Origin: an uncultured Acidobacteriota bacterium
GTDB taxonomy: Bacteria; Acidobacteriota; Thermoanaerobaculia; Multivoradales; UBA5704
Reading direction: 5' to 3'
Length of the DNA: 64,000 nt
NCBI GenBank assembly: GCA_963799925.1
Contig: CAWCYZ010000002.1
Span: 1,233,025-1,297,024 of the forward strand
The notes beneath the pieces are model-generated. The model had not been told where the DNA came from, searched no databases, and saw nothing but the letters and a program-made list of their open reading frames with translations. Positions 1 through 64,000 of this stretch are shown here, piece by piece (position 1 is the first letter of the stretch; each line of letters begins with the position of its first letter). Position numbers and translations under genes: made by a program.

Positions 1-981
<981 letters not shown>

Positions 982-1243
982 ACCGGCATTCTAGCCCGCA
1001 TCGAAGCGCCGCCTCTCCCGCGGAGCCAACGCCCGAGCCCTGCCGCGGCCGTCCTCGGGCCAAACCGAGACGGTACCCAGCTGGCTGCTACCCCCGCCCG
1101 CCGGCATAGAGCCGTCCAGCCCCGCTCCGGCCCGCATTGACCGGCGGGCCGAAGCGCGCTAGCCTCCCGGCCAGAAACGAAGCGTTTTTCAAAGTTCGGC
1201 ATCGCCGGCCGCTCGCGGTCGGCCCTTCCAGGAGAGCTGCACC

Positions 1244-2089
1244 ATGGCGCGCAGGCTGTTGGTTCTCCTCTTTCTGCTCACCGGCGCGTGGTCGGCGCGG
1301 GCGGCGCTCGCCGTGACGGCGGGCACGTCGACGGCCCAGAACCCGCGGGCTTCCTTCGCGACCCCGGGCGTCAAGCAGGTGACCCTCACCTCGTGCAATG
1401 CCGGCGGGTGCACCACCGTGACGAAATCGATCACGGTGCTCGACCCCACTCCGGTCGTCGACCAGGCGACGGTCGGCGGGTTGACGTTCACCGCCGGCCA
1501 GCTGGTGCGGCTGAGCGGCGCGGCGCACGGGCGCCCGCCGCTCGCCTACACCTGGAGAGTCCACTCGCTCGGACCGGAGGTCGACATCTCCGGCGCCTCC
1601 GCCTGGTGGAACACCTCGGCCGTGTTGCCCGGCGCCTACATGATCGATCTCCTGGTCCAGAACACCGACGGCACGGCGGTCTCGCTTCCGGTGCCGGTGG
1701 TGGTCACCGGCGATGCCGGCATGGGCTTCTACACCCTCGCTCCCTGCCGGGTGCTCGACACCCGCTCCAGCCTGCCCCTCGCCAGCAATGCGCCGCTCGT
1801 CATCCCGGTCGCGGGCGCCGCCGGCTGCGGCGTCCCGGCGAGCGCCCGCGCGGTGGCGATCAACGTCACCGTCGCATCGCCGACGGATACCGGCGTCCTG
1901 ACCCTCTATCCCGGCAACTACCCCCGCCCGGTGGTCTCGCTGATCAACTTCAGCGCCGGTGAGACCCGCGCCAACAGCGCCATCCTCGCCCTCGCCTCGG
2001 ACAACACCGGCTCGCTCGCCGCGGCCGCCACCGTGGGCACCAGCGGCACCGTCCATCTGATCGTCGACATCGACGGATACTTCCAGTAG
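1244..2089 (+). CDS. secreted hypothetical protein (signal peptide, beta-rich PKD-like N-half, conserved C-terminal PCRxLDTR...NVTV...DGYF module)
   Basis: 281-aa ORF with the signal-like N-terminus MARRLLVLLFLLTGAWSARAALA. Composition is protein-like, unlike the Arg-rich overlapping frames. Confidence 0.6.
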   Translation: MARRLLVLLFLLTGAWSARAALAVTAGTSTAQNPRASFATPGVKQVTLTSCNAGGCTTVTKSITVLDPTPVVDQATVGGLTFTAGQLVRLSGAAHGRPPLAYTWRVHSLGPEVDISGASAWWNTSAVLPGAYMIDLLVQNTDGTAVSLPVPVVVTGDAGMGFYTLAPCRVLDTRSSLPLASNAPLVIPVAGAAGCGVPASARAVAINVTVASPTDTGVLTLYPGNYPRPVVSLINFSAGETRANSAILALASDNTGSLAAAATVGTSGTVHLIVDIDGYFQ

Positions 2090-2095
2090 AGCCGG

Positions 2096-2905
2096 TCAGC
2101 CGGTCGAAGCGGGCAGCGGCTGGGGAACGGCCGGCGGGGCGTCGCGACGAGGGCCGAGGGCGTCGAAGTCGGCCTGGAAGACCGGGCCGGGGGCGTTCGC
2201 GACCCGCTTGAACCAGACCGCGGCGGCGGCGCCCGCCCCATCCTTCGGGTAGAACCAGGCGATCAGGCCGCGCTGGGGGTAGTCGCGGATGTCGTGGAGG
2301 TTGGGCTGCCCGAGGAGGCCGCGCACCTCGGCCGGGGCCATGCCCGGCTTGACCTTCGCGAAGCGCTCGGCGGTGACGTAGCGGTCGGCCTTCGCCGCGG
2401 CGAGCTGGCGCTCGAGCGGCGGGTAGGCGGGGTCGAGGGCGAGCGCCGACTCGCAGATCTCGGCCGCCTGCCGGTAGTCGCCGGCGCGGGCGATGAACTC
2501 GCGCGCCGCGCGGACCGCCTCGTCGCTGCGCATGTGGAGCGCGGCGCGCTCGCGCGGCGAGATCGGCTGGCCCGTCTCCGGCCCGTGGCGCTCGAGGTAG
2601 CGCTGGAGACGCGTCTGATAGCCCGCCGCGCGCCGCGCCGCATCCGCCTCCCGGCGCGCGGCATCCGCGCCGGGAGGAAGGGTGGCCAGCCGGTCGCGCT
2701 CGGCGTCGAGCGAGCGCTTGGTCTCGACGAGCCAGCTCCATTCCCGCGCGTCGCCCGCCGCGCCGCCGTCCTGCGGGCAGCCGAGCAGCACGCAGGGTGC
2801 GAGCAGCGCGAGCAGTGACAGCGCGGCCGCGAGCGCAGGAGGCAGGAGCTTCTGCAGGAGCTTCTGTAGAGGGCGATAACGGCTAGGCGAGGGCTGCAAC
2901 CGCAT
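2096..2905 (-). CDS. lipoprotein with SmpA/OmlA (BamE-like) C-terminal domain
   Basis: The internal ATG at 2905 gives MRLQ...LLALLAPCVLLGC (lipobox LLGC). The C-terminus VKPGMAPAEVRGLLGQP...WFYP resembles the SmpA/OmlA fold motif. The start is uncertain. Confidence 0.6.
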   Translation of the reverse strand: MRLQPSPSRYRPLQKLLQKLLPPALAAALSLLALLAPCVLLGCPQDGGAAGDAREWSWLVETKRSLDAERDRLATLPPGADAARREADAARRAAGYQTRLQRYLERHGPETGQPISPRERAALHMRSDEAVRAAREFIARAGDYRQAAEICESALALDPAYPPLERQLAAAKADRYVTAERFAKVKPGMAPAEVRGLLGQPNLHDIRDYPQRGLIAWFYPKDGAGAAAAVWFKRVANAPGPVFQADFDALGPRRDAPPAVPQPLPASTG

Positions 2906-3056
2906 GTGAGAACGCGCACGGTAGCACAGCCCGGCGCCCCTCACAACGCGCGGCGGCGTACACCGGGTTTGGCGAGGCGCTCCGCTTGACGCCGAGGAAT
3001 GCGTATAATCAAGCCCGAGAGCCTACGCCCATCGGGACTTACGCGGAGAGTCGAGG

Positions 3057-4643
3057 ATGTCCTTTTCCGAACGAGTGGAGAAACTGGACCGGGAGATCGG
3101 CGCCACCTTCGAGCGCGCGCTCGGGACGCTCCGGCGCGATCTGTCCGAGCGCCTGCGCGCCAGCAACGAGCAGCTCCTCCAGAGCATCGCAGAGATCAAG
3201 CCCGAGCTGCCCTCCCGGCTGCTCGCCGACGAGCACGTCGCGCCGTTCGCCCAGGAGGCGACCGGAACGGCGCGCCACGGCGCCTTCGCCGAGCTGCGCG
3301 ATGCGGTCGCGGAGATCGATTCGGCACGCTCGCAGGCGGCGATCCTCTCGGCGCTCCTCGCCAGCGGACGGCGCTTCGCCTCGCGCACGGCGATCCTCAT
3401 CTCCCGCGGCGGCCAGATTCAAGGCTGGGGGGCGCAGGGCTTCGGCGGTGACGAGCAGGCGATCCGCGGCCTGACCCTCGACGCCGCGGCCGACGGTGCC
3501 GACACCGCGCACGGCGCGGCTACCGCCTGGGCGCGCCTCTCCCGCGGCGAGGGCGCGACGCGGCTCTCCGCCGCCGAGTGCGCCGACCTCTGCAGCCGCC
3601 TCGAGAGCCCGCTGCCGCATGACGGCGTCCTGGTGCCGCTGATCCTGCGCAACCAGCTCGCCGCGATGCTCTACGCCGATCGGTTGGACGGCGCCGACCT
3701 GATGGTCGAGGGCCTCCAGACGCTCGCCTACGTCGCCTCCCAGGCCATCGAGTCGCTCCCCTTCCGCGAGCGCGCCGCGACCGCCACCCTGCGCCTGGCC
3801 GATCAGCCGACGGCGGCATCGGCGGCCACCGAGCCCGCCTATGCCGCCGCCGCCGCCGAGCCCGCCCATGTCGCCGCCGAGCCGGAATCTCCAGCCGCCG
3901 AGGCGAGCGCCGCCGAGGCGTCCGCGACCGAGGCCGCGGCGGCGGCTCCAGAGGCCGGCGAGGCGACCGAGCCGGAAGCCCCCGCGCCCGCCCGGCCGGC
4001 CGCACCGGAGCCCGAGCCGGCAGCCGCCCCGTCCGCCTGGGCCCGCACGCAGGAGGTCCCGCGCGTCGACGAGCCGACCGCCGGCGCGCCGGAACCGCGC
4101 GCCGAGGTCGCCGGCCCCGCCGAGACGGTGCTCCTGCCGCGCGCCGCCTTCGCCTCGGCGCCGACGCCGGCGGCCGCCCCCCCCGGCGAGCCCGCCGAGC
4201 TCGATGAAGTCACCCAGGCCGGCGGCCCGCGCGCGGTCCCCGCCGGCGGCTTCGCCGAACCCGCCGGAGCCGACGCCGCGCGCGGCGCGGCCAGCTCGCC
4301 GACCGGCACTCCCGAGGTGCGGCCGCCCTCCGGCGTCCAGGGACCGGGCTGGGCGTTCGCGACGGCGCGCGTCAACGTCGCCGCCGACGACGAAGCGCTG
4401 CACGAGGAGGCGCGGCGCCTGGCGCGCCTCCTCGTCTCCGAGATCAAGCTCTACAACGAGGAGCAGGTCGAGGAAGGGCGGCGCAACCGCGATCTCTACG
4501 AGCGTTTGAAGGACGACATCGACCGCTCGCGCCAGATGTACGAGGAGCGGGTCGAGCCGCGGGTGCTGCGCTCCACCGACTACTTCTACCAGGAGCTGGT
4601 CCGCATCCTCGCCGCTGGGGATTCGAAGGCCCTGGGCATCTGA
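3057..4643 (+). CDS. hypothetical protein: GAF-like N-domain, ~190-aa Pro/Ala/Glu-rich linker, conserved charged C-terminal domain
   Basis: 528-aa ORF with GAGG 5 nt upstream of the ATG. The C-terminus is ARRLARLLVSEIKLYNEEQVEEGRRNRDLYERLKDDIDRSRQMYEERV. No family name is recognised with certainty. Confidence 0.6.
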   Translation: MSFSERVEKLDREIGATFERALGTLRRDLSERLRASNEQLLQSIAEIKPELPSRLLADEHVAPFAQEATGTARHGAFAELRDAVAEIDSARSQAAILSALLASGRRFASRTAILISRGGQIQGWGAQGFGGDEQAIRGLTLDAAADGADTAHGAATAWARLSRGEGATRLSAAECADLCSRLESPLPHDGVLVPLILRNQLAAMLYADRLDGADLMVEGLQTLAYVASQAIESLPFRERAATATLRLADQPTAASAATEPAYAAAAAEPAHVAAEPESPAAEASAAEASATEAAAAAPEAGEATEPEAPAPARPAAPEPEPAAAPSAWARTQEVPRVDEPTAGAPEPRAEVAGPAETVLLPRAAFASAPTPAAAPPGEPAELDEVTQAGGPRAVPAGGFAEPAGADAARGAASSPTGTPEVRPPSGVQGPGWAFATARVNVAADDEALHEEARRLARLLVSEIKLYNEEQVEEGRRNRDLYERLKDDIDRSRQMYEERVEPRVLRSTDYFYQELVRILAAGDSKALGI

Positions 4644-4736
4644 GCGATTGAAGCAGCGTCGTACGCGGGCCCGAGCGGGTCCCGCCGGCCCGCCGCGGCA
4701 CGTCGCCGGCGGCGGGCCTTAAGTCTTGGAGTCACC

Positions 4737-7103
4737 GTGAGCCGTCTCTTCACCTTCGTTCGCCGTCCCCGGTCCCTCGCCCTCACCCTGTCCATTCTGC
4801 CGCTCCTCCTGGGCGCCCTCGGCGCGGCGCCCGCGCCGCCTCCGATGGCCGCGGCATCGCCCGCGCCGCCTCGGATTGCCGCGGCGGCATCGGTACCGCG
4901 GACCTCCCCTCCTGCCGCCGTGGCCGCTCCGGTCGCCATGGCCGCTGCCGCCATTTCGCCCGTCGCCGCCGGCACCGGCCGGCCCGAGCGCGACGTCGAC
5001 ATCGCCCGCACCTATGCGGCGGCGGCGGCGGCCCTGCGCCGGCGCGACTGCGCGGCGGCCGATCGGTCCCTGGCGCCGCTCCTGGCGCGGCCCAAGGCGG
5101 AGGCCACCTTCGCGCGCCTGGTCTCCGGCCTCTATGCCCACGCCTGCGAGCAGGTGGGGCTCGCCGAGGAGCGGCTCTTCGCCGCCGCCGATCCGGGCGG
5201 CGTGCTCGAGGACTGGCGGCTGCTCCTCCTCTCCGACAGCGCCGCGGCGCGCGGCCACGTGCTCCTCGCCCAGGCGGCGCTCGCCAAGCTCCTCGGCGAC
5301 TATCCCGGCTCGCCGCTCGGGCCGCGCGCGCTGGTTAAGGCGACGAGCCTCGCCTGGAGCCAGAAGAACGCCAACCGCGCCTTCGAGATGATCCAGCGCG
5401 GGCGCGACTGGAAGGTCACGGGCGAGCCAGCGGCGCAGCTCGAGAGCCTCGCCTGGCAGATTGCCGGCGCGAGCGGCGATCGCGCCAAGCAGGCGGAGGC
5501 GGCGCGGCGCCTCCTCATCCAATCGCCCGCCGAGGCGGCGAGCCTGCACGTCGCCGACCTCTTCCGCACCCCGAGCGGCGGTCTCGATTGGTCCGATCTC
5601 CTCTCGGCCGCGCAGCTCAAGAGCCGCGCCGAGTCGCTCCTCGCGCTCGATCTCGAGACCAATGCCCTGGCCGCCCTCGAGGCGGTGCGGACGCACGACC
5701 GCGACGTCGGCTGGTACGTGCTCAAAGCCGACATCCTGACCCGCGACCACCTGGGGCTCGAGGCCCTGACACTGCTGTCACCGCTCTCCTCGAACGACGC
5801 CAGGGAGCAGGCGCGGCTCGAGTGGGCACGGGCGCATGCCGCGCTCGACGTCGCCGCCGCCCACCGCGGCCGCGCCAACCTCTCCGCCGTCGACCGCCGG
5901 TCGTTCCAACAGATCGGGGTGCAGCACCTGCGCAAGGTGATCGAGCTGGGGGCGGAGCCCGAGCTCGCGGCGAAGGCTCTGCGCGCGCTCTACGCCGACT
6001 TCGCCGAATCGGAGCTCTTCGACCGCGCCATCGAGACCCTGAAGCAGCTGCGCCGCCTCGATCCGGCCGACACCACCGGCGCCGCGAACCTCTGGGCGCT
6101 CGGCTGGCGCGAGTACTCGCGGCGCAACTACTCGGGCGCCGTCGGCTACTGGACCGAGCTCGCCGAGCTCTATCCCGGGGAAGGCAACGCGCGGCGCGGC
6201 CGCTACTGGACGGCGCGGGCGTTCGAGGCCTTGGGCGAGCCGGCACGGGCGCAGGAGATCTATGGCGAGATCGCCGCCGCCGACACCGCCGACTTCTACC
6301 GCCGTAGCGCCCAGGTGCGGATGAAGGGGCCGGCGCCGGTACCGAGCGTGCGGTTCGCCGTCGACGCGAGCTCGGGGCGCCCCGCCGCGGCATGGCCGAA
6401 CGACCCGGTGCTCGAGCGCGCGCGCCTGCTCTCCGACGTCGGGCTCGACGACCTGGCGAGCTCGGAGATCGACGTCGTCAAGCCGAAGGCGCAGCCGCGG
6501 GCCCTCGCGGCGTTGAACGCCCTCCTCCTGGCGCGCCGCGGCGAGCGGCGCAAGAGCATGCTCGCCATTCGCGCGGCGTTCCCGGCGCTCGGCTCGCCCA
6601 ATCAGGCGGGCGTGCCGCAGGAGGCCCTGCGCCTCTACTACCCGCTCGACTACCAGGAGCCGGTGCGGAGCTGGGCGGCGCGCAACCGCCTCCCCGCCTC
6701 CCTGGTCTACGGCATCATCCGCCAGGAGAGCGCCTTCGATCCCGGCGTCACCAGCGCCGCCGGCGCCCGCGGCCTGATGCAGCTCATGCCGGGCACGGCG
6801 CGCGAGCTGGCCCACCAGTTCGGCGTGCCCTTCGCGCCCGACCGGCTGACCGACCCGTCCTACAACCTGCAGCTCGGGACCACCTACTTCCGTCAGGTGA
6901 TGTCGATGTTCGACGACAACCTGGAGCTCGCCCTCGCCGGCTACAACGGCGGCCCCTATCGCATCAAGCGCCTTTGGCACGAGCGCGGCGGCGAGCTCGA
7001 CCGCTTCCTCGAGGGGCTCGACCTCGAGGAGTCGAAGACCTACGTCAAGCGGATCCTGGTGCTCTCGGACAGCTACCGCCAGCTCTATCCGCAAGCCGGT
7101 TGA
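4737..7103 (+). CDS. soluble lytic murein transglycosylase (SLT domain, superhelical N-domain)
   Basis: GTG start followed by a signal-like segment. SLT catalytic region: LVYGIIRQESAFDPGVTSAAGARGLMQLMPGTA...AGYNGGPYRIKR. Confidence 0.85.
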   Translation: MSRLFTFVRRPRSLALTLSILPLLLGALGAAPAPPPMAAASPAPPRIAAAASVPRTSPPAAVAAPVAMAAAAISPVAAGTGRPERDVDIARTYAAAAAALRRRDCAAADRSLAPLLARPKAEATFARLVSGLYAHACEQVGLAEERLFAAADPGGVLEDWRLLLLSDSAAARGHVLLAQAALAKLLGDYPGSPLGPRALVKATSLAWSQKNANRAFEMIQRGRDWKVTGEPAAQLESLAWQIAGASGDRAKQAEAARRLLIQSPAEAASLHVADLFRTPSGGLDWSDLLSAAQLKSRAESLLALDLETNALAALEAVRTHDRDVGWYVLKADILTRDHLGLEALTLLSPLSSNDAREQARLEWARAHAALDVAAAHRGRANLSAVDRRSFQQIGVQHLRKVIELGAEPELAAKALRALYADFAESELFDRAIETLKQLRRLDPADTTGAANLWALGWREYSRRNYSGAVGYWTELAELYPGEGNARRGRYWTARAFEALGEPARAQEIYGEIAAADTADFYRRSAQVRMKGPAPVPSVRFAVDASSGRPAAAWPNDPVLERARLLSDVGLDDLASSEIDVVKPKAQPRALAALNALLLARRGERRKSMLAIRAAFPALGSPNQAGVPQEALRLYYPLDYQEPVRSWAARNRLPASLVYGIIRQESAFDPGVTSAAGARGLMQLMPGTARELAHQFGVPFAPDRLTDPSYNLQLGTTYFRQVMSMFDDNLELALAGYNGGPYRIKRLWHERGGELDRFLEGLDLEESKTYVKRILVLSDSYRQLYPQAG

Positions 7104-7104
7104 C

Positions 7105-8562
7105 GTGCGCGCCGCGGGCCTCGTCGAGGGAGGCCTCCTGGCGCTCGCCCTTCTCGCCGGCTGCCGCCACGAGCCGGCCCGGCCGGGCAGCGGACCGATC
7201 GTCCTCGTCACCTTCGACGGCCTGCGGGCCGACATGGTCGGCAGCCTCGGCGGCGAGAAGGGGCTGACCCCCAACTTCGACCGCCTTGCCGCCGGCGCCG
7301 CCTGGGCGGGGCGGGCCATCGCGCCCTCCTCCTGGACGGTGCCGTCCATGGCGTCGCTGTGGACCGGCCTGCGCCCCTGGCAGCACCAGGCGATCGGCCC
7401 GGCGCGGCCGGTGCTCTCGGCAGATCTCCTCACTCTTCCCGAGGCCCTCCAGGCCGCCGGGTACCGCACCCGCGGCTTCCCCTCCGGCCCCTGGCTCACG
7501 CCGCGCTCGGGCTACGGCCGCGGCTTCGACGAGCTGGTCGCCTTCGGCGACGGCGAAGCGGCCGCCGCCCGGCTCGCGCATCTCTCGAGCGGGCGTGAAT
7601 TCGTCTGGATCCACATCCCCGAGCCGCACGTGCCGTGGGTGCGCCGGCCCTGGCTGCGGGATAACCTCCCCGGCGCTCTCCAGCGGGGGCTGCCAGGCGG
7701 CCTGCCGCGGAGCGTCGACGCCTTGGACCTGGCCGACTTCTCCGATCCGCAGAAGCCGCTCGCCGGCGACGACCGCGAGTCCTACCGGGCGCTCTACCTG
7801 CTGAACGTGGTATGGGCGGACATCCGGCTGGGGCTCCTCCTGGATGCGATCCAGGCGAGCGGCCAGTGGGGGCGCACTCTCCTCGTGGTCACCGCGGCCG
7901 AGGGCGAGGCGCTGGGCGAGGATGGGCAGGTGCTCACCGGCGGCGACCTCGGCCGCGAGCTGATCGAGGTGCCCCTCGCGATCAAGCTCCCGGCCGGCCC
8001 GGCGCGCGGGCTCGCGCCGGGGCTCTCCGTACGGCGCGGCGAGCGGCCGGCCACCCAGCGGCTCTTCGCGACCCTCCTCGAAGCGGCCGGCGAGGCGCCC
8101 GCCCCGGCGGTGGCGCCGAGCCTCTGGCGCGGCGCCCGGGCGGAGGGCGACGGCCGCTCCGAGCCGGTTCTCTCCGAGCTCTACCTCTCAGGGGGGGAGA
8201 ACCGCCTCTCGCTGGTCGATGGCGACGACCAGCTCCTCTGGGAGACGCGCTTCGTGCCGCCATCGCCGGCGCTCCACCGCGCGAGCTTCGCGAGCCGGGT
8301 ACGGCCGGTGCTGCCGCCCATGGCCTTCCCCGCCGGCTTCACCCGGCTCGCCGCCGCCTTCGACGCCGCGCTGCCGCTCTCCGGCGCCCCGCCGGCGCTC
8401 TCCCTGAGACGCTGGGACGGGGCGAGCGGCAGCCGCCCGCGCACCGACCCCGCCCGCCGCACCGCCCTCGCCGCCCGTCTCGAGTCCGCCTGGAGGAGCT
8501 TCCTGCCCGAGGAGGCGACTCCGGCGGAGGAAGCCCGCGAGCGCGCGCTTCCGGAGCGATAG
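7105..8562 (+). CDS. sulfatase-like hydrolase/transferase (alkaline phosphatase superfamily)
   Basis: IVLVTFDGLRADMVG...LTPNFDRLAAG...SSWTVPSMASLWTGLRPWQH matches the metal-binding and nucleophile region of sulfatase / phosphoethanolamine-transferase type enzymes. Thr occupies the Cys/Ser position. Confidence 0.75.
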   Translation: MRAAGLVEGGLLALALLAGCRHEPARPGSGPIVLVTFDGLRADMVGSLGGEKGLTPNFDRLAAGAAWAGRAIAPSSWTVPSMASLWTGLRPWQHQAIGPARPVLSADLLTLPEALQAAGYRTRGFPSGPWLTPRSGYGRGFDELVAFGDGEAAAARLAHLSSGREFVWIHIPEPHVPWVRRPWLRDNLPGALQRGLPGGLPRSVDALDLADFSDPQKPLAGDDRESYRALYLLNVVWADIRLGLLLDAIQASGQWGRTLLVVTAAEGEALGEDGQVLTGGDLGRELIEVPLAIKLPAGPARGLAPGLSVRRGERPATQRLFATLLEAAGEAPAPAVAPSLWRGARAEGDGRSEPVLSELYLSGGENRLSLVDGDDQLLWETRFVPPSPALHRASFASRVRPVLPPMAFPAGFTRLAAAFDAALPLSGAPPALSLRRWDGASGSRPRTDPARRTALAARLESAWRSFLPEEATPAEEARERALPER

Positions 8563-8633
8563 GCGAACCGCCTTTTTCCGTAGCTCCGGGCTCTGCGCTA
8601 TACTGACAAACCGCTTTAGAGGGTTCTCGCCCT

Positions 8634-8706
8634 GGGTCCATAGCTCAGCGGTTAGAGCGTCCGGCTCATAACCGGCAGGTCCCTGGTTCGAATCCAGGTG
8701 GACCCA
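8634..8706 (+). tRNA. tRNA with CAT anticodon (elongator Met, or Ile2 if lysidine-modified)
   Basis: Cloverleaf read by hand: acceptor GGGTCCA/TGGACCC+A, D arm GCTC-AGCGGTTA-GAGC, anticodon loop CTCATAA, T arm CCTGG-TTCGAAT-CCAGG. CCA is not encoded (CCG follows). Confidence 0.85.
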
Positions 8707-8784
8707 CCGACCGAGGGAGTTCGGGTTGGAGACTGCAAGGAAAGATCAAGTTCCCGTAACCCCGCAAGGGGGGTTCGTGTACCC

Positions 8785-8820
8785 GGAGGGTGCTTCGCGA
8801 GAGGCACCCTCCTTCGTTTT
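8785..8820 (+). terminator. rho-independent terminator after tRNA-CAT
   Basis: GGAGGGTGC-ttcgcgagag-GCACCCTCC followed by TTCGTTTT. Confidence 0.65.
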
Positions 8821-8847
8821 CGGATGGTTGACCATCGAGAGGAGTGG

Positions 8848-9600
8848 ATGCTTGCAATGACTCAGCACCTCGAAACCATCGTGGAGCTGCAGGGGGCGCT
8901 CGACCAGCTCCGGGATGCCGAGCAGCGCCTCCACGGCATTCCCGATTGGATGAAGGAGCTCCACGAGGAGCACACGGCGAGCCAGGCCGAGATCGAAGCG
9001 CTGGAAGCGAGCGCCGAGGCGCTCGCCCACGACCGCCGGGCCGCCGAGGCGGCGATCGCCGATGTCCAGGAGAAGCTCAAGAAGTACCAGCAGCAGATCA
9101 ACAAGGTGAGCACCCAGCGCGAGTACGGCGCCCTGCTGCAGGAGATCGACACCGCCAAGGCGCAGATCGCCGCCTCCGAGGAGCAGGCCTTGTCGTTGAT
9201 CGAGCGCTACGACCAGATCCAGGCGGAGCTGGCCGCCAAGCGCGAGACCTTCCGCGAGGTCGAGGAGCGCTATGCCGTCGAGCTCGCCCGCTGGGAGGGG
9301 GAGAAGCCGGCCGTGGCGCAGCAGGTCGACGAGCTCAGCGGGCGGATCGCGGTGTTGAAGGACCGCCTGCCGAAGGGGCTCGTCTCCCAGTACGAGCGCA
9401 TCCGCGAGCGCCACCCGAGCGGGGCCCTCGCCCCCATCCGCCTCCTCGAGCGCCCGGGCCGCGGCCAGCGCGAGTGGCACTGCGGCATCTGCAGCTACCG
9501 AGTGCGGCCGCAGGTGGTGGTGGAGATCAAGAACAACGGCAGCCTCGTCCAGTGCGACAGCTGCAAGCGCATCCTCTACGTCGAGGAGGTCGCCGTCTGA
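8848..9600 (+). CDS. coiled-coil protein with C4 zinc-ribbon C-terminus (COG1579/DUF164-type)
   Basis: ATG at 8848 is preceded by GAGAGGAG. Long heptad-like region, then CGICSYRVRPQ...VQCDSCKRILY. The ORF-track start at 8698 overlaps the tRNA and is rejected. Confidence 0.8.
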   Translation: MLAMTQHLETIVELQGALDQLRDAEQRLHGIPDWMKELHEEHTASQAEIEALEASAEALAHDRRAAEAAIADVQEKLKKYQQQINKVSTQREYGALLQEIDTAKAQIAASEEQALSLIERYDQIQAELAAKRETFREVEERYAVELARWEGEKPAVAQQVDELSGRIAVLKDRLPKGLVSQYERIRERHPSGALAPIRLLERPGRGQREWHCGICSYRVRPQVVVEIKNNGSLVQCDSCKRILYVEEVAV

Positions 9601-9655
9601 GCTCGGCCGTGAGCCGGCCCGCGGAGCGGCTCCGCGTCCGCCTGTCGATGCGGCC

Positions 9656-10357
9656 ATGACCACGGAGATCGCCGCGCGGCTCGCCGCCGTGCGCCAGGAC
9701 ATCGTCGAAGCCTGTGCGCGGAGCGGCCGCCGGCCCGACGAGGTCGTGCTGGTCGGCGCCAGCAAGACCCAGCCGGCGGCAGCCCTCCGCGAGGCCTGGG
9801 AGGCGGGCCTCCGCGTCTTCGGCGAGAACCGGGTGCAGGAAGCGGCGGCCAAGCGGCCCGAGCTCCCGGCGGCGATCGACTGGCACTTGATCGGCCCCCT
9901 GCAGTCGAACAAGGTCAGGCAGGCGCTCGACCTCTTCTCGACCATCCACTCGATCGACCGGCCGAAGATCGCCTGGAGCGTCGACCGCGAGGCGGCGGAG
10001 CGCGGCTGCCAGCTCCAGGGCTTCCTCGAGGTCAACCTGGCGGGCGAGGAGTCGAAGCACGGCTTCCCGGCCGCCGGGCTCGCCGCGGCGGCCCGCCCGC
10101 TCGCCGCGCTCGCGCACCTCCAGATCGTCGGCCTGATGGCGATCCCGCCGCAGGGCGAGGACGCCGAGGCCTCGCGCCCCTGGTTCCGGCGCCTGCGCGA
10201 GCTGCGCGACGAGCTCGGCGCGCAGCCGGAGTGGCAGGGCTTCCCCGGCTACCTTTCGATGGGCATGAGCGGCGACTTCGCGGTGGCGGTCGAAGAGGGG
10301 GCGACTCACGTCCGCGTCGGAACGGCCCTCTTCGGCGAGCGCCGTCGGCGGGAATGA
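9656..10357 (+). CDS. yggS: YggS-family pyridoxal-phosphate homeostasis protein
   Basis: VVLVGASKTQP...RVFGENRVQEA...WHLIGPLQSNKV...GLMAIPP...LSMGMSGDF...G(A)THVRVGTALFG are hallmark YggS motifs. Confidence 0.9.
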   Translation: MTTEIAARLAAVRQDIVEACARSGRRPDEVVLVGASKTQPAAALREAWEAGLRVFGENRVQEAAAKRPELPAAIDWHLIGPLQSNKVRQALDLFSTIHSIDRPKIAWSVDREAAERGCQLQGFLEVNLAGEESKHGFPAAGLAAAARPLAALAHLQIVGLMAIPPQGEDAEASRPWFRRLRELRDELGAQPEWQGFPGYLSMGMSGDFAVAVEEGATHVRVGTALFGERRRRE

Positions 10358-10531
10358 AAACGCGGCAGCGCTCGCGGCTCCATGCTGTGACGGGCTAAAC
10401 TAGCCAGCGACAAGACTTTCCCGCCGCCACCGCCGCAGGCATGGTAACATCTGCATCCCTTTATCCGCTGAGACGACTCACCTCGGTCGGCTGCCATGGC
10501 AGCGCCGTCGACTGAACCAGGAGGCTCGCCC

Positions 10532-11038
10532 ATGGCCCTCACTCCGCTCGACATCCAGAAGATGCGCTTCCCCCAGAAGATGCGGGGCTTCGATCCCACC
10601 GAGGTGGAGAACTTCCTGTCGCTGGTGGCCGAGGAGCTGGCCGCCAAGGCGTCGCAGCTCGACAAGGCCGAGCGCGAGAACCGCTACTACCGCCAGCGCC
10701 TGGAGGAGACCGAGCACCGCGAGCACCAGCTCCAGCAGACTCTCCTGCAGGCGCAGAAGGTCTCCGACGAGATCACCGCCAACGCCCGCCGCGAGGCCGA
10801 GCTGACCTTGAAAGAGGCCGAGCTCGCCGCCGACCGCATGGTCGAGCAGGCGATCGAGCAGGCGACCCGCTTCGAGGCGAAGATCACCGAGATGCGCACC
10901 ATGCGCCGCGAGCTGCAGATGAAGTTCAAGAACACGATCGACCTCTTCCAGCGCATCCTCGAGGCCGACACCGAGGAGGAGCGGGCGACGGCGACGGTCC
11001 ACACGCTGACGCGCAAGCGGCGGGAAGGCTCGGCGTGA
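10532..11038 (+). CDS. divIVA: DivIVA domain-containing protein
   Basis: AGGAGG lies 8 nt upstream of the ATG at 10532. MALTPLDIQKMRFPQKMRGFDPTEVENFLSLVAEEL is the canonical DivIVA N-terminus, followed by a coiled coil. Confidence 0.85.
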   Translation: MALTPLDIQKMRFPQKMRGFDPTEVENFLSLVAEELAAKASQLDKAERENRYYRQRLEETEHREHQLQQTLLQAQKVSDEITANARREAELTLKEAELAADRMVEQAIEQATRFEAKITEMRTMRRELQMKFKNTIDLFQRILEADTEEERATATVHTLTRKRREGSA

Positions 11039-11340
11039 CGCCAGCCGGCCGGCCGCTGCCAATCGCCGCGGCGCGGCTCTTCCCGGGCCATCCGGCCGCC
11101 GATCTCGACCTCGCGACCGCCGCGCCGTTCGTCGTCGGTCGGCTGCTCGAGGACGGCGACGGCGCCGACCTCGCCTGGCTCTTCGGTGCCGTGCCCGAGC
11201 CCGAGGTGGCGCAGTGGCTGGGGCGGCGCGGCGGCCGGCACCTGTCGCGCCGGAGCCGCGCCTTCTGGCAGCTCGCGATCGGTCCAGCCGGCGCTCCCGA
11301 GCCCCCCGCCGCGGTCGCCGCCGAGCTGTGGCCGCTCTGA
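11035..11340 (+). CDS. small DUF6922-like protein, putative partner of the downstream AbiEii-family nucleotidyltransferase
   Basis: The GTG overlaps the divIVA stop (GTGA). The pattern LF..h...DLDL....PFVvgRLLEdGD...LaWLF......V..WL....R.LS.RS..FW recalls small proteins found upstream of AbiEii genes (from memory). Confidence 0.5.
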   Translation: MTPAGRPLPIAAARLFPGHPAADLDLATAAPFVVGRLLEDGDGADLAWLFGAVPEPEVAQWLGRRGGRHLSRRSRAFWQLAIGPAGAPEPPAAVAAELWPL

Positions 11341-12092
11341 GGCGCGCCTCGGCGGAGACGTCCGGCCCCGTGCGCCTGCAGCTCGCCCACCCCGAAGCGC
11401 TCGCCCCGGCGGCGCGGCAGCTCGCGGCGCGGCTCGCCGCCCGGCCCTTCGCCGAGGAGCTCTATCTCGCCGGCTCGGCGGCGCTCGCCCTCTACCTCGG
11501 ACACCGGCCGGTCAGAGACCTCGACCTGATGACCGGCACCAACCGCCTGACCGGCCCCGAGCGGCGCGACCTGCTGCAGGAGCTCCTGGCGCTCGACCCG
11601 CGCGTCGAGGTCGAGACGGCGCGCGACGGCTATCTCTTCGCCCGCTTTCCCGCCGGCTCCGCCGACACCGGCTCCGCGGATGGCGCCGGCGTCGGCGTGC
11701 GCTTCTTCTACTACCCCTACCCGCTGGCCGAGCCCGGCGAGGAGCTCGGCGGCCTCGAGGTTGCCTCGGCGGTCGACCTCGGGCTGATGAAGATCGCGGC
11801 GATCATCAGCCGCGGCGGCAAGCGCGACTTCGTCGACCTCTATCTCCTCTGCCGCGAGCTGCCGCTCGCCGCCTTGCTCGAGCGCGCCGCCGACAAGTTC
11901 GGCCACGTGCGCGACTTCCCGCTCCAGGCCCTGAAGGGGCTCGCCGACCTCTCGGCGACCGAGGGCGAGCCGATGCCTCCGGCGCTGCCCGCCCGGCCGC
12001 TCGCCTGGGAGGAGGTGACCGCCTGGGTGGCGAGCGAGGTCCGCTCGCTCGGGCGGGAGGCGGTGGGGCTGCCGCCTCTCCTCCTGCCATGA
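11328..12092 (+). CDS. nucleotidyltransferase AbiEii/AbiGii toxin-family protein
   Basis: The in-frame GTG at 11328 overlaps the upstream stop by 13 nt. LYLAGSAALALYLGHRPVRDLDLM..., GLMKIAAIISRGGKRDFVDLYLL and KFGHVRDFPLQALKGL are typical of DUF1814/AbiEii. Confidence 0.7.
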   Translation: MAALRRASAETSGPVRLQLAHPEALAPAARQLAARLAARPFAEELYLAGSAALALYLGHRPVRDLDLMTGTNRLTGPERRDLLQELLALDPRVEVETARDGYLFARFPAGSADTGSADGAGVGVRFFYYPYPLAEPGEELGGLEVASAVDLGLMKIAAIISRGGKRDFVDLYLLCRELPLAALLERAADKFGHVRDFPLQALKGLADLSATEGEPMPPALPARPLAWEEVTAWVASEVRSLGREAVGLPPLLLP

Positions 12093-13369
12093 AGCCCGCC
12101 GTCTCGCCCACCCTGCTGATCGAGGGCCTCGCCGAGGTGGCGACGCCGCTCGGCTCCTCCCCCCGGCGCGGCGCCGAGCAGGGGCGGGTCGCCCGCTGGC
12201 CGAACGCCGAGGTCCTCTGCCGCGACGGCCGGATCGTCTTCGTCGGACCGCACGAGGAGCGGGTGCGGCGCTTCGGCGAGCTGCCGCCGGCGGCCGGCGT
12301 CGAGCGCCTCGACGGCGGCGGCGGCACGCTCCTCCCCGGCTTCGTCGACCCCCACACCCACCTGCCTTGGGCCGGCAGCCGCGAGGAGGAGTTCGTGGCG
12401 CGCCTCGCCGGCACCACCTACCAGGAGATCGCGGCGGCGGGCGGCGGCATCCTCTCGACGGTCGCCGCGACCCGCCAGGCGAGCGAGGACGAGCTGGTCG
12501 ACAACGTCCGCCGCCGGCTCGACCTGATGCTCGCCTGGGGGACGACGACGGCCGAGGCGAAGAGCGGTTACGGGCTCGCCCTCGCCCCCGAGATGAAGCA
12601 GCTCCGCGCCATCGCCCGCGCCGCCGCCCTGCATGCCATCGACCTCGTGCCGACGCTGCTCGCCGCCCATGAGGTCCCCGCCGAGCACCGCGCCGACCGC
12701 GGGCGCTACGTCGACATCGTCTGCGCGGAGATCGTCCCCGCCGCCGCCGAGGCCGGGCTCGCCCGCTTCTGCGACGTCTTCTGCGAGCACGGAGTCTTCT
12801 CGGCGGCGGAGTCGCGGCGGGTGCTCGCGGCAGGAGCCGCGGCCGGCCTCCGGCCGCGGCTCCATGCCGACGAGTTCGCCGACTCCGGCGGCGCCGAACT
12901 CGCCGCCGAGATCGGCGCGCTTTCGGCCGACCACCTGATGGCGGTCTCGGCTCGCGGCGTCGAAGCGCTGGCGCATAGCGGCGTCACGGCGGTCCTGCTC
13001 CCCGGCACCAGCTTCTTCCTGATGAAGGACCGCTACGCGCCGGCGCGGCGCCTGATCGAGGCCGGCGTGCCGGTCGCCCTGGCGACCGACTGCAACCCCG
13101 GCTCCTCCTACACCGAGTCGATGCCGATGATCGTCACCCTGGCGGTCCTGAAGCTCGGCCTCACGATCACCGAGAGCCTCACCGCGGCGACCTTGAATGC
13201 CGCCTGCTCGCTGGGGCTCGGGGCCGAGATCGGGACGATCGAGGAGGGCAAGCGCGCCGATCTCCTGCTCCTCCGGGCGCCCAACCTGCTCCATCTCGTA
13301 TACCACTACGGGGTCAACCCGGTCGCGGCGGTCGTCAAGGGCGGGCGGGTGGTGCGGCGCGCGGTTTGA
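12089..13369 (+). CDS. hutI: imidazolonepropionase
   Basis: The ATG at 12089 overlaps the previous stop (ATGA). GFVDPHTHLPWAGSREEEF..., TTAEAKSGYGL, HADEF and ATDCNPGSS are amidohydrolase/HutI motifs. 426 aa. Confidence 0.9.
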   Translation: MKPAVSPTLLIEGLAEVATPLGSSPRRGAEQGRVARWPNAEVLCRDGRIVFVGPHEERVRRFGELPPAAGVERLDGGGGTLLPGFVDPHTHLPWAGSREEEFVARLAGTTYQEIAAAGGGILSTVAATRQASEDELVDNVRRRLDLMLAWGTTTAEAKSGYGLALAPEMKQLRAIARAAALHAIDLVPTLLAAHEVPAEHRADRGRYVDIVCAEIVPAAAEAGLARFCDVFCEHGVFSAAESRRVLAAGAAAGLRPRLHADEFADSGGAELAAEIGALSADHLMAVSARGVEALAHSGVTAVLLPGTSFFLMKDRYAPARRLIEAGVPVALATDCNPGSSYTESMPMIVTLAVLKLGLTITESLTAATLNAACSLGLGAEIGTIEEGKRADLLLLRAPNLLHLVYHYGVNPVAAVVKGGRVVRRAV

Positions 13370-13426
13370 CGTAGAATCCCGGCTTTACCGCCAAACTGAC
13401 GTCGTCGCCCCGAGAGGAGGACCGAC

Positions 13427-13927
13427 ATGGCTCGCATGAACAACCGCATCCTGCCCCCGATCGCTTGGTGTATCGCCCTGTCCCTGATATCGCTATCGAG
13501 CTCGCTCGCACCGGCGCGGGCTCTCGCCCAAGAGAAGCCAGCAGAGAAGAAGGAGAGACTCGCCATGGACAAGCCCGAAGGCAAGGAAGTCGTCACCAGC
13601 TCCGGCCTGAAATACGTCGACCACAAGATCGGCGAAGGCGACGAGGCGAAATCTGGCGACGTGGTGACGGTCCATTACACGGGCTGGCTCACCGACGGCA
13701 AGAAGTTCGACTCGAGCCTCGACCGCAACCAGCCCTTCACCTTCAAGCTCGGCGCCGGCCAGGTGATCGAGGGCTGGGACAAGGGGGTCGCCGGGATGAA
13801 GATGGGCGGCAAGCGCAAGCTCACCATCCCTCCCGGCCTCGCCTACGGCACGCAGGCCGTGGGCGGCGTCATCCCGCCCAACTCGACCCTGGTCTTCGAG
13901 GTCGAGCTGCTGAATATTAAAAAGTAG
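13427..13927 (+). CDS. FKBP-type peptidyl-prolyl cis-trans isomerase (exported)
   Basis: Signal-like N-terminus, then GDVVTVHYTGWLTDGKKFDSSLDRNQPFTFKLGAGQVIEGWDKGVAGMKMGGKRKLTIPP.LAYG...IPPNSTLVFEVELL. Confidence 0.9.
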   Translation: MARMNNRILPPIAWCIALSLISLSSSLAPARALAQEKPAEKKERLAMDKPEGKEVVTSSGLKYVDHKIGEGDEAKSGDVVTVHYTGWLTDGKKFDSSLDRNQPFTFKLGAGQVIEGWDKGVAGMKMGGKRKLTIPPGLAYGTQAVGGVIPPNSTLVFEVELLNIKK

Positions 13928-13994
13928 GATCTTCGTCGCGGTTCTGGCGGGTGTTCTAGGCGCTGCGACGTCGCCCGAACGCCCAGCGCAGCCC

Positions 13995-14029
13995 TTCCCG
14001 GACGTGTTTCCGTGACGCCGGTCCGGGAA
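13995..14029. terminator. hairpin between convergent genes (possible bidirectional terminator)
   Basis: TTCCCGGAC-16 nt-GTCCGGGAA, a perfect 9-bp inverted repeat. No clear U tract. Confidence 0.4.
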
Positions 14030-14037
14030 CCCGCCGT

Positions 14038-14268
14038 CTACGAGCTGCTCTTTTTCTTCGGGACCTTGGCGCCTTCCTTCCGCGCCTCCGAGAGGCCGAT
14101 GGCGATCGCCTGCTTGCGGCTGGTCACCTTCTTGCCCGACTTGCCCGAACGGAGGGTGCCCGCCTTCTTCTCGTGCATCGCCTTCTCGACCTTTTCGCCG
14201 GCCTTCGAGCTGGACTTCTTCGTCGTCGTCGATTTCTTGCTGCCGGTCGTCTTCTTCTTGGTTGCCAC
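14038..14268 (-). CDS. small Lys/Ser/Thr-rich basic protein (DUF6496-like)
   Basis: GTG at 14268 with AGGAGG 7 nt upstream. The core MHEKKAGTLRSGKSGKKVTSRKQAIAIGLSEARKEG resembles the DUF6496 family as I remember it. Confidence 0.6.
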   Translation of the reverse strand: MATKKKTTGSKKSTTTKKSSSKAGEKVEKAMHEKKAGTLRSGKSGKKVTSRKQAIAIGLSEARKEGAKVPKKKSSS

Positions 14269-14363
14269 GGTGTCACCTCCTGCAACGCGACAAATGCAAG
14301 CGGCGCGCCGGTGCGACACCGCTCACGACGGCGTCTTCGCCGAGACCCTCCTCGATCCGTAGC

Positions 14364-16037
14364 TCACCGGGCTTCGTCGGCCGCGTACTCCGGACGGATG
14401 TCGACCGGCAGACCGGCGAGGCGTCCGATGGCGGTGCGGAGCGCCGGGCCCGGCTCGCCGTAGGTGGCGAGGAAGCGCTTCGTCCCGGCGTAGTCGCCGG
14501 CCGCCTGGAGGGTCAGGATGTCGTGCAGCAGGTCGCGGATGGCGGCGGGGAACCGCTCCGAGACGGCGTGGAAGCGGGCCTCCCCATCCTCGACCAGGGC
14601 ACCCTTCGCCAGCAGATAGTTGAGCTGCGCGACGACCCCCTGGCCGTGGGCCTCGTCGATGCCGAAGCGTGCCGCGCGCACCAGGCCGGCGACGTAGGTG
14701 GGCTCGAGGGCGCGGACGATCTCCCGCGGCGCGGCGCCCTGCCCGGCGAGCGCCAGGAGGTTGTAGATCCCCATGACGTCGGCCTTCGCCTCCTCGAGGG
14801 TCGAATAGAGCTCCTTGAGCTCCAGGCGCACCTCGGTCCGGCGGCCGCCGACCTCGATCGTCCCCGGCCCCATGCCGTGCGACAGCTCGTGGTGGAGGAC
14901 CTCGTGGAAGTAGGCGTCGAAGGTGACGCGCCCGGCGTCGCCGGGGGCGAGCGCCAGCGCGGCGACCGGCAGCAGGATCTTGTCGTACTTGGCACGCATG
15001 ACGTTGTGGAGGAGGACGTTCTTCAAGCCCTTGGCCTCGCGTACGCGCTCGTCGTTCGGCAGGTTGAAGGCGAGCGCCTGGACGCCGGCCGCGGCATCGC
15101 CCGCGGCGTAGGCCAGGTCGACGACGCGGATAGGGCTCTCGGCGCCACGGTGGAGGTTCTTGTCGCCGTCAGGAATGGGGAGGTTGCGCTCGAGCCACGG
15201 CAGGCGCTCCTTGTAGCGCGCCAGCGCCGCCGAGACCGCCGGCAGCGCCACCGTGACGAAGGCCTCGAACGCCGCCTTGTAGCCGAAGAGGCCGTCGCCG
15301 TAGGTCTCGTAGGGGCCGATCGTCACCTCGATCGGCGCGTCGACGTCCAACCAGGCGAGGTCGCTCGGGTAGTAGTCGTTCGACAGGAACGCCGCGGCGC
15401 GGGTCTCGAGGTAGCGCTTGAGGGAGGCGTTCTCGGTGGCCGCGCCGGCGGCGCGGAGGCGCTCGGCGGCGGGCCCGAGCCAGGTCCGGTACTCTTCGCA
15501 GTAGGGCACCGCGACGAGGTCCTCGCCGCGCCGGCGGATCGCCGTCACCGGCGAGAGGAACGCCTCCCGGTCGCCGGGATGGACCGCCATCCAGCGCTCG
15601 AGCTCCTCGCGGGTCATGTCCTCCGGGTAGTAGCCCTCGCCTTCCGGGTGCGGGCGGTCGCCGACGAACGGCCGCATCGCATCCAGCCGGTCCCAGGGCC
15701 CGAAGTTGATGGCGAAATAGGCGCGCGCGGCCGCCGCGAGCGGGCCTGACGCCGCGGCCAGGAGGCGCTCGAGCCCCGGGTTCGCCGGCGAGACCTGGCG
15801 CAGGAAGACGGCGTTCAGCTCGCGCGCCGCGGCGATCGTCGCCGCGAGCACTCGGTGGTCCGCGGGCGTCAAGTGCGAGGTGTCGGCCGCCAGCGGCGTC
15901 GGCGAGAGCTGCGCCAGGCGCTCGCGGATGTCCGGCGCGATCGCCGGCATCTCGCCTAGCGGGGCGGCGGGGTCGGGTGGAGCGGATTCGAGGTCGAGCA
16001 CGGTCCTATCGTGGCACACCGCTCGCATGGGGGCCAA
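14364..16037 (-). CDS. M49-family (dipeptidyl-peptidase III-like) zinc metallopeptidase
   Basis: FHEVLHHELSHGMGPG (HExxH-type) and a downstream LEEAKADVMG second zinc motif. 557-aa ORF. The exact start is uncertain. Confidence 0.75.
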   Translation of the reverse strand: MAPMRAVCHDRTVLDLESAPPDPAAPLGEMPAIAPDIRERLAQLSPTPLAADTSHLTPADHRVLAATIAAARELNAVFLRQVSPANPGLERLLAAASGPLAAAARAYFAINFGPWDRLDAMRPFVGDRPHPEGEGYYPEDMTREELERWMAVHPGDREAFLSPVTAIRRRGEDLVAVPYCEEYRTWLGPAAERLRAAGAATENASLKRYLETRAAAFLSNDYYPSDLAWLDVDAPIEVTIGPYETYGDGLFGYKAAFEAFVTVALPAVSAALARYKERLPWLERNLPIPDGDKNLHRGAESPIRVVDLAYAAGDAAAGVQALAFNLPNDERVREAKGLKNVLLHNVMRAKYDKILLPVAALALAPGDAGRVTFDAYFHEVLHHELSHGMGPGTIEVGGRRTEVRLELKELYSTLEEAKADVMGIYNLLALAGQGAAPREIVRALEPTYVAGLVRAARFGIDEAHGQGVVAQLNYLLAKGALVEDGEARFHAVSERFPAAIRDLLHDILTLQAAGDYAGTKRFLATYGEPGPALRTAIGRLAGLPVDIRPEYAADEAR

Positions 16038-16192
16038 GTGCCGCGCCGCAGGCTGGCGGAGCGCGCCGCGAACGTGCCGTTATGTCGAGAGGACCGCGTC
16101 AAATCCTACCTTCACGCCGCCCATCGCTCGTCGCTCGGTATCGACACCAGGAGCACGACGGCGGGGCACCAAAGAGCCCCCGAGGAGCCTTG

Positions 16193-16657
16193 ATGATGAG
16201 ACGTTTCAGTATCGTTGCGCTGCTGTCCATCGCCCTCGCCGCGCCTGCCGCGGCGCAGGACATCGCCTTCCGCGGCTTCGGCGTGCACGCCGGCGCCGGC
16301 TTCTCCCCCGGCCAGATCGTCGGCGGCTTCCAGTTGAACCTGGGCGAGATCGTGCCCCGCCTGCGCCTGCAACCCGATCTCGAGGTGGGGGTGGGCGGCG
16401 GACAGACCGAGGTCGACGCCACGATCCCCGTCTACTACCGGATCCCGCTCGACCCCCGCACCACCTTGTACGCCGGCGGCGGCGTCACCCTGGGCTCGGT
16501 CGACCAGGGCCACCACCGCGGCAGCGAGTTCCTCGTCGAGCCGTCGGCGGCGGTCGGGCTCGAGTACCCCGCCGCGACCGGCCACGTCTTCGGTCAGCTC
16601 ACCGTGACCGGCGGCGACTTCAATCGCCTGCGGCTGGTCGCCGGCTGGAACTTCTAG
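16193..16657 (+). CDS. small outer-membrane beta-barrel-like protein
   Basis: GAGGAG lies 5 nt upstream of the ATG at 16193. Signal peptide MMRRFSIVALLSIALAAPAAAQ, alternating beta-strand pattern, C-terminal ...LVAGWNF. Confidence 0.65.
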   Translation: MMRRFSIVALLSIALAAPAAAQDIAFRGFGVHAGAGFSPGQIVGGFQLNLGEIVPRLRLQPDLEVGVGGGQTEVDATIPVYYRIPLDPRTTLYAGGGVTLGSVDQGHHRGSEFLVEPSAAVGLEYPAATGHVFGQLTVTGGDFNRLRLVAGWNF

Positions 16658-16659
16658 AG

Positions 16660-17316
16660 TCAGCGCTGGCCGGCGCAGCGCTCGCCGGCGCAGACGGCGG
16701 CGCGCGCGGCGAGGTCGAGGAGCTTACCGCCGTCGAGCAGGAAGGTGCCGCGCGGCTCGACGACGAAGGTGAGCGTCACCTGCGGCCCGCGCCCGTCGGC
16801 ACGCAGGAGCGCGGCCAGCGCCGGCGAGAGGTCCGCCGCGTCGTAGGTCCAGGTCTCCACCCTGGCCTTGCGGGTCTCGGCGAGCGGCCGTCCGCCGAGC
16901 CGCCCCGGCTCCCACACGGCGGCCGGCTTCTGACCGGAGGCGAGGAGCGGCGGCGGCCCGAGGAGGATGAGCGCGCGGCCGCGGTCGGTCAGGCTGCCGC
17001 GCACCTCCGGCTCGCCATAGAGGCGGTCCGCCGCCTCGACTCGCTGATAGAACGCCTGCACGAAGGGGTTTCCCGGCTGCCCGGGGTCCGGGTCGCGGCG
17101 GCGCCAGAACATCTCCATGAAGGCGACCGCCTGCTGGTTGGTCCGGATGCGGCGCAGCTGCCTGGCTTCGTCGGGGAGGATCAGCCAGCGCGCCGGGCCC
17201 TCCGCCCACTCCGCGACCGCTCCCGCCGCCTGCGGCCGCACCCCCGGCTGGCAGGCGAGCCATAGCAGGCCGGAGAGCAGCGAGAAGACAGAGGCGACGG
17301 CGCGCGATCGGGTCAC
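16660..17316 (-). CDS. GWxTD-like domain lipoprotein
   Basis: Lipobox LLWLAC. FMEMFWRRRDPDPGQPGNPFVQAFYQRVEAADRLY...RGSLTDRGRALILLGPP resembles the GWxTD domain, with Ser in the Trp position. Confidence 0.6.
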   Translation of the reverse strand: MTRSRAVASVFSLLSGLLWLACQPGVRPQAAGAVAEWAEGPARWLILPDEARQLRRIRTNQQAVAFMEMFWRRRDPDPGQPGNPFVQAFYQRVEAADRLYGEPEVRGSLTDRGRALILLGPPPLLASGQKPAAVWEPGRLGGRPLAETRKARVETWTYDAADLSPALAALLRADGRGPQVTLTFVVEPRGTFLLDGGKLLDLAARAAVCAGERCAGQR

Positions 17317-17327
17317 CCGTCACCCGC

Positions 17328-17609
17328 TCAGTGCACGCTGTCCCCTCCGACCGGCTCGGCGGCCTCGGGGATGGTGCCGTAGGTCTGCTCGTAGCGCTCG
17401 AGATTGGCGGCGAGCGCACGGAGGATCCGTTTGAGATGGCCGGGGCTGGTGACGATCCGGGCGGTGACGATGCCCTGCGGCGGCACCAGGTTGATGAAAT
17501 CGAGGATGAACTCCTCGCGGGTATGGGTGATGCGGAGGAGGTTCGAGTAGCGGCCTTTGAGCTCCTCGTCGCCGATCTTGACGTTGAGTCCCGCTTCGGG
17601 CTCGGCCAT
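17328..17609 (-). CDS. DUF3467 domain-containing protein
   Basis: KGRYSNLLRITHTREEFILDFINLVPPQGIVTARIVTSPGHLKRILRAL matches the DUF3467 pattern as remembered. Confidence 0.75.
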   Translation of the reverse strand: MAEPEAGLNVKIGDEELKGRYSNLLRITHTREEFILDFINLVPPQGIVTARIVTSPGHLKRILRALAANLERYEQTYGTIPEAAEPVGGDSVH

Positions 17610-17706
17610 CGCGTGCGTCTCCTTGTCAGCTAGAGATCCATGCTACCGCATTCGGCGGATGGCACTTGGCGGCACGGCAGCCGCCGGGCAGCCACCGGGC
17701 GCCACG

Positions 17707-19005
17707 TCACTCCTCGCGCACGTAGACCGCCAGATCCGCGGTGTTGGTGCCGGTCGGTCCGGTCGTCAGCAGCGCGTCCGGCAGCGCGGCGAGCGCGGTG
17801 TGCGAGTCGTGGCGGGCGAGGGCCGACGCGGGATCGATCCCGGCCGCCTTCAGAGCCTCCCACGAGCGGCCGTCGACGAGCGCGCCGGCCGCTCCCGTCT
17901 CGGCATCCTCGCCGTCGGTGGCGAGCGCCAGCACCAGCTCCTCGCCGGGCGCGCCGGCGGCGAGCGCCCGCGCCGCCGCGAGAGCGAGCTCCTGATTCCT
18001 GCCGCCGCAGCCGGCGCCGCCGCCCGGCGGCAGGGTGACGGCGGTCTCGCCGCCCAGGGCGAGGACGACCCGCTCGCCGGCGAGGCGCCGGCCGTGCGCC
18101 ACCAGGCCGGCCGCCGCCGCCGCCGCCTCGCCGGCGAGCGGACCCTCCTCGGCGGCGAAGCCCAGCCGCCGGGCCTCGGCGGCCACCGCTCGCGAGGCGG
18201 TCCGCGGCCCGGCGAGGATGCGGGTCGTCAGGCGCGCGAGCGCCGGGTCGCCCGGCTTGACCGTCTCCGGCCGCTCGCCCCGCGCGCCGGCCTCGAGGTG
18301 CGCGGCGACCGCCGGCGGCAGGGCGAGCCGGGCGACGGCATTGACCGCGTCGGCGAAGGTCGACGGATCGGCGGCGAACGGACCGGAGGCGACGACCGCT
18401 GGGTCGTCGCCCGGCACGTCGGAGAGGATGAGGGCGAGGACCGGCGCCCGGCAGGCGCAGAGCGCCCCGCCCCCCTTGATGGCCGAGAGATGCTTGCGGA
18501 CGGCGTTGACGGCGTCGATGGCGAGGCCGGCGCCGAGGAGCGCCCGCTGGGTCGCCGCCAGATCGTCGAGCGAGAGGTCGCCGGCGGGCCGCTCGAGGCA
18601 GGCGGAGGCGCCGCCCGAGAGGAGCACGAGCAGCCGGTCCTGGGGACCGAGGGCGGCGAGGAAGGCGAGGAGGCGCTCGCCGGCCGCGAGGCTCGCCGCG
18701 TCCGCCAGGGGATGGCCACCGGTCAGCTCCTCCCAGGCGGGGTCGCCGAGCGCCGGGCTGCCGTGCGGGCGGATGAGGAGGCGCGGCGCCGCCGGGGGCA
18801 GGGCGTCCCCCACGCCGCGCACCATCGCCGCGGCGGCCTTGCCGAGGGCGACGGCGGCGGCGGCGGCGAAGCGGGCGGAGCGGCCTGGATTCGAGCCGCC
18901 GGCGAGGGCCGCAGCCACCCGGCTCGCCGGATCGACCGCCGACAAACCGACGCCGGCCAGGTGGCGCGCGAGCGCGGCGAGCCGCGCGGGGTCCTTGGGG
19001 ATCAA
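17707..19005 (-). CDS. glycerate 2-kinase / hydroxypyruvate reductase-like (DUF4147 + MOFRL)
   Basis: RKHLSAIKGGG, ALGGETAVTLP, GCGGRNQELALAAA, ATDGEDAETGAAGALVDG and TGPTGTNTADL are hallmark motifs. Confidence 0.85.
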   Translation of the reverse strand: MIPKDPARLAALARHLAGVGLSAVDPASRVAAALAGGSNPGRSARFAAAAAVALGKAAAAMVRGVGDALPPAAPRLLIRPHGSPALGDPAWEELTGGHPLADAASLAAGERLLAFLAALGPQDRLLVLLSGGASACLERPAGDLSLDDLAATQRALLGAGLAIDAVNAVRKHLSAIKGGGALCACRAPVLALILSDVPGDDPAVVASGPFAADPSTFADAVNAVARLALPPAVAAHLEAGARGERPETVKPGDPALARLTTRILAGPRTASRAVAAEARRLGFAAEEGPLAGEAAAAAAGLVAHGRRLAGERVVLALGGETAVTLPPGGGAGCGGRNQELALAAARALAAGAPGEELVLALATDGEDAETGAAGALVDGRSWEALKAAGIDPASALARHDSHTALAALPDALLTTGPTGTNTADLAVYVREE

Positions 19006-20366
19006 GGCTTTCCCGCCGGCTCCGGACGGTCGTCACCGGGCTCCCACTCGATCTCGCCGCGGAAATCCCAGCGATGCTCGGGGAAATAGACGCCGACGCC
19101 GCCGGTCCGCGCCGTCACGGTGAAGCCCAGGGTGCGCTGGCGGTAATCGTAGGGGGCCCCGTCACGGGTGTGGATGGCGACGTCGACGACGTAGTCGCCG
19201 GGCGCCAGGCGGAGGGCCGGGCAGACCACGCGGACCGTCGCTTCCCCCGCGAACCGGCCGGGGGCGAAACCTTCGAGGTCGGTGTTGGTGCCCCAGCACT
19301 CGAAGCCGCGGGGAGTGGCGACGGCGATGCCGAAGACGAAGTCGGCGAGCGGCTGCGCGGCGCGGACCACGATCTCGAAGGTGGCCGCCTCCCCCGACTC
19401 CAGGTGGTAGCGCTCCGCCCCGTCGGCGCCGAGGATACGGACCGCGACGATCTCCGCCTCGCCGGAGCCCCAGCGGCGCCCCTCGCCGCCATCGCCGTCC
19501 TGCCGCTCCTTGGCGGCGCGGTGCTCGTCCCCCTCGCGCTCGGCGACCTGCTGGCGATAGGCGTCGATCACCCGCCGCGGCTCGTCGACCAGCCGCTGCC
19601 GGCCGTTGTCGAGCCAGAGCACGCGGTCGCAGATGGCGCCGACCAGGTCGAGCGAGTGGCTGACCAGGAGGAGGGTCCTCCCGGCGGCCAGGAACTCCTC
19701 GATGCGGCGCAGGCAGCGGTGGGCGAAGGCCTCGTCGCCCACCGCCAGCACCTCGTCGACCAGCAACACGTCGGGGTCGGTGTGGACGGCGACCGCGAAG
19801 CCGAGCCGCACGTACATGCCCGACGAGTAGTTCTTGACCGGCTCCTCCATGAAGTCGGCGAGGCCGGAGAACTCGACGATCTCGTCGTAGCGGCGGGCGA
19901 TCTCGCGCCGCGGCAGGCCGAGGACGGCGCCGTTGATGAAGACGTTCTCGCGCCCCGAGATCTCGGGGTGGAAACCCGCCCCCAGCTCGATCAGCGCCGC
20001 CAGCCGACCGGCGACGGCGATCCGCCCGGTGGTCGGCTGGAGCATGCCGGCGACGAGCTTCAGGAGCGTCGACTTCCCCGAGCCGTTGCCGCCGATCACC
20101 CCGAACGCCTCGCCCGCCGGCACGCGGAAGTCGACGCCGTCCAGGGCGACGATCGCCTCCTCGCGCTTCAGGTTCCGGGTGAGGTTGCCCTCGACGAGGG
20201 CGCTCTTGAGGGTGCGGAACTGGTCGCCCGGCGCGGTCCGCCGGTAGAGCTTGGTGAGCCCCTCGACGCGGATCGCCGCGGGCGGGACCGGTCGATCGAC
20301 CGCCGAGGCCGCGGGCGCCTCGGAGGTCGCCGCGGGCGGCGGCTGGCGCTCTCTCCCCAGCCTCAC
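19002..20366 (-). CDS. polysaccharide/O-antigen ABC exporter ATP-binding protein (Wzt/TagH-like with C-terminal carbohydrate-binding-type domain)
   Basis: The GTG at 20366 overlaps the permease stop (GTGA). Walker A GGNGSGKSTLLK, signature YSSGMYVRLGF, Walker B LLVDEVLAVGD. The ~160-aa beta-rich C-terminal extension is typical of Wzt. Confidence 0.9.
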   Translation of the reverse strand: MRLGRERQPPPAATSEAPAASAVDRPVPPAAIRVEGLTKLYRRTAPGDQFRTLKSALVEGNLTRNLKREEAIVALDGVDFRVPAGEAFGVIGGNGSGKSTLLKLVAGMLQPTTGRIAVAGRLAALIELGAGFHPEISGRENVFINGAVLGLPRREIARRYDEIVEFSGLADFMEEPVKNYSSGMYVRLGFAVAVHTDPDVLLVDEVLAVGDEAFAHRCLRRIEEFLAAGRTLLLVSHSLDLVGAICDRVLWLDNGRQRLVDEPRRVIDAYRQQVAEREGDEHRAAKERQDGDGGEGRRWGSGEAEIVAVRILGADGAERYHLESGEAATFEIVVRAAQPLADFVFGIAVATPRGFECWGTNTDLEGFAPGRFAGEATVRVVCPALRLAPGDYVVDVAIHTRDGAPYDYRQRTLGFTVTARTGGVGVYFPEHRWDFRGEIEWEPGDDRPEPAGKP

Positions 20367-21166
20367 GCGGTCTCCACCAGAGTCTCGCGGAGGCGATCGA
20401 AGAGCCATGCCCCCGCCGCCCAGCAGACGAGGGAGACGACCGCCATCTGCACCCAGACATGGGGCGGCGGCCAGGCGCCGTGGAAGAGGGTGTCCTGATA
20501 GGCCAGAGTGAACGGCGTGAAGGGCGACAGGCGCACCACCCAGCGGATCGCCGGCAGGCCGGAGAGCGAGGCGATGGGATAGAGGATCGGCGTCAGGAAG
20601 AAGAGCAGGGTGAGGAAGTTCGCCAGCAGGTCGCGGGTGTCCTTGAAGTGGACGTTGAGCGCCGCGAAGCCGAGCGCGAGCCCCGAGATCATCGGCAGCT
20701 CGAGGAGGATCACCGCCGGGAGCAGCAGCGACGCCCAGCCGCCGACGTGGTAGCCGAGCACGAAACCGGTGACGAGCGCGGCGACGACGATCGGGATGGC
20801 GAGCAGGAGGTGGACGAGGTTCGACAGCACGACGACCATGGGCAGCAGCTCGGCCGGGAAGGCCGATTTGCGGATCAGCCCGGCGTTGGCGATGAGCGAC
20901 ATCGAGCCCTCGAGGAGCGAGGTCGACAACCAGATCCACGGGAAGAGCCCGCAGACGACGAAGAGCGCGTAGGGATCGGCGCCCGCGTTGCGCGGCTTGA
21001 AGAGGACGCTGAAGACGAAGGTGTAGACGCCGAGGAGGAGCAGCGGGTTGGCGAGCGACCAGAGGAAGCCGAGCACCGAGCCGCGGTAGCGGGCCTTGAG
21101 CTCGCGGGCGGTGAGCGTGCCCAGGAGGGGGAGGAAATGGAAGATCTGACGGGCGACCCGGAGCAT
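20363..21166 (-). CDS. ABC-2 type exporter permease (Wzm/TagG-like)
   Basis: LTARELKARYRGSVLGFLWSLANPLLLLGVYTFVF is the canonical ABC-2 N-terminal motif, followed by six hydrophobic segments. Confidence 0.9.
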   Translation of the reverse strand: MLRVARQIFHFLPLLGTLTARELKARYRGSVLGFLWSLANPLLLLGVYTFVFSVLFKPRNAGADPYALFVVCGLFPWIWLSTSLLEGSMSLIANAGLIRKSAFPAELLPMVVVLSNLVHLLLAIPIVVAALVTGFVLGYHVGGWASLLLPAVILLELPMISGLALGFAALNVHFKDTRDLLANFLTLLFFLTPILYPIASLSGLPAIRWVVRLSPFTPFTLAYQDTLFHGAWPPPHVWVQMAVVSLVCWAAGAWLFDRLRETLVETA

Positions 21167-21277
21167 CGGGGGAGAGGGGCGAGCCAGGGCAGGCGCTCCG
21201 GATACCCGCCGGCCCGGCCACCGAGCGGGAATGTAGCACGGCTTCGGGCTTACGGCCCTGCGCTAGACTGCCGCCCG

Positions 21278-23599
21278 ATGCCCGAGTGGAGCCCGGTCGA
21301 CCTCCTGCCTGGCCTCTATGTCGCGCTCCTCTTCGCCCTTCTCCAGGCTGTGCTCCGGCGCTGGTACGACCCGGTGCCGCCGGCCGTCCGGGCGGCGTTC
21401 GCGGCGGTCCTCGTCGTCCTCTTCTGGCCGGTCCTCTTCGGCGGCGAGATCCTGCTGCCGCTCGACGACCTGCGCGGGCAGGCGCCGTTTCGCCAGCTCG
21501 CCCCCACGGTGCCGCACGGCAACCCGCTCCAGGGGGACCTCATCACCCTCGTGGCGCCTGCGGCCGTCGCCGTCCGCGGCGCCTGGGCGCAGGGGCGGTG
21601 GCCGCTGTGGAACCCGCGGGTGGGGGCCGGGCTGCCGCTCCTCGCCGACCCGCAGGCGCAGGCGCTCCAGCCGCTCCTCCTCGCCGGCTATCCGCTGCCC
21701 TATCCGCGCGCCGCCGGGGTGACGGCGGCGCTGCGCGTCCTCTCCGCCCTCGTCTTCACCTTCCTGCTGCTCCGCCGGCAGGGCCTCCGCGCGGGGTCGG
21801 CGCTCGCCGGGGCGTTCGCCTTCGGGCTCGGCGGCTTCGTCCTCCTCTGGCTCGGCTGGCCGATCGCCAACAGCGCGGCCCTGCTGCCGCTCCTGCTCTA
21901 CGCGCTGGTGCGCTGCGCCCAGGAGGGCGGCCGGCGCGATCGGCTGCTGCTGGGCGTCGCGGCCGCCGCACTCCTCCTCGCCGGGCATCCGGAGACGATC
22001 GCCTACGCCCTCGCCTTGGCCGTCCTCTTCCTCGCCGATCTCCTCCGCCGCCGGCCGGCGGGCCGGCGGTGGACGCTCCTCCGCGACGCCGGCATCTCCC
22101 TCGTCGTCGCCGCGGGGATCGCCGCCCCGCACCTCTTGCCGGCGGCGGGGACGCTGCCGCGGAGCCTGCGCGCGGCGAGCCTCACCGCGCCACCGACAGC
22201 GAGCGCGAGCCGCCCCGTCGAGCGGCTCCTCCCCATTGCCGCGCCCAATGTCTTCGGCAACAGCCGCTTCCTCCACTACTGGGGGGCGAGCAACACCAAC
22301 GAGGACGCCAGCGGCTTCGCCGGCACGGCGACCCTCCTCGCGGTCCTCGCCGGGATCGCCACGGCCTTCACCGCGGGACGCCGCCGCTTCCCGCAGGAGG
22401 GGGCGGTCGCCCTGGCGACGGCGGCCGGCCTCCTCGTCCTCGCCCGGCCGCCGATCGTCGAGCGTCTCCTCGCGGCGCTGCCGGCGGCGCACGCCGTCGC
22501 GACGCCGCGGCTCGGCCTCGTCGTCGGCTTCGGGCTGGCCTATCTCGGGGCCTGCGGCCTCGAGCACCTGCGCCGCGGCGATCTGCCGGGCGGGCGGATC
22601 GCCCAGGCCGCCGTCGTCCTGGCCGGTGCCGCGGCGCTCGCCGGGCTGCTCGTCTGGGCCTATCGGGGCCATCCGTTCCCCGGCGACCCGGGACGCCTGG
22701 CGGTCTTCCGCTCCGGGTGGCTCCGCTGGCAGCTCCGCTTCCTCGCCGCCGCCGCGCTCCTCCTCGTCGCGCTGCCGCGCCGGCGCCTGATGCCCGCCGC
22801 GGTCGCGGCGCTCCTCGCGGCCGAGCTCGTCCTCTTCCACGGACCGGCCAATCCGCCGAGCCCCAGGCGGCTCGCCTTCCCGGAGAACCCGGCGACCCGC
22901 TTCCTCGCCCGCAACCTCGGCTTCGACCGCATGGCGGCGCTGGGGCCGGCCTTTCCGCCCGACCTGCCCTCGCTCTACCGCCTCGCCGACGCCCGCGCCT
23001 ACAACCCGATCACTCCCTGGGACTACGTGGAGGCGACGGCGCCCATCATCACCGCGTGGAAGGGCGAGGTGCCGGAGCTCGGCAATCCGGCGTCTCCTCT
23101 CTACGCACGGCTCGGCGTCCGCTTCGTGCTGACGGCTCCCGAGACCGGCTGCCCGCCGCCGACCTCCGTCGCCTTCCATGACGCGAGCGCCTGGATCTGC
23201 GAGCTGCCCGTCCCCCGGCCGCCGCTGTTCCTCGCTCCCCCGCCGCCGGGGGGAGGCGGCGTCCGGGTGACCGCCTTCGGGCCTGACCGGGTCAGCGCCT
23301 GGGTCGGCGCGCCCCCGGGCGGCAGCGCGAGCCGGCTCGCCACGACCCTCTACCAGGACGGCGGCTGGCGGCCGGTGGTCGACGGCCTGCCGAGGCGGCC
23401 CGAGCGCGCTCTCGGCCCCTTCGCCGCCACCTCGATCGACGGCCGGGCCGCGGGCGGCCGGGCGGTGCGCCGTGTCGAGCTGATCTATCGCCCCGCCGGG
23501 CACCTCGCCGGCTGTCTCGCCGCCGCGCTCGCGCTGGCGCTCGGCGCCCTCTGCTGGTGCCCGCCGCCGCGCCCAGCGATCCCGCGCGGCCCCCGGTAA
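21278..23599 (+). CDS. large polytopic membrane protein, YfhO-like (putative glycan/lipid-linked transferase)
   Basis: ATG at 21278 within the long ORF 20459-23599. More than 10 hydrophobic helices. The RWPLWNPRVGAGLPLLADPQAQALQPL motif resembles the YfhO family. Divergent from the Wzm/Wzt genes. Confidence 0.55.
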   Translation: MPEWSPVDLLPGLYVALLFALLQAVLRRWYDPVPPAVRAAFAAVLVVLFWPVLFGGEILLPLDDLRGQAPFRQLAPTVPHGNPLQGDLITLVAPAAVAVRGAWAQGRWPLWNPRVGAGLPLLADPQAQALQPLLLAGYPLPYPRAAGVTAALRVLSALVFTFLLLRRQGLRAGSALAGAFAFGLGGFVLLWLGWPIANSAALLPLLLYALVRCAQEGGRRDRLLLGVAAAALLLAGHPETIAYALALAVLFLADLLRRRPAGRRWTLLRDAGISLVVAAGIAAPHLLPAAGTLPRSLRAASLTAPPTASASRPVERLLPIAAPNVFGNSRFLHYWGASNTNEDASGFAGTATLLAVLAGIATAFTAGRRRFPQEGAVALATAAGLLVLARPPIVERLLAALPAAHAVATPRLGLVVGFGLAYLGACGLEHLRRGDLPGGRIAQAAVVLAGAAALAGLLVWAYRGHPFPGDPGRLAVFRSGWLRWQLRFLAAAALLLVALPRRRLMPAAVAALLAAELVLFHGPANPPSPRRLAFPENPATRFLARNLGFDRMAALGPAFPPDLPSLYRLADARAYNPITPWDYVEATAPIITAWKGEVPELGNPASPLYARLGVRFVLTAPETGCPPPTSVAFHDASAWICELPVPRPPLFLAPPPPGGGGVRVTAFGPDRVSAWVGAPPGGSASRLATTLYQDGGWRPVVDGLPRRPERALGPFAATSIDGRAAGGRAVRRVELIYRPAGHLAGCLAAALALALGALCWCPPPRPAIPRGPR

Positions 23600-23636
23600 G
23601 CCGGGGCACCTCGGGCGACCCTGGTAGAATCCCTCT

Positions 23637-23945
23637 ATGGCCGAGACCCGCAAGCTCTCCGTGCGCTGCCCGGACTGCGGCTCCGATTTAGTGATCGACG
23701 CCGCGACGGGCGAGGTCCTCTCGCACCGCAAGCCGAAGCAGCCGCTGGCGGGCGGCAAGGACCTCGATAGCCTCTTCCGCGAGATGGAGACCGGGCGGGA
23801 GAAGGCCGAGGGCGTCTTCACGCGCGAGGTCGCGGCGATGAAGGACCGCGACCGCCTGCTCGAGGAGAAGTTCCGCGAGGCCCTGAAGCGCGCCGAGGAA
23901 GACCCCGACGAAGGCCGGCCGCCGCGCCCGTTCGACCTCGACTGA
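23637..23945 (+). CDS. small zinc-ribbon protein with charged C-terminal helix
   Basis: 102-aa ORF. The N-terminal RCPDCGSDLVID may be half of a zinc ribbon. Composition is coherent. No family is recognised. Confidence 0.55.
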   Translation: MAETRKLSVRCPDCGSDLVIDAATGEVLSHRKPKQPLAGGKDLDSLFREMETGREKAEGVFTREVAAMKDRDRLLEEKFREALKRAEEDPDEGRPPRPFDLD

Positions 23946-23957
23946 AGCGCGGCGGCA

Positions 23958-24237
23958 GGAAGGATCGGCGGTAGGCTGGAAGCGTCCGGCGTCGAGGGGA
24001 AAGATTCAGCGTAGAGCGGAAGAATCGGTTGTCGCGAGGAAGGATCCGATGTTTCCTCGCTGCAGGCGTTGAAGAGGGGAAATATTCGATTCTTCCCCGC
24101 TGCAGGCGTTGAAGCAGGCGAACATTCGATTCTTCCCCGCTACAGGCGCTGAAGCAGGCGAACATTCGATTGTTCCTCGCTACAGGCGCTGAAGTGGGCG
24201 AAGGATTCGATTCCCCTTCCTCATGCGCCAGATTGGC
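23958..24237. repeat. 7-unit tandem array of a 40-bp repeat (20-bp sub-period at the left end) carrying GAA-N2-3-TTC palindromes
   Basis: Units start at 23958, 23998, 24038, 24078, 24118, 24158 and 24198. The units at 24118 and 24158 are 36/40 identical (GCGAACATTCGATTCTTCCCCGCTACAGGCGCTGAAGCAG). The array degenerates toward both ends. Confidence 0.85.
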
Positions 24238-24411
24238 GCGATCCAGCAAATCAGCTATACTCTCGTCGGCTGCACCGGCCCGCCCCTTCGCCGCTCCCGT
24301 GGCCCCGAGCTCGAACCCAATCCGCTCAACATGCGATTTCGTGGTGGCTCTGATCCGGGGCGAGGACCGTTGTTTGCAACGAGCCCATGAGGCTCGGGAA
24401 AGGACATCGCT

Positions 24412-25950
24412 TTGAGTCCATGGTGGCTGCGCCCCACAGCAGAGGGCGCAACGAACGAATCAGACGCTGACGAGAAACGCGAGGCCGAGAGCCGCGCCGC
24501 CACACCGGCGGCCGAGCCCGCGGCGGCACCCCCGGCCACCGAGCCGGCGCACCAGGAGCCGCCCCCCGCGAGCTTCCCGCGCTCCCAGGCCTTCGAGCCC
24601 CGCTCCGTCGCCCCTCCTGCCGAAGCTCCTTCCGTCTGGGAGCCCCGCGAGTCTCCCCGTGAAACCGCGGCATCCGAGCCCGCATCGCTCCAGGCCGAGG
24701 CTCAATCCCCGGCGCTCCACACGGCTGAGCCCCACCGCCATGCCGAGCGCTTCCATGACGCCGCCGCCTCGACCACCGAACCGGCAGCCATCGCGACGGA
24801 AGCCGCGAGCCATGCCCCCGAGGTGAGCCCGGCGCTCGACGGCGAAACCGCCGAGCGCGAGGAAGGCCAGGGCGAGGCCGGGGGCGAGAAGAAGCGCTCG
24901 CGCTCGCGCCGCAGCCGCGGCGGACGCCGCAAGTCCGGCCGCAGCGCCGGAGCCGCCCCGTCGCCCGGTACGCCGGGCGCGGACGACGAGGACGACGATT
25001 TCGAGGTCGAGGACGAGGCGCTCGAGACACCGGAGACACAGCCGGCCCCCGCGCCGGTCGCCCAGATCCATCACCGCGGACGGGAGGCGCGAGAGGCGCG
25101 TGAGACGGCGAAGCCGGCGGAGAACAACTTCTACCTGCCGCCCGACTACGAGATCTCGCCGCGCGAGGTCTTCGTGCCGGTCGAGCGCCCCCGCAGCCAC
25201 AACGACGAGCGCAAGATCGCCCTCTTCTGCGATCTCGAGAACATCGCTCTCGGCGTGCGCGACTCGGAGGTCGGCAAGTTCGACATCCACCGCGTGCTCG
25301 AGCGGCTCCTCGAGAAGGGCAAGATCATCGTCAAGAAGGCCTACGCCGACTGGGAGCGCTACAGCGACTACAAGCGTCCCTTCCACGAGGCCGCGATCGA
25401 GCTGATCGACATCCCGCAGAAGTATTACTCGGGCAAGAACAGCGCCGACATCAAGATGGTGGTCGACGCGATGGACCTCTCCTACTCGAAGGAGCACCTC
25501 GACACCTTCGTCCTCCTCTCGGGCGACAGCGACTTCTCGCCGCTGGTCTCGAAGCTCAAGGAGAACAACAAGTACGTCATCGGGATCGGGGTGAAGAACT
25601 CGTCGTCGAACCTCCTGGTCGACAACTGCGACGAGTTCATCTACTACGAGGACGTCTGGCGCGACTCCGCCAAGGCGCCCCAGCTCGCCGGCCTCACCAA
25701 GAAGGCGGCCGAGGCGTTCAGCCTGATGGTCGAGTCGATCCAGGCGCTGGTGCGCGAGAACAAGGACGTCCTCTGGGGCTCGATGATCAAGCAGACGATG
25801 CAGCGCAAGAAGCCCTCGTTCAACGAAGGCTACTTCGGCTACAGCACGTTCTCCGAGCTGCTCGAGGACGCCGAGCGCAAGAACATCATCAAGCTGAAGA
25901 AGGACCAGCGCTCCGGCACCTACATCGTGACCGGCTTCGCCAAGCGCTAG
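24412..25950 (+). CDS. NYN (LabA-like PIN) domain protein with C-terminal OST-HTH/LOTUS domain and ~270-aa disordered N-terminus
   Basis: KIALFCDLENIALGV...VKKAYADWERYS...IPQKYYSGKNSADIKMVVDAMDL...FVLLSGDSDFSPLVSKLKENNKYVIGIG matches NYN/LabA. The C-terminus LWGSMIKQTMQRKKPSFNEGYFGYSTFSELLEDAE matches OST-HTH. The TTG start at 24412 is uncertain. Confidence 0.85.
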   Translation: MSPWWLRPTAEGATNESDADEKREAESRAATPAAEPAAAPPATEPAHQEPPPASFPRSQAFEPRSVAPPAEAPSVWEPRESPRETAASEPASLQAEAQSPALHTAEPHRHAERFHDAAASTTEPAAIATEAASHAPEVSPALDGETAEREEGQGEAGGEKKRSRSRRSRGGRRKSGRSAGAAPSPGTPGADDEDDDFEVEDEALETPETQPAPAPVAQIHHRGREAREARETAKPAENNFYLPPDYEISPREVFVPVERPRSHNDERKIALFCDLENIALGVRDSEVGKFDIHRVLERLLEKGKIIVKKAYADWERYSDYKRPFHEAAIELIDIPQKYYSGKNSADIKMVVDAMDLSYSKEHLDTFVLLSGDSDFSPLVSKLKENNKYVIGIGVKNSSSNLLVDNCDEFIYYEDVWRDSAKAPQLAGLTKKAAEAFSLMVESIQALVRENKDVLWGSMIKQTMQRKKPSFNEGYFGYSTFSELLEDAERKNIIKLKKDQRSGTYIVTGFAKR

Positions 25951-25957
25951 CCGCTGG

Positions 25958-25995
25958 CCGGGAGGGCGGGGCCGAGGACCGCTCCGCCTTCCCGG
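25958..25995. terminator. hairpin between convergent genes
   Basis: CCGGGAGGGCGG-14 nt-CCGCCTTCCCGG (11/12 complementary). Confidence 0.4.
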
Positions 25996-26532
25996 TCACC
26001 CTCCGACCCCCATCAAGCCCGCCGCTTCGATCCATTCGATACGGCGCCAGCTCCGCTCGCGCCCGGGCACCGGCACCAGGCCGGCTCGCACGAGCCCGTC
26101 GCCGAGGAGCCCGACGAAGCGGTGCTGTCCCCTGACCACCGCGAGATTGAGGAAGAACTCGCGGGCGTCGCCGCGCTGCTCGACGACGAAGCGGAGCGCC
26201 TCGGTGCCCGGCCGCGGGTTGACGGCGAGCACCTGGGCGAAGGGAATGCGCCGCGGCCGGAAGGTATGGAGCGGCTGATAGGCGATGCCGTCGTCGTCGA
26301 TCTCGACCGCCGGCAGCCCCGCCGTCCACCAGATCTTCGCCAGGCTCCCCACGAAGAGGACGCTGTAGGCGAGGAGCACCCCGAAGCCGCGCCCCCAGGC
26401 GCCCCGTTCGTCGCTCGGCAGCAGACCGGTGAAGCCGCCGAGGACGACGACCAGACCCATCCCCCACAGCATGGCGCGGCGGCAGGTGCTCCGCACCCAG
26501 GGTCTGAACGGGAAGCGCTCGGCGGCAGTCAT
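25996..26532 (-). CDS. membrane protein (two TM helices plus PH-like soluble domain)
   Basis: ATG at 26532 within ORF 25996-26646. Hydrophobic segments MLWGMGLVVVLGGFTGLL and GFGVLLAYSVLFVGSLA. No family is recognised. Confidence 0.5.
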   Translation of the reverse strand: MTAAERFPFRPWVRSTCRRAMLWGMGLVVVLGGFTGLLPSDERGAWGRGFGVLLAYSVLFVGSLAKIWWTAGLPAVEIDDDGIAYQPLHTFRPRRIPFAQVLAVNPRPGTEALRFVVEQRGDAREFFLNLAVVRGQHRFVGLLGDGLVRAGLVPVPGRERSWRRIEWIEAAGLMGVGG

Positions 26533-26597
26533 GCGGTCGATAGTACCCGCGGAGCAGTGCGATACTCTTACGTGAACGCACCCTCGAGGAGGAATCC

Positions 26598-27467
26598 ATG
26601 AGAAAGCTCTCCCTTGCGGCCGTCGCCGCCGTATCGGCCATCGCAACGCTCGCCGCCGCTACCACGGCGATGGCCCAGCAGGTCGACTTTCCGCGCCCGA
26701 GCCCCAACGCCAGCGTCTCGCAGATGGTGGGGATCACCGAGATCACGCTCCACTACAGCCGGCCGGGGGTCAAGAACCGCAAGATCTGGGATGGCCTGGT
26801 GCCCTACGGGCAGGTCTGGCGGACGGGCGCCAACGAGAACACCACGATCTCGTTCTCGACCCCGGTCAGGATCGGCGGCCACGAGCTGCCGGCCGGCACC
26901 TACGGCCTGCAGACCATCCCCACCGCCGGCGACTGGACGGTGATCTTCAGCAAGGACGCCGAGCTCTGGGGCGCCTTCGACTACAAGGCCGAGCACGACG
27001 CTCTGCGCATCCAGGCGAAGCCGCGGCCGGCCGAGCCGCAGGAGCGGATGAGCTTCGAGCTCACCGACCTTTCCGACACCTCGGCCACGGTGGTGCTGCG
27101 CTGGGAGCGGCTCGCCGTGCCGTTCACCGTCGAGGTCGACACGCCGAAGCTCGTCCTGGCGCGGGCGCAGTCGAACCTCGGCTGGCGCTCGCTCAATCAG
27201 GCCGCCGCCTACTGCCTGCAGAACGGCCCCTGCGCCGGCGGCGAGGGCATCCGCTGGGCCGACGCCTCGATCGCCATCGACGGCAACTTCACCAACTATC
27301 AGACCAAGGCGCGGCTGCTGGCCAAGAAGGGCGACTACAAGCAGGCCGTCGCCGCCGGCGAGAGGGCGCTCGCGGCGGCGAAGGGCGCGGCCCAGCCGCC
27401 ACCCGCGACGGCCATGGCCGAGCTCGAGACGTCGCTCAAGGAGTGGCGGTCGAGCGCGAGCCGCTAG
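26598..27467 (+). CDS. DUF2911 domain-containing exported protein with TPR-like C-terminus
   Basis: Signal peptide, then SPNASVSQMVGITEITLHYSRPGVKNRKIWDGLVPYGQVWRTGANENTTISF...GHELPAGTYGL, which matches the DUF2911 pattern. Confidence 0.8.
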   Translation: MRKLSLAAVAAVSAIATLAAATTAMAQQVDFPRPSPNASVSQMVGITEITLHYSRPGVKNRKIWDGLVPYGQVWRTGANENTTISFSTPVRIGGHELPAGTYGLQTIPTAGDWTVIFSKDAELWGAFDYKAEHDALRIQAKPRPAEPQERMSFELTDLSDTSATVVLRWERLAVPFTVEVDTPKLVLARAQSNLGWRSLNQAAAYCLQNGPCAGGEGIRWADASIAIDGNFTNYQTKARLLAKKGDYKQAVAAGERALAAAKGAAQPPPATAMAELETSLKEWRSSASR

Positions 27468-27541
27468 CTGGATTCGCCGATCGACCCGCCGATCGATCCG
27501 GCAGCGGGCGGCGGGCCACGGCCCCCGCCGCTCGCTGCACC

Positions 27542-28210
27542 TCAATCGTCGAACGCCACGAGCCAGCCCGGCAGCTCGAGCACTCCCGCGAGGCAGGCGA
27601 GGGGCAGCCGCGACTCGAGCTCATGGCGCGCGTGGGAGCCGCTGCAGACGCCGAGCGCCGCCACCCCGGCGGCGCGCGCCATCTCGAGGTCGTGGACCGA
27701 GTCGCCGATCATCAGCGCCGCCCCCGGCGCGACCCCCAGCTCGTCCAGGACGTCGCGGAGCATCTGCGGGTGCGGCTTCGACGGCGCTTCGTCGGCGGTC
27801 CGCGTCGCCTGGAAGCGGTCCGCGAGGCCGTTCGTACGCAGCGCGTCGTCGAGGCCGCGCCGGCTCTTCCCCGTCGCCACCGCCAGGAGATAGCCATCCG
27901 CCGCCAGCCGCGCCAGCAGCTCGGGAACGCCGCCGAAGAGCACCTGGCGGTCGCGATAGGTGGCGAGCCAGCGGTCGCGGTACTGGGAGACCACCCGCGC
28001 GAAGAGGCCGTCCCCGCCGCCCGGCGACAGCCGGTCGATCGTCTCGCGGAAGCCGAGCCCGATGGTGTCGCGGATCACCGCCTCGTCCGGCGCCGCGATC
28101 CCGCAGTCGACGAACGCCTCCCGAGTGCAGGCGACGATGGTCGCGATCGAGTCCATCAGGGTGCCGTCCCAGTCGAAGACCAGCAGCTCGAAGGGACGCC
28201 CGGCCGTCAT
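27542..28210 (-). CDS. HAD-superfamily hydrolase (phosphoglycolate phosphatase-like)
   Basis: LLVFDWDGTLMDS (DxDGT motif I), AVATGKSR (motif II-like), MIGDSVHDLEMA (motif IV). Confidence 0.85.
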   Translation of the reverse strand: MTAGRPFELLVFDWDGTLMDSIATIVACTREAFVDCGIAAPDEAVIRDTIGLGFRETIDRLSPGGGDGLFARVVSQYRDRWLATYRDRQVLFGGVPELLARLAADGYLLAVATGKSRRGLDDALRTNGLADRFQATRTADEAPSKPHPQMLRDVLDELGVAPGAALMIGDSVHDLEMARAAGVAALGVCSGSHARHELESRLPLACLAGVLELPGWLVAFDD

Positions 28211-29715
28211 CGTCCGGCGATCCTAGCAGCCGGCTCGAACCGCCAGACGTCCGCGCCCAGCAGCGCCTCGTGCTCGCGCTCGACGTAGCGGCCGCGGAGG
28301 AAGGCGAGGAACGCCGGGCTCACCTCGCGATGCCCGCGCAGGAGCCAGACGCGGCGCGGCCGCGCGCGGTCGAGGAGGTCTCGCGTCGCGGCGAGGCTCG
28401 CGTCGTCGCCCGCCAGCAGGTCCAGCCGCCGGCGCGAGCCGAGCCGCGCGAAGTAGTAGTCGAAATACTCGCGGTAGTAGGCGCGGCCGAGGACGACGAC
28501 GCCCCGGTCCGGCTCGGGGTCGGCCGCGACGACCCGGGCGACCGCCTGACGGAATTGCTCCTTCTCCGGTAGCCGGTAGAAGCGGACGACGAAGAGGAGG
28601 TGAGCGAGGAGGAGGACGAGGGCGAGCCCGGCGGCGAGCGTCAGGCGCATTCCGGCGGCGAGCACGGTGAACGCCCGCGCGAGGAGCAGGTAGGCGGCAG
28701 GCAGGCAGACGATCAGGTTGCGGCTGGTGAGGAGCGGGAAGGCGAGGTAGGAGACGGCGGCCGCGCCGGCCGCCGGCACGGCGAGCCAGAGCGCGAGGAG
28801 GAGGGAGGGGGAGAGCGGCCCGAGCGGCCGCTCGGGCTCGCGCACGCTCTCGCCGCGCCGGCGGGCGCGCCAAGCCTTGGCCAGAGCGAGGAGGCCGATC
28901 GCGACCGCCAGGGCCGACAGGGTGCGCGACTCGTTGAACAGGAACTTGAGATACCAACCGACCGTCACCAGGCTGGGGGGCGGGATCCACGCCCAGGAGT
29001 GGGAGTGCCGCTTCTGGAGCACCAGGTACCAGAGCCCGGGCCCGTACCCGGCGAGAAGGAGGGAGAAGGTGACGACGGCCGCCGAGCGCGCCCGGCCGCG
29101 GGCGAGGAGCACCGCCACCCCGCCTTGGAAGAACGCCAGGCCGGCGCCGAAGTGATGGAGGTAGCAGGCCGCGAGCGCCGAGGCCAGGAAGCCGGCGACG
29201 AGCCACGGCGAGGCGGCTTCCCCCTCGCCCCAGCGGCGCAGCAGCGCCACCCAGAACGCTCCGGCGACGAGGACCGCGAGGAGCAGACAGGCGTAGGGTC
29301 GCGCCTCCTGACTGTAGTAGATCGGGCACCAGAGGACGGCGACGAGCCCGGCGGCGACGAGCCCCTCGGCAGGGCCGTAGAGGAGCTTCCCGAGCGCGAA
29401 GATCGCGGCGATCGAGAGCACGCCGCAGATCGCCGAGGGAAGCCGGAGCAGCGCCTCCGAGTTCCCCAGGTGCCGCTGGACGAGATGGAGGACGAGGTTG
29501 AAGGTCGGCGGATGGCCATCGCCCCCGAGCGTCTTCTTCAGCACCGCGGCGACGGTCGGCTGGGCGCTCGCCCGCGCGCTGTCGAGCTCGTCGTTCCACA
29601 GCGACTCGCGGCCGAGCCCATGGAACCGCAGGCCGGCGCCGACGAGGAGGAAGAGACCGAGGAGCGCCGCCTGCGCTACCTGGCGGCGGCGCCCGCCGCG
29701 GAGAGCGCCCTCCAT
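28207..29715 (-). CDS. GT39/ArnT-like (PMT_2) membrane glycosyltransferase
   Basis: GLRFHGLGRESLWNDELDS...GHPPTFNLVLH...YYSQEARPYA and about 11 TM helices. Typical of dolichyl/undecaprenyl-phosphate-sugar dependent transferases. Confidence 0.8.
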   Translation of the reverse strand: MEGALRGGRRRQVAQAALLGLFLLVGAGLRFHGLGRESLWNDELDSARASAQPTVAAVLKKTLGGDGHPPTFNLVLHLVQRHLGNSEALLRLPSAICGVLSIAAIFALGKLLYGPAEGLVAAGLVAVLWCPIYYSQEARPYACLLLAVLVAGAFWVALLRRWGEGEAASPWLVAGFLASALAACYLHHFGAGLAFFQGGVAVLLARGRARSAAVVTFSLLLAGYGPGLWYLVLQKRHSHSWAWIPPPSLVTVGWYLKFLFNESRTLSALAVAIGLLALAKAWRARRRGESVREPERPLGPLSPSLLLALWLAVPAAGAAAVSYLAFPLLTSRNLIVCLPAAYLLLARAFTVLAAGMRLTLAAGLALVLLLAHLLFVVRFYRLPEKEQFRQAVARVVAADPEPDRGVVVLGRAYYREYFDYYFARLGSRRRLDLLAGDDASLAATRDLLDRARPRRVWLLRGHREVSPAFLAFLRGRYVEREHEALLGADVWRFEPAARIAGR

Positions 29716-29721
29716 CGCCGC

Positions 29722-30786
29722 TCAGCGCCCCCCGAGCGGCGTGACGCAGGCTCCGCCCGGCCCCGCCATCGCGAGCTGCCGCTCGAGGCGGCTCCCCGGC
29801 GCCAGCACCGCGCTCGGGCCGACGATCGATTCGCCGACCACGCACCCGGCGCCGACCTCGGCACCCGCGAGGACCAGCGCGCGCTCGAGCCGCGCCCCCT
29901 CGCCCACCCGCGCCCCGGCCTCGACGACCACATGGTGGCAGCCGGCGCTCGGATCCAGGGCCGCCTGCGGCGAGATCCAGGAGCCGCGCCCGCGGGTGCG
30001 CACCCAGTCGAGCACCCCGTCGAGATAACGGCGCGGCGTCCCCAGGTCGTGCCAGACGCGGTCGGTCGCGATCCCCAGGATCGGGCTCACGGCCGGCTCG
30101 CCGAGCTCCCCGTTCCCGCTCAGCAAGGATTCATAGAGATCGCGCACGATGTCGGCGGGGCCGGCTCCTACGCGATCGAGGAGCGCCGGCTCGAGCACGT
30201 GGGCGCCGGCGAAGACGAGGCGCCGCTCGACGGCCGAACCCGCCGGCGGACCCGGCGCAGCCGTCAGGGCGGACGCGGGGCGGAACGACACCACCCGCCC
30301 CTCGCGGTCGACGCCGACGCCGCCGCCGAAATCGACCGGATCGGCGCGGCGGGCGAGGAGGAGGGTCGCCTGGGCCGCCGTCCTCGACCCTGCTCGACGG
30401 GAGCGGAGGTGCGCTCGGATCATCCGCGCCAGCGGCCACCGGCAGAGGCTGTCGCCGTTGACCAGGACGACGAGGTCGGCGGCGCGCAGGAAGTCGCGCA
30501 CGGGATAGAGGGCCCCCAGGGTGCCCTGGATCGCCGGCTCGTCGGAGTAGGTGAGCGGCAGGCCGGCGAAGGAGCCGCCGAAGCGGTCGCGGATCTGGCC
30601 GCCGTGGTAGTGGAGGTTGATCGCCACCGCCTCGCAACCGGCGCGGGCGAGGGCGGCCAGGGTGTGGCCGAGGATGGGGAGGCCGCAGACCGGGAAGAGG
30701 GGCTTGGGGAGCGAGCTGGAGAGCGGGCGCAGGCGTGTGCCCAGCCCGGCGGCGAGCACGAGGGCCCTGACGTGCCTCGACTCCAT
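29722..30786 (-). CDS. sugar-phosphate nucleotidyltransferase (NTP_transferase plus left-handed beta-helix C-terminus)
   Basis: ALVLAAGLGTRLRPLSSSLPKPLFPV is the signature G-x-G-T-R-x-x-P...K-P motif. The C-terminus has hexapeptide-like repeats. Confidence 0.8.
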   Translation of the reverse strand: MESRHVRALVLAAGLGTRLRPLSSSLPKPLFPVCGLPILGHTLAALARAGCEAVAINLHYHGGQIRDRFGGSFAGLPLTYSDEPAIQGTLGALYPVRDFLRAADLVVLVNGDSLCRWPLARMIRAHLRSRRAGSRTAAQATLLLARRADPVDFGGGVGVDREGRVVSFRPASALTAAPGPPAGSAVERRLVFAGAHVLEPALLDRVGAGPADIVRDLYESLLSGNGELGEPAVSPILGIATDRVWHDLGTPRRYLDGVLDWVRTRGRGSWISPQAALDPSAGCHHVVVEAGARVGEGARLERALVLAGAEVGAGCVVGESIVGPSAVLAPGSRLERQLAMAGPGGACVTPLGGR

Positions 30787-30872
30787 CGCCCTAGCGCTCG
30801 GCCTCGCGCCCCGTCAGGCGGGCTGGAGAGGCCGTCTCTGCGCCGAGGAGATGGGGCACGCGCCGTCGGGCT

Positions 30873-31433
30873 TCACGAGCTCTGACGGAAGACCATCTCC
30901 GGCGGAGCTTCCGGATGCTCTTTCAGGTAGTCCTCGTAGAGCCGCAGGTAGGAGCGCCGCTCGCCCTTCTCCGGATCGAGCCCGCAGCGGCGGGCGACCG
31001 TCTCCGCGCCGTCGCCCTCGAACTCGGCGAAGTCGCCGATCGGGGTGTGGTCGAGAGCGATGGTGACGCCGCCCAGCTGCCACTCCTCCCGCATCTTCTG
31101 GTACCGGCGGACGACGCCGTAGCCCAGGTTGTGGAAGAGCTCGCGGGCTTCGTCGGCGTTCTCGATCTCGACCTCGCGCTCCTCGCGGACCTTCATGTTG
31201 CCCTCGAGGCGCAACGGCCCCTTGAAGGTGAGGCGCGCCCGCTGACCCTCCGTGCGCAGGCGCAGGATGCGTCCGGAGGAGACCAGCTCCCCTTCCCGAT
31301 CGAGGATCCAGTTGTCTTCGAAAGCCGCCGGTCCGATCCGCTCCGCTTCCAGCTCTTTCAGTCGCTCCCGCAACATGTCGAGCTCAACTCCCGGAAACTT
31401 GATCTCGCGCTCGAGGTTGTCCTTGCTCCTCAT
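30873..31433 (-). CDS. CYTH-domain protein (class IV adenylate cyclase CyaB / triphosphatase-like)
   Basis: ATG at 31433 with GAGGT upstream. MRSKDNLEREIKF (the ExExK motif), then ...RLRTEG.RARLTFKGP...REEREVEI... Confidence 0.85.
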   Translation of the reverse strand: MRSKDNLEREIKFPGVELDMLRERLKELEAERIGPAAFEDNWILDREGELVSSGRILRLRTEGQRARLTFKGPLRLEGNMKVREEREVEIENADEARELFHNLGYGVVRRYQKMREEWQLGGVTIALDHTPIGDFAEFEGDGAETVARRCGLDPEKGERRSYLRLYEDYLKEHPEAPPEMVFRQSS

Positions 31434-31437
31434 GACC

Positions 31438-32822
31438 TCACGGCGTCGCCAGCCGATCCAGCAGCCGCGCCACGGACCGGATACCGTTGTAGAAGTGGCT
31501 GATGTTGAACTTCTCGTTAGGCGAATGCAGGGCGTCATCGTTCAGGCCGAAGCCGAGGAGCAGCACCGGGACCCCGAGCACCTGGGAGAAGGTCGAGACG
31601 ATGGGGATCGAGCCACCCTCGCGCATGCGCACCGGCCGCGCCCCCCAGATCTCCGCCATCGCCTCCATCGCGGCGTCGACGATCGGTCCCTTGGCCTCGA
31701 CGATCACCGGGTCGGCGCCGTGGAGGTAGCTCACCTCGACCGTCACCCCCGGGGGGCGATCCGCTGGACGTGCTCGGTGAACAGACGGGCGATCGTCTCC
31801 GGCTTCTGATCGGGGACCAGGCGCATCGAGACCTTGGCGCCACCCCAGGAGGGGAGCACGGTCTTGGCGCCCTTGCCCTCATAGCCGCCGAAGATGCCGT
31901 TGACGTCGCAGGTCGGCCGCGCGCCCACCCGCTCGCGGGTGGTGTAGCCCTGCTCGCCGAAGACCTCGCCGATCCCCAGCTCGCGGCGGTAGACGTCCTC
32001 GTCGAACGGCAGCTTCGCCATCTCCTCGCGCTCCCAGCTCTCGAGCGGGCGCACGTCGTCGTAGAAGCCGGGGATGAGGATCTTGCCGGTCTCCGTGTCG
32101 CGCAGGCTGTCGACGATATGGCAGAGCGCGTTCAAGGGGTTGGCGACGCCGCCGCCATAGGTCCCCGAGTGGAGGTCGCGGTTGGGGCCGGTGACCTTGA
32201 GCTCCATGTAGGCCAAGCCCTTCAAGCCATAGACGAGGGCCGGCTGGCCCGGGGCGTAGAGCGAGCTGTCGGAGATGACGACGCAGTCGCAGGCGAGGCG
32301 CTTGCCGCCGTCCTCGCGGACGTAGCGGTCGATCGCCTCGCCCCCCGCTTCCTCCTCGCCCTCGACCAGGAACTTGACGTTGACCGGCAGCGCCCCGCGC
32401 TCGGCGAGCATTGCGGCCACCGCCTTCACATGGGTGTAGGACTGGCCCTTGTCGTCGGTCGCGCCGCGCGCCACCAGCGTGTCGCCTTCCTCGGTGGGCT
32501 CGAAGGGCGGATGCCGCCAGAGGTCGACCGGGTCGACCGGCTGCACGTCGTAATGGCCGTAGAAGAGGACGGTCGGCGCGCCCGGCGCCTTGGTCCATTC
32601 GCCGTAGACCAGCGGATGGCCGGCGGTCTCGATCAGCTCGGCGGCGAGGCCCGCCGCGCGCATCTTGCCGAGCAGGAACTCGGCGGCGCGCCGCACTTGC
32701 GGCTTGTACTCGGGATCGGTCGAGATGGAGGGGATGCGGATGTAATCCTTGAGCTCCTCCAGGTAGGCGCCCTTCTCCCGATCGATCCTGCCCAGCACGT
32801 CGCGGGTGTCTCTCGCGGCCAA
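31438..32822 (-). pseudogene. M20-family dipeptidase interrupted by a single frameshift at a C5G6 run (true pseudogene or homopolymer miscall)
   Basis: The N-part (ORF 31743-32822) reads ...FYGHYDVQPVDP...ARGATDDKGQ...LVEGEEEAGG... and ends ...QRIAPRG*. The C-part (31438-31746) continues VTVEVSYLHGADP...MREGGSIPIV...DDALHSPNEKF. Adding one nt in CCCCCGGGGGG (31746-31756) restores ...QRIAPPGVTVEV... Confidence 0.85.
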
Positions 32823-32927
32823 ATCGACCCTCCTCTTCCGAGCCGGGTCAGTCTAGCAGAGTCGTCCGGGTGAGTCGGCAGGTTGTCGGGCGAGGTCGGC
32901 GGCTGGGAACGGGGTGGACGCGCCGGG

Positions 32928-33494
32928 TCAGCCGGGGGGTTGCTGGCGGTTCCGGGGAGAGGAGCCCCGCTCCTCGGCGGCGAGCCGGCCCAGGCCGCGA
33001 AGGTTGATCCCGTTGACCAGCGCGTGGGCCATCACGGGCGCCAGCAGGTTGCCGCGCCAGAGCATGATCCAGCCGAGGAGGAAGCCGGCGACGAGGGCGA
33101 AGGCCGTCCACAGGCGGAAGGCGCGGCCCGGTCCAGTATGGAGGAGGGCGAAGAGGAGCGCGGCGGGGATCCAGCCGACCGTCGCCTGGACGGCGCCGCG
33201 GAAGAAGAGCTCCTCGGCGAAGCCCGAGAGGAGCGCGAGGGCGATCGCCTCAGAGGTGGTCACCGGCCCGAGGAGGCCCGCCAGCCGGTCCTCGAGGTCG
33301 CGCGACGCGGGGAGGAAGCGCCGGGCGAGGCGCCAGATGCCCCAGAGCGCCAGGCCGCCCCCGATCCCCACGCCGAGATCCCGCCACCAGCCGTGGCGGG
33401 CGACGAAGAGCGAGAGCGGGATGGGCCCGTGGCGGGCGAGCCCGATCCAGAGACAGCCGGCCAGCGCCAGCACCAGGTAGAACGTCCAGGCCAT
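32928..33494 (-). CDS. CPBP-family intramembrane glutamic endopeptidase (CAAX protease-like)
   Basis: Motifs FAEELFFRGAV, LLFALLH and MAHALVNGI lie within hydrophobic helices. Confidence 0.85.
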   Translation of the reverse strand: MAWTFYLVLALAGCLWIGLARHGPIPLSLFVARHGWWRDLGVGIGGGLALWGIWRLARRFLPASRDLEDRLAGLLGPVTTSEAIALALLSGFAEELFFRGAVQATVGWIPAALLFALLHTGPGRAFRLWTAFALVAGFLLGWIMLWRGNLLAPVMAHALVNGINLRGLGRLAAEERGSSPRNRQQPPG

Positions 33495-33537
33495 CCGGTA
33501 GAAGCGGCCGGCCGGCCTGGAGGGCGAATCGCCGACG

Positions 33538-36108
<2,571 letters not shown>

Positions 36109-36202
36109 GGCTTGGCTTTGTTCTCAACTGTTTTTTCTAACGGCGCGCGGCACGGAGCCGGCTCTGGTCATGAAGTGGGTTCCGAATCTGGTTGCGGGCT
36201 GC

Positions 36203-36598
36203 CTACAGCTTGTCGACCCGCTCGCGGGCGACGCGCAGGCGTTCCTCTTCCCAGCGCTTCGATTCCTTGTCGGCGTCCTCGATCGCCCGCGCCTTGGGGA
36301 TGACCTCCGTCTCGTAGCGCCGGTTGGCGGCGGAGATCCTCTCGTCGACGTGGCCGACGTAGGCCTCGATCTGGTCGTCGGGGGCCTCGAAGAGGATCAA
36401 CCCCTTGTCCCCCAGCACCGCCAGCGAGCGCAGCGAGGGCGGGATGCGAAGCCCGACCGGCTTGAGGAAGAACTGGTTCCAGTCGTTGGGCAGGTGAGAG
36501 GTGCTGAGGCGGATCTGGACGTCGATCAAACTGCGATCCCGCTTGTTGATCCCGAGTATCTCCGGCTTGCCGCGCTCTACGGGTTTCCAAGAATCCAT
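36203..36598 (-). CDS. hypothetical protein encoded between gyrB and gyrA
   Basis: ATG at 36598 with AGGAGA 6 nt upstream. An alternative ATG at 36613 overlaps the gyrB stop. 131 aa, MDSWKPVERGKPEILG..., with balanced composition. No family is recognised. Confidence 0.55.
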   Translation of the reverse strand: MDSWKPVERGKPEILGINKRDRSLIDVQIRLSTSHLPNDWNQFFLKPVGLRIPPSLRSLAVLGDKGLILFEAPDDQIEAYVGHVDERISAANRRYETEVIPKARAIEDADKESKRWEEERLRVARERVDKL

Positions 36599-36612
36599 GG
36601 CTATCTCCTGCA

Positions 36613-39087
<2,475 letters not shown>

Positions 39088-39356
39088 TCACTTCTCTGTG
39101 GTTGTTGGCTCCCCCAGGTAACGGGGGAAATCGAGGCTTGTAAACAATACCACAAGCGCTCTCGAAATTCTAGCTGTAGCTCATTGAAAAATCGAGGCTT
39201 AGGGGATTGGAGCACCCCTCCTGGAAGCGCTGCGGCCGGCCGCCTCACGGCGGCGGCGCGAAGCCCTGCAAGACGGTCGATTTCAGCTTGGTTTCGCTCG
39301 GCTGACCCAGTGGAGAAAACAGCCATGCGGCGGCGGAAATTTCTTTCTTCCCTGCT

Positions 39357-40418
39357 TCAAAGCGCCACGATTCGGCCCGCCTCCATCTGCCACAGCGAGC
39401 CGACGGGGAGGGTCAGCCAGACCTGCGGCCGGTTGGAGCTCGCGACGATCTGCTCGGCACCGGCGAAGACGTTCCAGACGGCGGCGAGCGTCGGGGGGGC
39501 GAGCTCGGCGTCGGCATCGTCCAGGAGGTAGACCGGGCTCCTGCCGGCGGCGGCGATCACCCGGCCATGGGCGGCCATGAGGAGGAGGGAGAGAGCCTTC
39601 TTCTCGCCGGCCGAGCCGACCCGGCCGAGCTCGCGCTCCCCCCAGAGGATCTCGAGATCGTCGCGGTGGGGCCCGAGGAGCGGGAGCTGACGCTGGCGCT
39701 CACGGTCGGAGATGCGCTCCAGGCTCTCGCGGATCGCCTCCGTTCCCCCGAGCCCCGAGGCGGGCGAGGGGCGATAGCGAAGATCCACCGGCGGAAAGGG
39801 GAGGTCGGCCTCGCCGAGGACCTCCGCCAAACGGCCCGCGAGCGCCTCGACGTAGCTCCGCCGCCGGGCGATGAGCTCGGCCGCGGCGCCGGCGAGGACC
39901 TCGTTCCAAGCTTCGAGCCCGTGGCCGCCCGAGGCGAGGAGCTCGCGCTTCTGGCGCAGAGCCCGGCGGTAGCGGCCGAGAACCTCGAGCGCCGCCGGGC
40001 GCTGGCCGAGGACGCCGCGGTCGAGGAAGCGCCGGCGCAGGACCGGCGGACCGGAGAGCATCTCGGAGTCGCCGGTCGCCCAGGCGACGACCGGGAGAAC
40101 GGCCAGGTGCTCGGCGAGCGGCGCCGGGCGGCCATTGACGGTCCGCAGGCGCCACTCTCCGCCGAAGCCGACCTCGAGGCGGGTCCGCTGCTCGCCCGCG
40201 GCCTCTCCCTCGAGGTGGAAGAGATCGCTCCCGTGGCGGATGCAGTCGCCGAGCTGCGCGGTACGGAAGCTCCGGGTGGTGGCGAGGACGTAGACGGCCT
40301 CGAGGAGGCTCGTCTTCCCCGCGCCGTTGCCGCCGAGGACCAGGTGCGAGCCCGGCGCCGGCCGCCAGACGAGTGGCTCTAGGTTGCGGAAGCCGCTCGC
40401 GGCTAGCTGGGCGAGCAC
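39357..40418 (-). CDS. recF: DNA replication and repair protein RecF
   Basis: FRNLEPLVWRPAPGSHLVLGGNGAGKTSLLEAVYVLATTRSFR (Walker A) and a C-terminal SAGEKKALSLLL...YLLDDADAEL (signature / Walker B). Confidence 0.93.
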   Translation of the reverse strand: MLAQLAASGFRNLEPLVWRPAPGSHLVLGGNGAGKTSLLEAVYVLATTRSFRTAQLGDCIRHGSDLFHLEGEAAGEQRTRLEVGFGGEWRLRTVNGRPAPLAEHLAVLPVVAWATGDSEMLSGPPVLRRRFLDRGVLGQRPAALEVLGRYRRALRQKRELLASGGHGLEAWNEVLAGAAAELIARRRSYVEALAGRLAEVLGEADLPFPPVDLRYRPSPASGLGGTEAIRESLERISDRERQRQLPLLGPHRDDLEILWGERELGRVGSAGEKKALSLLLMAAHGRVIAAAGRSPVYLLDDADAELAPPTLAAVWNVFAGAEQIVASSNRPQVWLTLPVGSLWQMEAGRIVAL

Positions 40419-40437
40419 GCGTCCCCGCGTCTGAGGA

Positions 40438-41553
40438 TCAAATGCGCATCGGCATGATCACGCAGAGATAGCGGCCGTCTGGCCCGTCCTGCGGGTAACC
40501 CACGCACTGGGTGTTCTCGTCCTTGAGCTCCAGCCGCACGCGATCGGTCTCGACCGCGGCGAGGAACTGCGACAGGTAGTCCGGATTCATCCCGACCCGG
40601 AACTCCGGCCCGTCATAGGTGCAGGACACCTCCTCGGTCGCCTCGCCGAGGTCCGGGTTCGCCGCCGAGATCACCATCTGGTCGGGGGTGAACTGCAGGC
40701 GCACGGCGCGCGCGCGATCGCCGGTCAGCAGGGCCACCCGCTGCACGGCCTCGGCCAGGGGCTTGCGGTCGAAGACGACCTTCTTGTCGTTGTCCTTGGC
40801 GATCACCCGCTCGTAGTCGGGGAAGGTCCCTTCGAGGATGCGACAGATGAGCTCGCGGCGGGCGACCCGGAACGAGAGGTGGTGCTCGCCGCGGCGGTAG
40901 GCGAGCTTGCCCTCGCCTTCCAGGCGCTGGATCTCCTGCAGGGCCTTGCGCGGCACCAGGACCGAGTCGCCTTCCGCGCCACCCTCGAGGGCGCCCTCGA
41001 CGAGCGCCAGGCGGTGGCCATCGGTCGCGACCATCTCGAGGGCACCGTCCTTGAGCTTCAACAGCGCCCCGTTGAGCTGGAAGCGCGACTCCTCGGCCGA
41101 GACCGCGAAGAGGATCTTGGCGACCATGCGGCGGAACTCGGCGAACGGGATCTCGGTCGCGGCATTTCCAGGATCGGCGGCGTGGCCGTCGACGACGGGG
41201 AGGGTCGGAAAGTCGTCCGGCGCCATGCCGTGGATCTTGAAGCGCGACTTGCCGGCGCGGATGGTGAGCACCCGCGGCTCGTCGAGGACGAGGTCGATCT
41301 CCTCGCTGGTCAGGGCGCGGACGATCTCCTGGAACTTCTTCGCCTGGATGGCGATCCCCCCCTCCTGGCGGACGTCGGACTCGCACCAGGAGGTGAGCGA
41401 GACGTCGAGGTCGGTCGCCGCCAGATGCAGGCGGTCGCCCCGCGCGGTGAGCAGCAGGTGCGACAGCACCGGGATGGTCGTCTTGCGCTCGACGATCCCC
41501 TGCATGGGGATGAGCTCGCTCAGGAGCTCGCTGCGATTGGCTCGAATTTCCAT
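40438..41553 (-). CDS. dnaN: DNA polymerase III beta sliding clamp
   Basis: 371 aa. Typical N-terminus ...GIVERKTTIPVLSHLLL.A....L.LAATDLDVSL and C-terminus ...YLCVIMPMRI. Confidence 0.95.
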   Translation of the reverse strand: MEIRANRSELLSELIPMQGIVERKTTIPVLSHLLLTARGDRLHLAATDLDVSLTSWCESDVRQEGGIAIQAKKFQEIVRALTSEEIDLVLDEPRVLTIRAGKSRFKIHGMAPDDFPTLPVVDGHAADPGNAATEIPFAEFRRMVAKILFAVSAEESRFQLNGALLKLKDGALEMVATDGHRLALVEGALEGGAEGDSVLVPRKALQEIQRLEGEGKLAYRRGEHHLSFRVARRELICRILEGTFPDYERVIAKDNDKKVVFDRKPLAEAVQRVALLTGDRARAVRLQFTPDQMVISAANPDLGEATEEVSCTYDGPEFRVGMNPDYLSQFLAAVETDRVRLELKDENTQCVGYPQDGPDGRYLCVIMPMRI

Positions 41554-41727
41554 GCACCCCTTCTCCGTCTTGAAAGGAAATATAGCATCAGAGTAGTCGT
41601 AACCGAAGGCGGCTCCCGAAGCTGCGGAAAGCCGCGCTAAGTCGCTGATCCCTCATACCTTCGTTCACCTCGAAAAGCCCGGCTGAAAGCTGTGGACGGC
41701 CTGTGGAGGCGGTGCGGAGCGGAGCGG

Positions 41728-41762
41728 AAAAAAACCCGGCGGCGAAGCTTTCCGCAGCCGCC
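41728..41762 (-). terminator. rho-independent terminator downstream of dnaA
   Basis: On the minus strand, GGCGGC-13 nt-GCCGCC is followed by GGGTTTTTTTCC. The T7 tract is the plus-strand A7 at 41728-41734. Confidence 0.65.
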
Positions 41763-41812
41763 TCCGCCGGCGACGCACAGGCATTTTCACAGCCTTTAAG
41801 GCCCGCACCGGC

Positions 41813-43105
41813 TCAAGTGAAGTGCTGGGAGATGGAGCGTAGGGTCCGCTCGAGGTCGGGGTCGCCGGAGCGCCGTTCCTCGATGTCCTTGACCGCGTAC
41901 ATCACCGTCGAGTGGTGTTTGTCGTTGAAGATCTTGCCGATCTCCGGATAGGAGAGCGGGGTGAGCTGGCGCAGGAGATACATCGCCATCTTGCGCGGGA
42001 AGACCACCTGCTGCGAGTTGTTCTTGCTCTTGATCTCCTTGACCGTCAAGCCGTAGTGGTGAGCCACCCGGCGCACCACCTCGTTGGGCTCGACGCGTTG
42101 CCCCTCGGGCGGCAGGATGTCCTTCAAGGTCTCGCGGGTGAGCTCGAGCGAGATCGGCTTGCCGGTCAAGGAAGAGAAAGCGATCACGCGGTTGAGCAGG
42201 CCTTCGAGCTCGCGGATGTTCGAGCGCACCTGTTGGGCGATGAAGTCGGCGACCGCCGGCGGCAGCTCGATCGCCTCGAAGTCCGCCTTGCGGCGGAGGA
42301 TCGCGACCTTGGTCTCGAGGTCCGGCGGCTGGATGTCGGCGATCAGCCCCCACTCGAAGCGGCTGCGCAGGCGCTCCTCGAGGGTCGGGATGTTTCGCGG
42401 CGACGAGTCGGACGAGAGGATGATCTGCTTCTGGCTGGTATAGAGCGTGTTGAAGGTGTGGAAGAACTCCTCCTGCGTCCGCTCCTTGTTGGCGAGGAAC
42501 TGGACGTCGTCGATCAGCAGCACGTCGATCGTCCGGTAGCGTTCGCGGAAAGCCGGCATGCGGTCGAAGCGGATCGAGTTGATCAGCTCGTTGACGAACT
42601 GCTCGGCTGCCAGGTAGAGGACGCGCAGCTGCGGGTGCGCCGTCTGGATGTGCGAGCCGATGGCGTGGAGGAGATGGGTCTTGCCGAGCCCGACTCCGCC
42701 GTAGAGGAAGAGCGGGTTGTAGCTCTGCGACGGCGCCTCGGCGACCGCCCGCGCCGCGGCGTGGGCGAACTGGTTCGAGCTGCCGACGACGAAGTTGGCG
42801 AACAGGTACTTGGGGTTGAAATGCCCGCGCCCGGTCGGCTCGACCGGCGGTGCCGCCGCCTTCTCCTCGAGCGAGAAGAGAACCTCGAACGAAGAGCCGC
42901 CGAGGCCGGCGACGGCGCGGTCGACCTGCGGCCGGAAGCTCTCCTCGAGGGTGTGGAGGAAGCGGGAGTTGGGCGCCAGCAGGACGAGGCGGTCCGCGTG
43001 CTCGCTCTGCACCTTGAGCGGCCGGAACCAGGTGGAGAATTCCTCGGGGTCGAGCTGTTGCTGGAGCTGTCGTTGGAGCCGTAGCCAGAGGGATGGATCA
43101 GACAT
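41813..43105 (-). CDS. dnaA: chromosomal replication initiator protein DnaA
   Basis: NPLFLYGGVGLGKTHLLHAIG (Walker A), LLIDDVQFL, the FHTFNTL sensor, and the C-terminal DNA-binding helix MYLLRQLT.LSYPEIGKIFN.KHHSTVMYA. Confidence 0.97.
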   Translation of the reverse strand: MSDPSLWLRLQRQLQQQLDPEEFSTWFRPLKVQSEHADRLVLLAPNSRFLHTLEESFRPQVDRAVAGLGGSSFEVLFSLEEKAAAPPVEPTGRGHFNPKYLFANFVVGSSNQFAHAAARAVAEAPSQSYNPLFLYGGVGLGKTHLLHAIGSHIQTAHPQLRVLYLAAEQFVNELINSIRFDRMPAFRERYRTIDVLLIDDVQFLANKERTQEEFFHTFNTLYTSQKQIILSSDSSPRNIPTLEERLRSRFEWGLIADIQPPDLETKVAILRRKADFEAIELPPAVADFIAQQVRSNIRELEGLLNRVIAFSSLTGKPISLELTRETLKDILPPEGQRVEPNEVVRRVAHHYGLTVKEIKSKNNSQQVVFPRKMAMYLLRQLTPLSYPEIGKIFNDKHHSTVMYAVKDIEERRSGDPDLERTLRSISQHFT

Positions 43106-43393
43106 CTGCGAGCTCGCGGCCGAAAGACACAGATATTTTCAACAGGAATTCCACACCTTGCGGAAATCCCCGCGGTACGGAGACTGGAGCTTGTGAGCAG
43201 TGGTCCCGGCGACGACTGCGTGACTATAACACAGCCGCCCGAGCCCGCAAGACCTCCCGGAACAGATCGCAGAAGTGACGATATGTCAATGACTTACCGT
43301 AGCTGGCCAGCTCCCCCGGCGAGGGTTGGCGGAAGGCGGCTCCAGGAGGCGGCGACAAAACCCCGAGCGCCCTTCCGCCCGATGCCACAGCGC

Positions 43394-45113
43394 TCAAAAC
43401 GGCTGCGCCAGACGACGTTCCCCGGGCGGCAGCTCGAGCAGCTCGGGAGACCGGTTCTCGAGCGCCCGAACGAGCTGGACGAGCGCCTCGGGGAGCGGCG
43501 AGTCGCGGCGGTCGCGGAACATCTCGAGCCAGCTCCTCGGGTGCGGATAGAACTCTAAGCCGATCGCGGCGTCGGCGGGGATACCGGCCGCCTGGCGCGC
43601 CAGCTCGATGGCTCGGTCGAGGCCGCCGATCTCGTCGACCAGGCCGATCGGCTTGGCGTCGGCGCCGGTCCACACCCGGCCGCCGGCGATGGCGTCGACC
43701 GCCTGCCGGGTCATGTGCCGCCCGGCCGCTACGTGGCCGACGAAGAGATCGTAGACCTGCCCCATCAGACGCTCGACCTGCGCCGTCTGCGCCGGCGTGT
43801 AGGTATCGGTCGAGCCGTAGAGGTCGGCGTTGGCGCCGCGCTTGAGCTGGTCGTGGGTGATGCCGAGGATGTCGTGCTCGAAGCGGCGGGTGGCGAACTT
43901 GCCGCCGACGACGCCGATCGAGCCGGTGAGGGTTGCCGCCTCGGCGACGATGCGGTTGGCGCGGGCCGCGATGTAGTAGCCGCCCGAGGCCGCATAGTCG
44001 GACATCGAGACGATGACCGGCTTCCTCCGCTGCAGCCGCTCGACCTCGTGGAGGATGAGATCGGAGGCGAGGGCCGAGCCGCCCGGGCTGTCGACCCGCA
44101 GCACCACCGCCGGGATGCCGTCGTCCTCGGCCACCTGGTGGAGGGTCTCGGCCAGGTCCTCCGAGCCGATCGAGGAGGAGCTGCTGAACGGCCCCGCGGT
44201 GGCGCGGCCGCGGCGGATCTCGCCCTCGGCGAAGATCACCGCCAGCCGCCGGCCGGAGAGGCCGCGGCCGCCGTCGTAGCTCTCGAGCCGTACCAGGTGC
44301 GGCCGGCCGCCGGCCAGCCGGCGGATGCGGTCGCGGAACTCATCGGCGTAGCCGATACGGTCGACCAGCCCCTTGGCCTTGGCCTCGACGGCGGTATAGG
44401 GGGCGGCATCGATGGCGCCGCGCACCGCCTCGGGGGTCAGCCGGCGCGACTCGGCGACGCCGTCGACGATCTGCCCGTAGAGGCTGTCGAGCACGGCGTT
44501 GAGCGCCCGCGCCGCGGCGGGGGTGTACTGCGTCTCGGTGAAGGTCTCGGCGGCGCTCTTGTACTCGCCGATGTGATTGAAATCGGGATCGATCTTGAGC
44601 TTGTCGAGCGCGCCGCGGAGGAAGCGGCTGTCGATCAGCATGCCGAGGAGATTCAGGTTTCCGGCCGGCGACATCTGGATGTGGTCGCAGGCGCTGGCCA
44701 GGAAGTAGTCGAGGGTGCCGTTGCCTCCTTCGCCGACGGTGTCCATGTAGCACTCGACGAACTTGCCGGCGGCTCGGAGGCCCCTGAGCTGGCGGCGCAG
44801 CTCCTCGGCCTTGGCGAGCCCCATGTCGGCGCCCTCGACGTAGACCGCGATGCCGCGCACCGCGGCGTCGGCGCGCGCGGCGCGGAAGGCGGGGTAGAGC
44901 TCGGCCATGCTGTCGGCACTGGCGCGGCCGCCGAAGGGGAGCGCCGGCTCGACCTCCTGCTCGACGACGGGGCGGTCCACTCTCCAGACGAGCACCGTCG
45001 AGCCGCCGCCTACACCGAGCGGGACGGCTCTTGCCGGCGATGGCGATGCCGACGATGGCGGCGGCGACAGCGATGCCGATCAGGACGACGAAGGCGATCA
45101 GGAGGCGTTTCAT
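43394..45113 (-). CDS. sppA: signal peptide peptidase SppA (67K type), reading frame broken once near the N-terminus
   Basis: The body (ORF 43394-44995) has two ClpP-like halves (...SMSDYAASGGYYIA... catalytic-Ser region). The expected N-terminal TM anchor MKRLLIAFVVLIGIAVAAAIVGIAIAG is encoded from ATG 45113 in a different frame. The frames meet at about 45014-45040. Confidence 0.8.
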
Positions 45114-45153
45114 GCCTCTATCCTAGCGCGCAGGCCCGTCCGGGCCCCCTCCC

Positions 45154-46059
45154 TCAGCCCTGGGCGCGATCCCGCGGGTCGCCATGCGGCGCGTTGGCGA
45201 GCACGAACTCGATCATCGCGCCCGCGATGTCGACCCCGGTCGCCTTCTCGATGCCCTCGAGCCCCGGCGAGCTGTTGACCTCGAGGACCATCGGCCCCTC
45301 GGCCGAGGGGATCAGGTCCACCCCGGCGATGTTCAGGCCGAGCACCTCGGCGGCGTGGATGGCGGTCTGGCGCCAGGTCTCGTCGAGCTCGACGCCGCGC
45401 GCCTTGCCGCCGCGGTGGAGGTTCGACCGGAACTCCCCCTCGCTCGCTTGGCGCGACATCGCCGCGACGACCCGCCCGCCGACGACGATCGCCCGGTAGT
45501 CGGTCCCCGCCGCCTCGCGGATGAAGGCCTGGATCAGGAGGTTCTGCTTCAGGAAATGCATGGCATCGAGCATCGACTCGGCAGATTTGACCGACTCGGC
45601 CAAGATGACGCCCTGGCCCTGCGTCCCCTCGAGGAGCTTCAGGATCACCGGCGCGCCGCCGACCTTCCGGATGGCCGACCGGAGGTCTTCCTTGCGGCGC
45701 ACGAAGACGGTCGGCGGGATGCCGATGTCGTGGCGGGAGAGGAGCTGGAGGGCGCGGAGCTTGTCGCGGCTGCGCGAGATCGCCTGGCTCTCGTTGGCCG
45801 GGAAGACCCCCATCATCTCGAACTGCCGGAGCACCGCGAGGCCGTAGAAGGTGATCGAGGCGCCGATCCGCGGCACGACGCCATCGAGGCCCGTCACCCG
45901 CTCGCCGTGGTGCCAGACCTCGGGACGCTTTTTCGACAGCTTGACCAAGCATTGGAGCGGGTCGAGCACCGAGACCTCGACGCCGCGTGCCTCGACCGCC
46001 GAGACGAGCCGGCTCGTCGAGTAGAGCGCCGCGTTGCGCGACAGGACGGCGATCTTCAT
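45154..46059 (-). CDS. rimK: RimK-family alpha-L-glutamate ligase (ATP-grasp)
   Basis: MKIAVLSRN..LYSTSRL..., VILKLLEGTQGQGVIL, FIREA.GTDYRAIVVGGRVVAAM.R......FRSNLHRGG, GVDLI....GP.VLEVNSSPGLEGIE. Confidence 0.9.
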   Translation of the reverse strand: MKIAVLSRNAALYSTSRLVSAVEARGVEVSVLDPLQCLVKLSKKRPEVWHHGERVTGLDGVVPRIGASITFYGLAVLRQFEMMGVFPANESQAISRSRDKLRALQLLSRHDIGIPPTVFVRRKEDLRSAIRKVGGAPVILKLLEGTQGQGVILAESVKSAESMLDAMHFLKQNLLIQAFIREAAGTDYRAIVVGGRVVAAMSRQASEGEFRSNLHRGGKARGVELDETWRQTAIHAAEVLGLNIAGVDLIPSAEGPMVLEVNSSPGLEGIEKATGVDIAGAMIEFVLANAPHGDPRDRAQG

Positions 46060-46087
46060 GCGCGGGACTGACGCAAGCCCGGGGCCG

Positions 46088-46564
46088 TCATCGGCCGCCG
46101 GGGCGCCGGCGCCGCCCGAGGGCGTAGCGACGCGCGACGTCGACCAGGAAGTCCCCCTCGAGCGCCTTCCTGCCGACGATCATGCGGAACAGCATCCCCG
46201 TGCGGTCGGTCAGGGTGAGGAGGATCCGCTTGCGGACCGCTCCCATCACCAGGTCGGTCGCGATCACCGGGCGGATCTCGGGGTGGCCGCCCGAGTCGGT
46301 CACCTGGACGCGCCCCAGGAGGGGGGCGCGGGCGACCATCACCCGCTGGGGATGGCGGCGGTCGAAGGCTACGGTGAGCTCGACCTCGGCGCCGCCTGCC
46401 TCCGCGTCCTCGAAGACCTGGAGGGAGCTGACGTGGAGCGAGGAGGTGCGGGCGCCGGTGTCCATCTTCGCCTTGAGCCGGTGGATACCGAGCTCGGGGA
46501 GGTCGAGGTACTCCTTCCAACCCACCACGACCGGTCGCGCCCGTCTCTCGGCGGAGGAGAACAT
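46088..46564 (-). CDS. RimK-associated ATP-dependent zinc protease-like (retropepsin-like, DUF785/RimB-type) protein
   Basis: VGWKEYLDLPELGIHRLKAKMDTGARTSSLHV matches the family motif G-W-x-E-x-V-x-L-P...AK.DTGA.TS.LH. It lies immediately upstream of rimK. Confidence 0.75.
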   Translation of the reverse strand: MFSSAERRARPVVVGWKEYLDLPELGIHRLKAKMDTGARTSSLHVSSLQVFEDAEAGGAEVELTVAFDRRHPQRVMVARAPLLGRVQVTDSGGHPEIRPVIATDLVMGAVRKRILLTLTDRTGMLFRMIVGRKALEGDFLVDVARRYALGRRRRPGGR

Positions 46565-46969
46565 CCACGACGATCATACAGAGCCGAAGAAGAAATCGAC
46601 GTCCGTGAAAGAAACGGCCGGCGCGGGTGGTACGGCGTGCACAATCGGCAATGCGCGGGCTCTCCCCTGGGAGGTGCAGCGCCCCGGAGCCGGGCGGCGG
46701 AAGGCTGCGCCCAGCCCTTCCGGCGATCTCCTTGCATAGGTGGAAACAACTAGCAATCAATACGTTAGCCCGGGTTCGTCGTCCTCGCGGCCGGCGGCGG
46801 GCCGCGCGCAAGAGAAGGCTGGCACGTCGGTTGCTTCGACGCGGGACAGGCTTCATAGCGTTACGGGGGAGGTTCCACCCACCAAACCAGTTCCCGCCAT
46901 GACGGGAGGTCTTCTGATCTCTCTCACCTTCCACCCCGCCCCCTTCTTAGGGACTCGCTCTGCACGACA

Positions 46970-46997
46970 CCCAACCGGAGAGTTGGGGCCTCCCCCC
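46970..46997. repeat. 28-nt direct repeat, copy 1 (CCCAACCGGAGAGTTGGGGCCTCCCCCC)
   Basis: 27/28 identical to 47217-47244. It contains the local hairpin CCCAAC-cggaga-GTTGGG. Confidence 0.8.
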
Positions 46998-47216
46998 GAC
47001 GCACCCTTCCTCGGGTGCGTCCGTCGCACGGTATGAACCGAAGGAATCCCGGAGCGGGCATGGGTGTTGCACAGGACAATCGGTACGATGACGAATGGTA
47101 CGCGGGGAGGCACCTCCAACCACACTTTTATCCTGCCTAAAACTTTGAGATCGTTCGCGATCTCACCCCCTAGAAAGCTAGCCTACATCCCCTATCCACA
47201 GGGGTAGATCCAAGAA

Positions 47217-47244
47217 CCCAACCGGAGAGATGGGGCCTCCCCCC
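47217..47244. repeat. 28-nt direct repeat, copy 2 (CCCAACCGGAGAGATGGGGCCTCCCCCC)
   Basis: 27/28 identical to 46970-46997, 247 nt downstream in the same orientation. Confidence 0.8.
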
Positions 47245-47382
47245 TACTCTTTTCCTAAACGAAAAGCGGGGCACGCCCCGCGGCCCTCGGGCCGCGGGGC
47301 TGACTCGTGTCCGCCAGCATCGTCACGCCGAGCGCGACCCCAACTGCCAAATTGGCCCACGCACCGCGCCTATACTGACGCA

Positions 47383-48441
47383 GTGCGGCACGCCGAGCTC
47401 CTCGCCTGGTTCGACCGCCACCGGCGCGATCTGCCGTGGCGGCGGACGCGCGATCCCTATCGCATCTGGCTCTCCGAGGTGATGCTCCAGCAGACCCGGG
47501 TCGAGACGGTGCTCCCCTATTACGAACGCTTCCTCGCCCGCTTCCCGCGCGTCGAGGATCTGGCGGCCGCGGCGATCGAGGACGTGCTCGCCCTCTGGTC
47601 GGGGCTCGGCTACTACCGGCGCGCCCGCCAGCTCCACGCCGCGGCGCGGCGGGTGGTCGAGCGTGGCGGTTTCCCGGCGACCGCGGCAGGATGGCGCGAG
47701 CTCCCCGGCGTGGGTGCCTATACGGCAGCCGCGGTCGCCAGCATCGCCTTCGGCGAGGCGGTCGCGGTGATGGACGGCAACGTCGAGCGCGTGATCTCCC
47801 GCCTCCTCGCCGCTGCCGAGGATCCACACGGGGCCGCGGCCCGGCGGCGGCTCCTCGCGGCGGTCGCCGAGCTGCTCGATCCTGCGCGCCCGGGCGACGG
47901 CAACCAGGCCCTGATGGAGCTGGGGGCGACTCTCTGCGCACCGCGGCGGCCGCGCTGCCTCCTCTGCCCGTTGCAGCCGGGCTGCCGGGCGGCCGCGGAA
48001 GGTGACCCCGAGCGCTACCCGACGCTGCGGCCGCGCCGCGAGCGCCAGCGGCTGCGGCTGGTGGCGGCGGTCGTGGAGCAGGGGACGGTCGATGGGCGGG
48101 AAGGGGAGGTCCTCCTCGTCCGCCGGCCGGAGGGGAGCTCTCTCCTCGCCGGGACCTGGGAGGTGCCGTGGATCGAGGCCGCCGGCCGGCGTTCGGCGGC
48201 GGCGGGGCTCGCGGTGCGCTACGGCGGCGCCTGGAAGCTCGGTCCCCGCCTGGCGCAGGTGCGGCACTCGATCACCCACCGCGACCTCGAGGTGGCGATC
48301 CATCGCGCCGAGCTGGCCGGCGGCGGCGAGGTGGCCGAAGGCGTCGAGGCGGGGTGGTTCGACGGTGCGAGCCGAGCCGGGCTGCCGCTGTCCTCGCTGG
48401 TCGGCAAGGTGCTCGGAGCGCTGGAAGTCCCCGCGAGCTAG
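47383..48441 (+). CDS. mutY: A/G-specific adenine DNA glycosylase MutY
   Basis: The in-frame GTG at 47383 gives VRHAELLAWFDRHRRDLPWRRTRDPYRIWLSEVMLQQTRVETVLPYYERFL..., the HhH-GPD region GLGYYRRAR...LPGVGAYTAAAV, the Fe-S cluster CAPRRPRCLLCPLQPGC, and a NUDIX-like C-terminal domain. Confidence 0.88.
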   Translation: MRHAELLAWFDRHRRDLPWRRTRDPYRIWLSEVMLQQTRVETVLPYYERFLARFPRVEDLAAAAIEDVLALWSGLGYYRRARQLHAAARRVVERGGFPATAAGWRELPGVGAYTAAAVASIAFGEAVAVMDGNVERVISRLLAAAEDPHGAAARRRLLAAVAELLDPARPGDGNQALMELGATLCAPRRPRCLLCPLQPGCRAAAEGDPERYPTLRPRRERQRLRLVAAVVEQGTVDGREGEVLLVRRPEGSSLLAGTWEVPWIEAAGRRSAAAGLAVRYGGAWKLGPRLAQVRHSITHRDLEVAIHRAELAGGGEVAEGVEAGWFDGASRAGLPLSSLVGKVLGALEVPAS

Positions 48442-48449
48442 ACGTCGTC

Positions 48450-49145
48450 ATGCCGGGCTTCGACACCCTGTTCGTCATCCTCCTCGCCGCCCTCCTCGCG
48501 GCGGGCGCCCTCGCTCTCCTCGCCAGCCTGCGCAGCGGGTCGCCGAGCGCCGCCGTGGCGGAGCTCGGGAACGGCCGCTTCGCCGCCGCGCTCGAGCGGG
48601 CGCGGACCGATCCCCGCGCGCCGCGCGACGATCTCTATGCCGCCGCCGTCGCCGCCAAGCACCTGCGGCTCTGGGAGCGGGCGGACGAGCTGGCGGGCCG
48701 CATCCTCGCCGGCGATCCGGGCGACGGCGAGGCCTGGCTCGAGCGTGGGTCGACCGCGGCGTACGCCGGCCGCGCGGCGGCAGCGGCGTCCGCCTTCGCC
48801 CAGGCGATCGCCCATCGCTCAGACCTCGCCGAGTCGATCACCCTCCACCGCGCCTGGCTCGCCCTCTCCCAAGGCGACTACGCCGCCGCCAGGCGCCTGT
48901 TCGAGGAGGTCGAGGCGCCGCTCGAGAGCAAGCTGCGGTCGGACCTCGGCCAAGGCGACCCGCTCTTCGCCGAGTGGTTCCTCCTCGCGGCGGCGCTGTG
49001 GAGCGCCGTGGGCGACGCCGAGCGCGCCGCCTGGGCGGCCGCCGCCGGCCGCGCCGCCGCCCCCGAGAGTCAGCTTCCCGACCTCATCCTGCGGGCTCGG
49101 CAGCCGGGCTCGCCTCCCGGCGCGGCCCCGCCTCCGCTACAATAG
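48450..49145 (+). CDS. membrane-anchored Ala-rich helical-repeat (TPR-like) protein
   Basis: The ATG at 48450 gives MPGFDTLFVILLAALLAAGALALLASL (a TM segment), followed by helical repeats. No family is recognised. Confidence 0.5.
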   Translation: MPGFDTLFVILLAALLAAGALALLASLRSGSPSAAVAELGNGRFAAALERARTDPRAPRDDLYAAAVAAKHLRLWERADELAGRILAGDPGDGEAWLERGSTAAYAGRAAAAASAFAQAIAHRSDLAESITLHRAWLALSQGDYAAARRLFEEVEAPLESKLRSDLGQGDPLFAEWFLLAAALWSAVGDAERAAWAAAAGRAAAPESQLPDLILRARQPGSPPGAAPPPLQ

Positions 49146-49152
49146 GAAAACC

Positions 49153-50166
49153 TTGAGCATCCCGTCTCTCTTGCGCCGGTGGGAGGTGTTCGCCCATTTC
49201 ACCGACCAGCAGCTCGAGCTGCTGGCTCCCTGTGTCGTGCGCTCGCGCGTCCCCGCCGGCACGTTGATCATGAAGGAGGGCGAGCCGTCGCTCGACGCCT
49301 ACCTGATCGAGAGCGGCGAGGTCCGCATCCAGCGCAAGACCCCGTACGGCAGCTTCGACCTGGCGGTCTTGGAGCCCGGCGACCTCTTCGGAGAGACCAG
49401 CTTCGTCGACCGGAGCACGCGCTCGGGCGACGCCATGACGGTCTCCGACACCGACCTCCTGACGCTCTCCCCGGCTGCCCTCGAGCCGGCGATGGAGAGC
49501 GATCAGCGCCTGACGCTCGCCCTCCACTGGGCCCTCTGGAAGAGCCTCTCGAAGAAGCTGCGGCAGACCAACGACAAGCTCACCCAGTTCTTCTCCGCGA
49601 CCGGCAAGCCGGCGACCACCCGGTCGGCCGCGCCGCGCGACGCCGCGGGCGAGTTCCGCATCGACCTCGCCGCCAAGCGCAAGCTCTTCCAGGAGCAGAA
49701 GCTCACCAACCTCGAGATCAACTTCCTCGCCGCGCTGTCGCGGGAGAAGAAGCTGGCACCCCAGAAGGTGATCTTCCGCGAGGGCGAGGTGGGCGACGAG
49801 ATGTACGTCGTCCTCGAAGGCCGGGTGATGATCAGCAAGTACATCCCCGGCGCCGGCGAGGAGGCTCTCGCGTTCCTCGAGCGCGGCGACTACTTCGGCG
49901 AGATGGCGCTGATCGACAACCAGCCGCGCTCGGCGGACGCCAAGGCGCACGACAGCGGCGCCGTCGTCCTCGCCATCCCGCGCGAGGTGCTGAACGGCAT
50001 CCTCGACATCCACCGCCTGTCGTCGTTGAGCCTGCTGAAGATCCTCTGCAACCTGGTGGCGACGCGCCTGCGCGAGCTCGACGACAAGATCATCGGCTGG
50101 TTCATCCTCGCCGGCGGCGCCGGCGCCGCGGGATCGCTGGCGCCGCCCATTCCGCCGCGGGCCTGA
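49153..50166 (+). CDS. protein with two cyclic-nucleotide-binding (cNMP/CAP-effector) domains and no recognisable output domain
   Basis: TTG at 49153 preceded by AGGAAAA. Two copies of the ...G(D/E)...Y.(I/V).(S/E)G.V......LEPGD.FGE.(S/A)(F/L)(V/I)D...RSA(D)A... pattern (FGETSFVDRSTRSGDA and FGEMALIDNQPRSADA). Confidence 0.8.
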   Translation: MSIPSLLRRWEVFAHFTDQQLELLAPCVVRSRVPAGTLIMKEGEPSLDAYLIESGEVRIQRKTPYGSFDLAVLEPGDLFGETSFVDRSTRSGDAMTVSDTDLLTLSPAALEPAMESDQRLTLALHWALWKSLSKKLRQTNDKLTQFFSATGKPATTRSAAPRDAAGEFRIDLAAKRKLFQEQKLTNLEINFLAALSREKKLAPQKVIFREGEVGDEMYVVLEGRVMISKYIPGAGEEALAFLERGDYFGEMALIDNQPRSADAKAHDSGAVVLAIPREVLNGILDIHRLSSLSLLKILCNLVATRLRELDDKIIGWFILAGGAGAAGSLAPPIPPRA

Positions 50167-50178
50167 AGGCCGAGCCCG

Positions 50179-51471
50179 TCAGCCGGCCGCGCTCTCCTCC
50201 AGGCTCTGTTCCAGCAGCTCGAGCGCGCCGTCGAGCTGCTGCCGGGCGATGGTGAGCGGGGGGACGACCTGGACGACGTTCCCCCGCGGTCCCCCCGCCA
50301 GCGCCACGACGCCGCGTCGCAGCGCCGCTCCGACCCACCGCTCGGCGTCCTCCCGCGTCCTCGTCTCGACTCCCCACAGCAGGGCGCGGCCGCGCACCGC
50401 GGCGACCGCCGGGTGGCGCGCCGGCCAACCTGCGAGGCGCGGCGCGATCGCCCGCCCCAGCGCCGCGGCGCGCTCGGCGAGCCGTTCCTCTTCCATGACG
50501 TCGAGCGTGGCGAGGGCGGCGGCGCAGGCGAGCGGGTGGGCGACGAAGGTCGCGGTGTGGAGGGCCTCGCCGTCGCGCTCCCAGACGCGGAAGAGCGCGC
50601 GGCGGCCGAGGACCGCGGCGATCGGCAGCCCCCCGCCGAGCGCCTTGCCGCAGCAGAGGAGGTCGGGGACGACGCCCTCCGCCTCGACCGCGAAGCGGTG
50701 GCCGGTGCGGCCGAAGCCGGTGAAGATCTCGTCGACGATGAGGAGGACGGAGCGCTCGCGGCAGAGGTCGGCGAGCGCGGAGAGCCAGCCCGCCGGTGGC
50801 AGGATGACCCCTTCGCGGCCGACGATCGGCTCGACGACGACGGCGCCCACCTCGCGACGCTCGAGAGCGGCGGCGAGCTCCGACCGCGGGGCGCCGAAAG
50901 GGAGCCGGTGGACGTGCGGATGGAGGTGGGCGGCGAAGGGCTGGCGGAACTCCGGGCGCGAGGTGGCGGCGAGGGCCCCCAGGGTCAGCCCGTGGTAGGC
51001 CGGCTCGAAGGCGAGGAGGCCCGGCCTGCCGGTCGCCACGAGGGCGGTCTTGACCGCGATCTCGACCGCCTCGGCTCCGGAGACGGCGAAGTAGACCTGC
51101 GCGTCGGGGACGGGGGACATGGCGACGAGCCGCGCCGCGAGCGCCGCGCGGCCGGGGTGTGGATGGACGTCGCCCAGCCCGTGCAGCAGCCGTCCGCTCT
51201 GCTCGGCGATCGCCGCCACCACCCGCGGATGGCGGTGGCCGATCGCCGCCACGCCGAAGCCCGAGGTGAGGTCGACATAGCGGTTGCCGTCGGCATCGAG
51301 GATGTTGGCGCCGCGGGCTTCCGACCAGGCGATGGGCGGATCGCCGGTGAGCGGCACGGTGTTGACGCCCGGCGCCTCGACGCGGCGGAGCGTCTCGGCG
51401 AGGGCGCGCGAGCGCGGGCCGGGGGGAGGGGTGAGGATCGCGGGGGGGAGGTCGCCCGGCGCGGCGCTCAC
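50179..51471 (-). CDS. class-III pyridoxal-phosphate aminotransferase (acetylornithine/GABA aminotransferase-like)
   Basis: LTSGFGVAAIGHRHP, SGAEAVE.A.K, LIVDEIFTGFGRTG, and DLLCCGKALGGGLP (the PLP lysine). Confidence 0.85.
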   Translation of the reverse strand: MSAAPGDLPPAILTPPPGPRSRALAETLRRVEAPGVNTVPLTGDPPIAWSEARGANILDADGNRYVDLTSGFGVAAIGHRHPRVVAAIAEQSGRLLHGLGDVHPHPGRAALAARLVAMSPVPDAQVYFAVSGAEAVEIAVKTALVATGRPGLLAFEPAYHGLTLGALAATSRPEFRQPFAAHLHPHVHRLPFGAPRSELAAALERREVGAVVVEPIVGREGVILPPAGWLSALADLCRERSVLLIVDEIFTGFGRTGHRFAVEAEGVVPDLLCCGKALGGGLPIAAVLGRRALFRVWERDGEALHTATFVAHPLACAAALATLDVMEEERLAERAAALGRAIAPRLAGWPARHPAVAAVRGRALLWGVETRTREDAERWVGAALRRGVVALAGGPRGNVVQVVPPLTIARQQLDGALELLEQSLEESAAG

Positions 51472-52058
51472 ATCTCGCGCCGCCCGGCCAGCGAGCGGCC
51501 GAGCGTCACCTCGTCGGTGTACTCGATGTCGCCGCCGACCGGCATGCCGAAGGCGAGCCGGGTCACCCGCATGCCGCGCGTCTTCAACAGCCGGGCCAGG
51601 TAGAGCGCCGTCGCCTCGCCCTCGACGTTGGGGTTGGTGGCGAGGACGATCTCCGCGATTCCGTCGAGCCGCTCGAGGAGGCCGGGGATGGCGAGCCGGT
51701 CGGGGCCGATGCCGCGGTGTGGGGAGAGCGCCCCGAGGAGCACGTGGTAGAGCCCGCGGTACTCGCCGGTGCGCTCGAGGGGCTCGATGTTGAACGGCTC
51801 CTCGACGACGCAGAGCAGCGTCCGGTCACGCTGCGGGTCGGCGCAGATGCGGCAGGGGTCGACGGCGGTGATCGAGTTGCAGCTCGAGCAGTGGAAGAGC
51901 TTCTCCTTGACCTCGACGATCGCCGCGGCCAGAGCGTGCGCCTCCTCGGCGGAGACCTTGAGGAGATAGTGGGCGAGCCGGTTGGCCGTCTTGGGGCCGA
52001 TGCCCGGCAGGCGGGCGAGCTCGCCGACCAGGCGGGCCAGTGGATCGGGCGTCGTCAA
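51468..52058 (-). CDS. recR: recombination protein RecR
   Basis: LARLPGIGPKTANRLAHYLL (HhH), CSSCNSITAVDPCRIC (zinc finger), and the Toprim region LLCVVEEP...IVLATNPNVEGEATA.Y. Confidence 0.95.
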   Translation of the reverse strand: MTTPDPLARLVGELARLPGIGPKTANRLAHYLLKVSAEEAHALAAAIVEVKEKLFHCSSCNSITAVDPCRICADPQRDRTLLCVVEEPFNIEPLERTGEYRGLYHVLLGALSPHRGIGPDRLAIPGLLERLDGIAEIVLATNPNVEGEATALYLARLLKTRGMRVTRLAFGMPVGGDIEYTDEVTLGRSLAGRREM

Positions 52059-52061
52059 CGG

Positions 52062-52358
52062 TTAGAACAGACCGGGCAGACCCGCGGTGATCGCCCCCAC
52101 CCGGCCCTGCATCGTCTCTTCGAGCTTGCGCCCCGCCTCGTTGACGGCGGCGACGATCAGGTCCTCGAGCATGCTCGGATCTTCCTTGTCCATCACCTCG
52201 GGATCGATCTTGACCGACAGGAGCTGCTTGTGGCCGCTCAGCCTGACCGAGACCATGCCGCCGCCGACGCTCGCCTCGACCACCGTCTCGGCCAGCTCGC
52301 GCTGCAGCCTCTCCTGCATCTCCTGGGCTTGCTTCATCAGCTGTCGCATGCTGCTCAT
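52062..52358 (-). CDS. ybaB: YbaB/EbfC-family nucleoid-associated protein
   Basis: 98 aa. MRQLMKQAQEMQERLQRELAE..VEASVGGGMV.V...G......KIDPEV.D.ED..MLEDLI.AAVNEA. Canonical position between dnaX and recR. Confidence 0.93.
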   Translation of the reverse strand: MSSMRQLMKQAQEMQERLQRELAETVVEASVGGGMVSVRLSGHKQLLSVKIDPEVMDKEDPSMLEDLIVAAVNEAGRKLEETMQGRVGAITAGLPGLF

Positions 52359-52365
52359 ATTCTGC

Positions 52366-54158
52366 TCAATCCTCTCTTCCGATCGCGGGAAAGCTTCCGT
52401 GTTCCTCCACCTTCTCGACGCGGCCGCCGAAGATGTCGAGGACAGTCTGAATGGTGGGGTTGGCCTCGACCAGCTCGAGCTTGACCGTCGAGAGGTCGGG
52501 CGCGATCGCGGCGGCCGTCCGCTGGCCCGCGCCGGCGAGCAGGGTGAATCCGGTCCCCGCGCCCCAGGCGTGGGCGAGCGCCTGCTCCAGGACCTCGCGG
52601 TTGTTGCCGCGGTCGAGGCGCTGCGGCAGCCAGGGATCGCCGGATGAGTGGACGATCACCAGCCGGCCGTCCTCGAAGCGCAGGTCCTCGGCCGCCCGCA
52701 GGTGGGCGGCGAGCGGCTGCTTGAGCTTCTCGAGCTCCTGGAGGAAGGCCTCGAGGCGCTCGCCGCCCCGCGAGTCGCGGGCGGGAGCGGCGGCCGGCAT
52801 CGCGGGCTCGGGGGCGGCCGCGCGGTGCGGCGCGGGCCGATCGGTGAGCGCTTCGCGGCCGCGAGCTTCCGCCGGCGCTTGCGGAGCGGCGGGGGTGCGC
52901 CGGCGGCAGCGGTGTGAGCCGCCGGAGGCGGGGATGGCGCTCCGGAAGCTGCCGAAGCCATGGCGCGCGGCGCCGTCCGAGCCGCCGGAGGGGGAGCGGG
53001 CAGCGCGACCGGGCGTCCCCCGACCGGTCCCGCCGGCGCCAGGCCGGAGAGCAGCTCCTCGATCCGGGTGAGCTTCGGCAGCTCGGCGGCGCGCAGCCAG
53101 GCGATCTCGACGGCGAGCGCGCCGGCCTCGCTGCGCCGCACCATCTGCTCGCTGGCGAGAAGCTGCTGGAGGAGGCGCAGGAGGTTCTCGTAGCCCGCCG
53201 CCTTGGCCGTGGTGGCGAGGGCCGCCGCCTCCTCGCCCGGCAGATCGATCTGGCCGGGGTTGCCGCCCATGGCGAGGTGGAGGCCGTCGCGGCAGAAGGC
53301 GAGGAACTGGCCGTAGACGTGCCGCGGGTCCCAGCCCTCGTCCTCGACCCTGCCGATGGCGGCCGAGACCGCGGCGCCGTCCCCCCCGAGGATGCCGTGG
53401 AGGAGGCGGGCGAAGAGGGCGGTGTCGAGCCCGCCCAGGAGGCGGACCGCCTCCTCGTCGGAGATCGATCCCGAGCCGAAGGTGGCGAGCTGGTCCAAGA
53501 GCGCGACGGCGTCGCGGACGCTCCCCTCGCCCGCCCGCGCGATCAGGCGCAGGGCCGTGTCGCTCGCCTGGATCTCCTCGGAGCGGCAGATCTCGCCCAG
53601 GAGGGCGACGACCTCGGCCGCCGGCACGCGCCGGAAGTGGAACTCCTGGCAGCGCGAGAGGATGGTCGCCGGGACGGCCTCGATCTCGGTGGTGGCGAAG
53701 ATGAAGACGAGGTGGGGCGGCGGCTCTTCGACGATCTTCAGCAACGCGTCGAAGGCCTGGCGGGAGAGGCGGTGGATCTCGTCCAGGACCACCACCTTGT
53801 AGCGGTCGCGCGCCGGCCCGTAGCGGAGGCTCTCGGTGAGCTCGCGGACCTGCTCGACCTTCGAATAGGTGGCGGCGTCGACCTCGATGACGTCCATGTC
53901 CGCCCCGCGCGTGATCTCGACGCAGGCCGCGCACTCGTTGCACGGATCGGCCGCCGGCCCCCGCTCACAGTTGAGGGCCTTGGCGAGCACCCGCGCCGCG
54001 GTCGTCTTGCCGACGCCGCGGATCCCCGAGAACAGATAGGCCTGGGCGATCCGGCCCTCCTGCAGGGCGTTGCGCAGAGCGGTGACGATCGGCTCCTGGC
54101 CGACGAGGCTGGAAAAGTTCTGCGGGCGCCACTTGCGGGCGAGAACCTGGTAGGTCAT
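52366..54158 (-). CDS. dnaX: DNA polymerase III subunit gamma/tau; the tau C-terminal domain is reachable only via a -1 frame change at a homopolymer
   Basis: N-terminus MTYQVLARKWRPQNFSSLVGQE...FSGIRGVGKTTAARVLAKALNCE...CNECAACVEI...VVVLDEIHRLS...SRCQEFHF. The conserved C-terminus (ERLEAFLQELEKLKQPLAAHL...IQTVLDIFGGRVEKVEE) is in the frame of ORF 52366-53943. The junction maps to the G5 run at 52891-52895. Confidence 0.88.
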
Positions 54159-54169
54159 GACGACGGGGC

Positions 54170-54302
54170 GGCAGTGGCCGACGAAGGGTTCCGGTTGAGC
54201 TGCGGCACTCGATGCGCCGACCTTATCGCTGCTCCCTTCCGGGCCTGACGAGGTTCGGTGGCGACCGATGCACAGGACCCGAACCCTTCGTCCGCCACTG
54301 CC
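54170..54302 (-). ncRNA. ffs: signal recognition particle RNA (small/4.5S type)
   Basis: The minus strand reads GGCAGUGGCGGACGAAGGGUUC...GUCAGGCCCGGAAGGGAGCAGCG...GAACCCUUCGUCGGCCACUGCC. This gives a long closing helix plus the conserved domain-IV motif GUCAGG.CCGGAAGG.AGCAGC. It lies immediately upstream of dnaX, a common arrangement. Confidence 0.85.
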
Positions 54303-54362
54303 GGAAGGGTCATCGTATGTCCTGGGGTCGGGGATGTAAAGGTGGGTTGCCGGGGCTGAGAG

Positions 54363-54390
54363 CCCTCGCGCCCGCGAGAGAAAAGGAGAC
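54363..54390 (+). repeat. 28-bp direct repeat copy 1 (CCCTCGCGCCCGCGAGAGAAAAGGAGAC): palindrome CTCGCG-CC-CGCGAG plus an orphan Shine-Dalgarno
   Basis: Identical 28/28 to 58449-58476. No ATG/GTG/TTG occurs within 20 nt downstream of this copy. Confidence 0.9.
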
Positions 54391-54468
54391 GCGGCGGCCG
54401 GCTCGAGGCGGCTACCGTCTCGCTATACTCCGGGCCAGCTGCATTGTCCCGCAGGGGAGCTCCCGCCT

Positions 54469-55532
54469 ATGCCCATCCCGACCGAGCCGATCGGCAGTAT
54501 CCCGAGACCTCTGGAGCTGATCGAGGCGATCGCGGCCGCGGACGGCACGGACCCGCGCCTGGAACCGCTCTACGAGGAGGCGGTCCGCGACACCATCGAG
54601 CGCTTCGAGGCCACGGGATCGCCGGTCATCACCGATGGCGAGCAGCGGAAGTACCACAACTTCTGGACCTACTGCGTGCAAGGGATGCCGAACACGGCGC
54701 CGGACGGTTTCAAGATCCCGTTCTCGGCCGGCCACACGCGCCGGATGCTGCGCCTGACCGGCGGCCCTTTCCGCTACCGGCGGCACGGCCGACCGCTATC
54801 TGGACGCGGCCCTGCGCTATGCCCGCCGGCCGGTCAAGCAGGCGGTCATCTCGCCGTCGGCCTTGAGCCTCATGTACCCGGTCGACGAGATCCCCGGCTA
54901 TCCCCGCGAGCGGTTCATCGAGGACCTGCTGCGGGAGCACGAGGCGGAAGTCCGCCGGTGCCTGCAAAAGGGCGCGTACAAGGTCCAGATCGATTTCACG
55001 GAAGGGCGGCTGGCGGTCAAGATCGACCCTTCGGGAGATCTCCTCCACCGCTTCATCGACCTCAACAATCTCGCGCTGTCGCGGTTCTCCGCGGCGGATC
55101 GCCAGCGCCTCGGCGTGCACACCTGCCCGGGCAGCGACCGCGACTCGACGCACAGCGCGGACGTCGATTACGCCGAGCTGTTGCCCAGCCTGTTCCAGCT
55201 GAAGGTCGGGAGCTTCTACGTCGCCCTGGCGGGCGAGAAGGACCGCGTCCGCGTGCTGGAGATCATCCGCGAGCACCTGAAGCCGGGCCAGCGGGTCTTC
55301 GTCGGCGTCATCGCGCCGATCGACCCGCGCATCGAGACGCCGGAGGAGGTCCGCGACCGGGTGCTCGAGGCGGCCGAGTACATCCCGCTGCGAGCAGCTC
55401 GGGACCACGGACGACTGCGGCTTCTCCCCCTTCTGCGACGACACCACGACGATCCGCGACACGGCCTTCGCGAAGATCCGCGCGCGGGTGCTCGGCACGG
55501 CGCTCGCCGCGGCAGAGCTCGGGGTCGGCTGA
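54469..55532 (+). pseudogene. cobalamin-independent methionine synthase II (MetE C-domain-like, Meth_synt_2) family gene with two +1 frameshifts
   Basis: Three consecutive frames together read MPIPTEPIGSIPRP...VITDGEQRKYHNF...GGPFRYRRH / ADRYLDAALRYARRPVKQAVISPSALSLMYP...GVHTCPG...FYVALAGEKDR...VLEAAEYIPL / EQLGTTDDCGFSPF...AAELGVG*. The shifts are at about 54787 and 55391. Confidence 0.8.
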
Positions 55533-57907
55533 TGGCCGCCGACGACGACGAGGAACGGCGCCTGCGGTCGGTCGCGCTGCAGAACGCCCATGCCATCCTC
55601 CGCGCCCGGCAGCAGGCCGAGCGGGAGCTCGCCGCCGAGCGGGAGCGGCTGCGGATCACCCTCGCGAGCATCGGCGACGCGGTGATCAGCACCGACGCCG
55701 AAGGCCGGGTGACGTACCTCAACGGGGTGGCCGAGGCGCTGACCGGGTGGACCCAGGCCGAAGCCGCGGGCCGGCCCCTGCCGGAGGTCTTCCACATCGT
55801 CAACGAGCACACCCGCCAGCCGGCCGAGAACCCCGCCCTCCAGGCGCTGCGGGAGGGGGTGGTCGTCGGGCTGGCGAACCACACCGTCCTCATCGCCCGC
55901 GACGGGACCGAGCGGCCGATCGACGACAGCGCCGCCCCCATGCTGGACGAGTCCGGCGCCCCGGTGGGCGTGGTGCTCGTCTTCCGCGACGTGACCGAGC
56001 GCCGGCGGGCCGAGGAGGTCCAGGCGCGGCTCGCCGCCATCGTCGAGTCGTCCCAGGACGCGATCATCAGCAAGACCCTCGAAGGCGTCATCCGGACGTG
56101 GAACGCCGGCGCCGAGCGGCTCTTCGGGTACACGGCCGAGGAGGCCGTCGGCCGGCCGATCACGCTCATCATCCCCCGGAGCGGCTGGACGAGGAGGAGA
56201 TGATCCTCTCCCGGCATCGCTCGCGGCGAGCCGATCGAGCACTTCGAGACGGTCCGGGTGGCCAAGGACGGCCGCCGGCTCCACATCTCGCTCACCGTCT
56301 CCCCGGTCCGCGACGCGGAGGGCCGCATCATCGGGGCGTCGAAAGTCGCCCGCGACGTGACCGAGACGGAAGCGGGCGGAGGAGGCCCTGCGGGCCAGCG
56401 AGCTGCGTTTCCGCACCCTCACCGCCCATGCGCCCGTCGGCATCTTCATGACCGACCGGGACGGCGACTGCCTGTTCGTGAACGAGTGCTGGAGCGCGAT
56501 GGCCGGGCTGTCCCCCGAGGAGGCGCGGGGCGCCGGTTGGATCCGCGCCCTGCACCCTGACGACCGGGAGCGGATCTCTCGCGCCTGGTATGCCGCGGCC
56601 GAAGCGCGGCGGCCGTTCGCCGAGGAGTACCGCTTCCGCACGCCGCGGGGAGAGGTGACGTGGATCCACGGTCGGGCCGTCGAGCTCCTCGACGAGGCGG
56701 GACGGGTCAGCGGCTATCTCGGCACGCTCACCGACGTCACGCAGCGCCGGGAGGCCGTCGAAGCGCTCGAGGAGGCCGACCGCCGCAAGGACGAGTTCCT
56801 CGCCCTGCTGGCCCACGAGCTGAGGAATCCGCTGGCTCCGCTGCGCAACGGCCTCGAGGTGATGCGGCTGGCCTCCGGCGACGCGAAGGTCGTCGCGGCG
56901 GCGCAGGACATGATGGACCGCCAGCTCTCCCACATGGTGCGCCTGGTCGACGACCTGCTCGACGTGTCCCGCATCAGCCGCAACAAGATGGAGCTGCGCC
57001 GCGCCCGGGTGCTGCTCGCGGACGTGGTCCGCGGCGCGGTGGAGACCGCCCGTCCGGCGCTCGAGGCGGTCGGGCACGAGCTCACGGTCGCGCTCCCGCC
57101 GGAGCCGGTCGCCCTCGACGCCGACCTCACCCGGCTCGCCCAGGTGTTCGGCAACCTGCTCGACAACAGCGCCAAGTACACCGAGCCGGGCGGGCGCATC
57201 CGGCTCACCGCGAGGCGGGACGGCGAGCAGGTCCTGGTGGCGGTACGAGGACACCGGGATCGGCATCCCTGCCTCGGCCCTGCGGAGCATCTTCGACATG
57301 TTCAGCCAGGTGGACCGATCCATCGAGCGGAGCACGGGCGGCCTGGGAATCGGGCTCGCGCTCGTCAAGGGCCTGGTCGAGATGCACGGCGGGACGGTCG
57401 AGGCGGCGAGCCCCGGTCAGGGCCAGGGCAGCACGTTCACGGTCAGGCTGCCGGTCCTGCAGGACCGGGACGGAGCCGTCGTCCGGCGCGCCGGCCGGGG
57501 AAAGCACGGGCGCCGCCGCCTCGCGGAGGCGGCGCATCCTGGTGGTGGACGACAACCGGGACTCGGCGGAGTCCATGGCGCTGATGCTCGAGCTCCTGGG
57601 GAACGAGAACCGGACCGCGCACGACGGCCTCGAGGCGGTGGAGCTGGCCGAGCAGTTCCGCCCGCACGTGATCCTGATGGACATCGGGATGCCGAAGCTC
57701 AACGGCTACGAGGCGACGCGGCGCATCCGCGAGCAGCCCTGGGGGCGCGACATCGCCATCATCGCGCTGACCGGCTGGGGCCAGGAGGAGGACCGCCTCA
57801 AGTCCAAGGAGGTCGGCTGCGACGGCCACCTGGTGAAGCCGATCCAGCTGCTCGACCTGCAGAAGCTCCTGGCGGAGCTGCCGGGCGGCAGCGGCTCGCA
57901 GACCTAG
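55532..57907 (+). pseudogene. cytosolic PAS-PAS-PAS hybrid sensor histidine kinase / response regulator with at least five frameshifts
   Basis: The ATG overlaps the upstream TGA. PAS modules (ITLASIGDAVISTD..., IVESSQDAIISKTLEG.I..WN.GAE.LFGY, GIFMTDRDGDCLFVNECW), HisKA (DEFLALLAHELRNPL), HATPase (NLLDNSAKYT, [V]EDTGIGIP, GGLGIGLALVK) and REC (RILVVDDNRDSAE...ILMDIGMPKLNG...GCDGHLVKP) are spread over three frames. The shifts are at about 56173-56177, 56215, 56366, 57246 and 57440-57530. Confidence 0.85.
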
Positions 57908-58020
57908 CCCGGATTATTCATGAGCCGTCGTCCGCGGTGGCCGCGACCGCAGATTGCGCCGAACGGCAGGGTGTCATGAGGTGGCGAGCGGACCGCCCAG
58001 CGAACATTCCCACCCTGGGG

Positions 58021-58269
58021 GTAGAGACGCCCCAGTCCGTAACCACGGACCTCGCGGGTCCACTGACGTCGGGGCGTCTCTTTTCGGCCACGAATCGCCG
58101 TGCCTGCGGGATAACCCCCGCATGGGATCCATTCGTCTACCGCCGAGGCGTGCCGCCGGCGGCGTTGCCGCCGAGGCGTGCGCCGCCGTTGGTGGCCGTT
58201 GGTGGCGTGGAGACGCCCCGACGACGGCGGACTGAGCAGGTCCGTGGTCGGGGACTGGGGCGTCTCTAC
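58021..58269. repeat. REPIN/MITE-like element: two 57-nt palindromic units in inverted orientation (58024-58080, 58210-58266) around a 129-nt repeat-containing core
   Basis: Each unit is closed by GAGACGCCCC...GGGGCGTCTC. The outer 32 nt, GTAGAGACGCCCCAGTCCGTAACCACGGACCT, match the reverse complement of 58238-58269 at 28/32. The core holds CCGCCGAGGCGTGC x2 and GTTGGTGGC x2. Confidence 0.6.
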
Positions 58270-58448
58270 GGCGGCGGGTCCCAGCGCCGCGCCGGCTCCC
58301 GGGGAGTCAGCTCTCACACTCTTATCAATAGAGGCGGGCTCGACCGCGCTCGGTGCGCCGCCGGCTCGCGGCAGGGCTCCGGTCCTCGGACTCTTCGAAA
58401 GAGGCGGACGATAAAGGCTCTACCGCGTGTGTCACTGCCGGTCCGTAA

Positions 58449-58476
58449 CCCTCGCGCCCGCGAGAGAAAAGGAGAC
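58449..58476 (+). repeat. 28-bp direct repeat copy 2, providing the Shine-Dalgarno of the Cys-rich peptide gene
   Basis: Identical to 54363-54390. AAGGAG (58469-58474) lies 5 nt upstream of the ATG at 58480. Confidence 0.9.
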
Positions 58477-58479
58477 TCC

Positions 58480-58782
58480 ATGAAGCGCGTCCTGCTCGCC
58501 CTCAGCCTGACCGCCGTCCTCGCCGCTCCGGCCTTCGCCGCGTCCGCGTCCCCAGCTCTCCATCCAGCGACGGCCGCCGTCGCGGCGCCGGCGGCCGCCG
58601 GCCTCTTCATGCCGCTGGCGCCGCCGCTGCCGAGCTTCCTCGCCACCTCCGCGGCGGCGGATCGAACGGCGACCCAGGCCGGGGTCCTCTCGCACCCCTG
58701 CCCTCAGATCGGACCCACCTGCTGCGGCGTCCTGCGCGGACCCGACGGCTGCTTCTACTGCACCGATTACAGCTGCTTCTAA
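58480..58782 (+). CDS. small secreted protein with a 6-cysteine C-terminal module
   Basis: Strong SD. Signal peptide MKRVLLALSLTAVLAAPAFA, an Ala/Pro-rich spacer, then HPCPQIGPTCCGVLRGPDGCFYCTDYSCF*. It is embedded in a longer spurious ORF (57298-58782). Confidence 0.55.
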   Translation: MKRVLLALSLTAVLAAPAFAASASPALHPATAAVAAPAAAGLFMPLAPPLPSFLATSAAADRTATQAGVLSHPCPQIGPTCCGVLRGPDGCFYCTDYSCF

Positions 58783-58790
58783 CGGCACTA

Positions 58791-58820
58791 GGCCGCCGCG
58801 GCCGCCCGGCCGCGGTGGCC
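58791..58820 (+). terminator. GC-rich hairpin downstream of the peptide gene (no U tract)
   Basis: GGCCGCCGCGGCC-gccc-GGCCGCGGTGGCC (13 bp, one G.U). A second hairpin follows: GAGGCTGCC...GGCAGCCTC (58829-58868). Confidence 0.4.
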
Positions 58821-58920
58821 AAATGCTTGAGGCTGCCCGCCCGCCGCCGCGTCCTTCGCGGCAGCCTCGCCCGGCCGGCGGATTGCCGCGGTACGATGCA
58901 CGGGAGTCGGAGGAGGCGAA

Positions 58921-59439
58921 TTGGGACGTCCGGGAGCCGATGAGGCTGCACCCTACTACTTTCGTTACATCGACCTGGTGGCGGGCGATGACGTGGTCCG
59001 CTACCTCGCGGCGCAACTCGAGGCGGCCACGCCCGTCCTCTCCGGCATCTCGGAGGAGATGTCCCTCCACCGCTACGCGGCAGAGAAGTGGAGCATCCGC
59101 CAGGTGCTCTGCCACGTGAGCGACACCGAGCGGGTCTTAGCCTTCCGGGCCCTCTGGTTCGGCCGCGGCTTCGACACGCCTCTGCCGAGCTTCGACCAAG
59201 AGGTCAGTGCCGCCGGGGCGAGGGCCGACGAAGTGCCCTGGGCTCACCACGTCGAAGAGCTCCGCGCCGTGCGTCTGGCGACCCTGTCCCTCTTCCGCCA
59301 CCTGCCGGCCGAGGCGTGGGAGCGTCGCGGCATCGCCAGCGGCAACCCCTTCACCGTGCGCGCCCTGGCCTACCTCGCGGCCGGTCACCTCGCTCACCAC
59401 CTCGCGATCCTTCACGAGAGGTATCTCGGCGCGCCGTGA
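58921..59439 (+). CDS. DinB-superfamily (DinB_2) protein
   Basis: TTG start with GGAGGAGG upstream. W.IRQVLCHVSDTERV...(F)D..., and ...GHLAHHLAILHERY, the His triad of the DinB fold. Confidence 0.8.
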   Translation: MGRPGADEAAPYYFRYIDLVAGDDVVRYLAAQLEAATPVLSGISEEMSLHRYAAEKWSIRQVLCHVSDTERVLAFRALWFGRGFDTPLPSFDQEVSAAGARADEVPWAHHVEELRAVRLATLSLFRHLPAEAWERRGIASGNPFTVRALAYLAAGHLAHHLAILHERYLGAP

Positions 59440-59533
59440 TCCCACGGCTGAGCCCTCGCGGGCGTCTCCCCGGAGCTGGGTAGCCGAACGGTGATGCCGA
59501 AATGTCCTCTGGGTGGGTAAGCGTCGACTGCGA

Positions 59534-59623
59534 TGGCGGAGAGGGTGGGATTCGAACCCACGGACCGGTTGCCCGGTCAACGGTTTTCGAGACCGTCCCA
59601 TTCAACCACTCTGGCACCTCTCC
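59534..59623 (-). tRNA. tRNA-Ser (CGA), CCA encoded
   Basis: Minus strand GGAGAGGTGCCAGAGTGG...ACGGT-CTCGAAA-ACCGT, a long variable arm, GTGGGTTCGAATCCCAC-CCTCTCC-G-CCA. 90 nt. Confidence 0.93.
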
Positions 59624-59636
59624 GGGTTGCTGCGTG

Positions 59637-59727
<91 letters not shown>

Positions 59728-59784
59728 TGGTCTGAGAAAGAACGCGCCGCGGCGTCCCGTTTCGGGGACCGCGAGCCCCGCATC

Positions 59785-60267
59785 CTATGCCATCCGCGGC
59801 CGGCCGCGCCGCAGATCGGCGAAGAAGCCGGAGAGGAGCGCCCCGCACTCCTCGGCGAGCACCCCGGCGGTCACCTCCAGCCGGTGGTTCAACCGCGGGT
59901 CCTGGACCAGGTTGCCCAGGGTGCCGCAGTAGCCGGCCTTGGGGTCGGCCGCGCCGTAGACCAGCCGCTCGATCCGCGCCGCGACGAGCGCCCCGGCGCA
60001 CATCGGGCAGGGCTCCAGGGTGACGTAGAGCGTCGTCCCGGCGAGCCGCCAGCCGCTACAACGCGCCGCCGCCTGGCGGATCGCCAGCAGCTCGGCATGG
60101 GCCAGCGGGTCGCCGTCGGTCTCCCGGCGGTTGTAGCCGCGGCCGAGAACCTCCGGCGGCTCGCCCCCGATCACCAGGGCGCCGATCGGCACCTCGCCGA
60201 TCGCCGCCGCCTGCCGGGCCAGGTCCAGGGCCGCTTCCATCCACGCCCTGTCCTCGTCACTCGTCAC
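59785..60267 (-). CDS. tadA: tRNA adenosine(34) deaminase
   Basis: W...AL..A..A...GEVPIGA..., AHAELLAIRQA, and TLYVTLEPCPMCAGAL (the H(C)AE...PCxxC zinc site). Confidence 0.93.
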   Translation of the reverse strand: MTSDEDRAWMEAALDLARQAAAIGEVPIGALVIGGEPPEVLGRGYNRRETDGDPLAHAELLAIRQAAARCSGWRLAGTTLYVTLEPCPMCAGALVAARIERLVYGAADPKAGYCGTLGNLVQDPRLNHRLEVTAGVLAEECGALLSGFFADLRRGRPRMA

Positions 60268-60550
60268 GATCGGACGTGTCCTGACCTCGCGCGGTGGGCG
60301 CGGAAAGGCGTAATCTTAGAGGAAGGGTCGATCTCCGTAAACCGCGGGCTCCTCCTCCTGAGACCGGCCGGCGGATAGTGGGTCGGGTCCGCTGCGGGCG
60401 ACCGCCCTCGGGACCACCCTCCCGACCTCCCTTCCAGGCGGCCGTCCTCGGGACCAAACCGCCCCACTACCCGCCGGCGCCCCGAGTTGGCGCTTCCGGC
60501 GCACGGCTGATACAGTGCTCCGTCCGCTTCGGGCGTCTTAAGGAGCCTCC

Positions 60551-62503
60551 ATGCTCAAAGTCTTTCGCGAGAACGTCAAGTACCTCAGCTGGATCCTCTG
60601 GGTCATCATCGCCATCTTCATCATCTTCATCTTCGTCGACTTCGGGGCCGGCATCGGCGGCCAGCGCGGGCCCGGCGGCGACAACGTCGCGGCGACGGTG
60701 GGGCAGGAGACGATCAGCCGGCTGGAGTTCCAGCGCGCCTATGCGAGCACCCAGGAGCGCGCCCGGCAGGCGTACGGCGACAAGTTCACGCCCGAGCTCG
60801 AGAAGCAGCTGCACCTGCCGCTCCAGGTCCTCAACAAGCTCGTCCAGGACCGCATCCTGACCGACGAGGCGCGGCGTCTCGGCCTGGTGGCGAGCGACGA
60901 GGAGGTGCGCAAGCAGATCCTCGACATCTTCAAGGACGAGCAGGGGCGGTTCGTCGGCGAGGCGGTCTACAACCAGTCCCTCCAGGCGCAGCACACCACC
61001 GCCGACGCTTTCGAGCGCGAGGTGCGCGACGCGCTGCTGCGCCAGAAGCTGATCGAGGTGCTGCACGCCGGCCTCTACATCTCGGACCAGCAGATCGAGC
61101 GGACCTACCGCGACCAGGTCGAGCAGGCCAAGATCCGCTACGTCCAGCTGTCGCGCGGCACCGATGCGCCCCCGGCGGTCTCGCCGGCGGACCTCGCGGC
61201 CTACTACGACGCCCATAAAAACGAGTTCAAGCTCCCCGAGCAGCGCCAGGTCGCCTATGTCCTGGTCGAGAACGCCAAGCTCCAGGCGCAGAACGCCGCC
61301 GACGACAAGGCGGTGCGGAGCTACTACGACGCCCATCCGGACGAGTTCAAGCAGGAGGAGCAAATCCACGCCCGCCAGATCCTCGTCGCGGTCAACGACC
61401 AGCGCAACGATGCCGCGGCCAAGCAGCGCGTCGACGAGGCGAAGAAGCGGATCGACGGCGGCCAGGACTTCGCCAAGGTGGCGGCGGAGATCTCCGACGA
61501 CGCCAGCTCGAAGGCCCGCGGCGGCGACCTGGGCTTCTTCGGCCACAATCGCAACGTCAAGGAATTCGAGGACGCCGCCTTCGCCGCCCCGCTCGGCAAG
61601 GTGGTCGGTCCGGTGCGCTCGCCGCTCGGCTATCACCTCTTCGAGGTGCTCGAGAAGAAGCCCGGCGGCGTGCGGTCCTTCGAGGAGGTGCGGCCGCAGA
61701 TCGCGGGCCAGCTCGCCGCGGAGCGCGCCAAGACGATCGGCGAGAGCAAGGCCAAGGAGCTCGCCGAGCGGATCGACAAGGCGAAGCCGAAGACCGCCGA
61801 CGACTTGAAGGCGCTGGTCAAGGACGATCCCGACGCGAGCTTCGCCGTCAGCCCCCGGTTCGGCCAGGGGGACTGGATCCCCGGCATCGGCCGCCAGCCG
61901 GCCGTGGCGAGCGCCGTCTTCGGCATGAAGAAGGGCGACATCTCGAAGCCCATCCTGCTGCCGCGCGGCTGGGGCGTCTTCCTGCTGCAGGACGTCTTCC
62001 CGCCGCACACGCCGCCGCTCGCCGAGGTCGAGCCCCGCGTGCACCAGGAGCTGGTCACCCAGAAGCTGCAGCAGGCGGCGCTCGACCGCCTCACCCAGGC
62101 CAAGCAGCAGATGGCGCTGGGCAAGACCCTCGACCAGGTCGCCGCCGGGCTGGGCGCCAAGGTCGAGGCGCCGCCGGAGTTCGGCGCCAACGGCTTCATC
62201 CAGGGGCTCGGCTACAACCCGCAGGTGGCGAAGGCCGCCCTGGCGCTCGCGCCGGGGCAGGTCGGCGGGCCTCTCCCCGCCGCGCAGGGCGCGGTGCTCT
62301 TCCAGGTCGTCGAGAAGAAGGGCTTCGACCCCAAGCAGTTCGCCGACCAGCGCGAGCAGATCCGCCAGCAGCTCGAGAGCGACCGGTTGAACCGTCTGAT
62401 GGCCTCGATCCTCGAGCAGCGCCGGCGCGAGCTCGGCGTGACGCCCGACCGCCAGCTCCTCGACACCTACGGCATCGGCGCCGACGAGACGCCGGCGGGT
62501 TGA
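60551..62503 (+). CDS. ppiD: periplasmic chaperone PpiD-like (N-terminal anchor, SurA-N-like domain, parvulin PPIase domain)
   Basis: MLKVFRENVKYLSWILWVIIAIFIIFIFV (anchor). Parvulin core HARQILV...A..I...A..G.DFAKVA.E.SDD.SSKARGGDLGFF......EFEDAAF....G...GPV.S..GYHLF. Confidence 0.82.
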   Translation: MLKVFRENVKYLSWILWVIIAIFIIFIFVDFGAGIGGQRGPGGDNVAATVGQETISRLEFQRAYASTQERARQAYGDKFTPELEKQLHLPLQVLNKLVQDRILTDEARRLGLVASDEEVRKQILDIFKDEQGRFVGEAVYNQSLQAQHTTADAFEREVRDALLRQKLIEVLHAGLYISDQQIERTYRDQVEQAKIRYVQLSRGTDAPPAVSPADLAAYYDAHKNEFKLPEQRQVAYVLVENAKLQAQNAADDKAVRSYYDAHPDEFKQEEQIHARQILVAVNDQRNDAAAKQRVDEAKKRIDGGQDFAKVAAEISDDASSKARGGDLGFFGHNRNVKEFEDAAFAAPLGKVVGPVRSPLGYHLFEVLEKKPGGVRSFEEVRPQIAGQLAAERAKTIGESKAKELAERIDKAKPKTADDLKALVKDDPDASFAVSPRFGQGDWIPGIGRQPAVASAVFGMKKGDISKPILLPRGWGVFLLQDVFPPHTPPLAEVEPRVHQELVTQKLQQAALDRLTQAKQQMALGKTLDQVAAGLGAKVEAPPEFGANGFIQGLGYNPQVAKAALALAPGQVGGPLPAAQGAVLFQVVEKKGFDPKQFADQREQIRQQLESDRLNRLMASILEQRRRELGVTPDRQLLDTYGIGADETPAG

Positions 62504-62585
62504 GCGGGAGACGGGTCCCGGCCGGCTGCGGGCCGCCGCGGGACGGGATGATCGCGGACTGGATGATCGCGGACGTGATGATCGG

Positions 62586-63173
62586 ATGATCGGCTACTTG
62601 ACCGGCCAGCTCCTCAAGACCTCCCCGGAGCGCGTGCTCCTGGACGTCCAGGGGGTCGGCTACGAGGTCCACATCCCGCTGTCGACCTGGTACGAGATCG
62701 AGCAGCGGACCGGCGAGCGCATCGGTCTCCACATCCATACCCAAGTACGCGAGGACGACATATCGCTCTTCGGCTTTTGGACCGAGCGCGAGAAGCAGCT
62801 CTTCGAACGATTGATCGCGGTGTCCGGCATCGGCCCGCGCCTGGCGCGGGTGATCCTCTCCGGCATGGCGCCGGAGGACTTGGTGGCCGCCATCGCCGCC
62901 GGCGACCTGGCCCGCCTCGCCACCATCCCCGGCATCGGCAAGAAGACCGCCGAGCGGATGGTTCTCGAGCTCAAGGAGAAAATGCGCGAGCTCGCCGCTG
63001 AGCTCCCCGAGCGGCTGCTCCCCAGCGACGGCGACGTCGTCTCCGCCCTGGTCAACCTCGGCTACAAGGCGAGTCAGGCCGAGCGCGCCGTCGCCGACGC
63101 CCGGCGTGACCGCCCGGAGGCGGCGTTCCACGAGCTGCTGCGGGCGAGCCTCAACCGGCTCTCGCGGGCTTGA
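62586..63173 (+). CDS. ruvA: Holliday junction branch migration complex subunit RuvA
   Basis: [10 protein letters not shown]......[21 protein letters not shown]....[22 protein letters not shown], and [17 protein letters not shown] (HhH motifs). Confidence 0.95.
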
Positions 63174-63312
63174 GGCGGAAGGACGGGCTGTCCTTGACCT
63201 CGACCGCGCCTCTGCGCTAGCTTACGAGTTTCGTTCGGGTATCCGCGCTCAAGGCGGCGACATTCGGAGCCGCGGCCGCGACCCTCACCTCCAACCGAGA
63301 AGGTGGACCACC

Positions 63313-63447
63313 GTGAAACGGACGTTTCAACCCAACAACCGTCATCGCCACAAGACCCACGGCTTCCTGGTACGGATGCGCACCAAGAACGGGCGCGCCG
63401 TCATCGCCCGGCGGCGCCGGAAGGGACGCAAGCGCCTGAGCGTCTGA
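63313..63447 (+). CDS. rpmH: 50S ribosomal protein L34
   Basis: The GTG start gives (M)[43 protein letters not shown]. 44 aa, canonical L34. Confidence 0.95.
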
Positions 63448-63842
63448 TGGCCTCGCCGCAGGGCTCGCCCGCCCCGCCGAGATCCGGCGAGCGGTTCCTT
63501 CCGGAAGAGCGCTTGCGGCGGCGGGCGGACTACCTCCGGTGCTACCGCACCGGGCGACGGCGTCACGGCGAGATTGCGATCCTCTACTTCGCACCCAACG
63601 AGCTCGGGCATCCGCGGCTCGGGATCACCGCCAGCCGCAAGGTCGGCGACGCGGTCGTGCGCCACCGGCTCAAGCGAAGAATCAAAGAGATCTACCGGCG
63701 ATGGCAGGAACGCGCGAGCCTTCCCCCGATGGACCTCGTGCTCCATCTGAAGCCCGAGGCGCGGGGGGTGGAGTGGACGCCCTTCCGCGTGGAGATGCTG
63801 CGCCTGCTCGCCGGTCTCGTCCGGCGCGGCGGGGAGCGGTGA
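63447..63842 (+). CDS. rnpA: ribonuclease P protein component
   Basis: The ATG overlaps the rpmH stop (TGATG). ...[28 protein letters not shown] is the RNR-type motif K.VG.AV.RNR.KR..RE. Confidence 0.9.
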
Positions 63843-64000
63843 GCGCCTTGGCGATCGCCCTTCTGGCGCTCTACAAGCGCCGCCTCTCGCCCCTCCTGCC
63901 ACCCTCCTGCCGGTTCACCCCGACCTGCTCGGAATACGCCCGTCTGGCGATCTTGAAGCACGGCGCCGGGCGTGGCGGAGCTCTCGCCCTGGGGCGGCTC
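63839..64000 (+). CDS. yidD: membrane protein insertion efficiency factor YidD (3' end beyond window)
   Basis: The GTG overlaps the rnpA stop (GTGA). [33 protein letters not shown] is the canonical YidD motif. Confidence 0.85.

Follow-up and report, generated by a model that had tools for sequence, protein, structure and literature searches.

Tandem small-RNA units with predicted sigma-54 promoters occupy the gene-free spacer upstream of mutY in Thermoanaerobaculia

What fills a long stretch of bacterial DNA that seems to hold no gene? The window analysed here, 64 kb of DNA from an uncultured Acidobacteriota bacterium, contains such a stretch, an 818-nt spacer (46565-47382) between a minus-strand RimB-like gene and the plus-strand gene mutY. 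Beyond the RimB-like gene, the minus-strand genes are, in order, rimK, an S49 peptidase gene, dnaA, dnaN and recF. A sequence-only reading had described the spacer as gene-free, GC-poor and dense in hairpins, and had offered two accounts of it: unassigned structured RNA(s), or replication/recombination-related DNA. Coordinates and Pfam matches agree with the length and the flanking genes given in that reading, and its hand count of a low GC content is borne out by measurement (0.57-0.60 at 47000-47299 versus 0.70-0.80 in the flanking genes). The five hairpins that it listed are all present where it placed them; one of these, CTAG-aaag-CTAG, falls in a variable stretch and is not conserved. Both halves of the spacer beat dinucleotide shuffles in folding, with z scores of -3.45 and -3.53 and 0 of 200 shuffles as good.

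We considered, and rejected, the idea that the spacer is a gene in decay. The three spacer ORFs tested, at 46056-46934 (minus strand), 46627-46902 (plus strand) and 46740-47036 (plus strand), have no Pfam match, consistent with the earlier judgement that no credible ORF is present. The aligned region contains indels of 1-2 nt, and tblastn matches of the mechanical ORFs that reach into the spacer are mainly the RimB-like gene read in other frames. An exact-protein look-up of the RimB-like gene gave no match, and a scan of the spacer for sigma-70 promoters returned no site.

We find that the spacer is not featureless: it carries two tandem plus-strand units, each composed of a promoter, a short leader, an RNA core of ~140 nt and a GC-rich hairpin. 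Taken as a whole, it is probably best explained as a two-gene tandem array belonging to a previously undescribed, sigma-54-driven small-RNA family of Thermoanaerobaculia. The features of the locus are as follows, with scores from R1, the covariance model described below.

46088-46564, minus strand: RimB-like Zn_protease gene (PF05618, by Pfam), the left flank.
46606-46655, plus strand: candidate enhancer (activator-binding) block, TGAAAGAAA (46606-46614) followed by TGCACAATCGGCAATGCG (46638-46655), conserved with the related loci L001 and L002 and degenerate in the window.
46755-46767, plus strand: match to the IHF consensus, AATCAATACGTTA (WATCAANNNNTTR), 66 nt upstream of the -24 GG of promoter 1.
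46820-46835, plus strand: predicted sigma-54 promoter of copy 1, TGGCACGTCGGTTGCT, an exact match to TGGCAY-N5-TTGCW with the canonical GG-to-GC spacing.
46864-46998, plus strand: core of small RNA copy 1, a divergent paralogue (R1, 76.7 bits, E = 1.4e-16).
46865-46877/46984-46996 (P1), 46906-46911/46916-46921 (P2) and 46941-46944/46949-46952 (P3), plus strand: helices of copy 1, from the single-sequence fold and the inverted repeat.
46998-47021, plus strand: 3' hairpin of copy 1, GACGCACCC-ttcctc-GGGTGCGTC, terminator-like, without a U tract.
47056-47071, plus strand: predicted sigma-54 promoter of copy 2, GGGCATGGGTGTTGCA, one mismatch to the consensus.
47102-47245, plus strand: core of small RNA copy 2, of the mutY-proximal type (R1, 116.6 bits, E = 3.8e-25).
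47104-47114/47232-47242 (P1), 47147-47153/47158-47164 (P2) and 47189-47193/47200-47204 (P3), plus strand: helices of copy 2.
47249-47300, plus strand: two 3' hairpins of copy 2, including a 12-bp GC hairpin at 47275-47300, terminator-like, without a U tract.
47383-48441, plus strand: mutY (HhH-GPD and NUDIX_4, by Pfam), with a GTG start at 47383, the right flank.

Each unit begins with GGGG(G)AGG.. and ends with ..CCAACCGGAGAG(A/U)UGGGGCCUCCCCCC, and these two ends pair with each other as inverted repeats. The 28-nt direct repeats that had already been pointed out (46970-46995 and 47217-47242) are real, with 0 expected by chance, and they are the 3' ends of the two homologous plus-strand RNA copies. 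Similarly, one of three TTCCACC heptamers that had been listed as possible DNA signals, that at 46873-46879, belongs to the 5' strand of P1 in copy 1. The two copies in the window are 51% identical. Copy 2 shares 88-89% identity with its orthologues in L001 and L002, in which the two 3' hairpins are arranged in a like manner, and copy 1, despite its divergence, retains P1, P2, a shortened P3, the promoter and the hairpin. With its filters off, R1 did not find a third degenerate copy in 46565-46860, and with default filters it gave no further match at E <= 1 elsewhere in the 64 kb.

To place the units in a wider context, we fetched syntenic loci via MutY, taking the 53 closest, all from Thermoanaerobaculia/Acidobacteriota metagenome-assembled genomes with a MutY 53-87% identical. 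Most of these 53 loci have the 3' motif ahead of mutY and on its strand, and the motif is conserved even where the relatives' MutY is only 56-87% identical. R1 was built from 43 trimmed copies (MAFFT alignment A3) and identified 91 copies in the window and the 53 genome loci. An exact-pattern scan of metagenome contigs supplied 42 further loci, in which R1 made 93 matches; nearly all of the sequences used are from metagenome-assembled genomes or metagenome contigs. Full-length copies number 181, in 86 related Thermoanaerobaculia/Acidobacteriota loci, of which 19 hold one copy (some being cut by contig ends), 39 hold two and 28 hold three. The units had no match in viral contigs, and we therefore rejected a mobile or phage origin.

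The position of the arrays is strikingly uniform. They lie between the dnaA-side genes and mutY, with all copies but one on the mutY strand, and the downstream neighbour is invariably mutY in the loci that have units. All 42 metagenome loci are syntenic: mutY flanks the array at one end, and dnaA, the S49 peptidase gene, rimK or the RimB-like gene flanks it at the opposite end. There is also one subclade in which dnaA directly adjoins mutY, without a unit. For 79 of 80 copies, the nearest relative belonged to a different genome, and for 69 of those 79 it occupied the same rank in its array. Copies within an array are about 60% identical. As nearest relatives lie in other genomes and at equal rank, the arrays are made up of old paralogues kept in order, not of recent duplications. 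That three ancient paralogues keep so strict a tandem order suggests, from these comparisons, a division of labour among them.

If the units encode structured RNAs, then paired positions should change together, and the earlier reading had proposed a search of relatives for homologous spacers and covarying base pairs. We found both. The consensus consists of three helices: P1, a closing stem of ~12 bp between the 5' and 3' ends; P2, a hairpin formed by GAGAUC/GAUCUC; and P3, a hairpin formed by CCCCU/AGGGG. In the 91-copy alignment A4, which is model-fitted and so favours the R1 structure, pairing holds in 96.3% of cells and double changes are seen at 20 of 23 pairs. None of 500 shuffles does as well, and slid controls stay at or below 64% paired. 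In A3 (MAFFT, 43 copies), which is not model-fitted, 93.5% of cells are paired and double changes occur in 11 of 27 pairs, again matched by 0 of 500 shuffles. Mutual information recovered only P1 and P2, whose pairs rank at the top. Variants of P1 are fully compensated, as in GAAGGGGGUCCC/GGGGCCCCUUC, GAAGCGCC/GGCGCUUC and UUUC/GGAA. A fourth helix proposed by RNAalifold, CUCU/AGAG, showed neither covariation nor a mutual-information signal and was rejected.

These compensatory changes across homologues are confined to one strand, as is characteristic of a structured non-coding RNA. U-G pairs are common in P1 in the 91-copy alignment, and R1 scores copy 2 at 116.6 bits on the plus strand versus 10.1 bits on the minus strand, and copy 1 at 76.7 versus 10.1 bits. 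The fold of copy 2 has a z score of -2.39 on the plus strand versus -0.75 on the minus strand. The G-U pairs, and a model score that differs by roughly 100 bits between the strands, show that what is conserved is an RNA of the plus strand.

Might the repeats and hairpins nevertheless act as DNA, in a replication origin or a recombination site? The intuition about the neighbourhood that lay behind this suggestion is sound, as dnaA-dnaN-recF lies 3.4 kb to the left of the spacer (dnaA at 41813-43138) and gene orientation switches at the spacer. Several relatives have dnaA right beside the array, in divergent orientation, and in loci L046 and L049 clusters of DnaA-box-like TCCACA lie between dnaA and the array. 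From this arrangement, in the window and in relatives, the chromosome origin is probably near the array. The spacer itself, however, contains no TCCACA cluster and no DnaA-box cluster of the kind that marks an oriC. The 8/9 DnaA-box match noted earlier does exist, but it is the only match in the 64 kb (<=1 mismatch, TTATCCACA-like), where about 1 is expected by chance, and it sits in the variable, non-conserved P3 loop of copy 2. GC skew over the 64 kb was uninformative. Many of the conserved pairs are G-U, and the model strongly favours one strand. The description of the spacer as replication/recombination-related DNA is not supported, and we consider a role as a DNA element extremely unlikely.

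A plus-strand RNA raises the question of how it is transcribed. Among the copies with enough flank, 171 of 177 have a sigma-54 motif 15-45 nt before the model start, compared with at most 0.7% of random positions in the same loci. In most copies the word GGCA(C/U)-N5-UUGC(A/U) stands 20-34 nt ahead of the core; it corresponds to the sigma-54 -24/-12 consensus (TGGCAC-N5-TTGCW), with the -24 GG and the -12 GC in the canonical 12-nt register. The 64-kb window as a whole has only three matches to the motif, and two of them are the promoters of the copies. By the usual -12 rule, transcription is predicted to start near 46846 for copy 1 and near 47082 for copy 2.

At the other end of the unit, 167 of 180 copies are followed within 60 nt by a stable hairpin (dG <= -10 kcal/mol). 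By a crude rule, a T run follows the hairpin in only 40 of 180 copies, and neither copy in the window has one; in several orthologues elsewhere, a T run does follow the hairpin, ahead of mutY. A terminator scan tool reported only weak sites. With its own sigma-54 motif and its own 3' hairpin, each copy is an independent promoter-RNA-hairpin unit, and as the 3' hairpins in the window lack U tracts, transcription may run on into the next copy or into mutY.

Sigma-54 promoters work with an enhancer further upstream to which an AAA+ activator binds, and an IHF site often lies in between. In many loci, the upstream block has the pattern TGyAGAAA, about 20 nt, then UUGyAC. Measured from the -24 GG of the distal promoter, 51 of 66 loci have the word TG[TC]AG[AG]AA at a fixed position. 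For most of them this is -131 to -136; a second group, to which the window and its closest relative, L001, belong, has the word at roughly -200, mostly between -192 and -204. The spacing does not depend on whether dnaA, the S49 peptidase gene or the RimB-like gene lies to the left. Over short words only, the block loosely resembles the half-site of the E. coli AtoC enhancer (PMC3118216). A strict match to the IHF consensus is present only in the window and L001, and a core match in 10 of 66 loci; the word at 46755-46767 might conceivably be an IHF site. Because block, IHF consensus and promoter follow the classical enhancer-dependent layout, we read 46565-46819 as the stretch that likely controls copy 1 and that probably also includes the divergent promoter of the RimB-like operon. 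As for the proteins, RpoN is encoded in all three Acidobacteria genomes surveyed (PMC3372290). A search for rpoN or an enhancer-binding protein among the window and loci L001-L053 found no RpoN-box or GAFTGA motif in any frame.

Is this a known RNA? A scan against Rfam had been proposed as a check, and it returned no known family: Rfam 15 has no match for the spacer at E <= 10, and none that overlaps it at gathering thresholds. Nor did ARAGORN find a tRNA or tmRNA there. The earlier reading had seen no RNase P, tmRNA, cobalamin or SRP signatures in the spacer; the SRP RNA of the window lies elsewhere, at 54186-54284. The models for Qrr, sX13, 6S, Y RNA/YrlA, SRP, tmRNA, RNase P and Acido-1 did not reach their gathering thresholds. 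The best match in 46000-48000 is sX13, which is insignificant (E = 2), its 17.6 bits lying below the threshold of 50. Permissive thresholds brought up scattered sub-threshold matches to sX13, sbcD, BjrC68 and miRNA models, which we rejected, and in eight other loci there was no match at E <= 1 and no family recurring over the copies. In full-text literature we found no description of this RNA, and nothing on RNA regulators of Thermoanaerobaculia. It is therefore well supported by sequence comparison that the RNA family is new and absent from Rfam, while its design, a set of sigma-54-driven sRNA paralogues, is already known. The term "unassigned structured RNA(s)" was thus apt: the spacer holds two tandem copies with covariation-supported helices, sigma-54 promoter motifs and 3' hairpins.

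What might such RNAs do? Unpaired yet conserved sequence makes up about 60% of the core, and this interior is rich in C (35%) and poor in G (16.5%). Four sites carry words of the form CCNNCC, in 82, 85, at least 47 and 81 of the 91 copies, with invariant C's and two central bases that vary freely; each interior has 4.19 such words, compared with 1.58 +/- 1.45 in shuffles. Transcription would need RNA polymerase with sigma-54 and an enhancer-binding activator, and this putative activator probably binds the conserved upstream block at its fixed distance from the first promoter. With the activator at one block upstream of the first promoter, the amount of RNA would report one signal. We propose that the RNAs would then act in trans, and that their working surface would be the long, G-poor, unpaired interior with its four CCNNCC words. 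In their combination of sigma-54 promoters, paralogues, a closing stem and repeated unpaired words, the units most resemble signal-controlled trans-acting riboregulators.

The partner of that surface is less certain. Our tentative preference is for titration or scaffolding of an RNA-binding protein over antisense pairing, because the bases within the words are free and because conservation extends across the whole molecule. The CCNNCC words do differ from the GGA and A-rich motifs of protein-titrating sRNAs of the CsrB/RsmZ and CrcZ type. In the antisense alternative, which we hold to be a serious but somewhat doubtful one, the same sigma-54 sRNAs would use CCNNCC and CACCCUCU to pair with G-rich or Shine-Dalgarno regions of several mRNAs and block translation, in the manner of other small RNAs with C-rich seeds, and the multiple copies would add dosage, as the Qrr RNAs do. 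Most bacterial small RNAs of such build, with a promoter and 3' hairpin of their own, do act by base pairing; the unpaired, G-poor, C-rich interior with its repeated C words would suit this, and the best, albeit insignificant, Rfam match, sX13, is a small RNA with C-rich loops. However, free central bases between invariant C's are unusual for a seed, conservation runs along the entire molecule and not over one seed, and CCWNCC differs from the anti-Shine-Dalgarno CCUCC. The start region of mutY showed no special complementarity either (mean z of -0.1, in a crude RNAduplex test without accessibility). A more specific form of titration, which we regard as improbable, is that the RNAs could be decoys for a global protein that binds C-rich single-stranded RNA, for example Rho or a KH-domain protein, and could retune genome-wide termination or RNA turnover according to the signal. 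Rho primary sites bind YC dinucleotides; to our knowledge, no sRNA sponge for a Rho-like or KH-domain C-rich-RNA-binding protein has been described.

A purely trans-acting role does not account for the strict linkage to mutY. Might the units, or at least the mutY-proximal one, instead be riboswitch-like leaders that respond to a ligand or protein and govern read-through into mutY? The place directly upstream of mutY, on the same strand and invariant in 95 loci, would fit such a leader, as would the covarying stems, the invariant, aptamer-like junction bases and the lack of U tracts after the 3' hairpins in the window. Yet every copy has a sigma-54 promoter, including the distal copies that are followed only by another copy; in several orthologues a hairpin and T run precede mutY; and the subclade with dnaA next to mutY does without a unit. 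The sequence of the 3' hairpin does not track the variants of P1, so no alternative pairing is evident, and mutual information indicated no extra helices. With a promoter per unit and no mutually exclusive pairings seen, the units do not look like a riboswitch or cis-leader, and the promoters together with the terminator-like endings of many copies make cis control of mutY unlikely; we give it little credence. We give still less to a divergent member of a known RNA class beyond the reach of Rfam, such as a bacterial Y RNA or 6S RNA. The long closing stem formed by the 5' and 3' ends recalls these classes: the closing stem of bacterial Y RNA is bound by Ro/Rsr, Y RNA is under sigma-54/RtcR control in Salmonella, and YrlA/YrlB combine tandem copies with sigma-54 control. 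Against this, there was no significant Rfam match in the spacer or in the eight other loci, no rsr/TROVE or rtcB among the neighbours identified by Pfam or by similarity to window genes, and neither a tRNA-like module nor a 6S-type central bubble in the consensus.

The preferred reading, signal-controlled RNAs that act in trans, has several counterparts in other bacteria. Qrr RNAs are ~100 nt long, have a conserved 32-nt seed and lack a closing 5'/3' stem. Like the units, Qrr1-5 are paralogous, short stand-alone genes that each have a sigma-54 promoter of their own and end in a 3' hairpin; in Vibrio, four or five paralogous sRNA genes with their own sigma-54 promoters are driven by LuxO and give a graded output (PMC13501541). 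The units in the window, by contrast, have no Rfam match to Qrr, belong to another phylum and stand in tandem at one locus, whereas the Qrr genes are scattered. CrcZ and CrcY of Pseudomonas, under CbrB and sigma-54, are decoys for an RNA-binding protein and exist as paralogous copies. They, and GlmY under GlrR and sigma-54, are sigma-54/enhancer-dependent sRNAs that serve as decoys via repeated unpaired motifs or mimicry; GlmY of enterobacteria is described as a decoy small RNA (PMC7073468). The units share no homology with CrcZ and carry CCNNCC in place of its A-rich or CA motif, and titration would here be a proposed role.

Repeated unpaired C-rich words are also found in sX13 of Xanthomonas, LhrC1-5 of Listeria and RsaE/RoxS. 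In those RNAs, which are not sigma-54-dependent, the C runs lie in hairpin loops and match the Shine-Dalgarno sequence, whereas the words described here lie in junctions and have free central bases. LhrC, like the units, exists in tandem copies. Pxr of Myxococcus is an sRNA whose promoter is of the sigma-54 type and which in some species exists as tandem paralogues, and NsiR1 of Nostocales consists of tandem promoter-small RNA-terminator units at one fixed locus, with promoters that are not of the sigma-54 type. Both differ from the units in sequence and structure, and both come from other phyla.

Thermoanaerobaculia are abundant soil and sediment Acidobacteriota. Collectively, our data describe a new RNA family in these bacteria, with 181 full-length copies, covariation, a defined promoter type and a fixed genomic address, which makes it a candidate for an Rfam entry and a lineage marker. 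It extends the design of several sigma-54-driven sRNA paralogues, familiar from Vibrio, Pseudomonas and enterobacteria, to another phylum, and it explains a large "gene-free" spacer beside replication-origin genes that gene callers leave blank. We consider this to be of moderate-to-high value for RNA biologists and for the biology of the Acidobacteriota. A further, improbable reading is that the fixed position beside dnaA/oriC and mutY could reflect a role for the array in coupling its signal to replication or repair.

Three genes lie in a row to the left of the spacer that holds the RNA array:

39357-43138, minus strand: recF, dnaN and dnaA in a row (Pfam)

This row probably places the chromosome origin region near the RNA-array spacer. 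Among related Thermoanaerobaculia/Acidobacteriota loci, dnaA itself stands directly beside the array, in divergent orientation, in relatives such as L010, L012, L037, L046, L082, L089 and L098. In the stretch separating dnaA from the first RNA copy, we found clusters of TCCACA-type, DnaA-box-like words in L046 (~2100-2200) and L049 (~3500-3560), examples being AAATCCACA, present three times, and TGTGGAAAA. These clusters are likely the oriC of those two genomes. No comparable TCCACA-type cluster was seen in the window.

The other flank of the array carries two sequence words close to the mutY start, a GTG at 47383:

47344-47357: palindrome CTGCCAAATTGGCC, ~30 nt ahead of this GTG
47371-47376: TATACT, ending 6 nt before the mutY GTG

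Many loci have words similar to the palindrome, TGCCAAATTGGC, upstream of mutY. The position of TATACT hints that the mutY mRNA may be leaderless. A further word, GGAAU/GGAAT, lies at 47041-47045 and recurs at the same position in many loci; in many genomes, it precedes the -24 GG in the promoter of the mutY-proximal copy by 10-12 nt. Besides the two array promoters, the window holds a single sigma-54-like match:

16012-16027, plus strand: TGGCACACCGCTCGCA, with one mismatch

Elsewhere in the window, RNA genes were found at three places, one of them beside dnaX, ybaB and recR:

8634-8708, plus strand: one tRNA-Met gene
51468-52061, minus strand: recR
52062-52655, minus strand: ybaB
52656-54422, minus strand: dnaX, as a mechanically called ORF
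54186-54284, minus strand: bacterial small SRP RNA (RF00169, 64.4 bits)
59534-59727, minus strand: a tandem pair of tRNA-Ser genes with CGA and GGA anticodons

After the SRP RNA, reading along its strand, come dnaX, ybaB and recR in that order. As the mechanical dnaX ORF overlaps the SRP RNA, the true dnaX start must be further downstream.

In the subclade comprising L027, L031, L036, L039 and L040, mutY directly adjoins dnaA (with a gap of ~170 bp in L031, for example), and no RNA copy was found at the dnaA-mutY junction of these five loci. In their genomes, the array has been either lost or relocated elsewhere. Orientation relative to mutY is nearly invariant, with only 1 of ~180 copies on the opposite strand (L046, 3029-3172, minus). 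Because this copy carries its own sigma-54 motif, it represents a local inversion inside an array.

Follow-up and report, generated by a model that had tools for sequence, protein, structure and literature searches.

A 4.1-kb operon-bearing block between 28-bp direct repeats beside ffs in an uncultured Acidobacteriota bacterium: a candidate strain-level insertion

In a 64-kb stretch of DNA (the window) from an uncultured soil bacterium of the Acidobacteriota, a 4.1-kb block carrying a two-gene operon lies between two identical 28-bp direct repeats. The block is absent from a conspecific contig and from the loci of Thermoanaerobaculia relatives, and both of its genes are intact once single-base indels are corrected. 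The explanation that we prefer, with a probability of about 0.5, is a recent strain-level insertion into the leader of a peptide gene that duplicated the 28-mer or recombined at it, the frameshifts of the cargo being errors. The event would thus have been a gain and not a loss, and a crossover at the short repeat would be its mechanism.

The 28-mer, CCCTCGCGCCCGCGAGAGAAAAGGAGAC, occurs on the plus strand at 54363-54390 and 58449-58476 (28/28 identical, 4086 nt start to start). The initial annotation had reported perfect repeats at these positions, and they proved to be exact and limited to two copies: a third copy was not found in the window even when 3 mismatches were allowed, and a match never arose in 100 dinucleotide shuffles. 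Among the exact direct repeats of the window the 28-mer ranks second after a 30-mer common to both tRNA-Ser genes, and the next ones measure at most 22 nt. The 100-nt flanks of the two copies showed no similarity above shuffled controls; the edges of the repeat are therefore sharp. The idea that the ffs promoter region had undergone a larger duplication that later diverged was dropped, the flanks being unrelated. A fuzzy search (at most 6 mismatches) of the loci of 80 relatives gave no match, and the 24-nt core had no exact match among JGI metagenome contigs or viral contigs.

As had been annotated, the right copy is the 5' untranslated leader and ribosome-binding site of a secreted Cys-rich peptide gene (58480-58782, plus strand), with AAGGAG 5 nt ahead of the ATG at 58480, and the left copy holds an orphan Shine-Dalgarno sequence. 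In the latter, none of ATG, GTG and TTG follows the hairpin CUCGC-GCCC-GCGAG and AAGGAG at a spacing suited to initiation, and the tail lies 78 nt from the ATG of the MetE-like gene. The peptide has 100 aa and a predicted signal peptide, and its C-terminal 28 residues include 6 Cys. As an orphan it matched no Pfam family, and the sole homologue found (97% identical) is encoded on a short-read Logan contig, c2zimUfZ (ERR11571141), of 1056 bp that begins 95 nt upstream of the ATG. Weak matches of the peptide to Vgb-lyase propeller blades were judged uninformative. Searches for identical proteins with the peptide, tadA and recR as queries returned no match, the recR query having a problem with its TTG-start residue.

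The 28-mer contains an 18-nt imperfect palindrome, for which a role as a shared operator of two transcription units had been put forward. This was not borne out. The palindrome CTCGCGNNCGCGAG, with at most 1 mismatch, has 3 matches in the window vs 5.7 expected, so it is not enriched; it is absent from all relatives, and the predicted hairpin is weak (-7.7 kcal/mol, z -1.4) and no better than those of shuffles. The 28-mer does not behave as a common regulatory motif either, being absent from the 80 relatives and from the sequence upstream of the orthologous operon in two other genomes, L082 and L083. A related explanation is that both copies are older than the strain difference and act as functional leaders (5' hairpins, with or without an operator) of the operon and of the peptide gene, the corresponding region of the conspecific strain having been replaced wholesale. 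Each copy does stand upstream of a plus-strand transcription unit and, in the minus-strand sense, just upstream of a sigma-70-like site (54340 to 54312 and 58435 to 58408), and the conspecific differs throughout the segment, peptide gene included, and is thus not a simple deletion product. We consider this explanation quite unlikely, however, since the identity extends into the non-palindromic Shine-Dalgarno tail, which on the left serves no start codon, since the flanks of the copies are unrelated, and since the palindrome shows neither enrichment, nor better-than-shuffled folding, nor any presence upstream of the operon in L082 and L083.

The left end of the block adjoins a conserved neighbourhood. 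The gene ffs for the small SRP RNA (54186-54284, minus strand; Rfam RF00169, 64.4 bits) is conserved in all relatives and lies upstream of dnaX (52366-54158, minus strand); a promoter scan placed its promoter, TTTACA-17-TACGAT, at 54312-54340 on the minus strand. According to the blastn end-points, homology to the 80 relatives stops just past the -35 box of this promoter, at 54341/2. To the right of the peptide gene are a DinB_2 family gene (58921-59439, plus strand), the first gene that is again common with the conspecific contig (94% aa identity), and a module of tRNA-Ser(cga), tRNA-Ser(gga) and a tadA-like deaminase (59534-60267, minus strand; tRNA-Ser pair at 59534-59727). The same module lies directly against ffs in the 80 relatives, where its orientation is reversed.

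The conspecific comparison rests on one sequence, the metagenome contig L081, which is 96.7% identical in nucleotides over 12.3 kb, has the same neighbourhood and is without the block. Its gene order is ffs, peptide gene, DinB, with 512 bp in place of the 4466 bp of the window (54365-58830). These 512 bp hold an unrelated 104-aa Cys-rich peptide gene and lack the 28-mer, so L081 offers no clean empty site. Homology between the window and L081 ends at 54364, 2 nt into the left 28-mer. In the 80 Thermoanaerobaculia relatives, which are more distant, the block was never found near ffs-dnaX (0/80), nor were the peptide gene and the 28-mer, and the space upstream of ffs carries different cargo in each relative examined. 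When metagenomes were scanned with the DinB protein, all relatives returned had at most 69% identity, and none had a Cys-rich peptide gene as a convincing partner; the DinB homologues of 90% and 80% identity stood in unrelated contexts. The idea of an insertion that duplicated its target is thus upheld as far as a lineage-specific indel is concerned, but neither L081 nor any of the 80 relatives showed an allele with just one 28-mer. Likewise the synteny comparison that had been suggested gave the expected order without the block in L081, but with an unrelated peptide gene and no 28-mer, and the polarity of the event is therefore unproven.

The first gene of the block (54469-55532, plus strand) is MetE-like and belongs to the cobalamin-independent methionine synthase II family (Meth_synt_2). 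With the 1-nt insertions at 54788 and 55390 removed, it encodes 353 aa that are 88-89% identical over 100% of the length to 353-aa Thermoanaerobaculia proteins. The second (55532-57907, plus strand) encodes a hybrid histidine kinase with 3 PAS domains, HisKA, HATPase_c and a receiver, 790 aa after correction of a deletion at 56176 and of insertions at 56215, 56365, 57245 and 57470. The indels were placed by comparison with L082. The kinase ATG overlaps the stop of the MetE-like gene (TGATG), and the ATGA-coupled organisation of the operon is intact. No further coding segment was found within the block, and the 2 ORFs of the 541-bp spacer had no Pfam match. The spacer region includes a long hairpin (58021-58269), the palindrome pair that had been noticed in the block, here located as an inverted repeat of two 60-nt arms (58021-58080 and 58210-58269) with 82% complementarity. 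Each arm is closed by GAGACGCCCC...GGGGCGTCTC. The folding z of the hairpin is -6.2, TTTT follows arm 1, and this arm is probably the terminator of the operon; the region had no Rfam match.

GC content is uniform across the block, and composition and codon usage match the host. The earlier statement that no integrase or transposase is present holds for any recombinase gene within the block. Terminal inverted repeats are also lacking: an inverted match of the inner 80 nt reached a score of 12 at best, where shuffles averaged 14.3. Searches with the block and with the repeat core gave no relevant phage, plasmid or viral similarity. The same two-gene operon is present in L082, L083 and L162. Its surroundings differ from one of these genomes to the next, only the coding sequence is homologous to the window, and no direct repeats flank the operon there. 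A MetE-like protein of at least 90% identity was not found in a collection of 5.8 billion proteins that includes the sample of L081, and the L081 strain is therefore probably without the operon.

The initial annotation counted 2 frameshifts in the MetE-like gene and at least 5 in the kinase gene, and took them as signs of decay. The counts were right, with exactly 2 and exactly 5 frame-breaking indels, all of 1 nt (6 insertions and 1 deletion). Decay did not follow from them. Correction of the seven sites restores both genes to full length with zero in-frame stops and all domains, and every motif of the kinase and receiver is kept. Branch dN in the two block genes is 0.033 and 0.047 vs 0.032 and 0.049 in an intact orthologue, without excess, and 0/148 invariant positions are broken (0-3 in controls). 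The nonsense codons, truncations, excess nonsynonymous change and loss of invariant residues expected of pseudogenes were thus not found. The seven frameshifts are probably single-base consensus errors left uncorrected in a long-read assembly, because essential dnaX has a similar 1-nt indel (52883), beyond which the shifted frame is still identical to L081 at 167/172 positions. The proteins of the window are carried on a contig of more than 1 Mb, which suggests a long-read assembly. Low coverage or insufficient polishing of the block would account for the clustering of the errors there.

The distribution of the indels is uneven. Seven of the 8 frame-breaking indels of the window sit in 3.4 kb of the block, the eighth being that of dnaX; with the exception of dnaX, the remaining frame switches across the 64 kb coincide with stop codons. 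The six insertions of the block lie outside homopolymers. Both observations speak against an error origin and would suit real frameshifts in a redundant inserted operon that is undergoing inactivation, as would the density of the indels in the block, about 30 times that in the rest of the window, and the fact that the conspecific strain apparently manages without the operon. We regard such an inactivation as unlikely, given the absence of nonsense codons and of frame-breaking deletions longer than 1 nt, the unremarkable dN values, the unchanged invariant residues and motifs, and the occurrence of the same type of lesion in dnaX.

The same clustering could arise if the block had been wrongly threaded into the contig, from a related co-occurring genome or through an unresolved loop of the assembly graph, and had a poor consensus for that reason. 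In favour of this, a conspecific copy of the block genes is not on record, and the short-read contig with the peptide gene has a length of only 1056 bp and begins just 95 nt ahead of the ATG. Such an artefact is very doubtful to us: a misjoin does not leave a 28-bp duplication with sharp limits, one copy to each side, the composition and codon usage are those of the host, the coupled operon and its terminator are intact, and the junctions were probably spanned by long reads, as the length of the contig implies. The two states can be told apart in reads by their junctions, the empty site reading ...GGGGCTGAGAG-28-mer-TCCATG and the filled site having ...GGTCCGTAA ahead of the 28-mer.

If the block is an insertion, a native-type Thermoanaerobaculia operon (MetE-II gene, PAS hybrid histidine kinase, terminator hairpin) would have entered the peptide leader beside the ffs promoter. 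The 28-mer would be the original leader, a 5' hairpin with its Shine-Dalgarno sequence, duplicated as a by-product; the right copy would still serve the peptide gene, and the left copy, as a duplicate of that leader, would be a non-functional relic. The most likely route may be a circularised DNA fragment with the same 28 bases that was integrated by a single (Campbell-type) crossover at this short identity, and a repair event that copied the target on both sides would be equivalent. Machinery encoded by the element would play no part, and the two copies would now leave the block excisable by recombination from repeat to repeat. An insertion is supported by the exact, unique and sharply bounded repeat, by the peptide gene of L081 that adjoins ffs with no block between them, by the varied and repeat-free contexts of the operon elsewhere, and by a block that has neither a recombinase gene nor terminal inverted repeats. 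That a donor circle had the identical 28 bases is a hypothesis. On its left side the repeat begins within 2 nt of the edge of the strain-variable segment, which a random crossover does not predict.

This coincidence of edges has a place in another explanation, in which the 28-mer is the site of a site-specific recombinase acting in trans, the block an integrase-less module akin to a CIME or a dif module that goes in and out at this site, and the slot next to ffs a cassette platform. The direct repeats around a cargo without a recombinase gene, the imperfect palindrome and a length of 28 bp, that of a Xer site (PMC6449649), are in agreement with it, as are the variable cassette of the window that begins exactly at the repeat, the cargo upstream of ffs that differs in every relative examined and the operon context that differs from genome to genome. 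Nevertheless, the site has two copies only, with none in the 80 relatives, the JGI metagenome contigs or the viral contigs; it lacks 11-6-11 dyad symmetry (4/11 arm matches; 7-8/28 positions shared with E. coli dif); the locus lies close to dnaA and not to the terminus; the L081 cassette has no such site; and the operon is not flanked by repeats elsewhere. We therefore hold a trans-acting recombinase to be improbable. Its boldest form, an undescribed recombinase-less cassette system of Thermoanaerobaculia, in which operons and secreted-peptide genes are swapped beside the ffs promoter at a 28-mer attachment site by a recombinase encoded elsewhere, would explain the start of the variable segment at the repeat and the slot that differs in every relative; we give it very little credence.

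Returning to the preferred reading, we see in the block a real but fairly ordinary strain-level insertion. The case calls for caution, since a striking "insertion with decaying cargo" is here a strain-level structural variant with a normal conserved operon, whose apparent decay is attributed most plausibly to consensus errors in this part of a metagenome assembly. Should reads bear the variant out, an uncultured acidobacterial lineage would have gained an operon through 28 bp of identity without a recombinase, and the space upstream of ffs would be a hot spot of gene content that hosts hypervariable secreted Cys-rich peptides.

Several known systems resemble the block in part. Two copies 4086 nt apart without an array do not make a CRISPR, in which repeats of 28-37 nt alternate with spacers of about 30-40 nt. 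REP, REPIN and MITE sequences have many dispersed copies; here the 28-mer and the 60-nt hairpin arm, the latter likened to such elements in the initial annotation, each have two copies in the 64 kb and none in the other loci searched. CIMEs are islands that keep attL and attR and have lost their integration and transfer genes (PMC6323972). The block is similar in its cargo between direct repeats, 28/28 at both ends, and in the absence of integrase and transfer genes, but its repeat is not at the end of a tRNA or conserved gene, there is one element only, and this element has no known ICE or integrase relative. A Xer site consists of 28 bp (PMC6449649), in which two 11-bp arms with inner inverted repeats enclose a 6-bp centre. 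The dif modules (IMEX, XerC/XerD) share with the block the 28-bp repeats, the lack of a recombinase in the module and ordinary cargo genes, whereas the copies studied here are direct and not alternating, chromosomal, near the origin and without the 11-6-11 architecture. A dif/Xer site was rejected for the 28-mer, with its arm complementarity of 4/11 and a palindrome that is off-centre at positions 3-16. Integron cassettes are likewise promoter-proximal cargo units with a palindromic site between them and a strain-variable slot content, but intI is absent from the block and its flanks, and the identical 28-bp repeats have no extended imperfect palindrome of the attC type. An integron cassette was also set aside, the GTTRRRY core being absent from the 28-mer and no integrase-like segment being present between dnaX and the SurA-like gene. 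In transposable elements an exact target duplication flanks the insert, as in our case, and some members of the IS4 family (IS1549, IS1634) generate unusually long ones; the block differs by the absence of a transposase and of terminal inverted repeats, for which a transposon or insertion sequence was rejected, and by a cargo that is a housekeeping-type operon. Campbell-type integration and excision differs in that here the circular donor and the empty site are not observed, and resembles the block in that direct copies of the crossover sequence bracket the insert and in being enzyme-free and reversible. Shen and Huang reportedly found in 1986 that RecA-dependent recombination needs roughly 23-27 bp, and the 28 bp of the repeat lie just above this minimum.

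Left of the 4.1-kb block, recR, ybaB, dnaX (52366-54158) and ffs (54186-54284, Rfam RF00169) lie in that order on the minus strand, with an ffs promoter TTTACA-17-TACGAT running from 54340 to 54312. Two exact plus-strand copies of the 28-mer CCCTCGCGCCCGCGAGAGAAAAGGAGAC delimit the block. The left copy (54363-54390) lies between this promoter and a MetE-II-family gene (54469-55532), which is ATGA-coupled to a hybrid kinase with PAS-PAS-PAS/HisKA/HATPase/receiver domains (55532-57907). The right copy (58449-58476) lies between a 249-nt hairpin with two 60-nt arms, the first ending in TTTT (58021-58269), and an ORF of 100 aa whose product has a signal peptide and, at its C-terminus, six cysteines (the peptide gene, 58480-58782). 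A DinB_2 gene, a minus-strand group of tRNA-Ser(cga), tRNA-Ser(gga) and a tadA-like deaminase (59534-60267), and a SurA-like gene follow. A codon-usage Viterbi pass found no further coding segments within the block, and its GC content is uniform. The long hairpin is near-perfect (z -6.2) and consists of two inverted 60-nt units, each itself a hairpin; neither an Rfam match nor further copies were found for it. Just left of the right 28-mer, a sigma-70-like site on the minus strand (GTGACA-16-TATCGT, 58408-58435) is directed into the hairpin.

The two perfect direct repeats reported in the initial annotation were confirmed. With the exception of a 30-mer of the tRNA-Ser paralogues, the 28-mer is the longest exact direct repeat of the window, the next being at most 22 nt. 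No third copy with up to 3 mismatches occurs in the window, and 100 shuffles gave 0 matches. The 100-nt flanks of the two copies are unrelated on each side, so the repeat is sharply bounded. As RNA, its palindrome forms a 5-bp stem with a tetraloop (-7.7 kcal/mol), no better than shuffles (z -1.4), which leaves the proposal of a shared operator or hairpin unsupported. Less probably, the two copies are pre-existing functional leaders. The right one does place AAGGAG 5 nt upstream of the peptide-gene ATG; the left one has no usable start codon 3' of it, and nothing resembling the 28-mer precedes the orthologous operon in the two upstream regions read (genomes L082 and L083). The 28-mer core had no match in viral contigs. 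A dif-like site was also considered and rejected, the 11-6-11 symmetry of dif sites (PMC6449649) being missing from the 28-mer.

A conspecific strain was found through an exact-protein look-up of YbaB. Its 97-kb JGI contig, L081, shares 96.7% identity with the window across 12.3 kb, and gene order is equal on both sides of the block. The interval from the ffs promoter to DinB is 512 bp in L081 and 4466 bp in the window (54365-58830). In L081 it holds one gene (7503-7817, minus strand), encoding a 104-aa secreted Cys-rich peptide and adjoining ffs. Homology stops 2 nt into the left 28-mer copy, which makes the repeat the exact starting point of the window's variable cassette, a coincidence that a random crossover would not predict. 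L081 is not the empty site anticipated by the initial annotation: it is block-free and has a peptide gene beside ffs, but it lacks the 28-mer, sharing only AAAAGGAGAC ahead of the peptide ATG, and its peptide is unrelated to that of the window in DNA and only marginally similar in protein. The comparison supports a reading in which a peptide gene beside ffs would be the basic state and the block an extra.

Among 5.8 billion proteins, a single homologue of the window peptide was found (97%). Outside the window, this peptide is on record only in a 1056-bp Logan contig (peptide 97%, DinB 100% identity). The ffs-DinB slot is thus occupied in two conspecific strains by unrelated secreted peptides of ~100 aa, each combining a signal peptide with an Ala/Pro-rich linker and a C-terminus rich in Cys; the slot resembles a hypervariable cassette for peptides.

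The source organism is a member of the Thermoanaerobaculia (Acidobacteriota), and the loci around dnaX were compared in 80 species-level relatives of this class. In these, the order tRNA-Ser(cga) <- tRNA-Ser(gga) <- tadA is conserved and diverges from ffs -> dnaX. On the ffs side, their homology to the window ends in every case at 54341/2, just past the -35 box, and picks up again at 59533 in inverted orientation. The MetE-like gene, the kinase, the peptide, DinB and 28-mer-like sequences are all missing within 10 kb in each of the 80. The ffs-tadA spacer measures 0.25-3.5 kb and its cargo varies between genomes, so that the space upstream of ffs is generally plastic. Among the spacers examined (L002, L010, L022, L025, L029; also L001 1-960), examples of cargo were a BlaR/BlaI-like pair in L025 and a large membrane protein in L022, while L001 has two more small genes. 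Across the class, gene content changes recurrently in this space. The tadA/tRNA-Ser module, which abuts ffs divergently in the relatives, is inverted relative to ffs-dnaX in the window; this is a local inversion or rearrangement in the window's species, and L081 has the same.

The position of dnaA (41813-43105), 9 kb from dnaX, and L081 synteny, which places rpmH-rnpA-yidD-yidC-jag after RuvA beyond ~63.2 kb, just past the right end, put the window in the replication-origin neighbourhood. An 875-nt non-coding stretch (46517-47391) lies in this neighbourhood. Elsewhere, a 40-nt unit occurs four times in tandem (24053-24213, 88% matches) within a 784-nt non-coding gap (23943-24726).

The MetE-II/kinase operon is conserved in Thermoanaerobaculia, but its neighbours differ from one to the next of the three genomes examined, and it lacks flanking repeats there. 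No protein at least 90% identical was found in the collection that includes the sample of L081, so that this strain probably lacks the operon. The orthologous operon of L082 (86.8% nucleotide identity, homology confined to 54469-57886) served as the indel reference. Against it the window operon has seven 1-nt indels: insertions at 54788, 55390, 56215, 56365, 57245 and 57470, and a deletion at 56176. Once these are corrected, neither gene has an in-frame stop; the MetE-II protein has 353 aa, the exact length of homologues with 88-89% identity at 100% coverage, and the kinase has 790 aa with every domain present. In three-taxon comparisons, nonsynonymous branch divergence was 0.033 in the window and 0.032 in the intact orthologue for the MetE-like gene, and 0.047 and 0.049 for the kinase. 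The window changes 0 of 148 positions invariant among 80 homologues, where individual homologues change 0-3. The decaying cargo described earlier was thus not borne out.

Elsewhere in the 64 kb, same-strand frame switches each fall at a stop codon, with one exception, a 1-nt deletion in dnaX (52883) relative to L081, beyond which the frame is still 167/172 identical (97%). The break falls at codon 425/597, near the end point of E. coli gamma; a consensus error is most likely here rather than a programmed shift. Since dnaX is essential, single-base consensus errors are evidently present in the assembly. A contig of >1 Mb also carries the window proteins, which suggests a long-read assembly. We infer that the block indels are consensus errors too; they would be concentrated there by poor coverage or polishing, as would be expected if only part of the population carries the block. 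Less probably, the indels reflect true and very recent inactivation. Misassembly is a further, unlikely rival: the clustering of the indels would fit it, but a misjoin does not produce a sharply bounded repeat with a copy on either side. Outside the block, the window differs from L081 by 16 1-nt insertions and 7 deletions, which would fit an insertion-prone consensus. One 1-nt indel at the tadA 3' end (59795) alters the C-terminus (160 aa in the window, 149 aa in L081).

Overall, the structure is A-r-B-r-C, with unrelated flanks and neither an enzyme gene nor element ends; terminal inverted repeats are absent just inside the duplication, and block and spacer gave no relevant match to plasmids and phages. 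This is the expected leftover of a single circular-DNA crossover at short identity, or of two-sided target-copying repair. A length of 28 bp is just above the minimum reported for RecA-dependent recombination, which favours a recombinase-independent, Campbell-type insertion. Circular DNA would have entered the leader of the peptide gene by a single crossover at the 28-bp identity, with no dedicated recombinase; the left copy would be a relic and the block may still be excisable. The insertion proposed in the initial annotation stands, as a strain variant of the insertion type with repeats most simply read as the duplicated target; its decay reading does not hold, and its operator reading is unsupported. 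A less probable rival, a site-specific recombinase acting in trans as for CIMEs (PMC6323972) or dif modules, would also agree with the missing enzyme gene, although the 28-mer has no dif symmetry. The Campbell-type insertion would be a known kind of event, met here as a new instance in an uncultured lineage.
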